A DNA stretch of 64,000 nt from Candidatus Latescibacterota bacterium (GTDB taxonomy: Bacteria; Latescibacterota; UBA2968; GCA-2709665). The DNA lies in contig CBDCOX010000002.1 in the NCBI GenBank assembly GCA_965219995.1, positions 800,001-864,000 on the forward strand. The letters are read 5' to 3'. Below the pieces are notes generated by a model, which did no database searches, had not been told where the DNA came from, and saw only the letters and a program-made list of their open reading frames with translations. Numbering within the stretch: position 1 is the stretch's first letter; every line of letters begins with the position of its first letter. This document shows positions 1 through 64,000 of this stretch, piece by piece. The translations under genes and the position numbers were made by a program.

Positions 1-64
1 TGTGTCCCCAAATGGGGTCCCGGATGGCCTTGCCGGTATCCAGAAACCGGAGGTCGATGCGCAT
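1..64 (-). CDS. HD-domain phosphohydrolase (dNTPase/SAMHD1-like), N-terminal fragment running off window
   Basis: Minus-strand ATG at 64 reads MRIDLRFLDTGKAIRDPIWGH, matching the 'K.IRDP.(W/H)G.I' N-terminal motif of this family; absent from ORF track. Confidence 0.65.
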   Translation of the reverse strand, partial: MRIDLRFLDTGKAIRDPIWGH

Positions 65-349
65 AGTCGGATGCTCGGTGGGAGGCCGCTATGGGAAGGA
101 GAACGGCCGTACACGATCGGTTCGAAAAACACTGGCATGACGCCCGTCATCAGTGATTTTACCGTGTTCGGCACTTCGAAATATCGGTATCGAAGGGTTG
201 CATGTCAAGTCTCGCGGCCTGAAACGGACTTCCCCGGCGCAGGGTGTCGGAATTGAAGCTCACATTACGGTTCGGTATTCCGCGGCTGAACGGCGTCAAC
301 GCCAGGATGCCGCCTGCCTGAGGCCGGCCGCTTTTCGAAGAGGTCACCG

Positions 350-1072
350 ATGTCTGTATTGGAGGCATGGTGGGAAGGCCCATCGCGTCGGGCGCGTGTG
401 GCGGTGATTGCAGAAATGTCCAGGGTGCTCGACGAAACATTCGGCGGCGCAGCCTGGGACCTCAAACGCGTACGTCCGGACGGCCTCGATGCGCTGATGC
501 GGACCATCCTGTCGCAAAACACGAACGACGAAAACCGGGACCGGGCATACGAAAGGATGCGTGCGCGGTTTCCGGTTTGGAGTGACGTGATGGCAGCAGA
601 CACGGCGGCCCTGAAGGACGCCATCCGCGTGGCAGGACTGGCGAATACGAAGGCCCCGAATATGCAGGCGTTTCTATGTTGGCTGGCGCGTGAACGGGGG
701 AGCTTGAATCTGGACTTTCTCAGGGACCTGCCGAACCGGACCGCGGTAACCATGTTGACGGAACATCGAGGCATTGGGATCAAGACGGCATATATTGTGC
801 TGGCCTTTGCCTTCGACCGCGACCTGTGTGCGGTGGATACGCATGTGTATCGCGTGCTCCGTCGGGTGGGGATTGTTTCGGCGCGATGCGGCCGTGAGAA
901 AGCCCACACGGAACTCGCGCCTCTGGTCCCGAAAGGCCAGGCCAGGCCGTTTCACATGAACATGGTTGATTTCGGCAAGACGGTGTGTACCGCCAGAAAC
1001 CCTTCCTGCGATGTCTGTCCCGTTTCCCATCTGTGCAGAACCTATCACGAAATACAGGACGGGCGCGTCTGA
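350..1072 (+). CDS. Endonuclease III family (HhH-GPD) DNA glycosylase with 4Fe-4S cluster
   Basis: TILSQNT, HhH GIGIKTA, VDTHV, C-terminal C-x6-C-x2-C-x5-C (CTARNPSCDVCPVSHLC). Confidence 0.9.
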   Translation: MSVLEAWWEGPSRRARVAVIAEMSRVLDETFGGAAWDLKRVRPDGLDALMRTILSQNTNDENRDRAYERMRARFPVWSDVMAADTAALKDAIRVAGLANTKAPNMQAFLCWLARERGSLNLDFLRDLPNRTAVTMLTEHRGIGIKTAYIVLAFAFDRDLCAVDTHVYRVLRRVGIVSARCGREKAHTELAPLVPKGQARPFHMNMVDFGKTVCTARNPSCDVCPVSHLCRTYHEIQDGRV

Positions 1073-1135
1073 CAGCAAAAGGTTCCGAATGCTGCCGCGT
1101 CAACGGATTGCCCGGGCGGTGGCGGCACGTGTGCG

Positions 1136-2239
1136 TCAATCGATCCTGATTCGCTGAAGGTCGTACGAGTCGACGTTGTAGGGCTCGAAAGTGTCGTCGT
1201 CGCCGGGCGTATAGACCGCGACGTAGAGATTTCGATCGTCGTTATCGATGACGATGCCGCGTTCTTTGAGGTTTCCTGCCGCGAGAAGATAGTTCGTCTC
1301 CAGTTTTGTCTGCGTATTGAATTCGACGATGAACACACCCGCTTCATCGGCGTCCGTAGGCGCGACGAACAGACGTCGGCCGTCGCGGCTCAACGCAAGC
1401 CCCAGAGCGGGAGACTTGATTTCGTATTTGCCCGTCAGCGTCAGATCGCGGGCGCTGAATACCCACAGATCCTTGACGTTGCCGCGGTCATCCGGGTCCG
1501 CCAGCCCCAGAAAGAGATGGTCGTTGGAAGGTCCCATCACGAAATCGTTGATCCTGGCGGAGAAACTGAAGCGGGTTGACGTGGTTTCTGTCGATGGGAA
1601 ATGCCCTGAGGCGTCGTATTTCAGGACGTTGTTCCTGGCGGCAACGAAGAGCTTACGGTCGCCGTGGTCCATCAGCAGAGCGCCCGAACGCACATTCCCG
1701 CTGGTTTCCAGATTGTCTGCAATGGATACCGCAATCAACAGCGGTTCATCCAGCGAGGACACGTAAACAATCGAATCGGTCCCGCAGACGATGTGGGATA
1801 TGTCATTCAGCGAAAACGGAACTGTCTTAAGGATGGCGAACGCATTCAGGTCGATTACTTTCAGGTTCGATTCGCCGTTCAGGCCCACCACCAGACGGCG
1901 CCGGTCCGGGGTAATGTCGAGGTCGATGGGGTGCGAACCTACCTGAAGGCTCCCTTCCACCACCATCTGGCTGCCGGTGTGAACGCGGAGTATCCGGTTG
2001 TTTCCGTAGTCGGCAAGGTACAGATACGGCTGGACCGGGTCCATGACCATATCAGAGATGTTCACGCCGAGTTTCAGGATCTCGAAATCTGTGAATTCGT
2101 AAAACTGCTCCGGCTCTTCGTCGTCTAAATAGAGCGAACAGCCCGAGACGAGAAGAAACACGGACAGAACAAGAAAAAGGAATCGGCCGCCTGTCTTTCC
2201 CATGAGGAGAATGCCGGATCGCCTAAAAAGAGAAGACAT
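1136..2239 (-). CDS. YncE-like beta-propeller lipoprotein
   Basis: Lipobox LVSGC; repeated blade motifs (VGSHPIDLDITPDRRRLVV, LALSRDGRRLFV); overlaps the upstream barrel gene stop; start could be 2203. Confidence 0.75.
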   Translation of the reverse strand: MSSLFRRSGILLMGKTGGRFLFLVLSVFLLVSGCSLYLDDEEPEQFYEFTDFEILKLGVNISDMVMDPVQPYLYLADYGNNRILRVHTGSQMVVEGSLQVGSHPIDLDITPDRRRLVVGLNGESNLKVIDLNAFAILKTVPFSLNDISHIVCGTDSIVYVSSLDEPLLIAVSIADNLETSGNVRSGALLMDHGDRKLFVAARNNVLKYDASGHFPSTETTSTRFSFSARINDFVMGPSNDHLFLGLADPDDRGNVKDLWVFSARDLTLTGKYEIKSPALGLALSRDGRRLFVAPTDADEAGVFIVEFNTQTKLETNYLLAAGNLKERGIVIDNDDRNLYVAVYTPGDDDTFEPYNVDSYDLQRIRID

Positions 2240-3188
2240 AGGACGTGCTCAGTTCAATCAGATAGTCGGACGTCAGCTGGCTCTCGTTCACGTTCTGGAA
2301 TACGACGATGGGCAGGTGAAATTCAACGCTCAGATTGTCCAGGACATTGATCCCCAGTTCCGGCGTAAGATACGTCCACCTCCCGCCGCGTTCCCTTGTA
2401 ATCTTGCCGAACTGGTATCGGTCTCTTGACGTGATCAGGTTTTTCAAACTCAAGCCGCCGAAGAACCAGCCTTCGCCCGCATATTCCAGAGACAGGCTTG
2501 CGTGCAGTTCGTTTCCGTATTTGTAGCCGTAGATGTTCTGCCGTGTGGTGATGCGTGTGAAGACGCCACCGGAGACCGTCAGGTCTTCGAGTTGATGAAA
2601 CACATTGAACGCGAGAATCGGATCCACGCTTCCTGATCCAATCTGAAGATTGTCGGAGAAACGCTCGCCGTATTGGTCTATTGCATTAACGGATCCGTTT
2701 GCCAGCTTCATTCCAACGCCGACATTCATAGCGGGAAAACCCGCTATCAGAGGTGCGGCGTAATTCAACATGACCACGATATCGCCCAGGCCGGAAGCAT
2801 GCCGGACATACTTCCCTCCCTCATATTGATTGTGGTTCTGGCCGCGCAGAAGCACCTTTTCGTTGGTCACGGAACGAAAAGGGACGGCCAGCGCGAGACC
2901 GATGCGTCCGGTCACACCGTACGAGGCGAAGACGGTGGTCGTGGCATTATCGGTTCGCTCACGATTGACGTTCGGTATCGCGCGAGACCCGTAGTGGGGG
3001 TCGGACAGGAACTCGTAATCGTAGTGAACGCTGAGCTTCAGATGGTCCTGTACGCCCAGATTGTTCTGCATCAGGCTTCCGCCCGGAAGCACGGGGCGGC
3101 GTCAGCTGACGCCGCCTTGAGCGTTGGCGGCCTGGGCCGTGATGAATTGCGTTAAAATGAACAGGCAGAACGCTGAGTACAAACGCAT
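2223..3188 (-). CDS. Outer-membrane beta-barrel 'transporter' family protein (MetA/phenol-degradation-like), putative selenoprotein (TGA 3104-3102 = U29)
   Basis: RBS GAGGA, signal peptide MRLYSAFCLFILTQFITAQAANA, then QGGVS-TGA-RRP continuing in frame into ORF 2223..3092; SGLGD and QIGSGSVD motifs; C-terminal YVFSF barrel signal; hairpin 11 nt after TGA. Confidence 0.75.
3075..3090 (-). promoter_or_regulatory. Candidate bacterial SECIS hairpin
   Basis: mRNA UGA-CGCCGCCCCGU-GCUUCC-GGGC-GGAAGC: 11-nt spacer, 6-bp perfect stem, G-rich 4-nt loop. Confidence 0.65.
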
Positions 3189-3356
3189 ACGGGGTTTCCT
3201 CGTTCCCTGGGTTTTAAACTGGAGGCTGGCGTCCGGGTTTCGCGGGTTGAAATATACCTTACATGCGCCTGGATGGCAAGGCGGATTTTGGTTCATGAGT
3301 CCACATAGAGCCCAAATTTACATATCTTTACATAACCCGCCGCCGCTCGTTTTCGC

Positions 3357-3385
3357 TTGACACCACCTGGCGATTGCGCTATCTT
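3357..3385 (+). promoter_or_regulatory. Sigma70-type promoter for tRNA-Arg/tRNA-His
   Basis: TTGACA (3357-3362), 17-nt spacer, TATCTT (3380-3385), upstream of the tRNAs. Confidence 0.6.
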
Positions 3386-3429
3386 TATCCACCGCTTTTC
3401 AGCGGACGGCTTCGTGCGCCGGACTTGTG

Positions 3430-3503
3430 GCTCCCGTAGCTCAGCTGGATAGAGCAACTGCCTTCTAAGCAGTAGGTCGCAGGTTCGAGTCCTGCCGGGA
3501 GTG
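3430..3503 (+). tRNA. tRNA-Arg (anticodon TCT)
   Basis: Acceptor GCTCCCG/CGGGAGT, anticodon arm ACTGC-CTTCTAA-GCAGT, T-loop GGTTCGAGTCC; CCA not encoded. Confidence 0.95.
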
Positions 3504-3519
3504 TATTGTGGCAGTTCGT

Positions 3520-3597
3520 GGTGGGTGTAGCTCAGATGGTTAGAGCGCCTGGTTGTGGCCCAGGAGGTCGGGGGTTCAAGTCCCCTCACTCACCCCA
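3520..3597 (+). tRNA. tRNA-His (anticodon GTG)
   Basis: G-1:C73 pair, acceptor GTGGGTG/CACTCAC, anticodon loop TTGTGGC, encoded CCA. Confidence 0.95.
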
Positions 3598-3671
3598 TTT
3601 TTTTCGCTTTCTCTGGCCTTTGGTTCTCTGTCGGTTGTGGACCAGAGGTTTTTTCACGTCCACCACATTCC

Positions 3672-5033
3672 ATGATTTCGGCCGACCACCTTCGAAGCGA
3701 GCCGTTACGGGCGATGATTATCGGCCTGGATGGTACTCCATGCAGTCTGATACACCGGATGGTCTCCGACGGCCTGATGCCGAATTTCGCGAACCTGCTG
3801 CAGGGCGGAAGCCTGTCGTATATGGAGTCCGTATTGCCCACGGTCTCATCGGTGGCCTGGGCGTCGCTGGTAACCGGGTGCAATCCGGGCAAGCACAATA
3901 TCTATGGCTTCATCGATCGTGTGCCGCAGACCCACGAAATGTACATCCCGACGTCCCGAACAATGCGAGCCAGGACGTGGACGGAGATTTTCAGCGGGAT
4001 GGGCGGGCGTGTCTTTTCCATGGGCGTGCCGACGACCTACCCCCCAAAGCCGGTGAACGGCATTCAGATTTCGGGCTTTCTGGCGCCGGACTTGAAACGG
4101 GCAACCTATCCCACCGATGTGGCAGACCTGTTGTCTGAGATGGGGTACAAAATCGACATTGACGCGTGGCTAGCCCGCCGGGACACGGAGAGATTTCTGG
4201 ACGATGTATTCCGGGCTCTGGAGCGACGGTTCGACGCGATGTTCCACTTCCTGGACCAGGAGCCATGGGACCTGTTTGTCGCGCATGTTCTGGAAACGGA
4301 CAGATTGCACCATTTTCTGTGGGGACTTTTTGAGGACGGCAGCGAGACTTATCTGCCCTGGTTCAACCGGTTTTATGCCCGGGTTGACCGTGCCATCGGA
4401 GAAGTCACGAACCGCCTTGACGACGACGTATTGCTGATGATTGTATCCGACCATGGATTCTGCAAGTTGAAGTATGAAGTACATTTGAATTTCTGGCTTC
4501 GACAGGCAGGCTATTTGCGTACCCCGGTTCGACAGGCCAAAGGACTTCGCGACCTGGCGCCGGGCTCGCGTTGTTACTCACTGTTGCCCGGGCGCATGTA
4601 TATCTCTCTGCGCGGCCGCGAACGCGGTGGATGCGTGGCGCCCGGGGCGGAGTACGAGTCAGTGAGACAGGACATCGCCGACGGACTGATGGAGATCCGA
4701 AATCCTGTAACGGGTGTACCGGTGATCCGGAGGGTCTTCAGGCGCGAGGAACTCTATACCGGCGATGCATTCGACCTGGCGCCGGACCTGGTGGCCATGC
4801 CGGAGGACGGGTATGATTTGAAGGGTGGATTCGACAAAGAGGAATTGATGACGCGCGGTCCGGTAAACGGCACCCATACCTTCTCGGACGCGATGTTTTT
4901 TGTCAATCGCAAGGTGGATTTATTGCCACGGCTTCGCGTGATCGACGTGTTTCCGACGCTTTTTGATGCCGTCGGTCTGAACGTCCCTGCCGGTGTCGAC
5001 GGGCGGTCCGTCGTTGCCGGCAGCGTGAACTGA
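3672..5033 (+). CDS. Alkaline phosphatase superfamily / type I phosphodiesterase-nucleotide pyrophosphatase
   Basis: IIGLDG, TG.NPGKH.IYGF, ETDRLHH, IVSDHGF, NGTH motifs; start trimmed from 3555, which lies inside tRNA-His. Confidence 0.85.
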   Translation: MISADHLRSEPLRAMIIGLDGTPCSLIHRMVSDGLMPNFANLLQGGSLSYMESVLPTVSSVAWASLVTGCNPGKHNIYGFIDRVPQTHEMYIPTSRTMRARTWTEIFSGMGGRVFSMGVPTTYPPKPVNGIQISGFLAPDLKRATYPTDVADLLSEMGYKIDIDAWLARRDTERFLDDVFRALERRFDAMFHFLDQEPWDLFVAHVLETDRLHHFLWGLFEDGSETYLPWFNRFYARVDRAIGEVTNRLDDDVLLMIVSDHGFCKLKYEVHLNFWLRQAGYLRTPVRQAKGLRDLAPGSRCYSLLPGRMYISLRGRERGGCVAPGAEYESVRQDIADGLMEIRNPVTGVPVIRRVFRREELYTGDAFDLAPDLVAMPEDGYDLKGGFDKEELMTRGPVNGTHTFSDAMFFVNRKVDLLPRLRVIDVFPTLFDAVGLNVPAGVDGRSVVAGSVN

Positions 5034-5105
5034 GGCGCGAGGAAACACACCGGACCGGCGCATGCGGGTGGACGCCGGGTTTGGCACAGTGACGCGGGGA
5101 ATGGC

Positions 5106-5738
5106 ATGAAACCTGGAGATTTCGCTTTCGGAAGCGTCTTGTCGAAATTGTTCCTGATTGCGCTCGCAACGGGTGTATCGGCGGCTTTCGCTCACGCCGA
5201 CCGCGGCCACGTGCTGGACACCAGCGAAGAGAACATGGAGCGGATCGCCGGGTCGCTCGGGGTACGGTGTAGTTACTGTCATACCTCACGGAGGCCGGAT
5301 GGAAGACCTGACTTCGAAGCGCCTTCCCTGTTCAAGGAGACAGCCGTCCATATGAAGGTACACTTTGTGGACGGCCTGAAAACCGCGGATGGGAAATCGC
5401 TGGACTGCCTGTCCTGCCACCAGGGGAACGCCCGATTTATTCCGCGTGACCTCAAGGATGCCAAACCGTCCAACATGTCCGAGCGGCTGCCCCGGCGGGA
5501 GATCTTTCGGAAGATGAAGGCCATTGAGAAGGCGCTGGGGGTTAACTGCGAATTCTGCCATGTCAGGCGCGAAGACGGACGCCTCGCCCCGGAACAGCCG
5601 ACGAAGCACAAGCTGATGGCCAAATACATGATGGACCACTACGAGGGTGCGTTGATCACGTCAGGCGGGAAGCCGGTCACCTGCGCAACCTGCCACGCGG
5701 GTACAGCTGCATTTCTGCCGCGCTCGACGGGTGAGTGA
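5106..5738 (+). CDS. Tetraheme c-type cytochrome (two repeats resembling reaction-centre cytochrome c subunit domains)
   Basis: Signal peptide (AFAHA); four CxxCH motifs: CSYCH, CLSCH, CEFCH, CATCH; duplicated M-x5-LGV-x-C motif. Confidence 0.85.
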   Translation: MKPGDFAFGSVLSKLFLIALATGVSAAFAHADRGHVLDTSEENMERIAGSLGVRCSYCHTSRRPDGRPDFEAPSLFKETAVHMKVHFVDGLKTADGKSLDCLSCHQGNARFIPRDLKDAKPSNMSERLPRREIFRKMKAIEKALGVNCEFCHVRREDGRLAPEQPTKHKLMAKYMMDHYEGALITSGGKPVTCATCHAGTAAFLPRSTGE

Positions 5739-5763
5739 AAGCGTAGAGGTCGGCATGAAAAGC

Positions 5764-5800
5764 AGAAGGGCCGGACGGAAAACCGTCCGGCCCTTCTTTC
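5764..5800. terminator. Intrinsic terminator between convergent cytochrome and nrdJ genes
   Basis: 15-bp perfect stem AGAAGGGCCGGACGG/CCGTCCGGCCCTTCT with AAAA loop and T-rich tail. Confidence 0.85.
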
Positions 5801-5815
5801 CTTATTCGCCTTTTG

Positions 5816-8800
5816 CTATGAACAGCCCACCGAATTCCCGCAATTCAGGCAGCGATAGCACGAGCCGTTACGGACCGTAATGTGACCGCACGTGTCGCAA
5901 AAAGGCGCATCCCCCATCATCCGCGAGAGTTGATCGTCGAGGACCATGGTTTGAGGATGCGCGTGCGCTTCCGTATGGGATGACGATCCATTGGACGCGG
6001 TTTGTTGTGAACCGGCGCCGTTGGCCGCCGGATTGGCTTTCGGGGCCGGGTCTGCCGGCGGGGAAGCGCCCTGAGTGTCGGCGGGTACGCCGGGCGACAC
6101 GGAACTCCGGGAAGAGAGTGAAATCATTTCGGTTTCCAGGTCCTGGTGGTCGTTGATGTCCGGAGCGATATCTTCGGGTTTGACTTGCAGAAAGTCCGTC
6201 CGGCCAAGGTATTCATAGCCCAGGACACGGAAGATATAATCGATGACGGAAGTCGCGAATTTTATGTTGGGGTGATCGACGGATCCCCACGGTTCGAAAC
6301 GCGTAAAAGTTAAGCGGTCCACGAACTCTTCGAGGGGTACACCGTGTTGCAGACCCTTGGAAATGGCGATGGCGAAGCAGTCCAACATGGCGCGAAACGG
6401 CGCACCCTCTTTGCTCATGTCGATGAAGATTTCGCCGAGAGTACCGTCTTCGTATTCACCCGTGCGCAAGAAAACCTTCTGGTTGGCCACGCGCGCCTCC
6501 TGGGTGAATCCGCTTCGTTTCTTAGGGAGGCGCCTCCTGGTGGGCCGCGTCGCCAGCGGAACGGGCTCCGGCTTTGATTTTCCGGATGCACCTGCCAATG
6601 ACTCATCGCGCGATGCGACCGCCTCGGCGGCTTCCTCGTTCACGTCCGATTTGGTTGCCGTACTCAACGGCTGCGAGAGTTTGGAGCCGTCTCGATAGAT
6701 GGCCACGGCCTTCAGGCCCAGATTCCAACCCTTGACGTAAAGATCTTCAATCTCTCCCGTGGTGGTTTCGCCAGGGACGTTTACGGTCTTGGAAATGGCT
6801 CCGCAAATAAACTTCTGGGCGGCGGACATCATGCCTAGATGCGCCATCGGGGCAATAAAGCGTTTGCCATGTCTGCCACACTTGTTGGCGCAGTCGAATA
6901 CGGCCAGATGCTCATCTTTGAGATGAGGCGCACCTTCAATGGTCATTCGGCCGCAGACGTATTCGCTGGCTTCGTTGACTTGCATTTCGGTAAAGCCGAG
7001 TTCAGCGAGCAGATTGAAGCCGGGGGCGTTGTACTGTTCCGGAGCGTAGCCCAGGCGTTGCATCAGTGCTTCGCCGAGAATCCAGGGTGTGAAGGCGAAT
7101 TCCAGTTCAAGAACGCCTGGCAGTGCGCCTTCCGCCTTTTTCAGATCCACCGGGCCGAATCCCTTCGCCATTAACGACTCGGCGTTGACGTGCGGCGCGT
7201 CAATCAGGGTCAGCCTGCCGCAGAGGTAGGCCAGAATGTCGGCAATTTCCGCCTCGGAATAACCGAGGTGCTCCAGAGCCCTGGGCACGGCGTGGTTGAC
7301 AATTTTGAAATAGCCACCGCCGGCAAGCTTTTTGAACTTGACCAGGGCGAAATCGGGTTCGATTCCGGTGGTGTCGCAATCCATCAGAAGGCCGATGGTG
7401 CCGGTTGGCGCGATGACGGTGGCCTGTGCGTTACGATAGCCGTATTTTTCACCCAGTTCAACCGCAAGGTCCCAATCTTCCCTCGCGGCACGAAGCAGAT
7501 CGTCCGGGCACGCGTGAGCGTCGATATTGAACGCGGCATCGCGGTGCATGTTCATGACGTTGAGCATGGGACCGCGGTTCTTTTCGAAGCCCGGAAACGG
7601 ACCCTTGTCGGCCGCCATGCGGGCCGAGGTCGCGTAGGCCTGACCGCACATAATTGCGGTGATGGCGGCGCAGATGGCCCGTGCGCCGTCGCTGTCGTAG
7701 GGCAATCCCTGTACCATCAGAAGCGTTCCCAGGTTGGCATAGCCGAGACCCAGGGGGCGGTAATCGTGGCTGTTCCGGGCGATCATCCGGGTGGGATAGG
7801 ATGCGAAATCGACCAGGATTTCCTGTGCGATGAAAAAGATTTTGCAGGCATAACGGAAACCGTCGATGTCGAAGGTGCCATCCTCATCGAGGAACTTCAT
7901 GAGGTTGATTGATGCGAGATTGCACGCCGTGTCGTCGAGGAACATAAATTCCGAACACGGGTTCGATCCGTAGATGCGGTCGGTGTTGGCGCAGGTGTGC
8001 CAGCGGTTGATGGTGCTGTCATACTGCATGCCGGGGTCGGCGCAGGCCCAGGCGGCTTCGCCGATCTGGCGCATGAGATCGCGGGCCTTGTGCGTTTCGT
8101 AGACTTCGCCGGTCGTGCGAAGCCGGGTGTGCCATTCGCCGTCGTCTTTGCAGGCCTGCATAAACGCGTCGGTGACGCGGACCGAGTTGTTTGAGTTCTG
8201 GCCGGAGACCGTCTGGTAGGCTTCACCGTTGAAGTCGGAACTGTAGCCGGCTGCCATGAGCGCCGCGACCTTCTTTTCTTCTTTTACCTTCCAATTGATG
8301 AAATCGAGAATTTCAGGGTGGTCCATGTCCAGACAGACCATTTTGGCGGCTCGCCGCGTCGTCCCGCCGGATTTGATGGCGCCGGCACCTTTGTCGAGGA
8401 CCTCCAGAAAGGACATCAGGCCGGATGAGACCCCACCACCGGAGAGCTTCTCCATTTTCCCGCGGATTTTCGAGAAATTCGTACCCGTTCCGGATCCGTA
8501 TTTGAAGAGACGAACTTCGCTCTTCAGCAATTCGAAAATGTCCATGGTGTCGTCCTGGACGGATTGAATATAGCAGGCGGAACACTGGGGATGGGAATAC
8601 GAGTCTTTGGTTTCCGATACGGAATTTCCGTTCCAGTGCCAGTTGCCGCCGCTGCCTTGAATCCCGTATTCGTGGTACAGTCCGCAATTGAACCAGACCG
8701 GCGAGTTGAATGCGCCCATCTGATGCACGAGATGGTAGGCAAGTTCCGCTTCGAATGTATCGGCGTCTTCGGTTGAGTCGAAATATCCGCCCTGTTTTTC

Positions 8801-9067
8801 TCCGGACCTGCGGATGGTGTGGGCTACCCGGTGCATGACCTGCCGAACGGAGGTTTCATGTCCCGTCTCGGGCACTCCTCGCTTTCTGAAATATTTCGAC
8901 ACGACGATATCCGTTGCCAGCTGGGACCAGCCGGCCGGGACTTCGGCATCGTCCATGCGAAAAACTTCAGATCCGTCGGGATTGGTAATGACGGATGTTT
9001 TCTTAATGTATTCGACCTGGTCCAGCGGATTCCGGCCGGGCGTGGTCTGCCTGCGTTCAAGCTTCAT
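5816..9067 (-). CDS. nrdJ: Class II vitamin B12-dependent ribonucleotide reductase with fused TSCPD domain and C-terminal Zn ribbon
   Basis: FNSPVWFN, PQCSAC, KSGGTTRRAAKM, SNPCSE, IAPTGTI, AIYRDGSK, terminal CDTC...CLNCG...GCS; start reset to MKLERR with GGAGG RBS. Confidence 0.95.
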   Translation of the reverse strand: MKLERRQTTPGRNPLDQVEYIKKTSVITNPDGSEVFRMDDAEVPAGWSQLATDIVVSKYFRKRGVPETGHETSVRQVMHRVAHTIRRSGEKQGGYFDSTEDADTFEAELAYHLVHQMGAFNSPVWFNCGLYHEYGIQGSGGNWHWNGNSVSETKDSYSHPQCSACYIQSVQDDTMDIFELLKSEVRLFKYGSGTGTNFSKIRGKMEKLSGGGVSSGLMSFLEVLDKGAGAIKSGGTTRRAAKMVCLDMDHPEILDFINWKVKEEKKVAALMAAGYSSDFNGEAYQTVSGQNSNNSVRVTDAFMQACKDDGEWHTRLRTTGEVYETHKARDLMRQIGEAAWACADPGMQYDSTINRWHTCANTDRIYGSNPCSEFMFLDDTACNLASINLMKFLDEDGTFDIDGFRYACKIFFIAQEILVDFASYPTRMIARNSHDYRPLGLGYANLGTLLMVQGLPYDSDGARAICAAITAIMCGQAYATSARMAADKGPFPGFEKNRGPMLNVMNMHRDAAFNIDAHACPDDLLRAAREDWDLAVELGEKYGYRNAQATVIAPTGTIGLLMDCDTTGIEPDFALVKFKKLAGGGYFKIVNHAVPRALEHLGYSEAEIADILAYLCGRLTLIDAPHVNAESLMAKGFGPVDLKKAEGALPGVLELEFAFTPWILGEALMQRLGYAPEQYNAPGFNLLAELGFTEMQVNEASEYVCGRMTIEGAPHLKDEHLAVFDCANKCGRHGKRFIAPMAHLGMMSAAQKFICGAISKTVNVPGETTTGEIEDLYVKGWNLGLKAVAIYRDGSKLSQPLSTATKSDVNEEAAEAVASRDESLAGASGKSKPEPVPLATRPTRRRLPKKRSGFTQEARVANQKVFLRTGEYEDGTLGEIFIDMSKEGAPFRAMLDCFAIAISKGLQHGVPLEEFVDRLTFTRFEPWGSVDHPNIKFATSVIDYIFRVLGYEYLGRTDFLQVKPEDIAPDINDHQDLETEMISLSSRSSVSPGVPADTQGASPPADPAPKANPAANGAGSQQTASNGSSSHTEAHAHPQTMVLDDQLSRMMGDAPFCDTCGHITVRNGSCYRCLNCGNSVGCS

Positions 9068-9387
9068 AGGAGTACTTCCTCCGGATTTCTGGAATTGACT
9101 CAAATCGCAAAACGATTGGGAACCTGACTGATCGAACAACGGCTCGTTACAGGCCGCGTTTTTCCTTCGCGGCCGACACCGGGTGTTCCGTCTCGGATTC
9201 AGGTCGCCGGCACTCGGCCGACGAATCGCCCGTCTCATTGCGATAACACGACGAGACGGAATAAGCCGAATGGCGACTCAAGCGAGGGACGGGACACGAG
9301 AAGTTGTTGGCGAAATCATACGTTGAAGACGCATCTGAAGGGGAATGGCGCGTCCGTGTTACGTGGGGCAAGGGGAGGTAATCGGGT

Positions 9388-9852
9388 TCAGTCTCCTGCT
9401 TGAGGGGAAGCGAGTTGCCGGAGTTCCTTTTCGAAGTCGCTCAGGTCCTTGAACTGTCTGTAGACCGATGCAAAACGGACATAGGCGACCTGGTCCAGGT
9501 CCTTGAGTTCGTTGATGACCAGTTCGCCGATATCGTTGGCCTCCACCTCCCGCTCGCCGGTGCCGCTCAGCCCGGCTTCGATCCGGTCTGCGATCTCTTC
9601 GAGCCGATCCGTAGAGATGGGCCGTTTGTTGCAGGCGAGATGCAACTTGGAAAAGAGCTTGTTCTTGTCGAAGGGTTCACGTCGACCGTCCGATTTGACA
9701 ACCATAAGCGGCGTGTCTTCGATGGATTCGTAGGTTGTAAACCGTCGACCGCAGCCCAGACACTCCCGGCGTCTGCGTATGGCCGTTGCCTCCTTGCTGG
9801 ACCTGGAGTCAACGACCTTGTCCTCCACTGTTGCACAGTAGGGACACCTCAT
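9388..9852 (-). CDS. nrdR: Transcriptional repressor NrdR
   Basis: MRCPYC...DSR...IRRRRECLGCGRRFTTYE, ATP-cone, VAYVRFASVY. Confidence 0.97.
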   Translation of the reverse strand: MRCPYCATVEDKVVDSRSSKEATAIRRRRECLGCGRRFTTYESIEDTPLMVVKSDGRREPFDKNKLFSKLHLACNKRPISTDRLEEIADRIEAGLSGTGEREVEANDIGELVINELKDLDQVAYVRFASVYRQFKDLSDFEKELRQLASPQAGD

Positions 9853-9888
9853 GCGAATTCTCCCGAAACTTCACGGAGAGCGGGGATA

Positions 9889-9969
9889 GGGACAGATATA
9901 GGGTCCTCGGGTTAAAGGACCCTATATTGTGGGGTAATGCTATTATAATACAAAATATTGAGTTGTCAA
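9889..9969 (-). promoter_or_regulatory. nrdR-nrdJ promoter with NrdR boxes
   Basis: Minus strand TTGACA (9969-9964)-N16-TATAAT (9947-9942); NrdR-box-like 16-mers at 9948-9963 (ataCaAaATaTtGagt), 9919-9934 and a weaker one at 9889-9904. Confidence 0.8.
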
Positions 9970-10092
9970 GGAGAAATTTCAATATTCCAATTCAACGATT
10001 TCAGGCTGGAATCCGGCGCACGCGCAGCGATGCGCGGGACCCTTCCCCGCCAAATGCATAGCAGCCCGTTCAGGCCCTGTTGCGCGTCTGTC

Positions 10093-12495
10093 TCAAGGAG
10101 ATGGCACGGCCAGGCTCCGGTCTTTAAACGCCAACCTCTTACCTGAAACGACCGCGTGTGAGAGGTAGCTGCCGTCGGAACGGGTCCTTACGATCGCGCA
10201 AATCGCATCCGTGCCAAGTTCGTCCGCACCGAACGTGCGGTACGAACCGTCTGAAATAACAATGTGGTCCACGATGCCGGCGTGTTCCACGAGCAGGTAG
10301 GCGGTGCCGTCCGGCCCGTCATTTTCACCGCGACGGACATTCACCCTGGGCAACGGCATGCTATCGAAGGGATAGAGAACCACGGCAAGGTCGTCCACCC
10401 GGCCGCTGCCGGAGGTCGTCTGGTCCAGCGATGCCCACCGGATGGGCTGCCGGGCGGGCCGAAGGTCCGTGATCCCGCCGAGATGCGCCATGCCGGTGCC
10501 CTGGCGCACGGCCGGGCCGTCGGGCGTAACCACAAGCAGGCCGGGCGCCGCGGCGGAGAACACGGCGCTACCGCCTCGCTGCAGCGGGGTGGGGGAGTGC
10601 AGCATGAACGAGGCCGTCCGGGACTTGCCGTCGGACGAGAACGCGTCGAATACCAGGAAGTAGGGATTCACCTCCTGTTCGGGACCCGTTGGTTTCAGGA
10701 ACAGAAAGTGCCGGCGATGCGCGACCCCCAGGGAGCGGTAGCCCTGGTGTTCGGCGGCAAAGTAGTCCATGCCCTCCCGGCTGCTCCACACCGGCTGCTC
10801 TCCCACAGCGGCCCGACGATCCAGGTTCCTGCCGTCGATCACCAGCATGTTATGTGCTTTGGAGGTAATATACCAGGGCCGGTGGAGCGGGTCGTCATAG
10901 CTGACGCCGAGGCCGGCGTCGACAGCCAGCGCCTTGCCGTAGGCGAACAGCTCGAAGCTGAGGATGTCATAGTGATAGTGCCCGCCTGCCCAGGGACCGT
11001 AATTGATGACCATATACGGACTGTTCCGCGTCCAATCCATGCGCATCACGGCGAAGCCCGACGGCCGGAAATCCATCGACGTTTCGGCAGGCGGCGCGAC
11101 GTCGTCGTCTATGTCGGCGCCCAGCAGGTTTCGGGCCACCCAGAGCATGTCGGGCCGATTGAAAACACGTCCGCCATCGACAAAGACATTGCGGTCGAAG
11201 CGTGCCCGACCACCGTCGTTCACAGCGGGCTGGGTGCCCAATGGGCTGATCAGGTACATCCAGTGGTTCAGGGTGCGTTCGAGGGGCGGACGCAGGGCCG
11301 AAGCGCGTTCGTCGTAGCCTCCGAACTCTTCCAGGAGGTGGGCGAGATTCCTCGGGTCGCGATAGGCGACATTGGAATAACTGGAAGGGCATCGTTCGGA
11401 GTGGCATCCGTCCTCGTAGAAATCTCTCTCGAGATGCTGCTCCATGCGAAAGACGCCAAGGGAGACCCAGCGGTCGGCGTCCCTGAACTCGGGGAAGTTG
11501 AGGCCCAACTCGGCCAGGGCGTAGGTCCCCATCACCTGCCAGTTGCCCGATCGGTATCCCTGCTTTTGCAATTCGTACAGCCAGCGCGACGAACCCAGGA
11601 AGTTTTTCAGGATCCGTTCATGAGTCGTTGGTGAGAGCCTGCCGCGATTCAGGCGGTAGAACTCCAGGAATACGCGGTTTCGACGGGCGCCGAGACCGAG
11701 TTCGTACCAGATCGGATCCTTGTCCTCGTATGCCCCCACGACGTCGTCACGCTGCTCGTACCACTGATTGAAGAGTTCGTCGAAGGCATCCAGATACTTT
11801 GTTTCACGCGTGCCCAGATACGCCCACAGCAGGGGCTGGGACCATTCCCAGTAGTGAAAACCGTATTTTCCGCCCCTGCCGTAGTCCGCGTTGAAATCCA
11901 CGACAGGACCGTGCTGGATGTTAACGCCGCCCCATCCCGTGATATTATGGGCGGCCAACCGGTCCGCCGCGGCGGTATACGATTTCGTGCTGAAGTACCG
12001 GAATGCTTCTTCGATGGTGTAGTAGGGTATTCCCGTATTGACATATGCATACCCGGGACGAGCGTCCCAGTAAGTACCCCACGCTTTGTAGGCGGCAGCG
12101 AAGTCCCCCTGTTCAACCGCGTGTTTCACATCCTCGAGTCCGACCCGGCTCAGGTCCATCGCGGCGAAGAGATCGGGGTCGCTGATGTGCTTGATCTGCT
12201 GATCAAGATAGACGGGATCTTCGCGGAGATCGGCTCTGGCCGCACCAAAGGCCTCTGCAAAAAGAATGAAGTCACGGAAGCCGACCTGCCCGTCGAGGTT
12301 CAAATCGAAACGGTCGTCGAAGGTGCCGTCGGACCGTGACGTACCATAGTGCCGGGCAAAGGCGACGAAGTCTGCGAAGTCCACAAGACCGTCGCCGTTG
12401 AAGTCTCCGGACAAACCGGACCAGGCGGCAGCGTGCATCAGCAGGGCAGCCGCGAGCGAGGTCAGGCGGTTCCAACGTACGACTCTGCTGGCCAT
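10093..12495 (-). CDS. Heparinase II/III family polysaccharide lyase with N-terminal dockerin/EF-hand-like module (paralog 2)
   Basis: Signal peptide; GDFNGDGLVDFADF...DLNLDGQVGF.DF; GNWQ, DGCHSE...Y, SGFAVMR, GGHYHYD.LSFEL, AHNML.IDG. Confidence 0.85.
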   Translation of the reverse strand: MASRVVRWNRLTSLAAALLMHAAAWSGLSGDFNGDGLVDFADFVAFARHYGTSRSDGTFDDRFDLNLDGQVGFRDFILFAEAFGAARADLREDPVYLDQQIKHISDPDLFAAMDLSRVGLEDVKHAVEQGDFAAAYKAWGTYWDARPGYAYVNTGIPYYTIEEAFRYFSTKSYTAAADRLAAHNITGWGGVNIQHGPVVDFNADYGRGGKYGFHYWEWSQPLLWAYLGTRETKYLDAFDELFNQWYEQRDDVVGAYEDKDPIWYELGLGARRNRVFLEFYRLNRGRLSPTTHERILKNFLGSSRWLYELQKQGYRSGNWQVMGTYALAELGLNFPEFRDADRWVSLGVFRMEQHLERDFYEDGCHSERCPSSYSNVAYRDPRNLAHLLEEFGGYDERASALRPPLERTLNHWMYLISPLGTQPAVNDGGRARFDRNVFVDGGRVFNRPDMLWVARNLLGADIDDDVAPPAETSMDFRPSGFAVMRMDWTRNSPYMVINYGPWAGGHYHYDILSFELFAYGKALAVDAGLGVSYDDPLHRPWYITSKAHNMLVIDGRNLDRRAAVGEQPVWSSREGMDYFAAEHQGYRSLGVAHRRHFLFLKPTGPEQEVNPYFLVFDAFSSDGKSRTASFMLHSPTPLQRGGSAVFSAAAPGLLVVTPDGPAVRQGTGMAHLGGITDLRPARQPIRWASLDQTTSGSGRVDDLAVVLYPFDSMPLPRVNVRRGENDGPDGTAYLLVEHAGIVDHIVISDGSYRTFGADELGTDAICAIVRTRSDGSYLSHAVVSGKRLAFKDRSLAVPSP

Positions 12496-12648
12496 TCAGA
12501 TTTCCGCTGTTTGCGGCCTCTTTGTGCGTACGACCTGGCAAACGGATGGATTGGATGACTCGCCTCCGCGGCGCTCCCTGACCCGACGCCGGACCGATCA
12601 ACCGTCGTCCGCTCAATTCCCGTACGGCGAAAACGGACGGATTTCGGC

Positions 12649-15060
12649 TCAGGGGGACGACACGTCGAGACGTACATCCCTGAACGTCAGCCTCGTGCCG
12701 GAAACGGCCGCGTGTGAGAGGTAAGCGCCGTCCGAGCCGGTCCTGACGACAGCGCAAATCGCATCCGTTTCAAGGTCGTCCGCGCCAAACGTGCGATAGG
12801 AGCCGTCGGAAATGATGATGTGATCCACGATGCCGCCGTGCTCCACGAGCAGGTACGCCGTGCCCGTCGGCCCTCCGTTCTCCCCGCGGCGGACCCCCAC
12901 TTTGGGCAGCGGCATCTGCCGGAAGGGATAGAGGACCACCGCGAGGTCGTCCACATGGCCGTCGCCGGAGGTCATCACGTCGAGTGCGGCCCACCTGATT
13001 GGCCGCCGGGCGGGGCGCTGGTTCGGAATGCCGCCGAGATGCGCCATTCCGGTGCCAAGTCGAATGGCAGGCGCATCGGGCGTAGCCACGTACAGGCCGG
13101 GCGCTCCGTTGGAGTATACGGCGGTTCCGCCTCGCTGCAGCGGGGTGGGGGAGTGCAGCAGGAAGGACGCCTTTCGGCGTTGGGCGTCTGAGGAGAACGC
13201 ATCGAATACCACGAAGTACGGATTCGCCTCCTGCGCGGGCTCCACGGGTTTCACAAACAGGAAATGCCGTCGATGGCGGACACCCAGTGATCGGTAACCC
13301 TGGTGTTCAGCGGCAAAGTAGTCGATGCCTTCCCGGTGGCTCCAAACGGGTTTCTCGCCGACGGCAATCCTGCGATCCAGGTTCGCGTCGTCAATCACGA
13401 GCATATTGTGCGCCATGGACGTCTTGTACCAGGGGCCGTGGAGCGGGTCATCGTAGCTGACACCGATCCCGGCGTCGACGGCCAGCGCGCTGCCGTACGC
13501 GAAGAGTTCGAAACTGAGTACGTCCGGATGGGAATGCCCGCCGCCGTACTCCCCGTAGTTGATGACCAGATAAGGACTCGCCCGCGTCCAATCCATTCGC
13601 ATCACGGCGAAGCCCGACGGCCTGAAATCAATCGACGTTTCGGAAGGCATCTCTACGGGGTCGTCGATGTCGGCGCCGAGCAGATTTCTGGCCACCCAGA
13701 GCATGTCAGGCCGATCGAAAGCGCGTCCGCCATCAATGAAGATGTTCCGGTCGAACCGGCCCCGGCCGCCGTCGTTGACGGCAGGCTGGGTGCCGAGGGG
13801 GCTGATCAGGTACATCCAGTGGTTCAGCGTGCGTTCCAGCGGCGGGCGAAGGGCGGCCGTCCGGTCTTCATGGCCGCCGAATTGCTCAAGGAGATAGGCC
13901 AGGTTTCGCGGGTCGCGGTAGACGATTGTGGAATAGCTGGACGGGCAACGCTCGGAATGGCAACCGTCTTCATAGAAGTCTTTCTGAAGGTGCTCTTCGA
14001 TCCGGTACACGCCCTGTGAGGTCCACCGTTGCGACTCCCTGAACTCCGGCATGTTGAGGCCCAGCTCCGCCAGGGCATAGGAGCCCATCACCTGCCAGTT
14101 GCCCGAACGGTACCCCTGCTTCTCCAGTTCGTACAGCCAGCGCGCCGACCCGAGGAAGTTCTTCAGAATCCGCTCGTGAGTCCGTACCGAAAGCCGTCCT
14201 CGGTTCAGGCGGTAGAATTCCAGGAATACGCGGTTCCGGCGCGAACCGAGGCCGAGTTCATACCAGATCGGGTCCAGGTGCGCGTAGGCGCCTTCAACGT
14301 CGTCACGCTGTTCGTACCACTGATTGAAGAGTTTGTCGAAAGCATCCAGATATTTCGTGTCCCGCGTGCCCATATACGCCCACAGAAGCGGCCCCGACCA
14401 ACCCCAATAGTGAAACCCGTATTTGCCGCTTCTGCCGTAATCCGCGTTGAAATCCACGACAGGACCGTGCTGGATCGTGACGCCGCCCCATCCGGTGATG
14501 TTGTGTGCGACGACGCGGTCCGCCGCCGCCGTATAGTTCCTCGTGCTGAAGTACTGGAATGCCTCATCGATGGTGTAATAGGGGACGCCGATGTTGATAT
14601 AGGCGAATCCGGGCCGGGTGTCCCAGTAGGTTCCCCACGCTATGTAGGCGGCGGCGTAGTCTCCCCGGTCGACGGCGCGTTTCACATCCTCGAGCCCGAC
14701 GCGGTTCAGATCCATCGCGGCGAAGAGATCCGGATCGCTGATATGCTTGATCTGTTGATCAAGGTAGACGGGATCTTCGCGGAGATCCGCTCTGGCGGCG
14801 CCGAAGGCCTCTGCAAAGAGAATGAAGTCACTGAAGCCGACCCGCCCGTCGAGGTTCAGATCGAAACGGTCGTCGAAGGTGTCGTCGGACCGGGACGTAC
14901 CAAAGTTCCTGGCAAAGGAGACGAAGTCCGCGAAGCCCACGAGACCGTCGCCGTCGAAGTCTCCGGACAGACCGGGCCAGGCGGTTGAGAACGTCAGTGC
15001 GACGACAAGAAACGGTACAAATCGATTCAGCCGCAGGCGTCGAGACGTCATCCTTGTCAT
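12649..15060 (-). CDS. Heparinase II/III family polysaccharide lyase with N-terminal dockerin/EF-hand-like module (paralog 1)
   Basis: Same motifs as 10093..12495 (here GGHSHPD); colinear over the whole length. Confidence 0.85.
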   Translation of the reverse strand: MTRMTSRRLRLNRFVPFLVVALTFSTAWPGLSGDFDGDGLVGFADFVSFARNFGTSRSDDTFDDRFDLNLDGRVGFSDFILFAEAFGAARADLREDPVYLDQQIKHISDPDLFAAMDLNRVGLEDVKRAVDRGDYAAAYIAWGTYWDTRPGFAYINIGVPYYTIDEAFQYFSTRNYTAAADRVVAHNITGWGGVTIQHGPVVDFNADYGRSGKYGFHYWGWSGPLLWAYMGTRDTKYLDAFDKLFNQWYEQRDDVEGAYAHLDPIWYELGLGSRRNRVFLEFYRLNRGRLSVRTHERILKNFLGSARWLYELEKQGYRSGNWQVMGSYALAELGLNMPEFRESQRWTSQGVYRIEEHLQKDFYEDGCHSERCPSSYSTIVYRDPRNLAYLLEQFGGHEDRTAALRPPLERTLNHWMYLISPLGTQPAVNDGGRGRFDRNIFIDGGRAFDRPDMLWVARNLLGADIDDPVEMPSETSIDFRPSGFAVMRMDWTRASPYLVINYGEYGGGHSHPDVLSFELFAYGSALAVDAGIGVSYDDPLHGPWYKTSMAHNMLVIDDANLDRRIAVGEKPVWSHREGIDYFAAEHQGYRSLGVRHRRHFLFVKPVEPAQEANPYFVVFDAFSSDAQRRKASFLLHSPTPLQRGGTAVYSNGAPGLYVATPDAPAIRLGTGMAHLGGIPNQRPARRPIRWAALDVMTSGDGHVDDLAVVLYPFRQMPLPKVGVRRGENGGPTGTAYLLVEHGGIVDHIIISDGSYRTFGADDLETDAICAVVRTGSDGAYLSHAAVSGTRLTFRDVRLDVSSP

Positions 15061-15132
15061 CCTGAGCGGTGGTCAACGGTTTCGATACGGCGGACTTTCC
15101 GCCGCAGGCTGCCGAAACCCATGCGATCCCCG

Positions 15133-16365
15133 TCATGACGGCGGAACCGTCTTCTTTTCGAAGACCGCGTTCCAGTCGGTACGGCCGGTGAACTGCATGG
15201 CCGTGAACAGGGTGGCGATGCACAGAATCGTAATGGCGAGGCCGGTATAGCCGGAGAAGAAAAACGAGTAAGAGAAGAGTACGAGATAGATGAACTGGCC
15301 CGCGGCGATCTCGACGAACGCGAGGCGCGTGCCCACAACGAGGCGCATGTACGACGTCACGAGGACAATCGAAACCGCGGAGGCCAGGAGAAAGGCATAG
15401 TGGATGAGCATGTGGTCGACCAGGTAGGCCAGCAACAGATGGAAACTGAAGAAGGCGGCCCCGATGAAAAAGTAGTGCATCGGGTGCAGGTCGACGCCGC
15501 GCACCGTGGCGAAGACAAAGAGCAGAAAGAAGAACAGAAACAGGGATACGGGTGCCGCGAAGACGACCTGCTGAACCCAGGGTCCGGGGTTGAGGCGGGC
15601 CGGGAAGACCAGGCCCAGATCGACGCCGGTGAGCAGATCTTCGTAGCGCCAGGTCAGGCGCCATCCGTCGGCGTCCCGGGTTTTCGAGACGGGCGATACG
15701 CTGTCATCCGGAAAGTCAATTTCGTCGAAGTCGGTCCGCATCACCAGTTCGAAGTCCGATACCTGGTTGACGCCATCCCCGAAACGGTACCGCCATTGGT
15801 CCTGACCCTGCGAGCGGTAGGATACGTGAACGGGAAGTTCCTGGCCTGGCGCGAGATCGAGGGGCTGGACCAGACGTCCGGAGCGGACGGGCACCCCGGC
15901 GATGCGTCGGCCGTCTACGCTTAAGGCAATATCGTCGTACACGGCGCGGCGCGCGGGCAAGGGCAGATCGAAGTAAATGTCCAGGATACGGTCGGTGGGG
16001 TTGGCCAGCGTGTACGTGGCGGCGAATCGGACCCGATAGGTGGAATACCATAGCAGGCCCTTTCGCCGGTGCTCGAGGGACAGGTCGACTTCAATGCGGC
16101 TGGCGTTGAGGCTCAGAAAGTGCTTCTCGTCCACCGTGCGCGTGACGGACTCGCCCTCGGGCCCGGGTTCGACCCGGGTGACGCGGTCCAGCCAGTAGAT
16201 TTGCGGGGCCTGCTGCGTCTGGGCCGTGCCCCAGAGTTGTCCCACAGAGTCTTTGAGTTTGTTGTCCTGTCGCGACGTGCGAAGGTGAATGGTCTGGCCC
16301 AGAATCAGCCACGCGACCGAAATACACAAATAAATGAAACCGACAGCGGCGATGCGCTGGATCAT
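15133..16365 (-). CDS. Inner membrane CreD-like protein
   Basis: One N-terminal TM, periplasmic domain (RRKGLLWY), several C-terminal TMs with LHPMHY motif. Confidence 0.65.
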   Translation of the reverse strand: MIQRIAAVGFIYLCISVAWLILGQTIHLRTSRQDNKLKDSVGQLWGTAQTQQAPQIYWLDRVTRVEPGPEGESVTRTVDEKHFLSLNASRIEVDLSLEHRRKGLLWYSTYRVRFAATYTLANPTDRILDIYFDLPLPARRAVYDDIALSVDGRRIAGVPVRSGRLVQPLDLAPGQELPVHVSYRSQGQDQWRYRFGDGVNQVSDFELVMRTDFDEIDFPDDSVSPVSKTRDADGWRLTWRYEDLLTGVDLGLVFPARLNPGPWVQQVVFAAPVSLFLFFFLLFVFATVRGVDLHPMHYFFIGAAFFSFHLLLAYLVDHMLIHYAFLLASAVSIVLVTSYMRLVVGTRLAFVEIAAGQFIYLVLFSYSFFFSGYTGLAITILCIATLFTAMQFTGRTDWNAVFEKKTVPPS

Positions 16366-16514
16366 GAGAACTCCCGCGCTTCGAGACGAGTAGGGGTTTT
16401 AGTTTGAACGCGTCGTCTGAAACGGAGTTCCATCGATAACCGACAGGAGCATTCCGTGCACGTTGCAAGGGATCCGGGAGACCGACCCGAAGCTCACGGA
16501 GCGATGCACGAAGT

Positions 16515-19361
16515 CTAAAGGTAATGTGAGAGACGAGCGTAAAGATATCTGCCCATGAAATCGTAGGTACTGGAATCCGAGGTGCCGAGAAAGCCGTTGA
16601 ATATCACCGCGGGCCGCTGGTTGAAGATATTGTTGATACCGACCGTCAAAACGGATGCGCCCATCCGTGTCCCGAGTCTGTAGGTTCCGTACAGGCCGAA
16701 GGTGCTGTTCGCGCTGACGTCGCGACTTACAGGCGTTTCCGACACGTCCTCGCGATACAGACCCTTGCAGTCGTCGTCCTCGCATTCCAGGAACCCTCCG
16801 ACGTACTTCCAGTTCAGGCCGAGAGAGACGCGCGGCTGACTCAGACCCGCCGTAAGCGCATGCCGCCACCTGGGAAATACCCCCAGATCGTAGTAACCCC
16901 TTCCCTTCACCAGTTCCAGGCCGCCGGGCGCCGGAACAAGCTGCTCGTATTTGAAAAGCAGATTGCTCTCCGTGCGGGTCGTTAGAATCCCCAGGGGCGT
17001 GTCGACCGTGTAATCCAGTTCGATGTCCAGTCCGCTGGTCTCGGTTTCACCCACGTTTGCGCCCTGCGAAAAGATGGTCGTAATCAGCTTCGTATTCGGG
17101 TCCCGTATGATCTGATCGCAGTAGGACGGCGTTTCCTGCGAATAGCAGTTACTCAGAATGAGCCCTGCAGGAAGCGCCCCGATCACATCCTCTATCTTAT
17201 TCGTATAGTAGCTGACGGCAACATCCAGGTTTTCGGCGTATTCAGGCTCGTAAACCACCCCCGCCGTAATCATGGCGGCGGTTTCCGGTTCCAGGTCGGT
17301 AGAGCCGCCGACTTTGGCCCGCAACTGCGCGCGTGCGTCTTCGAAGTCGGGCGGGACGCCGGCTGCCGCGCAATTCCTCTGTTGTTCGGCCGTCAGCGTT
17401 CGCGTGCTACCGGCTTCGTCCACCACGCTGCAGGGGTCGCTTACGAGCGGGAAAGCATCGCTCTGGCCGAGGAACATCTCCGCGATGCCGGGGGCGCGAA
17501 ACGCATTGGATATTGTCGCCCGGAGCGTCAGTCCCCGGGGGAGCACGCAGCGGGCGCCAGCCTCGTACGTCACGCCGCTCCCGAAGGTGTCATAGTCGAA
17601 TGCCCTGCCAGCCGCCGTCAGGTCCAGGCCAGCGGCTTCCGTCCGATATACCGGCACGGAAGCCTCCCCGTACAGGGCCCTTACCGAGTAGGTGCCTTCG
17701 GTGGATTCCTGCTTGCTGCCGGTCGTATTTCCCGATTTCGTTACCGGATCCGGGAGATAGGCACCAGCTTCCCAGCGTGAAGATGCCCCCGCCGCCACCG
17801 CCAGCGGTCCGGCCGGCAGTTCGGCGATCTGCCCGGTCAGGTTCAGCTGGAGGATCTTCTGTTTGGTGTAGCCCGTCGCGATTCCGGTATACTGGATATA
17901 GTCCAGCATTTCCTGAGTGATCGTCCCGGCGCCGTGCAGCAGATCAAGCGGAACGCAATCGCCGATGGCGGCGCATTCCTCGGCGGGCCCCAGTGCATGC
18001 GCGAGATTGCTGAGGATGAATCGACCTTCGTTGATATTGGTTCCCTCGCTGCGGCCGTACGAATACGACAGATCCGTGTCGAAACCCGAGATCGGATATT
18101 CCAGGCCAAGTACGACGCGGTAGGTGTTGATGTCCTGGAGGAAGTTGCGATTGCCCGCTTCGACGAACCGGCGGCGGACGTCGTAAAACTCCCGGCCGAA
18201 TTCATTGTAGACATTTGTGGAAGAAATCGAGAGGCCCTCGCTGATGATGAAGAGGGGGGTCGGGGCAAGCTTCTGGTCGGACTGCCGGTTTGTATAAGAG
18301 ACCTCGAAGAAGCCATTGGCCTCCGGGGCGAGTTCATAGGTGCCGCTGAGAAAGGTGGTGTATCGGGTCTGGGGCGTATAGAGGTAATTTTCCGGCTGGT
18401 AGTTGTACAGGTCGCCGCTGCCGTCCGATGAGTTGCCAGCCCAGTTGAACGGGCGCCATCCACCGTTGGGGTCGCGGTGGTAGTCGCCGGCTTCATCCCC
18501 GGCTGCAGAAACCACGGCCTGCCACGTCTCGTTACCGGGATCTTCGGTGCGGTCGATGATGTGACCTTCCGGCGTCGCCGAACTGCCGCTTGTGGCGTAG
18601 GTGCCGTCGTTTTTCCCCCAGTCGTAGGACTTGTCCTCGTTGCTGAAGGGCCGGTCGCCGGTCCATACGGGGCCCTGATTGTGGTAGCCGGCCGAAAACA
18701 GGACGCTGCCTTTTTCGCTCTTCAGACCGGCTGTCACGCTGACATCCAGCGTCTCGCCGTCGCCCTCGCCCGAAACACCCCGGTAGAATTCAAGCTCGAG
18801 ACCTTCGGTTTCGGCCCGTGTGATGACATTGACGACGCCGCCGACCGCGTCGGAGCCGTACACTGCCGACGCGCCGTCCTTGAGCACTTCGACGCGTTCA
18901 ACGGCCGAGGCAGGAATGGCATTGAGATCGACCGAGGAATTGGCGCCGGTGCCGCCCGGAACGAAGCGGCGGCCGTTGAGCAGCACCAGCGTTCGATGCG
19001 CGCCCAGCCCCCGGAGACTGATGCGCGTGGACCCGTCGCCGCCGTTGTTGGCCTGTGTATTGATGGCATTGGACTGGACGGTGAGGGTCTGCAGGACGTC
19101 TCCTATCGACGCCAGGCCCCGTACCTTGATTTCATCCCGGGACATGACAATGACCGGAGCCGGCGTAAGGTCGTCCTCGCTCTTGATCCGGGAGCCGGTC
19201 ACGGTAATGGTTTCCATCTCGTAGACCATAATCTCCTCGTCCTCGGCCTTTTCAACTTCCTCGACGTCTTCAACGTCTTCGGCAACCGCCGCGGTAACGC
19301 ACACTGTGCTGGCGAAAAAGACAACCAGCACGAACCACAAGACCTTGGCAGGGTTCTTCAT
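16515..19361 (-). CDS. TonB-dependent receptor
   Basis: Signal peptide from MKNPAK, TonB box ETITVTGSR, plug motifs SLRGLG..RTLVLLNGRR and ERVEVLKDGASAVYGSDAVGGVVNVIT, C-terminal GRYLYARLSHYL. Confidence 0.92.
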   Translation of the reverse strand: MKNPAKVLWFVLVVFFASTVCVTAAVAEDVEDVEEVEKAEDEEIMVYEMETITVTGSRIKSEDDLTPAPVIVMSRDEIKVRGLASIGDVLQTLTVQSNAINTQANNGGDGSTRISLRGLGAHRTLVLLNGRRFVPGGTGANSSVDLNAIPASAVERVEVLKDGASAVYGSDAVGGVVNVITRAETEGLELEFYRGVSGEGDGETLDVSVTAGLKSEKGSVLFSAGYHNQGPVWTGDRPFSNEDKSYDWGKNDGTYATSGSSATPEGHIIDRTEDPGNETWQAVVSAAGDEAGDYHRDPNGGWRPFNWAGNSSDGSGDLYNYQPENYLYTPQTRYTTFLSGTYELAPEANGFFEVSYTNRQSDQKLAPTPLFIISEGLSISSTNVYNEFGREFYDVRRRFVEAGNRNFLQDINTYRVVLGLEYPISGFDTDLSYSYGRSEGTNINEGRFILSNLAHALGPAEECAAIGDCVPLDLLHGAGTITQEMLDYIQYTGIATGYTKQKILQLNLTGQIAELPAGPLAVAAGASSRWEAGAYLPDPVTKSGNTTGSKQESTEGTYSVRALYGEASVPVYRTEAAGLDLTAAGRAFDYDTFGSGVTYEAGARCVLPRGLTLRATISNAFRAPGIAEMFLGQSDAFPLVSDPCSVVDEAGSTRTLTAEQQRNCAAAGVPPDFEDARAQLRAKVGGSTDLEPETAAMITAGVVYEPEYAENLDVAVSYYTNKIEDVIGALPAGLILSNCYSQETPSYCDQIIRDPNTKLITTIFSQGANVGETETSGLDIELDYTVDTPLGILTTRTESNLLFKYEQLVPAPGGLELVKGRGYYDLGVFPRWRHALTAGLSQPRVSLGLNWKYVGGFLECEDDDCKGLYREDVSETPVSRDVSANSTFGLYGTYRLGTRMGASVLTVGINNIFNQRPAVIFNGFLGTSDSSTYDFMGRYLYARLSHYL

Positions 19362-20010
19362 GAGAGGACTCTCCTCTGGTAAGGCACCATCTAGTACCTG
19401 GAATCGGTGGCGCTCACTGGCAAAGTCAACACTGCCCTTCTTCAATCGGCAACCCGCACGATGGGGGATGGTGCGCAGGGACACGACCAGAAATATTGCC
19501 TCGTATCTGGTGGGGGAGTTGGGGTGGGGTCTCCTCGCATCGATAAACGTGCAGATACGGCGCGTGGCTGTCCCGCAAGGGATCTTCATATTAAATATAA
19601 CGCCGACGGAGACAGCGGCAAGGTGTCTGATCGGTTATATTTCGAATTGTTACGGACGGCACGGGCCATTTCCCCCGGCCGACTGCCCCGGGGGAGAGGG
19701 GAGACGTGAGACGGGAGAGGAACCCACCGCCGTCACCGGTCGCCAATGTGGCCAAGCGATGAATTCGCGTTGGCGCGGCAACCGCTCCCCCCTGCCGCAA
19801 AAAAGCAGGAGTCAGCGATCAGTCATAGGCCGTCGGCCAGAACCGGTCAGCGGTACGGACATGCGATGTCAATTCACGGATTTCCGCAGGGGATTCACTC
19901 CATTGGAACCCGATTCTGGTTGTATTTCTCGCTTGCAGGTCGTAGTTTAGCGATCACGAATTCAGTGAATCCGCGTGACAGCGACGGGTGTTTTCTTCAG
20001 GAGAGTGGAG

Positions 20011-20607
20011 ATGATTGGTATTTTCCGGTGGTGGGCACGAAGGACGGTGACTCCTCAAAGGCTGCAGCTCCCGGTCGTTTTCCTGACCGCGGCTTTGCTG
20101 TTTGCCTGCGGCAATGATTCCGTATCCGACGAGCCCGGTTCGGATCTGAGGGACATCGATCGCATTGAGGATCTCAAGGCGATCTTCAATCGGGATGCCG
20201 GCGCCCCCCGCCTCATCCTGCTGCTTTCGCCCACGTGACCGGTCTGCCAGGCAGGCGCCAGTTGGGTGCAGGACGAGATTCTTGAAAGGAACGGCGAGGC
20301 AGACGTGAAGGTCTACGCGGTCTGGCTTCCCATGATCGCGAGCGATGCCCGGTCGGAGTGGCGGCACAGCCTGCTTCCGGATTCCAGGGTCGTCCATCTC
20401 TGGGATGAGCAGCGGGTTACCGGACGCTGGTTCGCGCAGCAGGCGTGGTACGATAAGGACGTGGACGTCGCGTGGGACATCTATGTCCTCTTCGGCCCGG
20501 AAGCGCGGTGGGACGCGTCGCCCGGTCCGCCCGTCAGCTGGGGGGAAACCGTCGTGGATGCACGTGAACAGCTCAGGCGGGACTTTCAGGCGCTGCTGGG
20601 TGAGTAG
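20011..20607 (+). CDS. Thioredoxin-fold lipoprotein, putative selenoprotein with UxxC motif (TGA 20236-20238)
   Basis: ORFs 19975..20238 and 20266..20607 are in frame: LLLSPT-TGA-PVCQAGASWVQDE; lipobox LFAC; GGAG RBS before ATG 20011. Confidence 0.85.
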
Positions 20608-20673
20608 GGGGGTGGGAGAACAGAGACGAAACCATTCGTTTGAATTGACCGCGTCGTCTCCGATTTTCGTACG

Positions 20674-20702
20674 AAAAAAAGGAGGCCGAAAGTCGGCCTC
20701 CT
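20674..20702 (-). terminator. Intrinsic terminator downstream of tRNA-fMet (possibly bidirectional)
   Basis: AGGAGGCCGA-CTT-TCGGCCTCCT followed by a T run on the minus strand. Confidence 0.85.
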
Positions 20703-20714
20703 CTGTTGTTTATT

Positions 20715-20791
<77 letters not shown>

Positions 20792-20836
20792 ACCACAAAT
20801 CCATTATAGTGAAATCTATCAATCCGAGTCGTTTTG

Positions 20837-22126
20837 TCAAGCGATTTCTTGTGTTTTGTCCTGTTTGTTCCGATCGGGTTCCTGTTTGACGATCCGGACG
20901 GTGGTAATGCGTTGACCGACCACTTCCTCGACCCACAGCGTGAGGTTTTCGAATACAAAGGTCTCTTCGGGACCCGGGACCCGGCCCAGGTGGTTGTAGA
21001 TGAACCCGCCGAGGGTTTCGTATCCTTCACGCGGAAGCTCGATATTAAGGATCAGATTGAGGTCGTCTATATCCAGCCTCGCATCGGCAACCAGCACGTG
21101 TCCGTCTTCGTCCCAGTGAAACAGTTGCTCTTCCTCGTCGTATTCGTCGTGGATTTCGCCCACGATCTCTTCGATCAGGTCCTCGAGCGTGACCAGTCCG
21201 GAGGTGCCTCCGAATTCATTGATGACAATGGCCATATGCACCTTGTTGGTCTTGAATTCCCGCATCAACTCCGCGATTTTCTTGTTTTCAGGCACGAAAT
21301 ACGGCTTGCGCATGGCGCCTTCCGGAGTCCAGTCCTCACCGGTGCTTAAGAGCTCGAGCAAATCCTTGGCGTAAACCACGCCTTCGATATGGTCCACGCG
21401 TTCCCGGTAGATCGGAATGCGGGAGTGGCGTCGCTGCTGGATCAGCGCCAGGATGTCCGCCGGTTTGGAGGAGATTTCTGCGCACACCATATCAATACGC
21501 GGAACCATCACTTCCTTCACGGTGGTGTCGCCGAACTCGAATATGCCGGCGATCATGTCCCGCTCTTCCTCTTCGATGGTCCCTTCCTCGGTCTCGGTTT
21601 CCACAATCTGACGCAGTTCCTCCTCCTTGATGGCCCTAGTATCGGTTTCGCTGACAAACAGGCTCTGAGTCTTCTGCAGGAGCATCGTTGGCGCAAGCAG
21701 CAGCATATAGAGTGGATAGTATATGGCAATCAGATGCGGCAGCGGGCGGTCGGATCCCTCTTCCCGCCTGTAGAACGAGACGGCATTGCCAATCAGCAGC
21801 GAAAACAGCACGAACACGGTGATGCTCAGCAGGTCGCGCAGAAGCGGCCAGGCGAAGTCACCCAATCCGAACCTGACGAGGGATGCGAACGCAAGTCCGC
21901 CCAGGGTGATGGAAAGCGATTGACCAAGCGTGACCGTCAGGCCCAGAGCGTATCTCGGCCGGTACATCGACAGCAGGAGATTCGCACGGGGGACGGCTTC
22001 ATCCCGGAGGCGTTCCAGTGTCGCCCTGGATATCGTGCTTCCGATCGCGCCTGCGCGTGCAATCAGCGCGGTAACGACCAGGGATCCACACGCGACAAGT
22101 GCTGCCAGCCATTCGGAGTCGTCCAA
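20837..22126 (-). CDS. Hemolysin/CorC family (CNNM TM + CBS pair + CorC domain) protein
   Basis: EVMVPR, HSRIPIY, HMAIVINEFGGTSGLVTLEDLIEEIVGEIHDEYD, YETLGG. Confidence 0.9.
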   Translation of the reverse strand: MDDSEWLAALVACGSLVVTALIARAGAIGSTISRATLERLRDEAVPRANLLLSMYRPRYALGLTVTLGQSLSITLGGLAFASLVRFGLGDFAWPLLRDLLSITVFVLFSLLIGNAVSFYRREEGSDRPLPHLIAIYYPLYMLLLAPTMLLQKTQSLFVSETDTRAIKEEELRQIVETETEEGTIEEEERDMIAGIFEFGDTTVKEVMVPRIDMVCAEISSKPADILALIQQRRHSRIPIYRERVDHIEGVVYAKDLLELLSTGEDWTPEGAMRKPYFVPENKKIAELMREFKTNKVHMAIVINEFGGTSGLVTLEDLIEEIVGEIHDEYDEEEQLFHWDEDGHVLVADARLDIDDLNLILNIELPREGYETLGGFIYNHLGRVPGPEETFVFENLTLWVEEVVGQRITTVRIVKQEPDRNKQDKTQEIA

Positions 22127-22133
22127 AATGGAT

Positions 22134-22586
22134 TCACGCTCCTTTCATCGGTATGCCTGCTTGAAGCCGCGCCAGATATTCGCATTCCTTGCGTCGCATG
22201 GACGCACTGGATCCGGGCTCGTCGTGCCGGTACCCGAGCAGATGCAGGGCGCCATGTACGGCAAGCCACGAGATTTCATCGGACAGGTCGCGAGATCTTT
22301 CCCGTGCCTGCGCTTTGGCCCGATCCACCGAAATGTAGATTTCACCGAAATCGCCGCCATCGGGATGGATCGGGTCCGCCAAATCGAAGGACAAGACATC
22401 GGTAGGCCCGGATGCGCCTTTGAACTCGCGGTTCAGACGACAAAGCGTCACGTCGTCGGCCAGGATCAGGGTGAGGGTACCGACCGCATCGTGATCCTCG
22501 AGCACGCGGTTGAGCAGGAAGTCGAGGTTCACCGGATCGAAGGGTTCGGGAAGCCGCGCTTCCTGCTCGATGCAGATCCGGCTCAC
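22134..22586 (-). CDS. ybeY: rRNA maturation endoribonuclease YbeY
   Basis: LNREF...PTDVLSF, GEIYIS, HGALHLLGYRH; GTG start overlaps the upstream TGA. Confidence 0.92.
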   Translation of the reverse strand: MSRICIEQEARLPEPFDPVNLDFLLNRVLEDHDAVGTLTLILADDVTLCRLNREFKGASGPTDVLSFDLADPIHPDGGDFGEIYISVDRAKAQARERSRDLSDEISWLAVHGALHLLGYRHDEPGSSASMRRKECEYLARLQAGIPMKGA

Positions 22587-24895
22587 AGGACTTCCTTTCC
22601 GCGCCTGGATTGAACCCGCTTCTGTTCGTGCTGCCACGGATAGGCAACGCGGCTGTGCCATGTGCCCTCGAGGATGGGCAGAAACGCTTCCTGAATCCTG
22701 GTCAGGTCCCGGAGCGTCAGGTCGCATTCGTCCAGCTCACCGGCGGTAAACCGTCCCTTTACGAGCCTTTGCACCATTTCACGGGTGTCGTCGGGAGAAA
22801 TCGCGTTGAGGCTGCGTATCGCCGATTCCACCGCATCGGCAAGGCTGACGATACCTGCCTCTCGCGTTTGCGGCCTCGGACCCGGATATCGGAAATCGGC
22901 GTCGCGCACCTCGTCAGGGGCGCTGCTTTCCATGGCGCTCTTCTTGAATCCCGCGATTTCGCTGGTCCCGTGATGCTGGGAGATCATGTCGATAATCACC
23001 CGCGGCAGACCTTCCTCTTCCGCCATTCTGACGCCGTCCTTCACATGGGAGATGAGAATCAGGGCGCTCAGACGGGGCTGGAGTTCATCGTGTGGGTTCA
23101 CGCCTTTCTGGTTCTCGATAAAATAGTGGGGCCGTGTCATTTTGCCGATGTCATGGTAATAACAGCCTACCCGCGCCAGCAGGCCGTTGGCGCCAACGAC
23201 TTCAGCGGCGGCCTCCGAAAGCCTGGCCATGATGATGCTGTGACTGTACGTGCCCGGCGCCCGAATGGCCAGGTTGCGAAGCAGCGGGCGGTTCAGATCC
23301 GATAGCTCCAGCAGCGTGTAGGTCGTGACCACGCTGAATGCGCTTTCGAAGATCGGCAGCAGGCCGATGGTAAGAACTGAGGATGCGCAGGCTGTGAAGG
23401 TACCCAGAACCAGGTCCCACCTGACCTTCTGGAAAAACTCACCGAAACTTGCATAGCTGAACAAAAGGGTGGCGGTTGCGAAGGTGGAGAGCAGATAGGC
23501 GCAGACCAGGAAGGCGATGGAACGGTAAAAAAAGTCGCTGCGCCGGTTTACCGGACGCACGGAGTATGCCCCGGCAGCCCCGGTAATCAGGTATATCAGT
23601 CCGAACGAAAGGCTTCCCACGATACTCGCGCACAGCGTGGCGCAAACGAACGACACAACGAGGCCGACTTCCGTGTCGAATAGCACGGTCGCCAGCATCA
23701 CCGACAGGGCAACCGGCACCAGCAGGGGCGTTATCGACGACACGGTTGCCGCATAGGACGCGACCAGGCACGGCATGGTGACCAGGATGCCGAACAGGAC
23801 GAAGTTGGAGGTTGACGCGAAGACCGCGGGCCGCGACACCTGAAGAAATACGAACAAAATCGCAACCAGCAGGGCGCTGACTGCGGCCTGGGCGCCAACC
23901 TGCAGATGATAGAGGTAGGGGACCCGGTCGATCGCACGGTTCATGTGCGCGGCGAGAGAGCGCAACTCGTCCATGTGTTCCGAGGTCACGCGGTCGTGTT
24001 TGTCGACGATGCGCTCGCCTCCCAGAACGGTCCCCTTGTAAGGCGAGACCCTTGCCGCGGCCTCTTCTCTGCGCCGTCCGGTCTCTTCGGTGCTGTAGGT
24101 GAGATTGGGCGTCAGAAAGACGACGACAAGCTCGTATACGGCCTTGATCTCCGCGGGAGTACCCTGCGGGAACTGGGTGTCGATCTCATCCTGTAAGCTT
24201 CGCTCATACCACTCCAGGCCTCGGATAGGCGCCCCCGAAATGCGTCGCTCGCCGTCTGCCTGGACGAGGAGCACTTCTACGGTTTCGTCTCCGAGGACTT
24301 CGGAGTCCTGGTTCAAAACGCCGGCCGTATAACTGGATATCAGCAGATCGCGGACAGTGGTGCGGAGCTTCTCGAATCCGGTAGGGTAATTGGCCGCCTG
24401 ATCGATGAGAAATCTCAAGCTGGCCTGAGAAACGGAGCCGATTTCAGAATGTGCCTGCTGGAGATGATGTACGGCCGAGTCCGGAACGACGGCAGCACTC
24501 CTCCGGCTCAGATCCTCGAAGAATCCGTCAAGCGCCTGTTGCCGATCCGTTGCGATCCCCTCGTTCAGGATCAAGACCGGAAGAACGTCTTCGCGGGCCG
24601 CTTCCACTTCACGGCCGTATTCGGTTTCGTTCTTGAGCACTTTGAAGTTTTCCGGTGCGATCACTTCGTAGGGCGCGATGGTGCCCTCGCTGAATGCACT
24701 GTGTTCGTAGTTCGTTCTGGCAATGGGGAAGAAATACGTCAAGAGGGCAACCAGCGTGAAGAGGATGCCCCCTCGAAACAGAACCCTCACGCGCGAACGC
24801 AACTTGCGACGGGACAACGCAAGGCGGTCATCGCCGCCCGTATCCGGTTCCAAGAATCCTGTGTCCAGGAGCATCTGTCGGAGACTGCGCATCAT
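22583..24895 (-). CDS. 7TM-HDIG phosphohydrolase (PgpH-like c-di-AMP phosphodiesterase)
   Basis: Extracellular domain, 7TM region, APGTYSHS, YYHDIGK, YFIENQ, HHGT, FRYPGPRPQTRE, LADAVE. Confidence 0.88.
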   Translation of the reverse strand: MMRSLRQMLLDTGFLEPDTGGDDRLALSRRKLRSRVRVLFRGGILFTLVALLTYFFPIARTNYEHSAFSEGTIAPYEVIAPENFKVLKNETEYGREVEAAREDVLPVLILNEGIATDRQQALDGFFEDLSRRSAAVVPDSAVHHLQQAHSEIGSVSQASLRFLIDQAANYPTGFEKLRTTVRDLLISSYTAGVLNQDSEVLGDETVEVLLVQADGERRISGAPIRGLEWYERSLQDEIDTQFPQGTPAEIKAVYELVVVFLTPNLTYSTEETGRRREEAAARVSPYKGTVLGGERIVDKHDRVTSEHMDELRSLAAHMNRAIDRVPYLYHLQVGAQAAVSALLVAILFVFLQVSRPAVFASTSNFVLFGILVTMPCLVASYAATVSSITPLLVPVALSVMLATVLFDTEVGLVVSFVCATLCASIVGSLSFGLIYLITGAAGAYSVRPVNRRSDFFYRSIAFLVCAYLLSTFATATLLFSYASFGEFFQKVRWDLVLGTFTACASSVLTIGLLPIFESAFSVVTTYTLLELSDLNRPLLRNLAIRAPGTYSHSIIMARLSEAAAEVVGANGLLARVGCYYHDIGKMTRPHYFIENQKGVNPHDELQPRLSALILISHVKDGVRMAEEEGLPRVIIDMISQHHGTSEIAGFKKSAMESSAPDEVRDADFRYPGPRPQTREAGIVSLADAVESAIRSLNAISPDDTREMVQRLVKGRFTAGELDECDLTLRDLTRIQEAFLPILEGTWHSRVAYPWQHEQKRVQSRRGKEVL

Positions 24896-24907
24896 CGTTC
24901 GGATACC

Positions 24908-25909
24908 TTACACTTCCTGCTGACCCGCGCCGTCGTTCGGGTCGGGTTCATCGGCTGCCTGAAGCTTTTTTTCACTCTCATAGCGGTCGTAAGCCGAAAT
25001 GATCTTCCGGACCAACGCGTGGCGTACGACGTCCCGCTCCGTAAAGCTGACGAATCGGATGGCCTCGATATGCGAGAGGATCTGCTGGACGTGCACAAGT
25101 CCGGACACATCGTCCGGCAGCAGGTCGATCTGCGTGACATCACCGTTGACAACGGCCTTCGAGTTGGCCCCCAATCGCGTGAGAAACATCTTCATCTGGC
25201 TGATCGTCGTGTTCTGGGCCTCATCCAGGATGACAAAGGCGTTGTTGAGCGTGCGCCCTCGCATGAATGCCAGGGGAGCGATTTCCAGAGTCCGATTCTC
25301 GAGCAGGTGTTGTATATGCTCGCCGGGAATCATGTCCCGCAGTGCGTCATATAACGGCCGCAGATAGGGATCGACCTTTTCCTGAATGTCACCCGGCAGG
25401 AATCCCAGGCTTTCTCCGGCTTCGACCGCCGGGCGGGTCAGAATGATCCTCGAGACTTCCTTGCGCTTCAAGGCGGCGGCGGCACAGGCCACAGCGAGAT
25501 AGGTCTTGCCGGTCCCGGCGGGGCCGATGCCGAAGACGATATCGAATTTCTCGATTCCGGTCACATATTGTTGTTGGGCGGCGGAACGAGGCCGAATCAT
25601 GCACTTCTGTGTAACAAGAACGGTCTTGCGGGTGTCGGACGGGCCGTTGTCGACGGTCACGGCGCACGACTCCTCCGACTGTTCGGGGATGTCGCCGCGC
25701 CGCAGACAGGAGACCATCTCTTCCAGCAGGCCGGAAACATGCCGTACCTTGAACGCGGGACCGGAGATCGTGACGGTTTCGCCACGGGCCGTTACGTGAA
25801 CGCCGTAACGGGCTTCGAGCGCCAGGAGGTTGACGTCGTTGTGACCGTACAGCGTGAGGGGATCGACACCCTTGATCGATAGCTGATGAGATAAGGTTCT
25901 GTTTCTCAA
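24908..25909 (-). CDS. phoH: PhoH family ATPase
   Basis: GPAGTGKTYLA, LTRPAVEAGESLGFLPGD, LAFMRGRTL, ILDEAQN, DVVRH; start uncertain (TTG 25909). Confidence 0.93.
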   Translation of the reverse strand: MRNRTLSHQLSIKGVDPLTLYGHNDVNLLALEARYGVHVTARGETVTISGPAFKVRHVSGLLEEMVSCLRRGDIPEQSEESCAVTVDNGPSDTRKTVLVTQKCMIRPRSAAQQQYVTGIEKFDIVFGIGPAGTGKTYLAVACAAAALKRKEVSRIILTRPAVEAGESLGFLPGDIQEKVDPYLRPLYDALRDMIPGEHIQHLLENRTLEIAPLAFMRGRTLNNAFVILDEAQNTTISQMKMFLTRLGANSKAVVNGDVTQIDLLPDDVSGLVHVQQILSHIEAIRFVSFTERDVVRHALVRKIISAYDRYESEKKLQAADEPDPNDGAGQQEV

Positions 25910-25929
25910 CCGGTCAGGTCTTTTAGAAA

Positions 25930-25975
25930 TAAAAAAAGCCCTCGTTCCGGTCAGACTCCGGGAACGAGAGCTTTT
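25930..25975 (-). terminator. Intrinsic terminator after the LysM gene
   Basis: Minus strand GCTCTCGTTCC...GGAACGAGGGC followed by T7. Confidence 0.8.
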
Positions 25976-26062
25976 CATGTGGTTTATTCGTGGTGTGAGT
26001 CGCTATCCATTTTGCGAGGGCGTAATTCTCCGTCGTTCGAAGGCAGGGTGTCCGGTGACCGG

Positions 26063-26911
26063 TCAGTCTTCCGGAACGTCGATGACCTGCGCCGGGAAGA
26101 CCAGGTTCGGATCCCTGATCTGAGATTTGTTCGCCCGATAAATGCGGTGCCATTTCGTCGGGTCGTTATAAACCATGCCGGCGATGCTCGTAAGCGTATG
26201 TCCCTGAAGGATCAGGTGTTGTCCTCTGTCTACGCCGAAGGGAATCTGCAGAACCCAATCGGGGTAGATCAGATCCGGATTCTTGATCTTGTCGCGATTT
26301 TCAAGATAAATCCGGGGCCACAGGTAGGCGTTGTCGTAGATTTCCTCGCTCCTTGCGATCTTCCAGAGGTTGTCGTTTCGGAGCACCGTGTAGTCTTTGA
26401 TTTTCTTCGCGGGCATCCGGGCGGAAATGCTCTCGATCAGTTGCACGATGGTCTTCAGTTTCATCCGTGCTTTGGGAAGATGGCGGATCTTGTTCTGCTT
26501 CAGGCCTTCGACCTCTTCGGAAATCGCATCGAAATGATCACGCTGGTCGAAAAGATCGGCGTCCGGAAGATTCATCAGGGCCCTGAGTTGCCCCTCGATG
26601 CGATCCAGCGCGGCCAGGTAGGCATCGATGCAGGCTTGATCGGGACACCCGACCAGGTCCAGGATTTCCTGCAATGTACTTGCAATCTGCGCATCCAGGT
26701 CGGCGATTTGCTGTGAGACCCTGTCACCGGCCTCTTTGCATTCCTGCACTTTCTGCTTCGTTTCCTGGATCTCACGCTGCACGCTCGCGAGTTGCATTTC
26801 GTACTCTTCGTAGGTCATACCGTCGGACTGGGCAAAAGCAGCCACCGGAACCAGAGCCATTGCCAGCGCAGTGCAGACGAGTGAAAACCCGATGTGTTTA
26901 CGATTCTTCAC
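26063..26911 (-). CDS. Secreted coiled-coil protein with two LysM domains
   Basis: Signal peptide AFA; YTV...DNLWKIA...IY.ENRDKIKNPDLIYP and HTLTSIA...IYRANKSQIRDPNLVFP. Confidence 0.9.
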   Translation of the reverse strand: MKNRKHIGFSLVCTALAMALVPVAAFAQSDGMTYEEYEMQLASVQREIQETKQKVQECKEAGDRVSQQIADLDAQIASTLQEILDLVGCPDQACIDAYLAALDRIEGQLRALMNLPDADLFDQRDHFDAISEEVEGLKQNKIRHLPKARMKLKTIVQLIESISARMPAKKIKDYTVLRNDNLWKIARSEEIYDNAYLWPRIYLENRDKIKNPDLIYPDWVLQIPFGVDRGQHLILQGHTLTSIAGMVYNDPTKWHRIYRANKSQIRDPNLVFPAQVIDVPED

Positions 26912-26927
26912 AGGAATCTCCTTTCCA

Positions 26928-27203
26928 TTACGGATTCAGGGCGTTCTGCACGGCGTCCCGATCGGCGGTCAGTCTCTGAAGTTCTTGTTTCTTTTCGGCC
27001 AGCGTGCGTTCCAGTTCGGCACGCTTCTGCCGGCACGCAGCCAGATCCGCTTCGGCCGCCCGGGCATTGTTCCTTGCCTCCTCCAGCATCTGGAGATCTT
27101 CGTCCGACGCCATCACGTGACAGCCCGACAGAAGGGGAAGCAGGAACAGCGCCAGGACGACGCCAAATCCCGTGAAACGATCCTTCAGATTGCGCTTAGC
27201 CAT
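26928..27203 (-). CDS. Small coiled-coil lipoprotein
   Basis: Lipobox LLSGC followed by an Ala/Glu-rich helix; RBS AAGGAG; 16 nt upstream of the LysM gene. Confidence 0.75.
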   Translation of the reverse strand: MAKRNLKDRFTGFGVVLALFLLPLLSGCHVMASDEDLQMLEEARNNARAAEADLAACRQKRAELERTLAEKKQELQRLTADRDAVQNALNP

Positions 27204-27415
27204 CGATGTCTCCTTGGGGACACGTGTTCATGCGTTGAAGAAACGTTGAATTAACAGACAGACACAAAAACGGCGACTGACGTTGAGCACAGGAAACAAG
27301 CTCGAGATCACCGTCCGGCCAGGTCACAATTAGTGCCTCCAAATTACTACAAGAACCCATCAAAGTCAAGAAAAAAAACATCACGAACGCGTGCGGGACA
27401 ACGCCCGAATGAGGC

Positions 27416-29212
27416 TCATGGATGGACCGATTCGCCGCCCAGCAGCCGGATACCGAGTTCTCTCAATTGGCCGGCGTCGACCGCCGACGGAGCGCCGTCC
27501 ATCAGCGAGGCCGCATTGTTGGTTTTGGGAAAGGCGATCACGTCACGGATGTAATCCCGGCCAGCCATCAGGGCGACCAGGCGGTCGTACCCGAATGCGA
27601 TGCCGCCGTGCGGCGGCGCGCCATACCGGAACGCGTCCATGAGAAAGCCGAATTTCTCTTCCGCCTCATCGGGAGAAATATCCAGCAGATCAAACATCTT
27701 CTCCTGTATTTCGCGACGGTGGATACGAATGCTGCCGCCTGCTATTTCATTCCCGTTGAGCACGAGGTCGTACGCGCGCGCACGCACGCCGGAAGGATCG
27801 GTAGCCATTTTTTCGATGTCTTCATCCAGCGGCGACGTGAACGGGTGGTGGCACGCCGCATACCGCTTCTCGCCCGGATCCCATTCCACCAGGGGAAAAT
27901 GGGTCACCCACAGGAAGCTGAACTTACCGCGGTCCAGCAGATTCAGGTGATCCCCCAGCCTCAGACGCAAGTTGCCGAGTACCTCGGCCACAATGGACGG
28001 CCGGTCAGCCGCAAACAGCAGAAGATCGCCCGGCTCGGCCTGCATGGCCTCCCGCAGCAGAGCCTGCGACCGTTCGGGGAAGAATTTGACAATTGCCGAT
28101 TCCATGCCGCTGTCCGTTACCCTGATCCACGCCAGTCCCCTCGCCCCGAAACCGCTCACGAAGGCGCCGAGATCGTCAATCTGCTTGCGCGAAAACGTGC
28201 CGCAACCCCTGGCATTGATGCCGCGAACCTGTCCCCGTTCGGCCAGCACGCGCTTGAACACCTGGAATTCGGAAGCTTCGGCGGCGGCGGCCAGGTCCAC
28301 AATTTCCAGCCCGAACCGGGTGTCCGGCTTGTCGGACCCGTAGGTGTCGAGCGCCTCCGTGTGGGAGAGACGGGGAAAGGGCCTGTGCAAGTCGATGTCC
28401 AGAATATCCTTGAAGAGGCCGGCGGTAAGCCGCTCGGCGGCGTCCATGACGTCGTCTTCATTGACAAATGACATCTCAATGTCGATTTGCGTGAATTCCG
28501 GCTGCCGGTCTCCCCGAAGATCTTCATCTCTGAAACAGCGCACGATCTGAAAGTAACGGTCGAATCCGGCCACCATGACAAGCTGCTTGTAGGTTTGCGG
28601 GGACTGTGGCAGGGCGTAGAAGTGACCCGGATTGATCCGGCTGGGCACCAGATAGTCGCGTGCCCCCTCGGGCGTACTCTTCATCAGAAACGGCGTTTCG
28701 ACCTCGATAAAGCCGTCGTCTGAAAGGCGGCGTCGCGTGGCCTGCGATATGCGGTGCCGAAGCAGGATGTCTGCTTGAATGTCCGGCCGGCGCAGATCGA
28801 GGTAACGGTGGCGGAGCCGGATTTCTTCGTTGGCATCCGACCCTGCTTCGATGAGAAAGGGCGGGGTTTCCGATTCGTTCAGAATTTTCAGTTCGGATGC
28901 CTCGACGTCGATTTCGCCCGTAGGCAGGTTCGGATTCGCCATGCCTTCCGGTCGGGACTCCACCCTGCCTTTGACCGCGAGCACGAATTCGTTCCGGATG
29001 GCTTCGGCGTTCCTGTGAATTTCAGGACTCAGATCGGGGCGAAAGACGACCTGCGTGAGCCCGTCCCGGTCGCGCAGGTCGGCGAAGATCACGCCGCCAT
29101 GATCCCTGCGTTTGGCGACCCAGCCCATCAGGGTGACCTGCCTGCCGATGTCCCGGGCGCGAAGGTCGCCGCAGGAGTGCGTGCGTTTCCAGTCGCCGAG
29201 GGATTTCGCCAT
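27416..29212 (-). CDS. aspS: Aspartate-tRNA ligase (probably non-discriminating)
   Basis: RTHSCG, RRDHGG, STPEGARDY, LPQSPQ, FRDEDLR.DRQPEFTQ, GAPPHGG. Confidence 0.97.
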   Translation of the reverse strand: MAKSLGDWKRTHSCGDLRARDIGRQVTLMGWVAKRRDHGGVIFADLRDRDGLTQVVFRPDLSPEIHRNAEAIRNEFVLAVKGRVESRPEGMANPNLPTGEIDVEASELKILNESETPPFLIEAGSDANEEIRLRHRYLDLRRPDIQADILLRHRISQATRRRLSDDGFIEVETPFLMKSTPEGARDYLVPSRINPGHFYALPQSPQTYKQLVMVAGFDRYFQIVRCFRDEDLRGDRQPEFTQIDIEMSFVNEDDVMDAAERLTAGLFKDILDIDLHRPFPRLSHTEALDTYGSDKPDTRFGLEIVDLAAAAEASEFQVFKRVLAERGQVRGINARGCGTFSRKQIDDLGAFVSGFGARGLAWIRVTDSGMESAIVKFFPERSQALLREAMQAEPGDLLLFAADRPSIVAEVLGNLRLRLGDHLNLLDRGKFSFLWVTHFPLVEWDPGEKRYAACHHPFTSPLDEDIEKMATDPSGVRARAYDLVLNGNEIAGGSIRIHRREIQEKMFDLLDISPDEAEEKFGFLMDAFRYGAPPHGGIAFGYDRLVALMAGRDYIRDVIAFPKTNNAASLMDGAPSAVDAGQLRELGIRLLGGESVHP

Positions 29213-29301
29213 ATTCAAGGCTCCGGTAGAGGTGCGAGATTTATCGCGGTGGCGCCGCCAGGGCGTTTCTCCATATCGTTATATCGTTACCCTGGGGTAA
29301 A

Positions 29302-30582
29302 TCATGTCGTTCTTATGTGTTCCGAGAGTTTGTTGATATCGTCGGACGGCAGAATGGTCTGCGCTCCTGTTGCCAGTTTTTTCAACACAACGGTATTCGA
29401 CCGTAATTCGTCGGGTCCGACGATGGCAACAAACGGAATGCCCTTTCGGTGGGCGTATTTCAGCTGCCGGTCGAGTCGTTGACCGGGCTTGAGACCGAGT
29501 TCGACGGCGAGTCCCCGGGATCTGGCCCGTCTCGCGTATTCCGCGGCGGGTTCGGCCACGTCTTCGGAAAAGACCGTGACGAGCAGGTCGGGAACCCCGG
29601 CGGCGACGTCGGTGATCAGATCCGATTCCTTCAACAGTTCGGTGATCGCCATGTCGCCAACCGCAAAGCCAACACCGGGAACCGGCCTCCTGCCGCCGAC
29701 CTGCAAGGTAAGGTTGTCGTACCGGCCGCCGCCGAACAGAGCGCGCTTCAGTGAATTCCTCGCCCAGGCTTCAAAGACAATGCCGGTGTAATAGTCGAAG
29801 CCGCGAACGATCTTCGGGTCGGCTTCAATGTATTCCGAGACATCGTTCTTTTCGAGAAGCCGGATGACCCGTTCGAGCCGCGGCGAGAACCCCGGGGCTT
29901 TGCTTTCCAGAGTTTTCACGAGCCCGTCGATCTGTTCCGGAACCAGGCCGAGGGCTTCCAGTCCTGCGCTGAATTTCTCGAAGGGGATCCTGTCGATCCG
30001 GTCGACGATGGCGAAGAGCGGCCGAATCTGATCCGGGAGCAGGCCGAGGGAGCGGATGAGGTGACACTCGAGGCCGTGTCGATCGTTGAGCCTCACCGTC
30101 ACCTGACCGGAAGACAGTCCGAGAACCTTGAAAAGTTCGCAGGCGATCGTAACGATTTCGACGTCGGCATAGAGCGTATCGCTTCCTAGCAGATCGATGT
30201 TCCATTGAAAGAAAGACCTTCCTCTGCCACGCTGAGGACGTTCGTACCGATAAAAGCGTCCGTACGACTGCCAGCGCAGGGGAAAGACGAGCCGGTCTTC
30301 CTCCTGGGCTACCATGCGGGCGAGAGTAGGCGTGAGTTCCGGTCGAAGAACGAGGGTCTTCTCGTCGCGGCCGGACAACGAGAATGTCTGCCGGCCCACA
30401 ATCTCTTCGCTGGTCTTCCCCAGGTAGAGGTCCATGTATTCGACGATGGGCCCCTCGTACTCCTGATAGCCGTATCCGGCGCCAAGCGAGATGCACGTTT
30501 CACCGAGCCACTTCTGAAGGGCCCAGTCTTCAGGGTAGAAGTCCCTGACTCCTTTGACGCGTGGGATGCGTTCAGCCGCCAT
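29302..30582 (-). CDS. hisS: Histidine-tRNA ligase
   Basis: KGVRDF, LRPELT, YRYERPQRGR, VRGFDYYTG, GGGRYD, anticodon-binding domain. Confidence 0.95.
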   Translation of the reverse strand: MAAERIPRVKGVRDFYPEDWALQKWLGETCISLGAGYGYQEYEGPIVEYMDLYLGKTSEEIVGRQTFSLSGRDEKTLVLRPELTPTLARMVAQEEDRLVFPLRWQSYGRFYRYERPQRGRGRSFFQWNIDLLGSDTLYADVEIVTIACELFKVLGLSSGQVTVRLNDRHGLECHLIRSLGLLPDQIRPLFAIVDRIDRIPFEKFSAGLEALGLVPEQIDGLVKTLESKAPGFSPRLERVIRLLEKNDVSEYIEADPKIVRGFDYYTGIVFEAWARNSLKRALFGGGRYDNLTLQVGGRRPVPGVGFAVGDMAITELLKESDLITDVAAGVPDLLVTVFSEDVAEPAAEYARRARSRGLAVELGLKPGQRLDRQLKYAHRKGIPFVAIVGPDELRSNTVVLKKLATGAQTILPSDDINKLSEHIRTT

Positions 30583-30668
30583 GATCTTCAAGATTCCAGG
30601 TGGATAAGCCCTTGATTTTCAGCCAAATCGACAAAGATACACACAAGTCGATCCATTGTCAAGACATA

Positions 30669-31871
30669 TCAGGATTCCGGTCGAAATGCGGCTTCGAGGT
30701 GCCGAATCCGGGGCGTTTCGTCCTCGAAGCAAACGGCAATTACGTCGAATCGCGGGGTCGTTCCGGGGTCAGGGTGACGCTGGAGATACGCCCTCGCGAC
30801 CCGGACGATCTGACGCTGCTTGTTGCGGGTCACGCGGGTTTCGGGCGGTCCGAATCCTGTTGCGGCCGTGGTTTTCACTTCGACAAATGCGAGGGTTCGT
30901 CCCCTCGTTGCGATAAGATCGACTTCTCCGCCCACCGCCCGGTAGTTTCGATGGAGTATCCGGTAGCCGGCGTTCGCGAGCATGACGGCGGCCGCGTTCT
31001 CCCCCCGCCTGCCAGCCCATGGCAGACGCGTCTGTACCTGTCCAATGCGGCTGGCATGGACATCCTGGCTTGTCTTCCGGGGTGCGTCGCCCGCACGGCG
31101 GGACGGCTGCACGCCATTGAAGGACAACCGGTGGATCCGACAGGGACCGTGGGTTCGGAGCGCGCACCGGTGGCTGGCGCTCCCATATCCCTTGTGGTCG
31201 GCAAAACCGTATACCGGGAACTCACGATGGAACGCCGCCATTTTTCGGTCTCGCGTTACTTTGGCGAGTATGGAAGCTGCTGCAATAGAAAGGGAAGCCG
31301 CGTCGCCGTCGATCACGGCGGATTCCGGAAAGGGGCTGCCGGGGACCCCTGCGCCGTCCACCAGTACGCGGTCGGGTGATGCGCCGAGCCGTTCAATGGC
31401 GCGTCGCATGGCCAGATAAGTGGCCTGCAGGACATTCATGCGGTCGATTTCTTCAGCCGAGGCCTCGCCGGTGGCATGGGCGACGGCGATTCCCTGGATC
31501 CGGTCGTAAAGCCTCTCCCGTTTGAGAGGCGTGAGTACCTTGGAGTCGTTCAGTCCGTGGATCAGCGCATCCGGGGGTAAAATAACGGCGGCGGCGACGA
31601 CCGGTCCGGCCAGGGGCCCTCTTCCGGCTTCGTCGACGCCCGCGATAAGGCGGAGTCCCCTTGCGCGCAGCTTGCTTTCCAGGACCCGCATTTTTTCCAG
31701 ACGTGCGCGTTCGGCCGCCGCGGACCTGCGGCGTCGACGCTCCTTCAGCGCCAGGCTGCGTACGCCGGCGCGCGGGTCCGCATCCAGGACGTCCAGCAGG
31801 GCAGCGTCGATTTCGTCCGATTCACGCAGAAAGTCGCGAACCTGGGAAACGGTAAGACTGGAAAAGTCCAT
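30669..31871 (-). CDS. rnhB: Ribonuclease HII fused to a C-terminal YraN (UPF0102) nuclease domain
   Basis: GVDEAGRGPLAGPV, LNDSK, IAAASILAKVTRD, HKGYG; then GRRGE..A, RNYR...GEVDLIA, FVEVK, RFDVIA. Confidence 0.92.
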   Translation of the reverse strand: MDFSSLTVSQVRDFLRESDEIDAALLDVLDADPRAGVRSLALKERRRRRSAAAERARLEKMRVLESKLRARGLRLIAGVDEAGRGPLAGPVVAAAVILPPDALIHGLNDSKVLTPLKRERLYDRIQGIAVAHATGEASAEEIDRMNVLQATYLAMRRAIERLGASPDRVLVDGAGVPGSPFPESAVIDGDAASLSIAAASILAKVTRDRKMAAFHREFPVYGFADHKGYGSASHRCALRTHGPCRIHRLSFNGVQPSRRAGDAPRKTSQDVHASRIGQVQTRLPWAGRRGENAAAVMLANAGYRILHRNYRAVGGEVDLIATRGRTLAFVEVKTTAATGFGPPETRVTRNKQRQIVRVARAYLQRHPDPGTTPRFDVIAVCFEDETPRIRHLEAAFRPES

Positions 31872-32096
31872 GGGAACGTGGGTCCAACAGGTGTCCGAGA
31901 CGCATAACAGTACGTTGAATTATGGTCGAATGCGCGTGAACATGCAAGAAAAAGCGCCCCGCCAGGCGCCGCTGAATGTTGAATTCGGGAATTTTTGGAC
32001 TATATTGGTAGACGTCGACAACGCCTCTCAGGCAGTGCTTCCGGGACACCTGCTCCCGGCACGGCGGCGAGTCGATGACACGTAACGGAGACGACT

Positions 32097-33863
32097 GTGG
32101 AAACTCGTGCGAGAACCGAAAACTTCCGAAAGCTGCTGCAATTCGTCCGGCCGCATGCCGCGAGGCTGACCGGCGCGCTGGGTCTGACTGTGCTGCTGGC
32201 GATTCTGGGTATGGCGCCGCCATTGATCGTCATGTACATCGTCGACGAGGTGATCGTAGCGGGCCGCTGGGACATGCTGGAGCTTGCGGTCACGGTACTG
32301 GTAGCCGTGCCGGTCCTCACGGCCGGTCTGCGCGTGGCAAACGCGTTTACGCTCTCTTACGTCTCGCATCGATTGATCATGAATGTTCGACTGTCGATGT
32401 ACGAGCACGTGTTCCGGCTGGCCCTGAGGTTTCATGACGAGATGGGTACGGGAAAGGTGATGTCCCGGATGATGGGGGACGTCGCAACGGTTCGGCAGAT
32501 GGTAACGATGCAGATGTTGCGCATCGTGACGGATCTGATATCGATCGTCGCGGCGCTGGGTATCTGTTACGGGCTGAACTGGAAACTTGCGCTGCTGATG
32601 ACGATACTGATGCCGCTGTACATCATCAACTACAGAATCTTTATAGGTCCGATACGCACGTCCAGGCGCCGGTGGCGGGAGAAAATGGACGACGTGTCGG
32701 TCGGGCTTCAGGAGCGCCTGAGCGGAGCGAAACTGGTGAAGGCCTATGGCCGGGAAAAACGGGAAAACAGGGCCTTCGCCGAGGAAACCCGATCGGGCCT
32801 GGACTTCGCCATGGAGACGGAGACACATCGCGCGTCGGCGCGTTCCGGCTTCTGGGTGGTATCGGGCGTCCGCAACACGCTGATTTTCTGCCTGGGGTGC
32901 TATTTCGTCATCCAGGGCGACATGACCTATGGCGGCGTGATGGCTTTTCTGGCGTACGCGATGCGGGTCTTCGAGCCGGTATTGAATCTGATGAACGTGG
33001 GCATTCAGATCGAGGACATGCTGGTTTCGGTAGATCGGATATACGAGATTCTGGACCATCCGGTTGAAATCCGGGATGCTCCCGACGCGGTGGACCTCCC
33101 AGACATTCAAGGGCGGGTCGTATTCGACAACGTGGGATTCGAATACAAAGCAGGTGAGCCCGTGCTGAAGAACATCTGTATTGACGTCCGGCCAGGGCAG
33201 ATGGTTGCGCTGGTCGGTCACACCGGGTGCGGCAAGACAACGCTGACCAGCCTTCTCATGCGATACTATGACGTCACGGAAGGCGCGATTCGCGTTGATG
33301 GACACGATATCCGGAAGGTAAGGATCAGATCCCTCAGGAAACAGGTGGGACAGGTGCTGCAGGACTCCGTGCTCTTCGACACGACGCTCAGGGAAAACCT
33401 CAGTTACGGCAAACCGGACGCGCCCGAAGCGGAATTGATCGAAGCGGCGCGCGTTGGTGAAATTCACGAATTCACGATGCGAACGCGGGACGGATACGAT
33501 ACCCGGATCGGAGACGATGGAATCAAGCTTTCCGTGGGAGAGAAGCAGAGGCTGTCGATTGCGAGGGCGGTGCTTACACATCCCGCGATCCTGATTCTGG
33601 ATGAGGCGACTTCGTCTCTGGATTCGCTTTCGGAGGCCCTGATTCAGAAGGCGATGGCCGCCGTCCTGAAGGATCGTACTTCGTTCGTCATCGCACACAG
33701 GCTGTCCACCGTATTAACGGCCGACCTGATCATCGTCATGGACCGGGGGGAGATCGTTGAACGGGGCACGCACGACGCGCTGATGCAAGTACCGGATGGA
33801 CACTACCGGCGCCTCGTCCAGCAGCAGTTTGCAGAAGTCGATTCGGGGGCCGCCGCGGTCTGA
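32097..33863 (+). CDS. ABC exporter half-transporter (TM288-like subunit)
   Basis: TMD plus NBD: GHTGCGKTT, LSVGEKQR, ILILDEATS, AHRLST. Confidence 0.92.
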   Translation: METRARTENFRKLLQFVRPHAARLTGALGLTVLLAILGMAPPLIVMYIVDEVIVAGRWDMLELAVTVLVAVPVLTAGLRVANAFTLSYVSHRLIMNVRLSMYEHVFRLALRFHDEMGTGKVMSRMMGDVATVRQMVTMQMLRIVTDLISIVAALGICYGLNWKLALLMTILMPLYIINYRIFIGPIRTSRRRWREKMDDVSVGLQERLSGAKLVKAYGREKRENRAFAEETRSGLDFAMETETHRASARSGFWVVSGVRNTLIFCLGCYFVIQGDMTYGGVMAFLAYAMRVFEPVLNLMNVGIQIEDMLVSVDRIYEILDHPVEIRDAPDAVDLPDIQGRVVFDNVGFEYKAGEPVLKNICIDVRPGQMVALVGHTGCGKTTLTSLLMRYYDVTEGAIRVDGHDIRKVRIRSLRKQVGQVLQDSVLFDTTLRENLSYGKPDAPEAELIEAARVGEIHEFTMRTRDGYDTRIGDDGIKLSVGEKQRLSIARAVLTHPAILILDEATSSLDSLSEALIQKAMAAVLKDRTSFVIAHRLSTVLTADLIIVMDRGEIVERGTHDALMQVPDGHYRRLVQQQFAEVDSGAAAV

Positions 33864-33895
33864 AACCCGTAAGCACCCCCGGTTTCCATAAACGC

Positions 33896-35818
33896 ATGTT
33901 CTCATCCGGCATGAACCCGTATCTCAAACGATTCGTAAGGATTTATATCCGGCCGTTCTGGCTCCGGGTCGCCCTGGTGATGGGACTCGCGGGGATCACG
34001 GGATCCTATTTCTATATCCTGGGTTTCATCACCAAGAAAACCGTGGATGACGTGCTTCAGATCCGGTCGGAGTCGGACGTGGAAGAGGTTGCCGACACCC
34101 CGGCCCCTGCACAGGTGCGGCCGATGAACGCCGCAAGGGATCACCGAATCGATCGCGATCCGCATCGGGTGTTGCCGCACGGCTGGGACACCGATCGTCC
34201 GACGCCCGTCAAGACCCGTTCTGAGAAGATCAGGTGGCTCTGGGTCGTGTTCGGCGTCTATCTGGCCGTGCGCTTTCTTTTTTCCGGGATGAACTGGTTT
34301 TTCAACTATAATATCGCGTTTGTTGGCAATCGGATCGTCTACCACGTTCGATTGGACCTTCACCAGAAGATCCAGAAACTGCAGATGGCCTTTTTCGACC
34401 GCAAACAGGTCGGCAAGATCATGTCGCGCATTCTGGACGATGTGCAACTGTTGCAAAGCGAGGTGACGACGACGTTCGTGGAGACCATCGGGCACCTGGC
34501 GAAGATTGTGATCGGCGTTGTGGTTCTGCTGCTGATTAACGTGAAACTCGCCGCCTTTGCGCTGCTGGCGCTCCCGCTTTACGTAATCGCTTACAGGACG
34601 TTCCAGCGCCCGATCTCTGAGACGTTCGCACGGATGAGGGAAGCCTACTCCGACACCTACGGCGCGCTGGAAGAACGGGTCCGGGGGATTCGGGTGGTGT
34701 ATTCCTTTACGAATGAACGCACGGAACGAAGGTTGTTCTTTAGACGGCTGGCATCCATTTTCAGGCTTTCAGTGAAGAATTCGATGCTGAACGCCAGCCT
34801 GCGCGCGGTCTGCGCGGCCTTCGGAGCCGCGGCGGGCGCGCTGATGCTCTACTGGGGAACGCTGATGGTTCGCGACGGGAGCATGACGGTGGGCGAGTTG
34901 ATATATTTCAATATGTCCCTCTCCAATCTGTTCATGCCTCTGGTGGCGCTCACCAACGTAAACGTGGTCATCAGACAGATGACGGTCGTGATATCCCGGG
35001 TTTTCGAAGTACTGGACGAGGAGATATTGATAAAGGACCGCCCGGGCGCGGTCGCGCTGAAACGCGTGCGGGGACGGGTGGTGTTCCGGAACGTCTGGTT
35101 CCAATACAATGCGCTCGCTGACGCCGTGATAAAGGACCTGACGTTCTCGGTAAGGCCCGGCATGTCCGTGGCGGTCGTGGGGCCTTCCGGCGCCGGCAAG
35201 AGCACACTCCTCAGCCTGTTGCTGAGGCTCTACGAACCCACGCGCGGCAGCATTCTGCTGGACGACTACAATCTTCAGGACCTCCGACTTGCCAGCATCC
35301 GGCGGCACATCAGCATGGTGCCTCAGGAGCCCGTACTGTTCTCGGGGACCATTTCACAAAACATCGTTTACGGCAGAGACGGCGCAACGCCGGACCAGAT
35401 CATGGAAGCCGCCAGGCGCGCCGAGTTGCACGACTTCATCATGGGCCAGCCCGAGAAATATGAGTCCAGGGTCGAAGAGGGCGGAGGCAACCTGTCCGGC
35501 GGCCAGAAGCAGCGGCTGGCCCTGGCGATGGCGATTCTGACCGATCCCGCCATACTGATCCTCGACGACACGACGTCGGCCCTGGACGCGGGAACCGAAG
35601 CCCGGATCCAGAAAACCCTGGATCGGGTCATGGACGGACGCACGACATTCGTGATCACGCATCGGATATCGACAGCGACCCGTGCGGACCGGATTCTGGT
35701 ACTCGAGAACGGGCAGATGGCGGGATGGGGGACCCACGAGGAATTGCTGTCTCAGGGCGGGGTATACGGTCGGCTATTTGAAGAGCAACAGAGACCGGCG
35801 GCGGAGTTTACGGGATAG
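33896..35818 (+). CDS. ABC exporter half-transporter (TM287-like subunit, degenerate Walker B)
   Basis: GPSGAGKST, LSGGQKQR, ILILDDTTS (catalytic E replaced by D). Confidence 0.92.
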   Translation: MFSSGMNPYLKRFVRIYIRPFWLRVALVMGLAGITGSYFYILGFITKKTVDDVLQIRSESDVEEVADTPAPAQVRPMNAARDHRIDRDPHRVLPHGWDTDRPTPVKTRSEKIRWLWVVFGVYLAVRFLFSGMNWFFNYNIAFVGNRIVYHVRLDLHQKIQKLQMAFFDRKQVGKIMSRILDDVQLLQSEVTTTFVETIGHLAKIVIGVVVLLLINVKLAAFALLALPLYVIAYRTFQRPISETFARMREAYSDTYGALEERVRGIRVVYSFTNERTERRLFFRRLASIFRLSVKNSMLNASLRAVCAAFGAAAGALMLYWGTLMVRDGSMTVGELIYFNMSLSNLFMPLVALTNVNVVIRQMTVVISRVFEVLDEEILIKDRPGAVALKRVRGRVVFRNVWFQYNALADAVIKDLTFSVRPGMSVAVVGPSGAGKSTLLSLLLRLYEPTRGSILLDDYNLQDLRLASIRRHISMVPQEPVLFSGTISQNIVYGRDGATPDQIMEAARRAELHDFIMGQPEKYESRVEEGGGNLSGGQKQRLALAMAILTDPAILILDDTTSALDAGTEARIQKTLDRVMDGRTTFVITHRISTATRADRILVLENGQMAGWGTHEELLSQGGVYGRLFEEQQRPAAEFTG

Positions 35819-35930
35819 GTGGCATGCGGAACGGCAGGGTGCGATTCAATGGACGATGTATCGACGCGGTGGGTGGAAGAATCAGCCGGGAGCGCCGGCA
35901 GTCTGCATCGGCCCGGGACATCGCAGGGTT

Positions 35931-36704
35931 TCAGTCGCCTGCGGACTCCAGCCGAACCAGCAGGGTTTCGTCCTCGCCACTGTATTTCTTGACGCACAGG
36001 TCGCAATCCGGACAGGGGCGGTTGTAGCAGTTCTTGTGTACCCGGATCGGGTATTGGTGCTGAAACGCCTCGGAACAGTGTTTTGAACAGAAAATGTAGC
36101 GGTCCTGAAAGCTGCCGAACGCGGCGTAGACGACGATGACTTCCTCCTCAGCCTGCGTCAGGCCCTTCTCGCACCAGCTGCAGATACCGGCCTGCTCGCG
36201 TGCGCGGGCGGTGCGCTTTTTTTCTATTTCCTCATCGGACCAGACGTATTCTATGTGCTGGACGTTGTCTTTGGTGACTTTCGCGCGCACCACGCCGTCC
36301 GTAATGCCCAGGATATAGTCGCCCTGGGTATCGAACGTGGTGCCGCATTCGATGTTGCGCCCGGTTTTGAGATGTATGATGGACTTGCCCTCTTCCGGTG
36401 AGATGAACGAAAACCAGCCGCAACTTGCGCAGACACTGGTGAAGAGGAACTGTTGCGTCTTTTGGCCGCAGGCCGGGCAACGGCCTTCTTCCATCATCCT
36501 GATGTCCTGGAGCGTGGCTTTGGCGGCCTTCTTGACAGCGGCGTTGATTTCCTCCATGGTCTCGTCGAGGTCGTCCGCGTCCTTCTCGGAAAGAAGATTC
36601 ATGGCTTCTTCGGCTTCTTCCGCCTGTCGCTCGATGACGATCTGCCTCTCGCGACTCGATGCCGGATGATCTTCCTCGTCACGCTTGAAGATACCCTTGA
36701 GCAT
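35931..36704 (-). CDS. Hypothetical Cys-rich multi-Zn-finger protein
   Basis: Start MLKGIF with GAGG RBS; CPAC..CASC, CSWC..FCSKHC, HKNC..CPDCDLC. Confidence 0.7.
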   Translation of the reverse strand: MLKGIFKRDEEDHPASSRERQIVIERQAEEAEEAMNLLSEKDADDLDETMEEINAAVKKAAKATLQDIRMMEEGRCPACGQKTQQFLFTSVCASCGWFSFISPEEGKSIIHLKTGRNIECGTTFDTQGDYILGITDGVVRAKVTKDNVQHIEYVWSDEEIEKKRTARAREQAGICSWCEKGLTQAEEEVIVVYAAFGSFQDRYIFCSKHCSEAFQHQYPIRVHKNCYNRPCPDCDLCVKKYSGEDETLLVRLESAGD

Positions 36705-36936
36705 AAGGCTACACCTCAATCCCTGGCTTGATCGAACCGGTTTTTTCCAACGCTGGCTTCGCAAGGGGAAACGCGGTCTTCCGCTATCGCGTCCTCCGGT
36801 CCGAAACCTTGTGTTTTCCGTTCAGGCGGTGCCCCTTCAATCGAAAAACGAAGGGCACCGACTTCCCTGGATTGAATATAACGACGGTTCATCGATAAGT
36901 CAATTCTGCGAACGCGAACCGTCCTGTTTTCGATAT

Positions 36937-37707
36937 TCACAGGCGCCGCAGATGGAAACCGCCGTCGACGGGAATCGCCGCGCCGGTCGTGAAGTCGAAA
37001 TAGCCCAGTGCGACAGCGGCTACCGCTTTCCCGACGTCATCGGGCAGGCCCCACCGTCTGATGGGGGTAAGGCCTTCCGCGATCCGCCGGTCGTACAGCG
37101 CCCTGACCGGGCCCGTCATATCCGTCTTGATGACGCCCGGTTGGATCTCGTTGACGGTGATTCCGTACTCTGCCAATCTGACGGCGAACAGTGCGGTCAT
37201 CATGCTTAGGCCGGCCTTGGACACACAATACTCGCCCCTGCTGGTGGAACTTGCGAACGCCGAAATCGACGTGACGTTGACGATTCTGGCCTTCGGCACG
37301 ATCTCATTCCTGGTAAGATGGATCATGTGGCTGGCCGCTTGCTGGGTGAGAAAGTAAGGGCCTTTGAGGTTGGTATTCAGAACTTCGTCGTAACTTTCGA
37401 GTGTGGCTTCCAGAATATCCGCGCGAGTCCGCGGGGCGATCCCGGCGTTGTTTACGAGCAGGTCGATCCGGCCGTACGCGTCCATGGTGAAATCAATAAG
37501 GCGCTTGCATTCCTCCGGAACCGCAACCGACGCCCTGCAGATTCGCGGCCGCCGGCTTCTTTTCCGGATCTCGTCGGCCGTCTGCCTTGCGGCATCCCGA
37601 TTGCTATTGTAATTGACGACGATGTCATAGCCGACGTCTGCCAGACAACAGGCAATGGCCCGGCCGATACCCCGGCTCGAGCCCGTAACGAGTGCGACTG
37701 GGGCCAT
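36937..37707 (-). CDS. SDR oxidoreductase (3-ketoacyl-ACP reductase-like)
   Basis: Start MAPVAL; TGSSRGIG, NNAG, YCVSK, PGVIKTDM, VDGG. Confidence 0.9.
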   Translation of the reverse strand: MAPVALVTGSSRGIGRAIACCLADVGYDIVVNYNSNRDAARQTADEIRKRSRRPRICRASVAVPEECKRLIDFTMDAYGRIDLLVNNAGIAPRTRADILEATLESYDEVLNTNLKGPYFLTQQAASHMIHLTRNEIVPKARIVNVTSISAFASSTSRGEYCVSKAGLSMMTALFAVRLAEYGITVNEIQPGVIKTDMTGPVRALYDRRIAEGLTPIRRWGLPDDVGKAVAAVALGYFDFTTGAAIPVDGGFHLRRL

Positions 37708-37858
37708 GGTCTTTTCCTGGCTGACGTTGTGGGAGTCCCGGGACGGAACCGCATTCAATGTGAGTCGCACTAAAGATATGAATTTCTCTGCAAGGTTGTG
37801 TTTTTTTTGCTGACCGGATGAAGCAACAAAATCTGGAATTTCACCAGGGAGGCACGCG

Positions 37859-38629
37859 ATGGATGAGACAGAAGCAGGACGGGTCGAGGGGCGGGTGGCC
37901 ATTGTCACCGGGGCATCTTCGGGTATTGGCGAGGCAACGGCGTTCCTGCTGGCCGCTGAAGGGGCACGCGTCGCCGTGGTCGACGTGGACGAGGAGGGCG
38001 GTCTGCGCACGGTGGCCAGGATCTCAGCCGCCGGGGGAGAGGCTGTCTTTGTCGAAGCGGACGTGAGCGAGGCCGGGCCGGTGCGGCAGATGGTCGCACA
38101 GACGATGGATGCATTCGGCAGACTGGATATCCTGCACAACAATGCGATCTGGTACCGCAATGCGCCGGCCACCGAGATGGAGGAATCCGTGTGGGACAGG
38201 ACGTTGAACACGGGGTTGAAGGCGGTCTATCTGGCCGCGAGGTACGCCATACCGGCAATGTTGAGGACCGGCGGCGGTTCGATCGTCAACACGGGTTCGG
38301 TACACTCCCTGGTCGGGTTCGAGACCAACACGGCTTACGATGCCGCCAAAGCCGGAGTACTGGGCATTACACGGGTCCTGGCGCTGGATTACGGCCCCGA
38401 AATCCGTGTGAACGCCGTGCTGCCGGGAGCGATTCAGACGCCGCTCTGGGATCGAATTGACGTCCCCGCCGATGAACGTCGCAGATTGGCGGAAATGGTT
38501 CCGGCCAAACGGGTCGGCACCCCGGACGATATCGCGTCCGCCGTGCTTTTTCTTGTCTCCGGCGAAGCATCGTTCATTACAGGCACGTCGCTCGTCGTGG
38601 ACGGTGGTCTGCTGGCGCGAACGATGTGA
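37859..38629 (+). CDS. SDR oxidoreductase
   Basis: TGASSGIG, NNA, YDAAK, IRVNAVLPG, VDGG. Confidence 0.9.
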   Translation: MDETEAGRVEGRVAIVTGASSGIGEATAFLLAAEGARVAVVDVDEEGGLRTVARISAAGGEAVFVEADVSEAGPVRQMVAQTMDAFGRLDILHNNAIWYRNAPATEMEESVWDRTLNTGLKAVYLAARYAIPAMLRTGGGSIVNTGSVHSLVGFETNTAYDAAKAGVLGITRVLALDYGPEIRVNAVLPGAIQTPLWDRIDVPADERRRLAEMVPAKRVGTPDDIASAVLFLVSGEASFITGTSLVVDGGLLARTM

Positions 38630-38689
38630 GGCGCACTGGCGAAGCGCCGGTTGCATTTGCCGCTCCGGATCGCCGGATGTGCACCCGGA

Positions 38690-40432
38690 CTACGCGGCGG
38701 CATCCCCGGCGGAGTCCCTGATCCGGGCCGTTGCCGGGCCGTCCACGTCGAACGCGTCCGGCCTGATGACAACGCCGTATTCCGTTTCGGCGGCCTCCCT
38801 TTGGAAATACCCGCGCTTCACGTCTTCCAGCACCGCCATTGCCGGACGCAGATAAGGGGCGCCGTACCCGCCGCCGCCCGGGGTTTCAAGGCGGAGGCAA
38901 TCGCCTTCGACCATATGAACGCCTTCGTCCTTTGTGATATGCGGTGGACGGTACGCATTGCCGCGCAGGGTGAAGGTGTGTTGCGCCGGCATTCCCGGTT
39001 TCCCGCCGTGCACGCCGAAGGGTCGAAACCGTCCCCGGTCTCCGAGCAGAGAGGCGCTGGCCTCGCCGCGCCGGAGAAGGAACTCGAGCACCACGCCGAA
39101 TCCACCCCGCCGACAGCCGGGTCCTCCGGAGTCCTCGCGCAGGGCATACGTTTTGAAGAGAACCGGATACCTGGATTCGAAGATCTCGAGCGCCTGCGTG
39201 CGGGCGACGGCGATCGTGGGGTTGCCGTTGGTGAGCCCGTCTGTCATGTAATTACCGCCGTAGCCCCCGCCAATGAAGGAGTAGAAGACGAAATACCCTC
39301 TTTCGGGATCGTCTCCGCCGACGGAGAGATTCGTGACGGTCCCCATGGGTCCCGCGTAACAGCGGTCCGGCAAGGCCCGGCTCATTGCGCCCAGCACGGC
39401 GTCGATCATGCGCTGGCAGACTTCCGCCGCGCAGCCCGAGACCGGACGCGGCGGCAGGGCGTGGAGGAAGGTGGTGGATGGGATATTGAAGGAAAAGGGA
39501 TTGAAACAGCCCCTGTTGATGGGAACGTCCGGGAAAAAATGCTTGAAGGCGATGTACACGCCGGCCATGGTCGTACTCAGGACGCTGTTGAGCGGCCCTC
39601 GACAGGGCGGGCTGCTGTCCGAGAGGTCAATATGGACGCTGTCGCCGTCAACAGTCATCTCGAGATGGATATGCAGCGGTTGCCAATCCACGCCGTCACT
39701 GTCCATATACTCGTCGAAGCAGTACCTCCCGTCGGGAATGGTCGAGATATGTTTCCGCATCAGCCGTTCGGAACGAATCTCCAATTCGCCGACGGCCTCG
39801 AGCACGGTCGCTTCGCCGTATCGATCCAGCAGGGCTTCCAGACGATCCGCGCCGAGGTTCAGGGATGCCACCTGCGCGATGATATCTCCCTGACGTTCGT
39901 CGGGCACGCGCACGTTGTGCAGAATGACGTCGACCACGTCCCGATTGAGCCTGCCTTCGTCCATGAGCCTGAGCGGCGGCAGCCGCAAACCTTCCTGGTA
40001 TACTTCCGTGGCTTTCGTGGAAAAACCGCCGGGAACGCGCCCTCCAATGTCCGGCCAGTGTCCGCTGTTGGCCAGATAGAAGGCAAGTTTGTTCCGGTAG
40101 AAGAAAGGTTTGATCAGTTTCACATCCATCAGATGGGTGCCGCCGAGGTAGGGGTCATTGACAATGTAGACGTCGCCATCGGCGGGCTCGGTAAAGTGGG
40201 TGATCGTAGAGCGCACCGTGTGTTGCATCACGCAGATGAAATTCGGCAGGCCGCGCGGCCCCTGCACGATGACCGAGCCGTCGCCGGCGGCATAGATGCC
40301 GCTGGCGCGGTCAAAACCGTCTGAAATCACCGGTGAGAACGCCATGCGTTCCAGCGTGGCATCCATTTCATCGGCGATTTGTTCCAGGCTGCCGCGGATG
40401 ACAGCCAGTGTGATCGGATCCATTGCAGACAT
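38690..40432 (-). CDS. Hydantoinase B/5-oxoprolinase family subunit
   Basis: MDPITL, AFSPVI, NDPYLGGTHL.D, GHWPDIGG, ETPGGGGYG. Confidence 0.92.
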   Translation of the reverse strand: MSAMDPITLAVIRGSLEQIADEMDATLERMAFSPVISDGFDRASGIYAAGDGSVIVQGPRGLPNFICVMQHTVRSTITHFTEPADGDVYIVNDPYLGGTHLMDVKLIKPFFYRNKLAFYLANSGHWPDIGGRVPGGFSTKATEVYQEGLRLPPLRLMDEGRLNRDVVDVILHNVRVPDERQGDIIAQVASLNLGADRLEALLDRYGEATVLEAVGELEIRSERLMRKHISTIPDGRYCFDEYMDSDGVDWQPLHIHLEMTVDGDSVHIDLSDSSPPCRGPLNSVLSTTMAGVYIAFKHFFPDVPINRGCFNPFSFNIPSTTFLHALPPRPVSGCAAEVCQRMIDAVLGAMSRALPDRCYAGPMGTVTNLSVGGDDPERGYFVFYSFIGGGYGGNYMTDGLTNGNPTIAVARTQALEIFESRYPVLFKTYALREDSGGPGCRRGGFGVVLEFLLRRGEASASLLGDRGRFRPFGVHGGKPGMPAQHTFTLRGNAYRPPHITKDEGVHMVEGDCLRLETPGGGGYGAPYLRPAMAVLEDVKRGYFQREAAETEYGVVIRPDAFDVDGPATARIRDSAGDAAA

Positions 40433-40490
40433 GCTCCCGATTGGAGTATGGCAGGCGGACGCAGACAGGATGGACTTTATCAACGGGCTG

Positions 40491-42587
40491 CTAAGGCGGA
40501 GCGCGGCGTCGATCCGCCGGTCGGATGGTTTCGACGAGAAAGCTGCCGCCATCCAACACGCTGGCGCGACTGGAGGGATCCAGCCAGACGGTCGTATCGG
40601 ACTGTTCGATGACGGCCGGACCGGTAAATTCGGAACCCCAGGGAATCCTGGAACGCTCGTACGTGGGGCACCGGACGAACGCGTCGTGGACCCAGACGTC
40701 TCGGCTGCCCTTGTACGCCTGATCCAGCGTTGTCGGGGGCGGGGTCAGCAGCGAGCCAAGAGCGCGGTGTTTCCTCACGCCGATTACGGAGGTCCTCAGG
40801 TTCAGCAGTCGAACGGGGATGCCGTCCAGCAGAGCCTCCAGACCGTCGAACCCGCTGTGCGCACTTCCGTAACGCTGAAGGTACGACGCCCTGAAGCGCA
40901 TCGCGATGCGTTCGGGGCTTGTATCGCCGTCCGGCAAAAGGGTGCGGATCACGTGGGTCTGGCCTTCGTACGCGATGTCGGCTTCACGTAACAGATGAAT
41001 ACGGCTCAGGGGAAGGGTCACCTGCTTCAGGAATGCATTTCCACGCGCCAGGTCTTCTTCGAAGATACGCCGGACTTCGCTGGTGTCCAGCTCGTCGAGA
41101 CGGCGGTTGACCATCGTTACGTAGTCGCGCTTCACGTCCGCGATCGCGCAGCCCCACGCGGATGCGAGGCCAGGGTGAAAGGGGACGAGCCCGCGTGGGA
41201 TACCGAGTTCGTCCATCAGAAAGCCCACCAGCAGGGGACCGCTTCCGCCAAAGGCGAAAAGGGCGAAGTCTCTTGGGTCCCGGCCGCGATCGATGGAGAT
41301 TCGCCGGAGGCTGCCGGCGATGCGGTTGTTGGTTACGGCGACGACGGCCTGTGCCGCCGCCTCGGTCGAGAGGCCGAGAGGACCGCCGACGTGGGCTTCC
41401 AGCGCCAACCTCGCTTTCGGCAGGTCGAACGAAAACCCCGCCTGGCCGGCGATGGGGTATTCCGGATTGATTCGGCCCAGCACGAGGTTCGCATCGGTTA
41501 ACGTTGGCAGACGGCCGCCTCTTCCGTAACAGGCCGGTCCCGGATCCGCACCGGCGCTCTCCGGGCCGACTTGAAGGATGCCGCCCTCGTCGATGCGCGC
41601 AATGCTGCCGCCGCCCGCGCCGACGGTCTGGATGTCGACCATGGAAAGCAGGATTGGAATGCCGAAATCCAGCTCAGTTCCGTGAGCCTGCACAGGAATG
41701 CCGTCCGTGATCAGCGAGACGTCCAGGCTGGTGCCGCCCATATCGTAGGCAATGAGATTGCGGATTTCGCTCTCCGCGGCGATGGCCGTCGCGGCGATAA
41801 CGCCCGCCGCCGGCCCCGAAAGCACGGTCTGAACCGCGTATCGACCGGCTTCGTCGGCAGGCACCATGCCACCGTTGGATTGCATGACGAGCAGATCGGT
41901 ACGATAGCCCCTGCGCGTCAGGCTTCGTTCCAGATTGGCCAGATAGCGGCTGACAACGGGTTGGACGTACGCGTTCACTACGGCCGTGCTGGTGCGTTCG
42001 AATTCCCGGATGAGCGGCAGGATCTCCGCGGATGCGACCACGTGCAGATCCGGGTAGCGTTTCTCAATGAGCGATTTCGCTTGCCGCTCGTGGATCGGGT
42101 TGGCGTACGAGTTCATAAACGAGACGACGATCGCGTCGACGTTTTTCGCCGCAAGCTCCTCCGCGCAGGAGATGACCGCATCCTCGTCGAGCGGAACCAG
42201 CACGTCGCCCTCGGCCGAAATACGCTCCGCCACCTCCAGTCGGCGGTCCCGGGGAATGAGAGGTTCATAGGTCCCGGTAAGACCGTAGAGATGGGGCCGG
42301 TCCCGTCGACGGAGTTCCAGAATATCTCGGAAACCCTCGGTGGCGATCAGGCCGCACAACCCGCCCTTGCGTTCCAGGACCGCATTCGTTGCAACGGTCG
42401 TTCCGTGGATGACCAGTTCGATTTCGCCGCCGGCGGCGCCGAGTGCATCCAGCCCTTCAATCAATCCCTGTGACGGATCTTCCGGCGTCGTCGGGACTTT
42501 CCCCACGATCAGGGACGGCCCGGCGTCATCCAGAATGAGCATGTCCGTAAACGTCCCACCTATGTCGACACCGACAATCCGTGACAT
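40491..42587 (-). CDS. Hydantoinase A/5-oxoprolinase family subunit
   Basis: GVDIGGTFTD, HGTTVATNA, SGPAAG, DMGGTS, GAGGGSIA, GPESAGADPGPACY. Confidence 0.92.
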   Translation of the reverse strand: MSRIVGVDIGGTFTDMLILDDAGPSLIVGKVPTTPEDPSQGLIEGLDALGAAGGEIELVIHGTTVATNAVLERKGGLCGLIATEGFRDILELRRRDRPHLYGLTGTYEPLIPRDRRLEVAERISAEGDVLVPLDEDAVISCAEELAAKNVDAIVVSFMNSYANPIHERQAKSLIEKRYPDLHVVASAEILPLIREFERTSTAVVNAYVQPVVSRYLANLERSLTRRGYRTDLLVMQSNGGMVPADEAGRYAVQTVLSGPAAGVIAATAIAAESEIRNLIAYDMGGTSLDVSLITDGIPVQAHGTELDFGIPILLSMVDIQTVGAGGGSIARIDEGGILQVGPESAGADPGPACYGRGGRLPTLTDANLVLGRINPEYPIAGQAGFSFDLPKARLALEAHVGGPLGLSTEAAAQAVVAVTNNRIAGSLRRISIDRGRDPRDFALFAFGGSGPLLVGFLMDELGIPRGLVPFHPGLASAWGCAIADVKRDYVTMVNRRLDELDTSEVRRIFEEDLARGNAFLKQVTLPLSRIHLLREADIAYEGQTHVIRTLLPDGDTSPERIAMRFRASYLQRYGSAHSGFDGLEALLDGIPVRLLNLRTSVIGVRKHRALGSLLTPPPTTLDQAYKGSRDVWVHDAFVRCPTYERSRIPWGSEFTGPAVIEQSDTTVWLDPSSRASVLDGGSFLVETIRPADRRRAPP

Positions 42588-42919
42588 GACGTTACCCCTG
42601 CCGGGTGGATGGCTTTCAGACCGGGGTTCCGGTCGAATGAATACGTGCAGCCCGTCTGGAGAATGGCGAACCGCCTGCGAGACAGGACACAAGCGCTCGT
42701 GGTTTGAACGACAGCCAGAACTTAGACGATCAACAGATGCGCGTCAACCCAAAAACAGATATAAGGGTTGATAGGGGCTGCCGGCGGCGTTCGCGATCAT
42801 AAGCGCAGCGAAGTGCGCGTCTCCGCGTTTTCAGTTTGACCGGGTCGGATACTTCCGTTAGATTTGGGTGGTTTTGTCAGGGAATTGACACGATTCTTAC
42901 GCCTGCGGGGATAATTCCT

Positions 42920-43672
42920 ATGCCGAGAGGCCGTTGCCATTTCGCGTTGCTGGCGGCCCTGCACGATCGATTTCGCTCGGAGTGCCCCCCGGCAGCAGCG
43001 CTTGCGGATGCATTTACGCCCGACATGCTCGCCGGCGCCTGCGCGCCGGACGGACTGCGATTTGTGGGCAAACAGGGGAAATTCGACACGCACTTCTACA
43101 CCGACGGCCGGCGGGAGACGTGGGGACGGTCGGTTGCCGGACTGTTCGCCGCGCATCCCGATCTGGCCGATCCGGATCGCCTTTCGGATGGGGACGTGGC
43201 GGTGATGATCGGATATATCTGTCATCTGACCACCGACGAGGCGTTCCGCGATGAAGTCACGGTGCATGTCTATGGCGTCGAAAACTGGCGACCGGTGATT
43301 ATGGGGTTGTGGTCGATGGTGGACGAGTTTTCAATCGTCAACACAACGTACCAATCCGAAATCCATCGCTTCGGGCGCCGCGACAATGTCGGATTCATCG
43401 ACTGCGGGGTCGTGGGTCGGTACCTGGACATGGTCAAGCCATGGACGATCGAGGAAGACCCCTGGGAGGTGGAACGCATCTTTCTGAGATTGAGGCGCTG
43501 CGAGTTGAGGGAAGACGAAGCGCGCCGAGCCTGGGAAGACAACCTCAGGCTGGCGGCGCCGTTTCTGGACCGCAAACGGCGAATGCGCTTCTATAGATCG
43601 GCCGTAAACTCGGGGATGGCGGAGACCGTGCGATATCTGGAACGGGTCTATGCGCCAAAACAAGGGAGCTGA
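42920..43672 (+). CDS. Zinc-dependent phospholipase C-like protein
   Basis: MP...H, G...PD, THFY, GYICHL..D motifs. Confidence 0.6.
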   Translation: MPRGRCHFALLAALHDRFRSECPPAAALADAFTPDMLAGACAPDGLRFVGKQGKFDTHFYTDGRRETWGRSVAGLFAAHPDLADPDRLSDGDVAVMIGYICHLTTDEAFRDEVTVHVYGVENWRPVIMGLWSMVDEFSIVNTTYQSEIHRFGRRDNVGFIDCGVVGRYLDMVKPWTIEEDPWEVERIFLRLRRCELREDEARRAWEDNLRLAAPFLDRKRRMRFYRSAVNSGMAETVRYLERVYAPKQGS

Positions 43673-43674
43673 TT

Positions 43675-44703
43675 ATGGCAGCGTATCGTGTGGGTGTGAT
43701 CGGTTGCCGGACGATAGGAGATCAACATGCATCCGGCCTCATCGGGCTCGAGAACGTGACGCTGGCGGCCGCCTGCGACCTGGAGGTGAAGACGCTTGCG
43801 GGTTTCGGAGACACGTGGCGGCCCGATTGGCCGGAGCTCAATCTTTACACGGATCACCGTGAGATGCTGGAGCGGGAGGAACTCGACATTGTCACGGTGG
43901 CGACGTCCGACCACCGGCACGCGGACCTGGTCGTGGATGCGGCCAACGCGGGCGCAAAGGGGATCTTTTGCGAAAAACCCCTCGCCACCAATCTGGCTGA
44001 CGCGGACCGGATGGTATACGCCGCCGAACGCAACGGCGCGATTCTATCCGTCGATCACACGAGGCGTTTTCAACCTCTGTGGCGCCACATCAAGGAGCAG
44101 ATCGTGGATGATGGCGAGATCGGCCCGGTTCAGTACATCGTGGGAGGGTTGAACGGACCGCGATCGATGTTGTTCAGAAACGGCACCCACCTCGTGGATT
44201 CGATATGTTATTTCGCAGATTCGGAACCGGACTGGGTGTTCGCGGAACTGGAAACGGGATATGAGGAATACTCGGAGTACAGAGGCGATGGCGGCCACGA
44301 TCCGGCAACCGAGCCGTCGGCCAGCGGCTATATTCATTTCGCCAACGGCGTGAGGGGATTCTTCACCGGAGGCTCGAAAGTCTCCGCGGATCCCAAGTTC
44401 AGGTGCGAAATCGTGGGCACAACCGGATACGTCGACGTCGGCCGCGAGGGCGCCGTGCTCGTCCGCGGCGTCGAAAGGGAGAAGATCAGGGCGCCCGAGT
44501 GGCCGGTAAGCGGCATTCCCGCCGGGGTACAGGAGTTGGTGCGTCTGGTTGATGAAGGCGGCCACCCGGTTTCGCCGGCAAAGGACGCGCACCGGGTCGT
44601 CGAGATTATGATCGGATTCCTCGAGTCGCAGCGACTGGGGAACGTGCGGGTGGATCTGCCCATTCCGATCGAACGGAGGGGAAAGTTGCGGACGGAGACG
44701 TGA
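43675..44703 (+). CDS. Gfo/Idh/MocA family oxidoreductase
   Basis: VGVIGC, IFCEKPLA, GTH.VD. Confidence 0.9.
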   Translation: MAAYRVGVIGCRTIGDQHASGLIGLENVTLAAACDLEVKTLAGFGDTWRPDWPELNLYTDHREMLEREELDIVTVATSDHRHADLVVDAANAGAKGIFCEKPLATNLADADRMVYAAERNGAILSVDHTRRFQPLWRHIKEQIVDDGEIGPVQYIVGGLNGPRSMLFRNGTHLVDSICYFADSEPDWVFAELETGYEEYSEYRGDGGHDPATEPSASGYIHFANGVRGFFTGGSKVSADPKFRCEIVGTTGYVDVGREGAVLVRGVEREKIRAPEWPVSGIPAGVQELVRLVDEGGHPVSPAKDAHRVVEIMIGFLESQRLGNVRVDLPIPIERRGKLRTET

Positions 44704-44909
44704 AAAATCCCCGATAAAGCTTGCCCGGCGCCTGAAAAGGCCCTATTTTAATCATTCTTGATCCGATTCGAGCTGGCGTACTGTCCCGAATCGTTCGCCT
44801 GCGACCACGAGGACTTGCCCGCGGCCCGGTCCGTCTATCGGGCCGGATTGAGTTCGGATTGCATCGCCTCCAGGTAAACGGCGCATCGACAGAAGAGGAG
44901 AACCCGGAC

Positions 44910-45299
44910 ATGTTGAACTTCGAACATACGGCATTTCTGGTTGACGATACGAGGGCAGTCGCGGATTGGTGGTGCAGACATCTGGGCATGGAAGTGGTCC
45001 GGTACGGCGGTCCCCCTTCCCACATGACCTTCCTGCGAGACGCCTCCGGAAAAACCATGTTCGAAATTTATGAGAAAGACTCGCTGGAGACGCCAGACTA
45101 CGCATCGATGCATGTCTCGGTTCTCCACTTCGCGTTCTATACTGACGATATCGAAAGGGAACGGGACCGGCTGCTTGCCGCGGGGGCGTCGATCGTGGAC
45201 GACGTGTATACGACGGACGTTGGCGATCAGCTGGCGATGCTACGTGACCCCTGGGGGGTGGCAATTCAGGTCCTCAAGCGGAAGGATCCCATGGGTTGA
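44910..45299 (+). CDS. VOC/glyoxalase family protein
   Basis: FEHTAF.V.D, LHFAFY.DDI, LRDPWG; GAGGAG RBS. Confidence 0.88.
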   Translation: MLNFEHTAFLVDDTRAVADWWCRHLGMEVVRYGGPPSHMTFLRDASGKTMFEIYEKDSLETPDYASMHVSVLHFAFYTDDIERERDRLLAAGASIVDDVYTTDVGDQLAMLRDPWGVAIQVLKRKDPMG

Positions 45300-45349
45300 G
45301 GACGAACCGGCCGCAAATGACGGTCGGGTAGCCGCAATCGCCAGGAGGA

Positions 45350-46390
45350 ATGATGCCGACCATCGACGTTGAGTCGCTGGAACAGATTTGCGCGGAGGTC
45401 ATGACGGGCGCGGGTGTGTCCGGCGCGGAGGCGCGCCGGATTTCTCATTCGCTCGTTCTCGCGAATCTGATGGGCCATGATTCCCATGGCGTAATCAGAC
45501 TTCCGCAGTACGTCCAGGCACTCGAGGACGGGATTGTAAAGGCCGGGCGTGAAATTCGCGTTACCAGGGAGGCCGACGCATCGGCGGTGGTCGACGGGCA
45601 GTGGGGCTTCGGGCAGACAGTTTGTGCGCAGGCCATGGAACTGGCGATGAAAAAGGCCCGTGAAAGATCCGTCGCCGCGATCGAGCTATTCAACAGCAGC
45701 CATATCGGGCGCCTCGGAGAATACGTGGAACAGGCCGCGGAAAGCGGCCTCATCGGTATCGTTATGTGCAACAATCACGGCGGCGGCCGGCTGCTTTCGC
45801 CATTTGGCGGCATTGACGCCCGGATGTCTCCGAATCCCGTTGCCGTCGGCGTTCCGACGGGAGGGGATTTTCCGATCGTCGTTGATATGACGACCAGCGT
45901 GGTTGCCGAAGGGAAGATTCGCGTGAAGCGGAACCGGGACGAACCTCTGCCGCAGGGCTGGGCGATTGACGCGGAGGGCAGTCCCGCGAAACGGCCGGAC
46001 GACTTCTACGGTCCGCCGCGGGGGGCGATCCTGCCATTCGGCGGGAATTCAGCACACAAGGGATACGCGCTGGCCGTGGTCATCGACATTCTCTCCGGCG
46101 CCCTGGGCGGTGGCGGGTGCAGCCGTGACGGGGCGCCGTCCGGCGGCAACGGTGTATTTCTGATGGCGGTCGACATCCAGGCATTTACCCCGCCGGACCG
46201 GTTCCGCGAGGAAGTGGACGGCTTCGTCGGCTATTTGAAGAGTTCAAGGCTCCTGCCGGGGTTCGACAGGATTCACCTGCCCGGTGAAATCGAGTATCGT
46301 CTTCGCCGGGAGCGTGAAACCGCGGGTGTCTCTCTGGATGAAGAAACCTGGCGACAGATCTGCGAGACGGGTAACAGCGTCGGGGCGTAA
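45350..46390 (+). CDS. Ldh_2 family (type 2 malate/lactate/sulfolactate) dehydrogenase
   Basis: GHDSHG, HIGRLGEY, NP.A.GVP, DMTTS.VA.GK, HKGY.L. Confidence 0.9.
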   Translation: MMPTIDVESLEQICAEVMTGAGVSGAEARRISHSLVLANLMGHDSHGVIRLPQYVQALEDGIVKAGREIRVTREADASAVVDGQWGFGQTVCAQAMELAMKKARERSVAAIELFNSSHIGRLGEYVEQAAESGLIGIVMCNNHGGGRLLSPFGGIDARMSPNPVAVGVPTGGDFPIVVDMTTSVVAEGKIRVKRNRDEPLPQGWAIDAEGSPAKRPDDFYGPPRGAILPFGGNSAHKGYALAVVIDILSGALGGGGCSRDGAPSGGNGVFLMAVDIQAFTPPDRFREEVDGFVGYLKSSRLLPGFDRIHLPGEIEYRLRRERETAGVSLDEETWRQICETGNSVGA

Positions 46391-46519
46391 GCCTTTGAGG
46401 TACGGTTGAATCAGGTCGCCCGTCCGGTTCGTGTTTCAGCCCAGCCGCACGCGGCGCGGCAATAGCGCACCTTCAGGACGATCAACCAGAGACTCGAAAT
46501 TGCATACCGGAGGTCAGCG

Positions 46520-47290
46520 ATGGCGAAGATCAGGATCACGCTTCTGGGTCACGCGTCGTTCCGCCTGGAACCCGATTCGGGCGAGGTGGTTTATTTCGAC
46601 CCGTGGCTGAATAACAACCCCACGACCGAATTGAGTGTGTCCGACATCGCACACGCAGACGTGGTGATCGCGACGCACGGACACGACGACCATCTCGGCG
46701 ACTCCTTTGCGATCTGCAAGCAGACCGGAGCCGTATTTGCGGGCAACTACGAACTCTGCCTGACCGCCGAGAAGAACGGGCTGACGCTGGGAGAACAGGC
46801 CCGTCCGATGAATCCGGGCGGCACCATCGACGTGAACGGGGTGCGCATTACCGCGACTCAGGCTTTCCATTCGCAGTCCATGTCGCCAAACCAGTCGCTG
46901 GGCGAGGCGCCGGACGATGAGTACTTCCGGCCGGACGGCGGCGTTTGCGGTATCGTGATGCACTTTTCGAACGGGATTTCCGTTTACGATACGGCCGATA
47001 CGGCGCTGTTCAGCGATATGCAGTTGATCAGCCAGATGTACGGCCCTCAAGTGGCCATCGTCCCGGTTGGCGGGTTGTTTACGATGGGTATCCGGGAGGC
47101 GGCCCGGGCCGCGAGTCTGATTCGCCCGGACATCGTCATTCCGTGTCACTACGGAGACGCGGTGGGTCAGCCCGCGGATATCGATGCCTTCTCGGAAATG
47201 ATCGGATTTCTGTCGCCCAATACGAAGGTCGTCAAGCTCGACCCCGGTCAGGCTGTGACCTATGCGTCCGCCAGCTACCGGGTTTCCTGA
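46520..47290 (+). CDS. Metallo-beta-lactamase fold hydrolase (UPF0173-like)
   Basis: LGHASF, THGHDDH, DTALFSDM, FTMG, IPCHY. Confidence 0.88.
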   Translation: MAKIRITLLGHASFRLEPDSGEVVYFDPWLNNNPTTELSVSDIAHADVVIATHGHDDHLGDSFAICKQTGAVFAGNYELCLTAEKNGLTLGEQARPMNPGGTIDVNGVRITATQAFHSQSMSPNQSLGEAPDDEYFRPDGGVCGIVMHFSNGISVYDTADTALFSDMQLISQMYGPQVAIVPVGGLFTMGIREAARAASLIRPDIVIPCHYGDAVGQPADIDAFSEMIGFLSPNTKVVKLDPGQAVTYASASYRVS

Positions 47291-47314
47291 ATCCGGAAAG
47301 ACAGGGAGGTCCGC

Positions 47315-48130
47315 GTGGCGAAGGAGCTGACCAACGCCATTGTATCTCAAAAAATCGAACTTGCGCCGGAGCTGATCATCCTGCAGGTGAAGGCGGACGG
47401 CTGGGAACTTCCGGAATTCGAGCCCGGTCAGTTCGCGGTTCTCGGCCTTCCGGGCAGGGCCCCGAGAAGCGAACAGTCTGATCCGGAAGAGGAGACCCCC
47501 GATGCAAGCCGGTTGATTCGTCGGGCGTATTCGATCGCGTCCTCATCCAGGTCGAGAGACCATATGGAATTCTACATCAACGTGGTTCGGTCCGGCGCAC
47601 TGACGCCCAGGCTGTTCGCACTCGAACAGGGCGACCGCGTCTGGTTGGGGCCCAAGGTGTCAGGTGCGTTCACGCTTGACAAAGCGCCGTGTACCGCAGA
47701 CGTCGTGCTCGTTGCCACGGGGACGGGCCTCGCACCTTATATGAGCATGATGCGCACCCGCTTGCCGGAAGACAACGGTCGACGATTTGCGGTCCTGCAC
47801 GGAGCGAGGCAATCCTGGGACCTCGGATACCGGTCGGAACTCAGTATCATGCAGCAACTCTGCGGCAATCTCACGTATCTGTCACTGATCAGCCGCCCGG
47901 CCAACGAACACGTGCGCTGGAGCGGCATGACCGGATATGTGCAGGACCTCTGGGCGGGAGGCTGTCTGGACCGGGCATGGGGAAGACACCCGAAACCTGA
48001 GGATACGCAGGTTTTCCTGTGCGGAAACCCGAAAATGTGCGAAGATATGCTCGCCCTTCTCGAATCCGAAGGATTCAGCGAGCATACCCGAAAGGCAGCG
48101 GGACAGGTTCATATCGAGCGGTACTGGTAG
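47315..48130 (+). CDS. Ferredoxin-NADP(+) reductase
   Basis: RRAYSIAS, GALTP.L, ATGTGLAPY, LCGNP.M, terminal ERYW. Confidence 0.9.
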   Translation: MAKELTNAIVSQKIELAPELIILQVKADGWELPEFEPGQFAVLGLPGRAPRSEQSDPEEETPDASRLIRRAYSIASSSRSRDHMEFYINVVRSGALTPRLFALEQGDRVWLGPKVSGAFTLDKAPCTADVVLVATGTGLAPYMSMMRTRLPEDNGRRFAVLHGARQSWDLGYRSELSIMQQLCGNLTYLSLISRPANEHVRWSGMTGYVQDLWAGGCLDRAWGRHPKPEDTQVFLCGNPKMCEDMLALLESEGFSEHTRKAAGQVHIERYW

Positions 48131-48202
48131 GGGACGGCGGTTGCCTGCATACGGGATCGGGGAAGGACGGCGATTCGATCAACGGTTCCCGCGGAGCGCG
48201 CA

Positions 48203-49822
48203 ATGGATAGCGGGACGTCCACGGTTTACGACGGCATCATCATCGGCGCCGGCCATAACAGTCTGATTCTCCAGGCGTATCTCGGTCGGGCGGGGCTGAG
48301 GGTGCTGTGCATTGAGGCGCGGAACGAGGCGGGCGGGGGCCTCACCACGGTGCAGGACGCACGGCATCCCGGCTTTCTGCACAATACCCACTCGTTCTAC
48401 CACCGGGCGTTGAACCGGATGCCGTGGTACCGCGACCTGAGCCTCGAACGCCACGGCGCGGCTTACCTCGAGCCGGCATTGAACGTCGCCATGCTGTCGA
48501 ATGACGGCGGGGCGCTCGAATGGTGGACGGATTTCGAGAAGACGGTTGACTCCTTTGCGCGGTTCAGCAGCGCGGACGCGGCAACGTTGAGGCGGTGGCG
48601 CGACGCGTTCCTGCCCATCGTGGAACGGATTCTCGTACCGGAAGCCCAGGCGCCGCCGCTCGAACCGACACGGCGGAGGGCATTGCTCGAGAAGAGCAGG
48701 GAGGGCCGGCTGCTGCTGGACGTCAGCCGATTGTCGCCCCTCGAATTCGTCCGAAGGGAATTCAGGAATCCGGTGATTCAGGCCGGATTGCTTTTTTTTA
48801 ACGGGTTGCGTGAGGTGGACCTTCGCTGCCCGGGCTTCGGTCACCATATTGCCGCGCTCCTGGCCGGTTCGGGAAAGGCCCAGATGTGCCGGGGAGGTTC
48901 GATCGCTCTTGCGAAGGCGCTTACGGCCGCGGTCGCCGAGAGCGGCGGCGAACTGCGCCTTCAAACCGAACCCAGGCGGTTTCTGCTGGAAGGCGAGCGG
49001 GTCGTTGGGGTGGAAACCGCGGCCGGCGAGCGGTTGGGCGCCCGTTACTTCGTTGCCTCGGCCCTCAACCCGCACCAGACGTTTCTGGACCTCCTGGACG
49101 AGGATGCGCTGCCTGGAAAATGGCGGGACCGCGCGAAGGCGTTCAGGTACAATCTCATCGCCCCGCTGTTTGCCCTGAATCTCAATCTGGAGGAGCCGCC
49201 GCGTTACAGCGCCGCAGAAAACCATCCCCATCTGGAAAAGGCGTTCATGGTGATTCTCGGCCTGGACCGCGTGGACCGTTACCTGGAGATGGTAGCGTGC
49301 CATCGGCGCGGACGAAAACCCCCCAACATTATGTGGGGCAGTTGCCCCACCCTGTTCGATCCCTCTCAGGCGCCGGCAGGAAAGCACACTGCGTTTATGT
49401 GGGAAAAGGCGCCATACAGACTGAACGGAGACCCGAAGCGCTGGGACTCGGAGCGGGACCGACTTGGAGAAGAAATGCTGGACGCGTGGTGCCGGTACGC
49501 GCCCAACCTGAAACAGAACCTGATTTCACGGTTCACGCGCAGTCCGCTCGATGTGGAACGCACGTTCCCCAATATGCGGGAGGGGGACCTTCTCGTCGGC
49601 GCCTTCACCCACGGTCAGATCGGCTACAACCGTCCGTTTCCCGGAGCCGGACATTACAGGGCGCACCTCAAGGGCCTCTATCTGTGCGGATCCAGCTGCC
49701 ATCCCGGCGGCAATATCACCGGTCTGCCGGGATACAACTGCGCACAGGTCATTTTGCGGGACCTCGGAATGGATGCGGACTGGGCGCCCGAACCGATTGA
49801 CAGCCGGCTGGAACGGTTATGA
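48203..49822 (+). CDS. FAD-dependent oxidoreductase (phytoene dehydrogenase-like)
   Basis: IIGAGHNSL, GG..T, GLYLCGSSCHPGG.ITG.PGYN.A. Confidence 0.88.
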   Translation: MDSGTSTVYDGIIIGAGHNSLILQAYLGRAGLRVLCIEARNEAGGGLTTVQDARHPGFLHNTHSFYHRALNRMPWYRDLSLERHGAAYLEPALNVAMLSNDGGALEWWTDFEKTVDSFARFSSADAATLRRWRDAFLPIVERILVPEAQAPPLEPTRRRALLEKSREGRLLLDVSRLSPLEFVRREFRNPVIQAGLLFFNGLREVDLRCPGFGHHIAALLAGSGKAQMCRGGSIALAKALTAAVAESGGELRLQTEPRRFLLEGERVVGVETAAGERLGARYFVASALNPHQTFLDLLDEDALPGKWRDRAKAFRYNLIAPLFALNLNLEEPPRYSAAENHPHLEKAFMVILGLDRVDRYLEMVACHRRGRKPPNIMWGSCPTLFDPSQAPAGKHTAFMWEKAPYRLNGDPKRWDSERDRLGEEMLDAWCRYAPNLKQNLISRFTRSPLDVERTFPNMREGDLLVGAFTHGQIGYNRPFPGAGHYRAHLKGLYLCGSSCHPGGNITGLPGYNCAQVILRDLGMDADWAPEPIDSRLERL

Positions 49823-50937
49823 TTCCGCCGACCTTTACTTACCTGACCGACGTCTACTTCGGATTCGGCGCCTCGGCCATTCTTCCGGATCTGCTTTCCG
49901 GGCTTGGGGTGCGCCGGCCGCTGCTGGTAACGGATCGGGGGCTTTCCGCTCTGGGCATCCCGAAACACATCGGTCTCGGCGAGGCGCCGGTCTACAGCGG
50001 CGTCACAACGAATCCGACGGAACACCAGGTCGTGGAAGCCGCGCATCGGTACCGCGCGGAGAGGTGCGACGGAATGGTCGCGGCCGGTGGCGGTTCGTCC
50101 ATCGACCTCGCAAAATGCGCAGGGATTCTGATTGGACACGACGAGCCGCTTGCGTCGTACGCGATGCGGAAGGGCGGCACGGCGCGGATCACACACCCGA
50201 TCCCGCCGGTGGTCGCCGTTCCGACCACGGCGGGCAGCGGAAGCGAGGTGGGCAGAGCCGCCCTTGTTACCCTGCGTTCAGGTGACAAGGTGGGCTTCCT
50301 GAGCCGATTATTGACGCCGGCGGCCGCGGTTTGCGATCCGGAACTGACGCTGACGATGCCGCCTCCTTTGAGTGCCGGCACCGGGTTGGACGCGATATCT
50401 CACTGCGTGGAGACCTTTTGCAGTACGCGGTACAACCCGGTCGCGGATGCGATTGCACTCGACGGTCTTGAACGCGGCTGCCGCCACATTGGCGCCGTGT
50501 TTCGCAACGGGAGAGACAGGGAAGCCAGGAAGGGGATGATGATGTGCGCGCTGCAGGGAGGCCTGACGTTTCAGAAAGGCCTGGGCGCCGTGCACAGCCT
50601 CAGCCATCCGTTGGGATCGCTGGGCAGATCATTGCACCACGGTACGCTGAACGGCCTGTTTCTTCCTGCAGTACTGAGATTCAACGCCGATTCCTGCAGG
50701 GAAAAATTCTGCGCGATGGCCCGGCGGCTGAGGCTCGATACGGGCTCCGATCTGCCGGGCTATTTTGAGTCATTGAACCGGCAACTGGGGCTGCCGTCAT
50801 CCCTGTCGGAAATGGGGGTCGCTCCGGAAGAGCTGGAACCGCTTCCGGCCAAGGCGGCGTCGGACCATTGCAGCCCGACAAATCCCAGGCCGCTGGATGA
50901 AGCGGCGTGCCGGAAACTGTACCTGTCCGTTCTATAA
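49819..50937 (+). CDS. Iron-containing alcohol dehydrogenase
   Basis: GGGSSID.AK, PTTAGSGSE, DAISH..E, HSLSH, HHG. Confidence 0.92.
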   Translation: MIPPTFTYLTDVYFGFGASAILPDLLSGLGVRRPLLVTDRGLSALGIPKHIGLGEAPVYSGVTTNPTEHQVVEAAHRYRAERCDGMVAAGGGSSIDLAKCAGILIGHDEPLASYAMRKGGTARITHPIPPVVAVPTTAGSGSEVGRAALVTLRSGDKVGFLSRLLTPAAAVCDPELTLTMPPPLSAGTGLDAISHCVETFCSTRYNPVADAIALDGLERGCRHIGAVFRNGRDREARKGMMMCALQGGLTFQKGLGAVHSLSHPLGSLGRSLHHGTLNGLFLPAVLRFNADSCREKFCAMARRLRLDTGSDLPGYFESLNRQLGLPSSLSEMGVAPEELEPLPAKAASDHCSPTNPRPLDEAACRKLYLSVL

Positions 50938-50970
50938 GTGGATTTTGAGACAACTTCGTTGGGGGATATC

Positions 50971-51822
50971 ATGGCGAATGCCACACAGGTGGACGAATCC
51001 GGTTTGAGGGAGGCATTCAATCGTGACGGCTTCGTGGTCATGAAAGGGTTTCTTGCGCCGGACGTGATCGAAGGCGTGTGCGAGGAACTGGATATTCTGG
51101 TCGACCGGGAGGCGGAGCGGTTGATGGCCGCCGGAAGAATCGCGGACGATTTCAGCGATGCGCCGTTCGAAACCCGAATCGCCCGGCTGTTCGAACACTG
51201 CATGGACGTTGCGCCAACGTCATTCCGCCCCGAATTGCACGGACCCCGGTTGTTTGATCTGTTCTTTCATCCGCAACTTCTGGACGTGGTACAATTGCTC
51301 CTCGGACCCGAGATCAGACTGTATCCGAATTACACGGCGCGGCCGAAGTTTCCGGAGTGGAAGGGAACGCTGGTTCTGTGGCATCAGGACGGGGGATACA
51401 CGGCACAGGCCGCCGATGGCGTGGCGTCGCTCAGGATGGTGAACGTCTGGGCGCCCCTCGTCCCCGCAAGAGTCAAGAACGGTTGTATGCAATTCGTGCC
51501 CGGAACGCACCGGCTTGGTGTTGTGCCTCACGAAAAGAGGGAGTATTACCTGGAAATCGCGCGGGAGGAACTGGATCTGCGCCTGGGACAGGCCGTCTCC
51601 ATCGAAGTGGACCCGGGTGACGTGGTCCTGTTCCACAACCTGATGTTTCACTGCGGTCTGCCCAACAGGACCCGTACGGTGCGCTGGAGCATGGATTGGA
51701 GGTATCAGGATGCGACTCAGCCTACGATGCGGCCGCAACGTGGGCATCTGGCCAGAAGCGGAAAAGCGCCTGACAACGTCGTTCGAAATCGCGAGGATTG
51801 GGCCGAACGGAAATTTCAATAG
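50971..51822 (+). CDS. Phytanoyl-CoA dioxygenase (PhyH) family Fe(II)/2OG enzyme
   Basis: F.RDGF, WHQD, NGCM.FVPGTH, GDVVLFH..MFH...N; start could be 50938. Confidence 0.88.
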   Translation: MANATQVDESGLREAFNRDGFVVMKGFLAPDVIEGVCEELDILVDREAERLMAAGRIADDFSDAPFETRIARLFEHCMDVAPTSFRPELHGPRLFDLFFHPQLLDVVQLLLGPEIRLYPNYTARPKFPEWKGTLVLWHQDGGYTAQAADGVASLRMVNVWAPLVPARVKNGCMQFVPGTHRLGVVPHEKREYYLEIAREELDLRLGQAVSIEVDPGDVVLFHNLMFHCGLPNRTRTVRWSMDWRYQDATQPTMRPQRGHLARSGKAPDNVVRNREDWAERKFQ

Positions 51823-51961
51823 GCCGTTGCTCCGGACGCGCGGCCTATCAGGGCGGTGATGGGACTGCACGGTACGACGTCGCGGAAGTTCGCCGGCCGC
51901 CACGAGAATCCCGGCTTTCGGTCCGGACGGGTTCGTTCAAGACCGGGCTGCCATCCGGGTG

Positions 51962-52777
51962 CTACAGGCCGCGGATGGCGTCATATATAGACAGTACGAA
52001 ACCGGCTCCGGTGATCAGGAGGAGGAGCAACGCGACCACCACGGTGAGGCGGCCTTCGCGCCAGCGCGCGCTCGATACAAGGAGTCGCGACGCGATCCAT
52101 CCTCCGGCGAACCCGCCGAAGTGAGCCCAGTTGTTGACGCCTCGCATGAGAAGGCCCAAAATGAACAGCATGATTGCCCACTGCCATATCTGACGCGTCA
52201 TCAGGGCTGCGAAACTGGTCTTCTGGCTGCGGCCATAGACGATGAGGGCGGCCAGAAGTCCGAAAATCGAGCCCGAGGCGCCAAGCGTCGGGTTGCCGGT
52301 CACAACGTTGGACAGGAGAAAACCAACGACGCCGCCCGTCGTAAAGATGATGAAATAGCGCGCAGGCCCGTAGAGATTGCCAACTTCCGGGCCCAGTTGC
52401 CGGATCCACAACACATTGAAGAGGATATGCAACAACCCGCCGTGCAGATAGATTGCCGTGAACAGAGTCCACCACGGCGCGTTTCCGTATGTCAAGCCCA
52501 GGACGATCGTCGGAATTTGACCTGGTGAGAGCATGCTGAAAAAGCCGCCGTGGAGGGAAAGGGCGGAATCCAGGTCAAGGAGCAGACTCACCACATAGAG
52601 GACGATACACGCCGTAGGAATCAGGGTCAGGACGTCGATTTTCGATCCGAACAGCCGATTCAGGGCGGGGCCGAACCCCCACAGACCCGGGCGGTAGGCG
52701 CCGCAGTACGGGCATTTTTTCTCTTCCGTGCTGATCAGATTGCGGCAGCCCGGACAGACCATCGACGTAGGCGGCAT
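51962..52777 (-). CDS. Rhomboid intramembrane serine protease with N-terminal Zn ribbon
   Basis: CPGC..CPYC; HGGLLHILFN, GASG, AHFGG. Confidence 0.9.
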   Translation of the reverse strand: MPPTSMVCPGCRNLISTEEKKCPYCGAYRPGLWGFGPALNRLFGSKIDVLTLIPTACIVLYVVSLLLDLDSALSLHGGFFSMLSPGQIPTIVLGLTYGNAPWWTLFTAIYLHGGLLHILFNVLWIRQLGPEVGNLYGPARYFIIFTTGGVVGFLLSNVVTGNPTLGASGSIFGLLAALIVYGRSQKTSFAALMTRQIWQWAIMLFILGLLMRGVNNWAHFGGFAGGWIASRLLVSSARWREGRLTVVVALLLLLITGAGFVLSIYDAIRGL

Positions 52778-52896
52778 ATTGTCCCTCGCCAGGAAAGAAC
52801 AACTACAGTCACACGGTGAGAACGCGGCGTTGCGTTTCTCAAACTTTCGCCGCGTTCAGCGGTACCGCTTCGAACCCGCCGCGCCGACGGTATCCA

Positions 52897-54078
52897 TCAG
52901 GCGTCACCGGGAGTTGTGCCGGACCGGCGGAATCCGGCGGAACCATGGAACCGCCATTGATCGAAAATCAGCGACAACCCCTTCAGAACCCGCTCCATAT
53001 CCGATTCCGAGGTGCTACCCATCGCGGCAATCCGGATGGCCGTATCCCGCATCGGGCCGTACCCCGGCGCGATCTGGACGTTCAGCAGGGTCTTCGCCGC
53101 CCGTACGAATTCCGGCGCCGGGACGGATTCGGGCATCAGGATTGCGGTGACGGTAGGGCTGTAGCATCCGGGCTGCGCGAGCAGATCCAGGCCGTGTCTT
53201 CCGGCCCAGTCGCGCTGCATTCGCGCAAGGTTCCGATGCCGCTCGAAACGGGCTTTCCCTTCGTCGAGCATTTCCTCGAGGCGGGCGATCAGACAGCGTA
53301 TCATGAGGTCCGAAACCGTCACCGGCGTTTGCGCGGTTTCGGCGTGTGATTGCCACTCCATCAGGTCCAGCACGTACCCGCGTCGCGTTGCGCGGCGTGC
53401 GGCCTGAAGCGCGCGGTCCGAGACGATCATGACCGAACCGATGGCTGGTATCGCGAAGTCCTTCTGAAGGCTCCAAAGATAATAGTCCGGCCGCAATGCG
53501 CCAATGTCCAGCTCGACCGCCCCGGCGATACTCACCCCGTCGACGGCAATCAACGTGTCCGGCGCGTACCGCCGCGCGTCTTCGCAAAGGGTATCGAGGG
53601 GCAGCGCAACCCCGGTCGCGGTTTCATTGTGCGTCAGCAATGCAAGGTCATAGCCGCGCCGCATCGCCTCCCGCCACGAATCGGATCCGATTCCGTGCCC
53701 CCACGGCGCCTTCAGCACGTCGACGGCGCGGTCGAGCCGCCTGAATACACCCGCCCAGCGGGCGGAAAACGCGCCTATATCGAGACCCAGAGCACGATAC
53801 GCGGTTGGTGTGTTGACCGCGACCATCTCCCAACTGTAGCTGGTTGCGTGTCCGAACACAAGGGGCGTGTATGTTTCAGGAACGTGGAAAGCTTCGCGCA
53901 GAAGGTCCACCGCCCGGGCGTATAGGGTCCTGAAGTCGGTTGAACGGTGGGTAAACGTCGCCCGGTAGGTCCGGACGACCCGCTCGACCGCCGGCGTGAG
54001 AGCGTGCGGCCCCGGGGTCCAGAGGGCGGTGTCCGGCAGGCGCAGGCGACTGAATTCGTCTTTCGTTTCGGCATTCAT
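52897..54078 (-). CDS. Class V PLP-dependent aminotransferase
   Basis: TPGP, HRS..F, THNETATGV, VDGVS, SLQK; start MNAETK (the longer ORF overlaps tRNA-Gly). Confidence 0.85.
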   Translation of the reverse strand: MNAETKDEFSRLRLPDTALWTPGPHALTPAVERVVRTYRATFTHRSTDFRTLYARAVDLLREAFHVPETYTPLVFGHATSYSWEMVAVNTPTAYRALGLDIGAFSARWAGVFRRLDRAVDVLKAPWGHGIGSDSWREAMRRGYDLALLTHNETATGVALPLDTLCEDARRYAPDTLIAVDGVSIAGAVELDIGALRPDYYLWSLQKDFAIPAIGSVMIVSDRALQAARRATRRGYVLDLMEWQSHAETAQTPVTVSDLMIRCLIARLEEMLDEGKARFERHRNLARMQRDWAGRHGLDLLAQPGCYSPTVTAILMPESVPAPEFVRAAKTLLNVQIAPGYGPMRDTAIRIAAMGSTSESDMERVLKGLSLIFDQWRFHGSAGFRRSGTTPGDA

Positions 54079-54129
54079 CCGGGCGTCTCGGACAACGAAT
54101 CTCACGGGTGGCCGACATATAATAAGAGC

Positions 54130-54157
54130 GCCCGTTAAACAGGCAGGTTTAACGGGC
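54130..54157 (-). terminator. Hairpin downstream of tRNA-Gly
   Basis: 11-bp perfect stem GCCCGTTAAAC/GTTTAACGGGC with a 6-nt loop; weak T tail. Confidence 0.6.
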
Positions 54158-54173
54158 TTTCGCGCACAGGAAA

Positions 54174-54248
54174 TGGAGCGGGAAACGGGACTCGAACCCG
54201 CGACCCCAACCTTGGCAAGGTTGTGCTCTACCACTGAGCTATTCCCGC
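54174..54248 (-). tRNA. tRNA-Gly (GCC)
   Basis: GCGGGAATAGCTCAGTGGTAGAGC-A-CAACC-TTGCCAA-GGTTG...TTCCCGCTCCA. Confidence 0.96.
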
Positions 54249-54584
54249 TCCCTATCGTCTGATATATCGGGTCGAGCGGAAAATTAAGCAATGGCCTGCA
54301 GGATGTCAAGGGTTAATGTGTACACGCGGCTTGCGGACGGAACGATGACCGGCCCCGGAGCGCACGTCCGGTAAACGCACGGGAATCGCCTTCCATGCAG
54401 GCTGAGGCGACCTGCTTTTCCGCGTGAGGAACACGCGTTTGAGTTGACTTTCGTGGTTGCGAGGCGCATATTTACGATTCGCCCCGCAGGGGTACCGGTC
54501 CGTGTCGAATGGTCTGGCGCATCGCCGGATTCCAGGCGATTGGTACTGCGATTGCCGTTGTTGCTCTGAATGGAGCGAGGTGGA

Positions 54585-56672
54585 ATGGTCGAAGAGCGGT
54601 TTGTCCTGGCAATTGACATCGGCGGCACGTTCACGGATCTCGTTCTTCTGGAGCGCCGTAGCGGTCGGCAGGCGGTTGCCAAGGTGGCTACGACCTATCC
54701 GGATCCTTCCGATGCCGTGTTGAACGGGATCGACTCGGTACTGGAACCCGACGACATGGGGGCCGTTCAACGCGTCATTCACGGAACGACGCTGGTGACC
54801 AATACGCTGATCGAACGCAAGGGCGCGCGAACCGGGCTGGTCACCACGGCCGGGTTCCGGGACGCGCTGGAAATTGGGCGGGAGGGTCGATATGACATTT
54901 ACGATCTTGGGCTGGAATTGCCCGAACCGCTGGTGGAACGCAGATTGAGATTCGGCGTGCCGGAGCGGATGAACGTCCGGGGACACGTACTGAAGCCCCT
55001 GGATGAGGCGTCTATATTGGACGCGTGCAGGTTGTTTCTGGATGAATGTGTCGAGGCGGTTGCCATCTGTTTTCTTCACGCGTACGCCAATCCGGAACAC
55101 GAGCGGCAGGCGGCGCGGATTGTTCATGATGCGATGCCTGGAGTTGCGGTCTCGGTCTCACATCAGGTGTCGCCCGAATTGAGGGAATACGACCGGACGT
55201 CCACGACCGTTGCCAATGCTTACGTGCAACCGCTTGCCCGGCGGTACCTGGCGGGATTGTCCGAAGGCCTGGCGGCAAAGGGAATCGTCGTTCCACTGCA
55301 TATCATGTTGTCCAACGGCGGGGTCTGTTCCGCGGAGACTGCCGCTGCCTTTCCGGTACGTCTCGTGGAATCCGGTCCCAGCGGCGGCGCGTTGTCCGCC
55401 GCCTATTGGGCGCGCCGTTCAGACCGGCGGGACGTGCTCGCGTTTGATATGGGCGGAACCACGGCAAAGGCCGTGCTCAGCAGCGAAGGCGGATTTCCAA
55501 TAACGAACGAATCCGAGGTTGCTCGCGTCTATCGCTTCAAGCGCGGCAGCGGGTTGCCGCTCCTGGTGCCGGTCCTGGATATGATCGAGATTGGCGCCGG
55601 CGGCGGCAGTATCGCGCATCTCAACCGGATGGGCCTGCCCGCGGTCGGTCCCGAAAGCGCGGGATCGGTTCCCGGCCCTGCCTGTTACGCGAACGGCGGC
55701 GGGGAGCCCACCGTCACGGATGCCGATCTGTTGCTGGGCAAGCTGGATCCCGAATATTTTCTGGGTGGAAGGATGGCGCTGGACGTGGACAGTGCGCGAA
55801 ACGCCGTTCAACGGCTGTCAGCGCGCCTCGGCATGGACGTGAATCGGATGGCTTGGGGCATCCACCGAATGGTCAACGAGAATATGGCCAATGCCGCGCG
55901 GGTCCACGCGGCCGAGCGTGGAACCGACATCCGTGGTTATACGATGGTGGCAACCGGAGGCGCGGGACCGGTGCACGCGTGCGGCGTGGCCGAACGGCTG
56001 GGCATCGCCACCGTGATCGTGCCGCCCGCCGCAGGCGTGAGTTCGGCATTCGGTCTGATGCTGGCTCCGATTTCGTTCGACTTCGCAAGGAGTTACGTCG
56101 CGCGGCTCCGGGCGCTGGATTACGAGCGCTTGAACGGCCTGTTTGAAGAGATGGAAAACGAAGGCGAGGGCGTCTTGCGAGAGGCCGGCGTGGCGCCCGT
56201 TGAGATGCGGATTGAACGTACCGCCGACATGCGCTACGTGGGACAGGGCCATGAAATCCGAATTTCGATTCCGCACGGCAGATTGGATCCCGATCGGCTG
56301 GACGAGATTCAAGCGGGTTTCGAAACCGAATACACGCGCAAATATACACGCACCTGCGACGGCGTTGAAATCGAGTCCGTCCACTGGCGCGTCCGGATGT
56401 CTGCGCCGGAACCCGATCCGGGCGACGTCGACACGGCCTCCGCGGCGGCCGGGGACGCGAAGAAGGGCGTGCGCGGCGTTCTGTTCAACGCGGAGCAGGC
56501 GCCGGAAGAGACGCCGGTATTCGACCGGTACCGGCTCGCCGCCGGCTTCTGCACGGCGGGTCCCGCAATCGTGGAAGAAGCCGAGTCGACCGCCGTCGTA
56601 CCTCGTGGCTGGGTGATGAGCGTGGAAGCCTGCGGCAACCTGCTTCTTACGCGTCCGGAGGGTTCGCGATGA
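54585..56672 (+). CDS. Hydantoinase A/5-oxoprolinase family subunit
   Basis: IDIGGTFTD, HGTTLVTN, ESGP, DMGGTT, IGAGGGSIA, GPACY. Confidence 0.92.
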   Translation: MVEERFVLAIDIGGTFTDLVLLERRSGRQAVAKVATTYPDPSDAVLNGIDSVLEPDDMGAVQRVIHGTTLVTNTLIERKGARTGLVTTAGFRDALEIGREGRYDIYDLGLELPEPLVERRLRFGVPERMNVRGHVLKPLDEASILDACRLFLDECVEAVAICFLHAYANPEHERQAARIVHDAMPGVAVSVSHQVSPELREYDRTSTTVANAYVQPLARRYLAGLSEGLAAKGIVVPLHIMLSNGGVCSAETAAAFPVRLVESGPSGGALSAAYWARRSDRRDVLAFDMGGTTAKAVLSSEGGFPITNESEVARVYRFKRGSGLPLLVPVLDMIEIGAGGGSIAHLNRMGLPAVGPESAGSVPGPACYANGGGEPTVTDADLLLGKLDPEYFLGGRMALDVDSARNAVQRLSARLGMDVNRMAWGIHRMVNENMANAARVHAAERGTDIRGYTMVATGGAGPVHACGVAERLGIATVIVPPAAGVSSAFGLMLAPISFDFARSYVARLRALDYERLNGLFEEMENEGEGVLREAGVAPVEMRIERTADMRYVGQGHEIRISIPHGRLDPDRLDEIQAGFETEYTRKYTRTCDGVEIESVHWRVRMSAPEPDPGDVDTASAAAGDAKKGVRGVLFNAEQAPEETPVFDRYRLAAGFCTAGPAIVEEAESTAVVPRGWVMSVEACGNLLLTRPEGSR

Positions 56673-58405
56673 AGTCTGCGGAAAAGCTGGATGCAGTCCT
56701 CCTGGAGGTGTTGTGGAACCGGCTTATTTCCATCGTGAACGAACAGGCCGCGGCACTGGTGCACGCGTCGTTTACTACCGTGGTGCGGGAAGCCGGCGAC
56801 CTTTCCGCGGGCATTTTCAACCGTGGCGGTCACATGGTCGCGCAAGCGGTGACGGGCACGCCCGGTCACATCAACACGATGGCAACGTGCGTACGCCATT
56901 TCGCGAAAGCGCATCCAATAGACAGTCTGAAGCCAGGCGACAGCCTGCTCACCAACGATCCATGGCTGGGTTCGGGGCATCTGCACGACATTACGCTGGT
57001 TACTCCCGTCTTCTATCGAAACAAGGCCGTGGGCTGGTTCGCCAATACGTGCCACGCAATGGACATCGGCGGACGGACGCTTGGCGCCGACGCGCGCGAG
57101 GTCTTCGAGGAAGGCCTGCATATTCCCATCATGTTCCTGTTCCGGGAAGGCTCGGTCAATCGCGACCTGATGGAAATCGTGCGGGCGAACGTCCGCACAC
57201 CGGATGCCGTCGTGGGGGACCTCTATGCGCAACAGGCCGGCAACGACGTGGGCGCCGCCAAGCTCTCGGAGATGATGGCGGAATACGAAATGGAGGACAT
57301 CGAGTCGCTCGCGTCAATGATACTGGACCGTTCGGAAGCCGCCACGCGCGATGCGATCGCGAAGATTCCCAACGGCACGTACCGGGATGAAGTGGTCATC
57401 GACGGTTTCGATCATCCGCTGAAGATCGTGGTATCCATCGGTGTACGGGACCGGGACCTTGTGGTAGACTACGACGGCACGTCGCCGCAGGTGGACCGCG
57501 GCATCAACGTGGTCTACAACTATACGCACGCCTATACAACCTATCCGCTCGCGTGTTCAATCAGTCCCTCCGTTCCGAACAACGCCGGCAGTTTCCGCCC
57601 CGTCAAGGTGACGGCCCCGGAGGGGAGCGTACTCAATGCCAGGTTTCCATGCGCCGTCGGCGCCCGGCACCTGATCGGGCACTTTCTCTCCCAGGCGGTA
57701 TTCGGCGCGTTGTCCGGAGCCATTCCCGAGCGGGTGCTCGCGGACGGTTCGGCCGGGCTCTGGAACACGCAGCTGGAGGGCCACGACCGGGACGGACGGG
57801 TGTTTTCCTACATCTTTTTCTCCGCAGGCGGCATGGGCGCGAGGCCTGCTTCGGACGGGCTTTCCGCCACGGCCTTTCCCAGCGGGATCAAGGGAGTGCC
57901 CGCCGAGGCGATCGAGGCAGTTTCGCCTGTACTGATGCTGAAGCGGGAGTTGCGTCCGGACTCCGGCGGCGCGGGCAAGTACCGAGGCGGTCTGGGGCAG
58001 GAGATGGTGCTGAGCATGGATACCGATACCGCGGTGTTGCATTCGTGTATGTATGACCGCACGAAGAGTCCGGCACGCGGGTTTCTGGGGGGAGCCGACG
58101 GCGCCGTTGGCGAGGTGATCCTTTCGGACGGGTCCCGGCCGCATCCGAAGGGGAAATACGAGCTGCAGCCGGGGCAGTCCGTCACGCTGAGGCTTCCAGG
58201 CGGCGGAGGTTTCTTCTCTCCCATGGCACGCGATCCGAAGCGTGTGCTGAACGATGTACGACAGGGGCGGGTGTCTCCGGAAGCGGCCCGGGAGGTGTAC
58301 GGGGTGGTTGTGGACACCCGGAACCGGAAAGTGGACGCTGCCGCGACCGAGGCGGTCAGGGATGCCTCCGCCGGCACGGAGGACGGAACGGGTTCCACGC
58401 CGTGA
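56669..58405 (+). CDS. Hydantoinase B/5-oxoprolinase family subunit
   Basis: NDPWLGSGHLHD, H.MDIGG, DSGGAGKYRGG, PGGGG; ATGA overlap with the A subunit. Confidence 0.92.
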   Translation: MKSAEKLDAVLLEVLWNRLISIVNEQAAALVHASFTTVVREAGDLSAGIFNRGGHMVAQAVTGTPGHINTMATCVRHFAKAHPIDSLKPGDSLLTNDPWLGSGHLHDITLVTPVFYRNKAVGWFANTCHAMDIGGRTLGADAREVFEEGLHIPIMFLFREGSVNRDLMEIVRANVRTPDAVVGDLYAQQAGNDVGAAKLSEMMAEYEMEDIESLASMILDRSEAATRDAIAKIPNGTYRDEVVIDGFDHPLKIVVSIGVRDRDLVVDYDGTSPQVDRGINVVYNYTHAYTTYPLACSISPSVPNNAGSFRPVKVTAPEGSVLNARFPCAVGARHLIGHFLSQAVFGALSGAIPERVLADGSAGLWNTQLEGHDRDGRVFSYIFFSAGGMGARPASDGLSATAFPSGIKGVPAEAIEAVSPVLMLKRELRPDSGGAGKYRGGLGQEMVLSMDTDTAVLHSCMYDRTKSPARGFLGGADGAVGEVILSDGSRPHPKGKYELQPGQSVTLRLPGGGGFFSPMARDPKRVLNDVRQGRVSPEAAREVYGVVVDTRNRKVDAAATEAVRDASAGTEDGTGSTP

Positions 58406-58508
58406 ACCGCGGCGCCAGTGTGGCGCCGGGACGCTGGCTCGCATTTGATCGAAACTTTAAAATACCCCTGAAAGTGAATGGAAGGCAACGGGTTGTATAG
58501 GAAATTCG

Positions 58509-59903
58509 ATGAGAAAATATGAAGCCGCTGACGGCTACCGGGGGATCTGGTGGTGGGACACGCCCGCGGACAACGAGTACAAATACGTCTATTACAGTGG
58601 AGGATTTGCAACCTACACCGCCAAACACATTCCGCTGGCCTATTATTCCGAACCCGCGCACAAGACGTTTTTCTGCTACGGGGGGACGTACAGGGACAGG
58701 AACCGGATCCTTGCCATGGTCTCCTATTACGATCACGCTACCGGGACGGTCCCGCGGCCGACCGTCCTGATGGACAAGGGCACGGCAGACGCGCACGACA
58801 ACCCGGTGCTGATGCTTGACGACAAGGGCTTTATCTGGGTCTGTGTGAGCGCACACGGCACCGTAAGGCCGGCGTATATTTTCAAGAGTGAAGACCCCTA
58901 TTCCGTGGATGCATTCCAATGTGTGCAGAAGACGAATTTCTCTTATCCTCAGCCGTGGCATATTCACGGCCGGGGATTCCTGTTTCTGCACACCCGGTAC
59001 CTGGGCGGCCGGTTTCTCTACATGCAGAACAGCACGGACGGGACGAGCTGGTCCGAACCCAGGGTCTTATCGAGAATCCGCCAGGGGCACTACCAGGTCA
59101 GTTGGCGCGCCGGAAAGCGGGTCGGCACCGCGTTCAACTACCATCCTGTCAAGAAGCCGGGGCCACCCAGGACCAACCTGTATTACCTGCAGACCGACGA
59201 TTTCGGTGAAACCTGGAAAAGTGCCGCGGGTGAGCGGTTGGACCTCCCCCTGGAATGTCCCCGTAACGACGCGATTGTCCACGACTACGAGCGGGAAGGC
59301 CTTCAGGTATTCGTAAAGGACCTGAATTTCGACGCTCAAGGCCATCCCGTCATCCTGATTCTGGCCAGCCGGGGGATGGAGACCGGTCCCGAAAACGACC
59401 CGCGCGTCTGGATGACGGTACGGTGGACGGGCAATGCCTGGATGATCCGAGAGGCATTCCGGTCCGACAATAACTACGACGCCGGGGGATTGCACGTCGA
59501 AACGGATGGGACGTGGCGGATTATCGCGCCGACGGAGACAGGTCCGCAGCCCTACAATACCGGCGGTGAGGTGGCGGTGTGGACCAGCGGCGATGAAGGC
59601 GACACGTGGGAGAAAGCCCGGCTGGCAACCGCGAACAGCATCTACAATCACACCTATGTGCGCCGGCCGGTAAACGCCCACCCGGAATTCTATGCCTTCT
59701 GGGCGGATGGACACGCGCGGCAGCAGTCTGAATCCCGTCTGTATTTCTGCAACAACACGGGCGAGCACGTCTTCCGGTTGCCGTCCCTGATGTCCGGGGA
59801 CCGCCAGAAACCGGAGAGGGTGGTCCCACTCACGGACGCGGAGGCTCCCGGAGAGGCCGGCGACGCGGACTCCGGCCGAAACTCAGGAAAGGTGGAGCGA
59901 TGA
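58509..59903 (+). CDS. BNR-4 repeat beta-propeller protein (possible carbohydrate lyase/hydrolase)
   Basis: DAHDNP, FSYPQP, Asp-box motifs [23 protein letters not shown]. Confidence 0.75.
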
Positions 59904-60772
59904 AAGGCATCATTCTGTCGGGCGGGCTGGGAACCCGGCTGTACCCGCTTACGGTCTCGATTTCCAAGCAGATCATGCCCATCTTCGACAAACCGATGAT
60001 CTATTACCCGCTTTCGGTGCTGATGCTGGCCAATATCCGTGAATTCCTGATCATTTCATCGCCTGAACATATCGAGCTCTACCGGAATCTGCTCGGAGAC
60101 GGCAGCCGTCTGGGTCTCCGGTTCGACTACGCGATCCAACCGCGTCCGGAGGGCGTTGCGCAATCCTTCATCATCGGCGAGGAATTCATCGACGGCGAAC
60201 CCTGCGCTCTCATATTCGGTGACAATTTCTTCTACGGCCATGGTCTGTCGGGACTGCTGGAGCACGCGGGCAAACACGAAGAAGGCGGGCTGGTCTTCGC
60301 GTATTACGTGCAGGACCCGGAGAGATACGGTGTGGTTGAGTTCGATGATCGCATGAACGTGGTGGGCATCGAAGAGAAACCGAAACGACCCAGGTCGAAT
60401 TATGCGGTTACCGGACTTTATTTCTATGACGGAAGCGCGGTGGAGTTCGCGAAGCGACTGAAGCCGTCTGACCGGGGGGAACTGGAAATCACCGATTTGA
60501 ACAACGAGTACCTCAGACGGGACAAGCTGCGTGTTCAGTTGCTGGGAAGGGGAATTGCCTATCTCGACACGGGAACCCACGAGAGCCTGCTGGAAGCGAG
60601 CAACTTCGTACAGATTGTCGAAAACCGGCAGGGGCTCAAAATCGCGTGCCTGGAGGAAATCTCGTTTCGAAAAGGGTACATCAGCGCGCGGCAACTCGAG
60701 GACATCGCGAACTATTCGGAAGAGAACGGGTATTGTCAGTACCTGAAAAGGTTGCTGGCGACCGGGACGTGA
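59900..60772 (+). CDS. rfbA: Glucose-1-phosphate thymidylyltransferase
   Basis: [42 protein letters not shown]. Confidence 0.95.
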
Positions 60773-60967
60773 CCGGCCGCAGGCCGCGACAACGGCCTCC
60801 AACCGACCGCCCGGTCACATTCGGAAGGCGATTTTCAGATCGCTCGTACCCGTGTCGGTGAAACATCCGGGATTCCACCGTCCCGCGGGATCCTGGAGCT
60901 TCTCGAAGATGTCCGGGCGGCGGATGCACGGCAACACCGTTTCGCGCAATCCCATGAAAGGCTCCCC

Positions 60968-61306
60968 ATGTCGAGGATGTTATGCATCCTGGTTGTTCTG
61001 GCGTCGTTTGTTTACTGTGGAGACGCCCCGTTGGCGCCTGAAGAGGCAATTATCGGTACGTGGAAACTGACGCTCGCGAGGGACGAGTCTGTAACGGTGA
61101 ATTACACGCTGACCTTTGAAAGGAACGGAAATTACACGTTTATCAATACGATTTTCGACGGGAGTCAGATCACGACCACCGGGGTCTGGCGAATCCAGAA
61201 CAACACACTGTTCCTCGACACCCTGGACTTCGGGTTCTCCATCGAAGAGGACGCACTGACGCTGTATGCGATAGACGGCACGGTATTCGTCTATACGAAG
61301 CAGTAG
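60968..61306 (+). CDS. Small exported lipocalin-like protein
   Basis: Hydrophobic N-terminus with Cys (possible lipobox), IIGTWKL, G.W.I...TL motifs. Confidence 0.65.
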   Translation: MSRMLCILVVLASFVYCGDAPLAPEEAIIGTWKLTLARDESVTVNYTLTFERNGNYTFINTIFDGSQITTTGVWRIQNNTLFLDTLDFGFSIEEDALTLYAIDGTVFVYTKQ

Positions 61307-61363
61307 TTTCCAGGGGGATTTCCGTTCCATGGTTCAGAACAGTGTATTTCTCCCGGAGAGGCC

Positions 61364-62740
61364 ATGCGCGTTGATCCTTCCATACGCCTGAGGGATCTGG
61401 AATCAAGTCTGAACCGGTGCTTCGAACTTGCAAGTGGCAAGATAACCTCTATTGCCGAGACATGGGATCCCGACCGAGGCGCGCCGGTGTTTACCGCGGG
61501 CGGGAAATACACCACCCGGGGCTGGACGGAATGGACGCAGGGATTCCAGTTTGGCTGTGCAATATTGCTGTTCGACGCGCTGAGGGACGCACGGTTCCTG
61601 GAAATCGGTCGACAAGGAACCGTCGACCGGATGGCCCCGCACCTGACCCACACCGGCGTGCACGATCACGGATTCAACAACATTTCAACCTATGGCAATC
61701 TCAGGCGGCTGATGCTCGACGGCGTCACCGCGCGCGATCGATGGGAAGCGGAATTTTACGATCTCGCACTAAAGGCCTCGGGGGCGGTCCAGGCGGCACG
61801 CTGGACGACAATTCGAAACGAAAAGGGGTATATTCCCTCCTTTAACGGTGCTCATTCACTGTTTTCCGATACGATCCGCACCTGCCGGTCCCTGGGGCTT
61901 GCGCACCGACTGGGCCACGTGTTGATGGGGGAGAACGACCGTCCGATTTCGCTCCTGGACCGGATGGTCCAGCACGCCGAGACGACGGCGAGGTACAACG
62001 TCTATTACGGCAGGGGGCGCGATTCCTACGACATTCGGGGCCGGGTGGCGCATGAATCGATTTTCAACGTCGCGGACGGAAACTATCGATGTCCGAGCAC
62101 ACAACAGGGATATTCACCCTATTCCACGTGGACGCGAGGTCTCGCCTGGATTCTGACGGGATACGCAGAGTTGCTGGAGTTCCTGGAGGTCGTCGATGAT
62201 GACGATCTTTCGGCCTGCGGCGGTCGAGACGACATAACGGCGTTCATGACCCGGGCGGCCACCGCCGCCGCCGATTACTTCGTCGACGGCGCATCCGCGG
62301 CCGACGGCATCCCGTATTGGGATACAGGCGCACCCGGGTTGGCCCGAATGGGCGACTATCTCGGTCGCAACGCCGATCCATTCAATGAATATGAACCCGT
62401 TGACAGTTCGGCAGCAGCGATTGCGGCGCAGGGCCTGTACCGCCTGGGAAAGTACCTTGGCGCTGAAGACGGCGCGCCGTACACGCGCGCGGCCTTAACC
62501 GTCTCGCGCACATTATTCGATTCACCGTACCTGTCGGAAGATGCAGATCACCAGGGGCTGATCCTGCATTCCGTATACCACCGGCCCAATGGATGGGACC
62601 GTTGCCGGCCGGGGCAAATCGTGCCGAACGGAGAGGCTTCGATTTGGGGAGACTATCATGCATTGGAACTGGCCGTGTTGTTGAAGCGTGAAATCAACGG
62701 GCAGCCGTACCTGACGTTTTTCGACGGCATCGACGATTAA
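61364..62740 (+). CDS. GH88 family unsaturated glucuronyl hydrolase-like protein
   Basis: EWTQGF, HDHGF, QQGY...STWTRGLAW, PYWD, VDSSAAAIAA, WGDY. Confidence 0.85.
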   Translation: MRVDPSIRLRDLESSLNRCFELASGKITSIAETWDPDRGAPVFTAGGKYTTRGWTEWTQGFQFGCAILLFDALRDARFLEIGRQGTVDRMAPHLTHTGVHDHGFNNISTYGNLRRLMLDGVTARDRWEAEFYDLALKASGAVQAARWTTIRNEKGYIPSFNGAHSLFSDTIRTCRSLGLAHRLGHVLMGENDRPISLLDRMVQHAETTARYNVYYGRGRDSYDIRGRVAHESIFNVADGNYRCPSTQQGYSPYSTWTRGLAWILTGYAELLEFLEVVDDDDLSACGGRDDITAFMTRAATAAADYFVDGASAADGIPYWDTGAPGLARMGDYLGRNADPFNEYEPVDSSAAAIAAQGLYRLGKYLGAEDGAPYTRAALTVSRTLFDSPYLSEDADHQGLILHSVYHRPNGWDRCRPGQIVPNGEASIWGDYHALELAVLLKREINGQPYLTFFDGIDD

Positions 62741-62794
62741 CCCGAACGTTCATCGGACGTTTCGATCGCGTCGCGGTCATTCGGGCGGAAGGAC

Positions 62795-63667
62795 ATGAAG
62801 CGCATTCTTAACTCAGCCGGGCGAATGATGGGGCGGATACGGGGTGCACAACCGTTTGGACTCGTACCAGGCCTGGTCCTGGCGATCGCGTTCTGCACAA
62901 CCCCTGTACATGGTGGGGAATCGAACAGGTTCGATTTCGGACCCCTCGACCGCTTGTTGGGCAGATTCGTAGATTCCCGGGGATGGGTCGACTACGCCGG
63001 TATCAAGGCCGAGCCTTCCGAACTACGGCGCCAGCTGGCACGCCTTCGGAAGATCAGCCCGGAGAGCCACCCTGGCATGTTTCCCGATCGGGAAGATCGG
63101 CTCGCATACTGGATCAATGCGTACAACGCGCTGGTGATTGCGGGAGTGGTCAATGCGTATCCCGCAACCAGCGTGAAAGACATCCACCCGCAACCAGGAT
63201 TCTTCAAGGTTTTCCACGTCGTCGGCGGCAAGTCCCTTTCATTGGACGACATCGAACACAATATCGTCCGAAAAAGGTTCGGAGATCCTCGCATCCACGC
63301 GGCTCTGAATTGCGCCGCCGCATCCTGTCCCAGATTACGACCTGAAGCCTACCGGCCCGATCGGCTCGATAGCCAGTTGGATGCCGCTGTTCGGGACTTC
63401 ATCCGCGACCCGCAGCATGTACGCATCGACCGTGAAAGCAGGACGCTGGCGCTTTCGAAAATCCTCGATTGGTTCGAAGGAGATTTCACTGGCTGGTACA
63501 AACGTACCCATCGGGTGAAAGACGCTCGAATTACGGATTATCTGATTATCCATCTTGGCGAGAAAGACCGCGCCTTTCTGCAATCGCGCCAACAGGTAGC
63601 CATTCGCTACGTACCGTACGATTGGACGCTCAACGACCGTGCGTTGCACGAGAACGCAAGTCGTTGA
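62795..63667 (+). CDS. DUF547 domain secreted protein
   Basis: VDY, LAYWINAYNA, SLDDIEH, DPRIHAALNCAA.SCP, SKI.DWF..DF, YDW.LN. Confidence 0.88.
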   Translation: MKRILNSAGRMMGRIRGAQPFGLVPGLVLAIAFCTTPVHGGESNRFDFGPLDRLLGRFVDSRGWVDYAGIKAEPSELRRQLARLRKISPESHPGMFPDREDRLAYWINAYNALVIAGVVNAYPATSVKDIHPQPGFFKVFHVVGGKSLSLDDIEHNIVRKRFGDPRIHAALNCAAASCPRLRPEAYRPDRLDSQLDAAVRDFIRDPQHVRIDRESRTLALSKILDWFEGDFTGWYKRTHRVKDARITDYLIIHLGEKDRAFLQSRQQVAIRYVPYDWTLNDRALHENASR

Positions 63668-63796
63668 GTCCGTAACGAACCAACAATATCCGTATGTCCA
63701 CGTTTCGGCAAAGACACGGTTCGAGCCGGTCTGACCGATACCAACGGCTGAGCGACGGGTATCTTCCGGTCTGACGTCAACGCAAAGGAGGGGGAG

Positions 63797-64000
63797 ATGG
63801 GAGCGGCGCCGGAACTGCTGGCGATTCAACCCCGGGATCGAACCGGGGTGTCTGGAAAACGCCCGTCGTTCGGAGCGCGTCTGAAGCGGGAAGGTGTCGA
63901 CCTCAGGCGTGAGGCACTGGAGACGCTTCAGATCAACGTGGGCAAACTTTGCAATCAGGCGTGCAGGCACTGCCACGTGGATGCCGGTCCGAACCGGACC
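63797..64000 (+). CDS. arsS: Arsenosugar biosynthesis radical SAM protein ArsS (partial, runs off window)
   Basis: ATG 63797 after a G/A-rich RBS; LETLQINVGKLCNQACRHCHVDAGPNRT with CxxxCxxC; absent from ORF track. Confidence 0.85.
   Translation, partial: MGAAPELLAIQPRDRTGVSGKRPSFGARLKREGVDLRREALETLQINVGKLCNQACRHCHVDAGPNRT

Follow-up and report, generated by a model that had tools for sequence, protein, structure and literature searches.

Does the TGA codon at 3104-3102 of the Latescibacterota DNA analysed here (a stretch of 64,000 nt, called the window below) end a short leader peptide, or is it read as selenocysteine (Sec) inside a single gene for an outer-membrane barrel? Table-11 translation yields a barrel ORF at 2223..3092 that opens with GTG 3092 right 3' of the TGA and is devoid of a signal peptide, as an earlier note on this DNA had stated. 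That note had also placed a complete signal peptide in frame upstream, parted from the barrel by the TGA only, and a hairpin shortly after it. Translation with TGA as Sec (U) gave the following predicted features:

2223..3188, minus strand: full barrel selenoprotein gene, 321 codons plus TAG stop, translated with TGA as U
3197..3201, minus strand: GAGGA ribosome-binding site, 8 nt 5' of ATG 3188, read from the sequence
3120..3188, minus strand: signal peptide of 23 codons ending AQAANA, read by eye, with cleavage predicted before Gln24
3102..3104, minus strand: TGA, the candidate Sec codon, residue 29 of the precursor and residue 6 of the mature protein (QGGVS-U-RRPVLPGGS)
3075..3090, minus strand: SECIS-like hairpin GCUUCC-GGGC-GGAAGC, beginning 11 nt 3' of the UGA
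2226..3119, minus strand: mature protein of 298 residues without Cys, a Sec-bearing N-terminal segment followed by the barrel
1136..2239, minus strand: seven-bladed beta-propeller lipoprotein gene, lipobox LVSGC, with Cys34 counted from ATG 2239; alternative start ATG 2203

The start codon (ATG, 3188-3186) opens the signal peptide MRLYSAFCLFILTQFITAQAANA, which is followed by QGGVS and the TGA, and the readthrough frame stays open to the TAG at 2225-2223. A spacer of 11 nt (3101-3091) leads to the hairpin arms GCTTCC (3090-3085) and GGAAGC (3080-3075) and the loop GGGC (3084-3081), lying within the codons for L-P-G-G-S, and the mature readthrough protein, beginning QGGVSU, has 0 Cys. All of these particulars agree with the earlier note, as does the close junction with the lipoprotein gene, which is co-directional with the barrel gene and either overlaps it by 17 nt (from ATG 2239) or starts 19 nt past its stop (from ATG 2203). 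Regarding assembly support, the contigs of four runs over 3100-3135 had no difference at 3102-3104 among the differences listed, and a contig of run X7 spanning 2230-3250 had 8 differences, none of them at the TGA; in this comparison X2 may be the window's own source and a further 33 lower-supported differences fall outside the listing. The TGA is thus carried by contigs of other runs.

When relatives were compared, TGA was found at the homologous codon in 93/95 genome loci and in 64/73 metagenome loci, reaching down to 30% identity, and no sense codon occupied the Sec position in any readable family locus of these two sets; the loci without TGA were contig ends, one disrupted gene that two collections share, and barrels that are unrelated or only distantly related. 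Position U29 is therefore matched in homologs by the same TGA and not by codons for Trp, Arg or Gly, the substitutions that the earlier note had named as signs of a simple mutation. Every ortholog and paralog match contained a single TGA in 14/14 same-genus genomes and in 2/2 genomes of a second genus, and the codon was also kept in a 30%-identical homolog from another family of the phylum. The motif [GP]GVS-TGA-RRPVLPGG was present in 33/33 loci, and a variable hydrophobic leader with an A-x-A↓Q site was found in the same frame in 33/33 relatives' loci and also across phyla. The barrel family spans records titled Latescibacterota, KSB1, Calditrichaceae, Marinimicrobia/Neomarinimicrobiota, Fidelibacterota and FCB group, with hosts in several uncultivated bacterial phyla, mostly marine. 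These comparisons of sequence strongly support the prediction that window positions 3188..2223 on the minus strand form one gene for a secreted selenoprotein.

The hairpin that had been proposed was also present in the homologs, with compensatory changes. In an ungapped alignment, 57/57 distinct sequences had a stem at the fixed distance of 11 nt from the UGA and a loop N-G-[GU]-N. Columns 24 and 33, which correspond to the synonymous third bases of a Leu codon (CTN) and a Gly codon (GGN), were paired in 57/57 sequences (CG in 34, UA in 19, UG in 2, AU in 1 and GC in 1; unpaired in 0). On a tree computed after removal of the 20 N-terminal columns, this pair underwent at least 12 changes of state, and 7/7 independent contrasts changed on both sides (sign test, p = 0.016). 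The covariation score was 0.248, compared to a shuffled mean of 0.123, and was reached by 0/500 shuffles, with all slid controls lower, and RNAalifold recovered a 5-bp core from the alignment. Taken from these alignments, the indication is that pairing of the hairpin is under selection. In the same genome, selD has a TGA followed after 11 nt by CAGTCC-GGTC-GGACTG, a geometry equal to that of the barrel gene.

A genome-wide scan for the bare pattern (TGA, 10-12 nt, a 6-bp stem and a loop N-G-[GT]-N) found 84 sites after TGA, that is, 58.6 per 100,000 TGA, compared to 59-74 per 100,000 after TGG, TGC and TGT, and thus revealed no enrichment after TGA over these other triplets; the chance of the pattern at one given TGA is about 6e-4. 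It is because of conservation and covariation across relatives, and not because of the bare pattern, that the finding exceeds chance. Among the 14 open-frame matches of the scan, only selD and the window barrel gene resemble real proteins, and the barrel paralog escaped the scan owing to a mismatch in its outermost pair. Folds of single sequences were inconsistent, the conserved hairpin often not being chosen (for the window sequence, the minimum-energy fold preferred a competing GC-rich pairing over the 6-bp hairpin), so the alignment was relied on instead.

The machinery for Sec, which the earlier note had listed for checking, is present in the genome: profile matches were obtained for selA (473.8 bits), selB (366.8 bits) and selD (359.9 bits, with its in-frame TGA), along with a tRNA-Sec gene (selC) with anticodon TCA, and selA, selB and tRNA-Sec are adjacent at C2:1802578-1805869. 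Among the barrel-bearing genomes tested, selB was above the cut-off in 23/27 and was not found in 4/27, all four being metagenome assemblies that are possibly incomplete (the completeness of one is given as 80%). In the window genome, 1023/1854 ORFs of 400 aa or more end in TGA, which makes it the most frequent ordinary stop codon, and therefore the code is not reassigned.

Other readings of the TGA were weighed against these data. A nonsense mutation, a pseudogene or a sequencing error in the window genome would account for the bare presence of a stop codon and nothing further, and it is refuted by the retention of the TGA in the genome and metagenome loci counted above, over many assemblies, and in the other runs' contigs over the window; its probability is negligible. 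That the TGA is a true stop, ending a 28-codon leader ORF, with independent initiation of the barrel ORF at GTG 3092 and a regulatory role for the hairpin, agrees with the way in which gene callers annotate such loci, as 64/69 database homologs begin right after the TGA. However, a barrel started at GTG 3092 would lack a signal peptide and could not be exported to the outer membrane. In all loci, moreover, the conserved peptide motif runs through the TGA in a single frame, and in the non-Sec relatives one uninterrupted ORF encodes both the signal peptide and a Cys-Cys at the corresponding place, all of which makes a true stop extremely improbable. As regards readthrough of the UGA as Trp, Cys or Gly, whether the decoding were near-cognate or reassigned, W does stand at this position in database entries P0037, P0038, P0060, P0073, P0171 and P0188, but the loci behind W entries have TGA (P0037 corresponds to locus L105, where the codon is TGA), and these entries are most simply explained as gene calls made under a code in which TGA is Trp. 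Such readthrough is also at odds with the use of TGA to end long ORFs, with a hairpin of selD-like geometry selected for pairing and with the Sec machinery in the genome, and we regard it as very unlikely. Selenium incorporation is predicted for members of the barrel family, and the window barrel very probably does contain Sec.

The Sec would be a lone one. The mature relatives have 0 Cys in 37/38 cases, the exception (L033) being cut short, and a Cys form was not found inside the close barrel family, Cys appearing only in distant relatives. In a profile search, 19 matches at E <= 1e-30 constituted the Sec family, and the next tier consisted of full-length proteins with a mature N-terminus Q-x-C-C. 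At the aligned position, Ser is found in database proteins P0015, P0019 and P0081 and Glu in P0093, and because of these four relatives the Sec position seems dispensable in places. Sec thus appears not to be indispensable everywhere, which sits badly with the role of an essential catalytic nucleophile.

The sole Pfam domain detected in the 321 residues was PF13557 (residues 95-288; E = 3.3e-5), by the small margin of 24.5 bits against a cut-off of 22. The AF2 model of the barrel had a pLDDT of 84 and a pTM of 0.82, with a pLDDT of about 52 for the first 20 residues, and its top Foldseek matches were FapF (5o65) and the COG4313 channel Pput2725 (4rl8), at TM 0.66-0.73; for 4rl8 the values were E = 2.9e-11 and TM 0.66/0.73, those of FapF being slightly better. 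Pput2725 is, like the window protein, a small monomeric barrel whose first strand is preceded by a short N-terminal segment, although identity over the structural alignment is 11%. In this channel of Pseudomonas putida F1, a stretch of about 14 N-terminal residues enters the lumen at its periplasmic end and fills it, as described in the cited part of PMC4493636. By analogy, the Sec-bearing segment would lie within the pore or at its periplasmic opening; because of the low pLDDT of the modelled N-terminus, the lumen position is taken from this 11%-identical analog. Known COG4313 members are associated with taking up hydrophobic compounds, and the account given by that part of PMC4493636 mentions no redox residue in them, whereas the window family adds a Sec on the N-terminal segment, an interior whose sequence is very strongly conserved, and fixed partners (a propeller and a thioredoxin).

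Outer-membrane barrels with Sec have been tabulated, namely the GSU2204 family of MtrB/PioB type (NF041027) and a TonB-dependent receptor with an FCYXU motif (NF049945), both described in the cited part of PMC13188914 as beta-barrels predicted to hold Sec by means of a bacterial SECIS. Their folds and sizes are unrelated to those of the window barrel, and an NCBIfam search with the readthrough protein returned 0 families at E <= 0.1, matching neither NF041027 nor NF049945. Moreover, the FCYXU receptor has a CxxU with a partner Cys (PMC13188914, same part), in contrast to the lone Sec here. The earlier note had given ExtI as an example of a Sec outer-membrane channel, which proved mistaken: in the portion of PMC5877670 that deals with this cluster, its Sec protein is the cytochrome ExtKL and not the porin ExtI.

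The propeller lipoprotein gene was found directly downstream of the barrel in 45/59 loci, across phyla, as expected if homologs share this neighbour; the other 14/59 comprise 13 paralog-type loci, in 12 of which an NHL propeller is encoded upstream of the barrel, and one locus at a contig end. All 45/45 lipoproteins have the lipobox Cys, and this lipidated residue is their only conserved Cys; also conserved are a C-terminal motif PGDxDSFEPYN..S.DLQRI and, a short way past the lipobox, an acidic stretch DDEEPE. The AF2 model (pLDDT 88.6, 28 strands) retrieved generic 7-bladed propellers in Foldseek (YncE 3vgz, TM 0.75; YVTN 1l0q, TM 0.68), with WD40 proteins scoring equally, and the propeller matches in Pfam and NCBIfam were all below their cut-offs. 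The earlier description as YncE-like thus stands for the generic seven-bladed fold and fails as a sequence-family assignment. A Se-S cross-link between barrel and lipoprotein was also considered and rejected because the lipoprotein keeps only the lipidated Cys.

The SusC/SusD and BtuB/BtuG systems of Bacteroidota likewise have an outer-membrane barrel gene with a lipoprotein gene directly after it; BtuG is a beta-propeller, and the DDEEPE stretch resembles the surface-export signal of Bacteroidota lipoproteins. They differ from the window pair in that the barrel here is a small one of COG4313 type, with no domain of TonB-dependent receptors or their plugs (PF13557 being the only one in Pfam), and surface exposure of the propeller lipoprotein is only putative. 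It is likely that the barrel works together with this lipoprotein.

A TlpA-like thioredoxin is encoded upstream of the barrel in 23/59 loci, with WCxxC in 23/23 and an N-terminal hydrophobic segment, read by eye, in each of them; two representatives that were scanned matched AhpC-TSA, Thioredoxin_8 and Redoxin of Pfam above the cut-offs. An adjacent thioredoxin is missing in 36/59 loci, the window copy included, and the genome's sole ortholog adjoins the barrel paralog at G000:C2:248362-249084, a place beyond the reach of the earlier note. Thioredoxin orthologs (at least 188 bits) were found in 17/17 barrel-bearing genomes of the taxonomic family and in 0/5 of those without a barrel match (best at most 56 bits), these genomes being kin and not 22 independent events. 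Reductive periplasmic thioredoxins keep specific clients reduced, and the neighbour of the barrel resembles those of the TlpA/ResA/CcmG type in its signal or anchor sequence, its thioredoxin fold and its WCxxC, with the difference that its putative client would be a selenol on an outer-membrane barrel. As for function, which we infer, the thioredoxin neighbour favours a redox reading over uptake or metal binding.

The best explanation overall, in which we have good confidence, is a Sec barrel, for which a thioredoxin-reduced selenol and a propeller as substrate binder are proposed. The UGA at 3104-3102 is predicted to be decoded as Sec with the aid of the hairpin 11 nt downstream, the protein to be secreted by its Sec-type signal peptide, and the mature form to begin Q-G-G-V-S-U-R-R-P-V-L-P-G-G, placing the Sec on a lumen-plugging N-terminal segment in or near the periplasmic pore mouth. 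The co-inherited periplasmic TlpA-like thioredoxin (WCxxC) would keep the selenol reduced or resolve its adducts (Se-S or Se-X). The selenol itself would be the reactive group that engages a substrate of thiophilic or oxidising character, and binding of that substrate would fall to the seven-bladed propeller lipoprotein, co-transcribed with the barrel. The thioredoxin-coupled redox cycle of the selenol is a more tentative element, to which we give a little under an even chance. A far-reaching extension, which is a long shot, is that barrel, thioredoxin and propeller form a new outer-membrane device for transport or detoxification, run by periplasmic reducing power and not by TonB. The propeller would take a thiophilic cargo (for example polysulfide, elemental sulfur, a soft metal, a species of selenium or an oxidised lipid), the plug selenol would bind it covalently in the pore and the thioredoxin would free it into the periplasm by Se-S exchange, Sec being needed as only a selenol would be nucleophilic and reversible enough.

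Instead, the selenol could coordinate a soft metal or metalloid (species of Hg, Cu(I), As, Se or Te) and capture it, or gate its passage, in the pore, with the thioredoxin only keeping the site reduced. Distant relatives have vicinal Cys-Cys, CxC or C-x4-C at the corresponding N-terminal place, motifs that are typical thiophilic metal sites, and the two Arg after the Sec could bind an oxyanion. Among five loci of distant relatives inspected, one barrel (L035) lies beside a regulator that is MerR-like by eye and another (L200) comes after a putative small Cys-rich secreted protein, but these neighbours belong to relatives of 25-28% identity, and beside the Sec-family loci there are no conserved genes for metal resistance or uptake. 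A 2026 review, in the part cited, links Sec in transporter subunits mostly with metal or metalloid handling (PMC13188914); however, a lone selenol without a second thiol is a poor chelator, and we consider a metal-ligand role possible, if rather unlikely. A structural or assembly role of the Sec, for example in a diselenide linking two barrels or in a Se-S bond with a partner, without any action on a transported substrate, is improbable. The location of Sec on a flexible tail (that of low pLDDT) and the existence of Ser and Glu variants would suit such a role, and the thioredoxin could aid folding and not catalysis, but the presence of the costly Sec, and not Cys, in every readable family locus points to a chemistry beyond that of Cys, and the lipoprotein offers no free, conserved Cys for such a bond.

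If the preferred reading is true, it adds a family of selenoproteins whose Sec has an unexpected location, in the plug of a small channel of the outer membrane, and which is conserved over several phylum-level groups that include the ocean-abundant Marinimicrobia. A search of the literature and of two reviews ('PF13557', 'phenol' and 'porin', 0 occurrences) found no description of this barrel family, although supplementary tables may list more families. Homology-based selenoprotein finders need close Cys homologs, as stated in the cited section of PMC12013277, and the family may have been overlooked because it has almost none. There is a systematic annotation error as well, the 64/69 database homologs mentioned above being truncated at the Sec codon and others carrying a false Trp. 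The Sec barrel also offers a concrete test case for the role of a partnerless selenol outside the cytoplasm and for whether periplasmic thioredoxins service outer-membrane proteins.

Finally, the Sec family points to a much larger, uncharacterised set of PF13557 barrels with an N-terminal Cys-Cys (P0091, P0092, P0095, P0096, P0098, P0099, P0102 and others), from Bacteroidota/Balneolota and without a described function. They are of equal length, share the signal-peptide site A↓Q and have CC where the Sec family has S-U, and they differ in having two vicinal Cys instead of one Sec, with E values of 1e-26 to 1e-17 against the Sec-family profile. In P0099, the reported match start sets the Sec against the second Cys, and P0096 appears in the protein atlas among unnamed PF13557 clusters.

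The barrel gene is read on the reverse strand, and the coordinates and features described for it in the earlier note matched the window sequence. The features of this locus and of the host genome (contig G000:C2) are listed below.

Features of the barrel locus in the window and related genes elsewhere in the host genome
3188, minus strand: ATG start of the barrel gene, with GAGGA 8 nt 5′ of the ATG
From ATG 3188, minus strand: signal peptide of the barrel by translation, 23 residues, ending AQAANA
3104-3102, minus strand: in-frame TGA of the barrel gene, between QGGVS and RRPVLPGGSLMQ…
3090-3075, minus strand: hairpin GCTTCC-GGGC-GGAAGC, 11 nt 3′ of the barrel TGA
2225-2223, minus strand: barrel stop TAG, in the same frame as ATG 3188 and the post-TGA RRPVLPGGSLMQ…
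1136..2239, minus strand: gene of a lipobox (LVSGC) protein, next after the barrel, overlapping or abutting the barrel stop
350-1072, plus strand: flanking gene, endonuclease III-like protein
3555-5033, plus strand: flanking gene, type I phosphodiesterase/nucleotide pyrophosphatase family protein
5106-5738, plus strand: flanking gene, multihaem c-type cytochrome
G000:C2:247325-250829 (locus L045), outside the window: row of NHL propeller, thioredoxin, second barrel and SAM-dependent methyltransferase
G000:C2:1802578-1805869: selA, selB and tRNA-Sec, clustered, with selD elsewhere
G000:C2:2652925-2653848 (locus L014): selD, itself a selenoprotein gene (…TCG-TGA-AAKV…)

The table-11 ORF (2223..3092) starts just 3′ of the TGA and is without a signal peptide, and the mature readthrough protein read from the window contains no Cys. 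The opposite strand carries tRNA-Arg(TCT) (3430-3503, +) and tRNA-His(GTG) (3521-3597, +) immediately upstream of the barrel promoter region. The phosphodiesterase and multihaem cytochrome genes are syntenic in same-genus loci and show no conservation beside the barrel in other phyla.

Six-frame searches revealed exactly one TGA inside each barrel match in 14/14 same-genus genomes, where the ortholog is 79-94% identical and the paralog, a second barrel copy, about 52%, and one inside each barrel copy in both genomes (2/2) of a second genus; a 30%-identical homolog from another family of the phylum also has one internal TGA. All 33 loci first fetched carry the motif [GP]GVS-TGA-RRPVLPGG, with a variable hydrophobic leader and an A-x-A|Q site in frame upstream of the TGA. 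A scan of the genome collection, with one genome per species, gave 61 loci, titled Latescibacterota (some 'Gemmatimonadota'), KSB1, Calditrichaceae, Marinimicrobia/Neomarinimicrobiota, Fidelibacterota and FCB group. Together with the earlier loci, TGA occupied the Sec codon in 93 of 95 genome loci, many of them the same genomes twice (57 distinct sequences around the TGA); the two misses were L125, in which unrelated sequence takes the place of the N-terminal part, and L127, an unrelated Oligoflexia barrel. Among metagenome loci the figure was 64/73, the nine misses being six loci that run off a contig end, the disrupted gene again and two distant barrels. No sense codon was found at this position in any family member with a readable N-terminus, and contigs from other sequencing runs aligned to the window did not differ at 3102-3104. 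Thus, the TGA is kept in homologs and backed by independent assemblies, as expected from the earlier note and not from a simple nonsense mutation or sequencing error.

In L125 and L192, both from one Marinimicrobia lineage, the barrel match starts only at residue 123, and the unrelated AT-rich DNA with many stops upstream of it suggests a truncated or rearranged copy. Public phylum labels conflict, as near-identical genomes of the host genus are recorded either as 'Candidatus Latescibacterota' or as 'Gemmatimonadota'.

Six full-length public proteins (P0037, P0038, P0060, P0073, P0171 and P0188) show Trp at the Sec position. Since the matching loci carry TGA at that codon (e.g. L105 for P0037), the database 'W' is most simply explained by genes called with TGA read as Trp; 64/69 of the other database homologs are truncated and start just 3′ of the TGA. 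A reassigned code with TGA as sense was ruled out for the host genome, where TGA is the commonest ordinary stop, ending 1023 of 1854 ORFs of at least 400 aa. The host Sec machinery, which the earlier note had left to be confirmed, was found in full (selA, selB, tRNA-Sec and selD). Among barrel-bearing genomes, selB scored above its curated cut-off in 23 of the 27 tested and was not found in four, all of them metagenome assemblies and possibly incomplete (one rated 80% complete).

The bare hairpin pattern (TGA, 10-12 nt, a 6-bp stem and an N-G-[GT]-N loop) occurs at 84 sites in the 5.4-Mb genome, at 58.6 per 100,000 TGA and at about equal rates after TGG, TGC and TGT; therefore, the case rests on comparison with relatives. 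In ungapped alignment, 57/57 distinct sequences have the first base of the stem at the same 11-nt spacing from the UGA, with the consensus N-C-U-N-C-C / N-G-[GU]-N / G-G-N-A-G-N over L-P-G-G-S codons. Its fourth pair joins the third positions of Leu (CTN) and Gly (GGN), both synonymous, and was CG in 34 sequences, UA in 19, UG in 2, AU in 1, GC in 1 and unpaired in none (n=57). The covariation score of this pair was 0.248 compared with 0.123 after shuffling; the 0.248 was reached in 0/500 shuffles and by none of the slid controls. Mapped on a tree from the protein sequences of 36 members, with the first 20 columns left out, the pair changed state at least 12 times, and in 7/7 phylogenetically independent contrasts a 5′ change was accompanied by the matching 3′ change (sign test, p = 0.016). 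RNAalifold recovered the 5-bp core of the stem unaided; the outermost pair is looser (unpaired in 21/57 sequences), and the window RNA folded as a single sequence prefers a competing GC-rich pairing over the conserved hairpin. The hairpin of host selD (TGA + 11 nt + CAGTCC-GGTC-GGACTG) matches that of the barrel in its distance from the TGA and in the sizes of stem and loop. Conservation of the hairpin in homologs, with compensatory changes in the fourth pair, supports the earlier proposal, and a minimal SECIS almost certainly directs decoding of the UGA as Sec.

When 1.84 billion representatives were searched with a profile, 2309 matched at E <= 1e-3 and only 19 at E <= 1e-30, the latter being the Sec family, mostly as calls truncated at the N-terminus. 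Below them (E 1e-26 to 1e-17) come full-length barrels of 300-330 residues whose mature N-terminus reads Q-[GSNT]-C-C-… (e.g. P0091, P0092, P0095, P0096, P0098, P0099, P0102, P0107, P0119, P0128, P0144, P0159 and P0190). The match to P0099 starts with query position 5 at residue 28, placing Sec (query 6) opposite the pair's second Cys. True selenoproteins usually show such a correspondence of Sec with Cys. Because the Cys-Cys pair lies at the aligned N-terminus, the Sec family seems to be a branch of a larger, undescribed group of 'N-terminal Cys-Cys' barrels, assigned to Bacteroidota and Balneolota. Other N-termini have C-S-C (P0197), C-x4-C (P0180, L036), Ser (P0081) or Glu (P0093), and two 50%-identical database proteins (P0015, P0019) have Ser at the Sec position. 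No Cys form was found within the close Sec family, which is unusual.

Cys-rich N-terminal tails (SCGTSSCP; CRASCGSANC; QGCCTPGSSPLGG) were also seen in the distant PF13557 barrels L036 (1462-2580, -), L200 (1924-3382, +) and L199. By eye, L036 adjoins a di-haem peroxidase/MauG-like gene and L200 a small Cys-rich secreted protein; L035 (86-2103, +), a distant barrel without such a tail, adjoins a MerR-like regulator.

The readthrough protein matched Pfam PF13557 (Phenol_MetA_deg, COG4313 family) just over the cut-off and had no match in NCBIfam. An AlphaFold2 model from 36 readthrough sequences reached pLDDT 84 and pTM 0.82, with only ~52 pLDDT over the first 20 residues; its best structural matches were the FapF barrel and the COG4313 channel Pput2725 (4rl8; TM 0.66/0.73). 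Comparison shows one gene, with an exported COG4313-type barrel as its predicted product. In Pput2725, as described in the part of the paper available, about 14 N-terminal residues enter the barrel from the periplasm and lie in the lumen, leaving the pore almost shut (PMC4493636). By analogy only with this lumen-filling segment, Sec (mature residue 6) may lie within or at the channel's periplasmic opening.

The neighbourhood was surveyed in 59 barrel loci from the genome collection. In 45 of them a propeller lipoprotein gene immediately follows the barrel gene in the same orientation, so the neighbour noticed earlier is conserved; the other 14 comprise one contig end and 13 paralog-type loci, 12 of which have an NHL-repeat propeller upstream. 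The lipoprotein was modelled as a seven-bladed propeller (pLDDT 88.6), in agreement with the fold implied by the earlier label 'YncE-like', but YVTN and WD40 proteins resemble it about as much as YncE does. Its only conserved Cys is that of the lipobox; conservation extends to an acidic stretch after this residue and to the C-terminal motif PGDxDSFEPYN..S.DLQRI. In 29/59 loci the barrel adjoins the gene of a large protein with FG-GAP/ASPIC-UnbV repeats and a C-terminal sorting domain for type IX secretion, often on the opposite strand (e.g. L081:328-2160).

In at least 23/59 loci the barrel gene is immediately preceded by the gene of a small exported protein with a thioredoxin fold and WCxxC, a lower bound, as the ORF filter lost it in two loci. 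These 23 loci span KSB1, Calditrichaceae, several Marinimicrobia/Fidelibacterota lineages and the Latescibacterota paralog, and the two representatives scanned scored above cut-offs for Pfam AhpC-TSA, Thioredoxin_8 and Redoxin. The host has one copy of the thioredoxin gene, next to the paralog (~52% identical to the window barrel, with the same TGA and hairpin); the window copy has the propeller only. The NHL propeller-thioredoxin-barrel-methyltransferase row is conserved in 14/14 same-genus genomes. In the taxonomic family, 17/17 genomes with the barrel had a strong ortholog of the thioredoxin (>=188 bits) vs. 0/5 without a barrel match (best score <=56 bits), a co-occurrence amounting to few independent events because the genomes are close kin. 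Comparison of the loci thus shows a barrel inherited with a propeller and, in many lineages, with a dedicated thioredoxin.

As for function, a lone selenol on a mobile N-terminal plug would be reachable from the periplasm and would react with a thiophilic or oxidising substrate handled by the channel and the propeller, and the TlpA-like thioredoxin would keep it reduced or resolve its adducts. Such a thioredoxin-coupled redox role is put forward tentatively, at somewhat under even chances. The Ser and Glu variants at the Sec position and the lack of an adjacent thioredoxin in 36/59 loci count against an indispensable catalytic nucleophile. Alternatively, the selenol could bind a metal or metalloid and gate the pore, which we consider unlikely, or Sec could have a structural role, which appears quite improbable.

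Bacterial SECIS-dependent selenoproteins and COG4313 barrels are already known kinds; what is new is a Sec on the N-terminal segment of a barrel with a fixed partner set, whose function we infer. The available text of a 2026 review tabulates two outer-membrane barrels among prokaryotic selenoproteins, the GSU2204-family MtrB/PioB-type and a TonB-dependent receptor with an FCYXU motif, and does not mention PF13557, phenol or porin (PMC13188914); a 2022 review, in its accessible portion, gives the same picture. No description of the family was found in the main texts of the literature searched, and supplementary tables might hold one. Judged from sequence, the Sec barrels are a genuine and conserved family of selenoproteins that appears to be unlisted. 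According to the accessible text of the deep-Sep paper, homology-based selenoprotein finders require close Cys homologs (PMC12013277), and the family may have been overlooked because it lacks them. ExtI, given in the earlier note as a Sec-containing outer-membrane channel, proved to be no such precedent, since in the part of the paper available the Sec protein of that cluster is the cytochrome ExtKL and not the porin (PMC5877670).

Elsewhere in the host genome, at G000:C2:3765156 (+), another TGA is followed by a hairpin with frames open on both sides (…LTFFRGTW-U-RRS…); this may reflect a Sec site like those of thioredoxins or peroxiredoxins, or chance.
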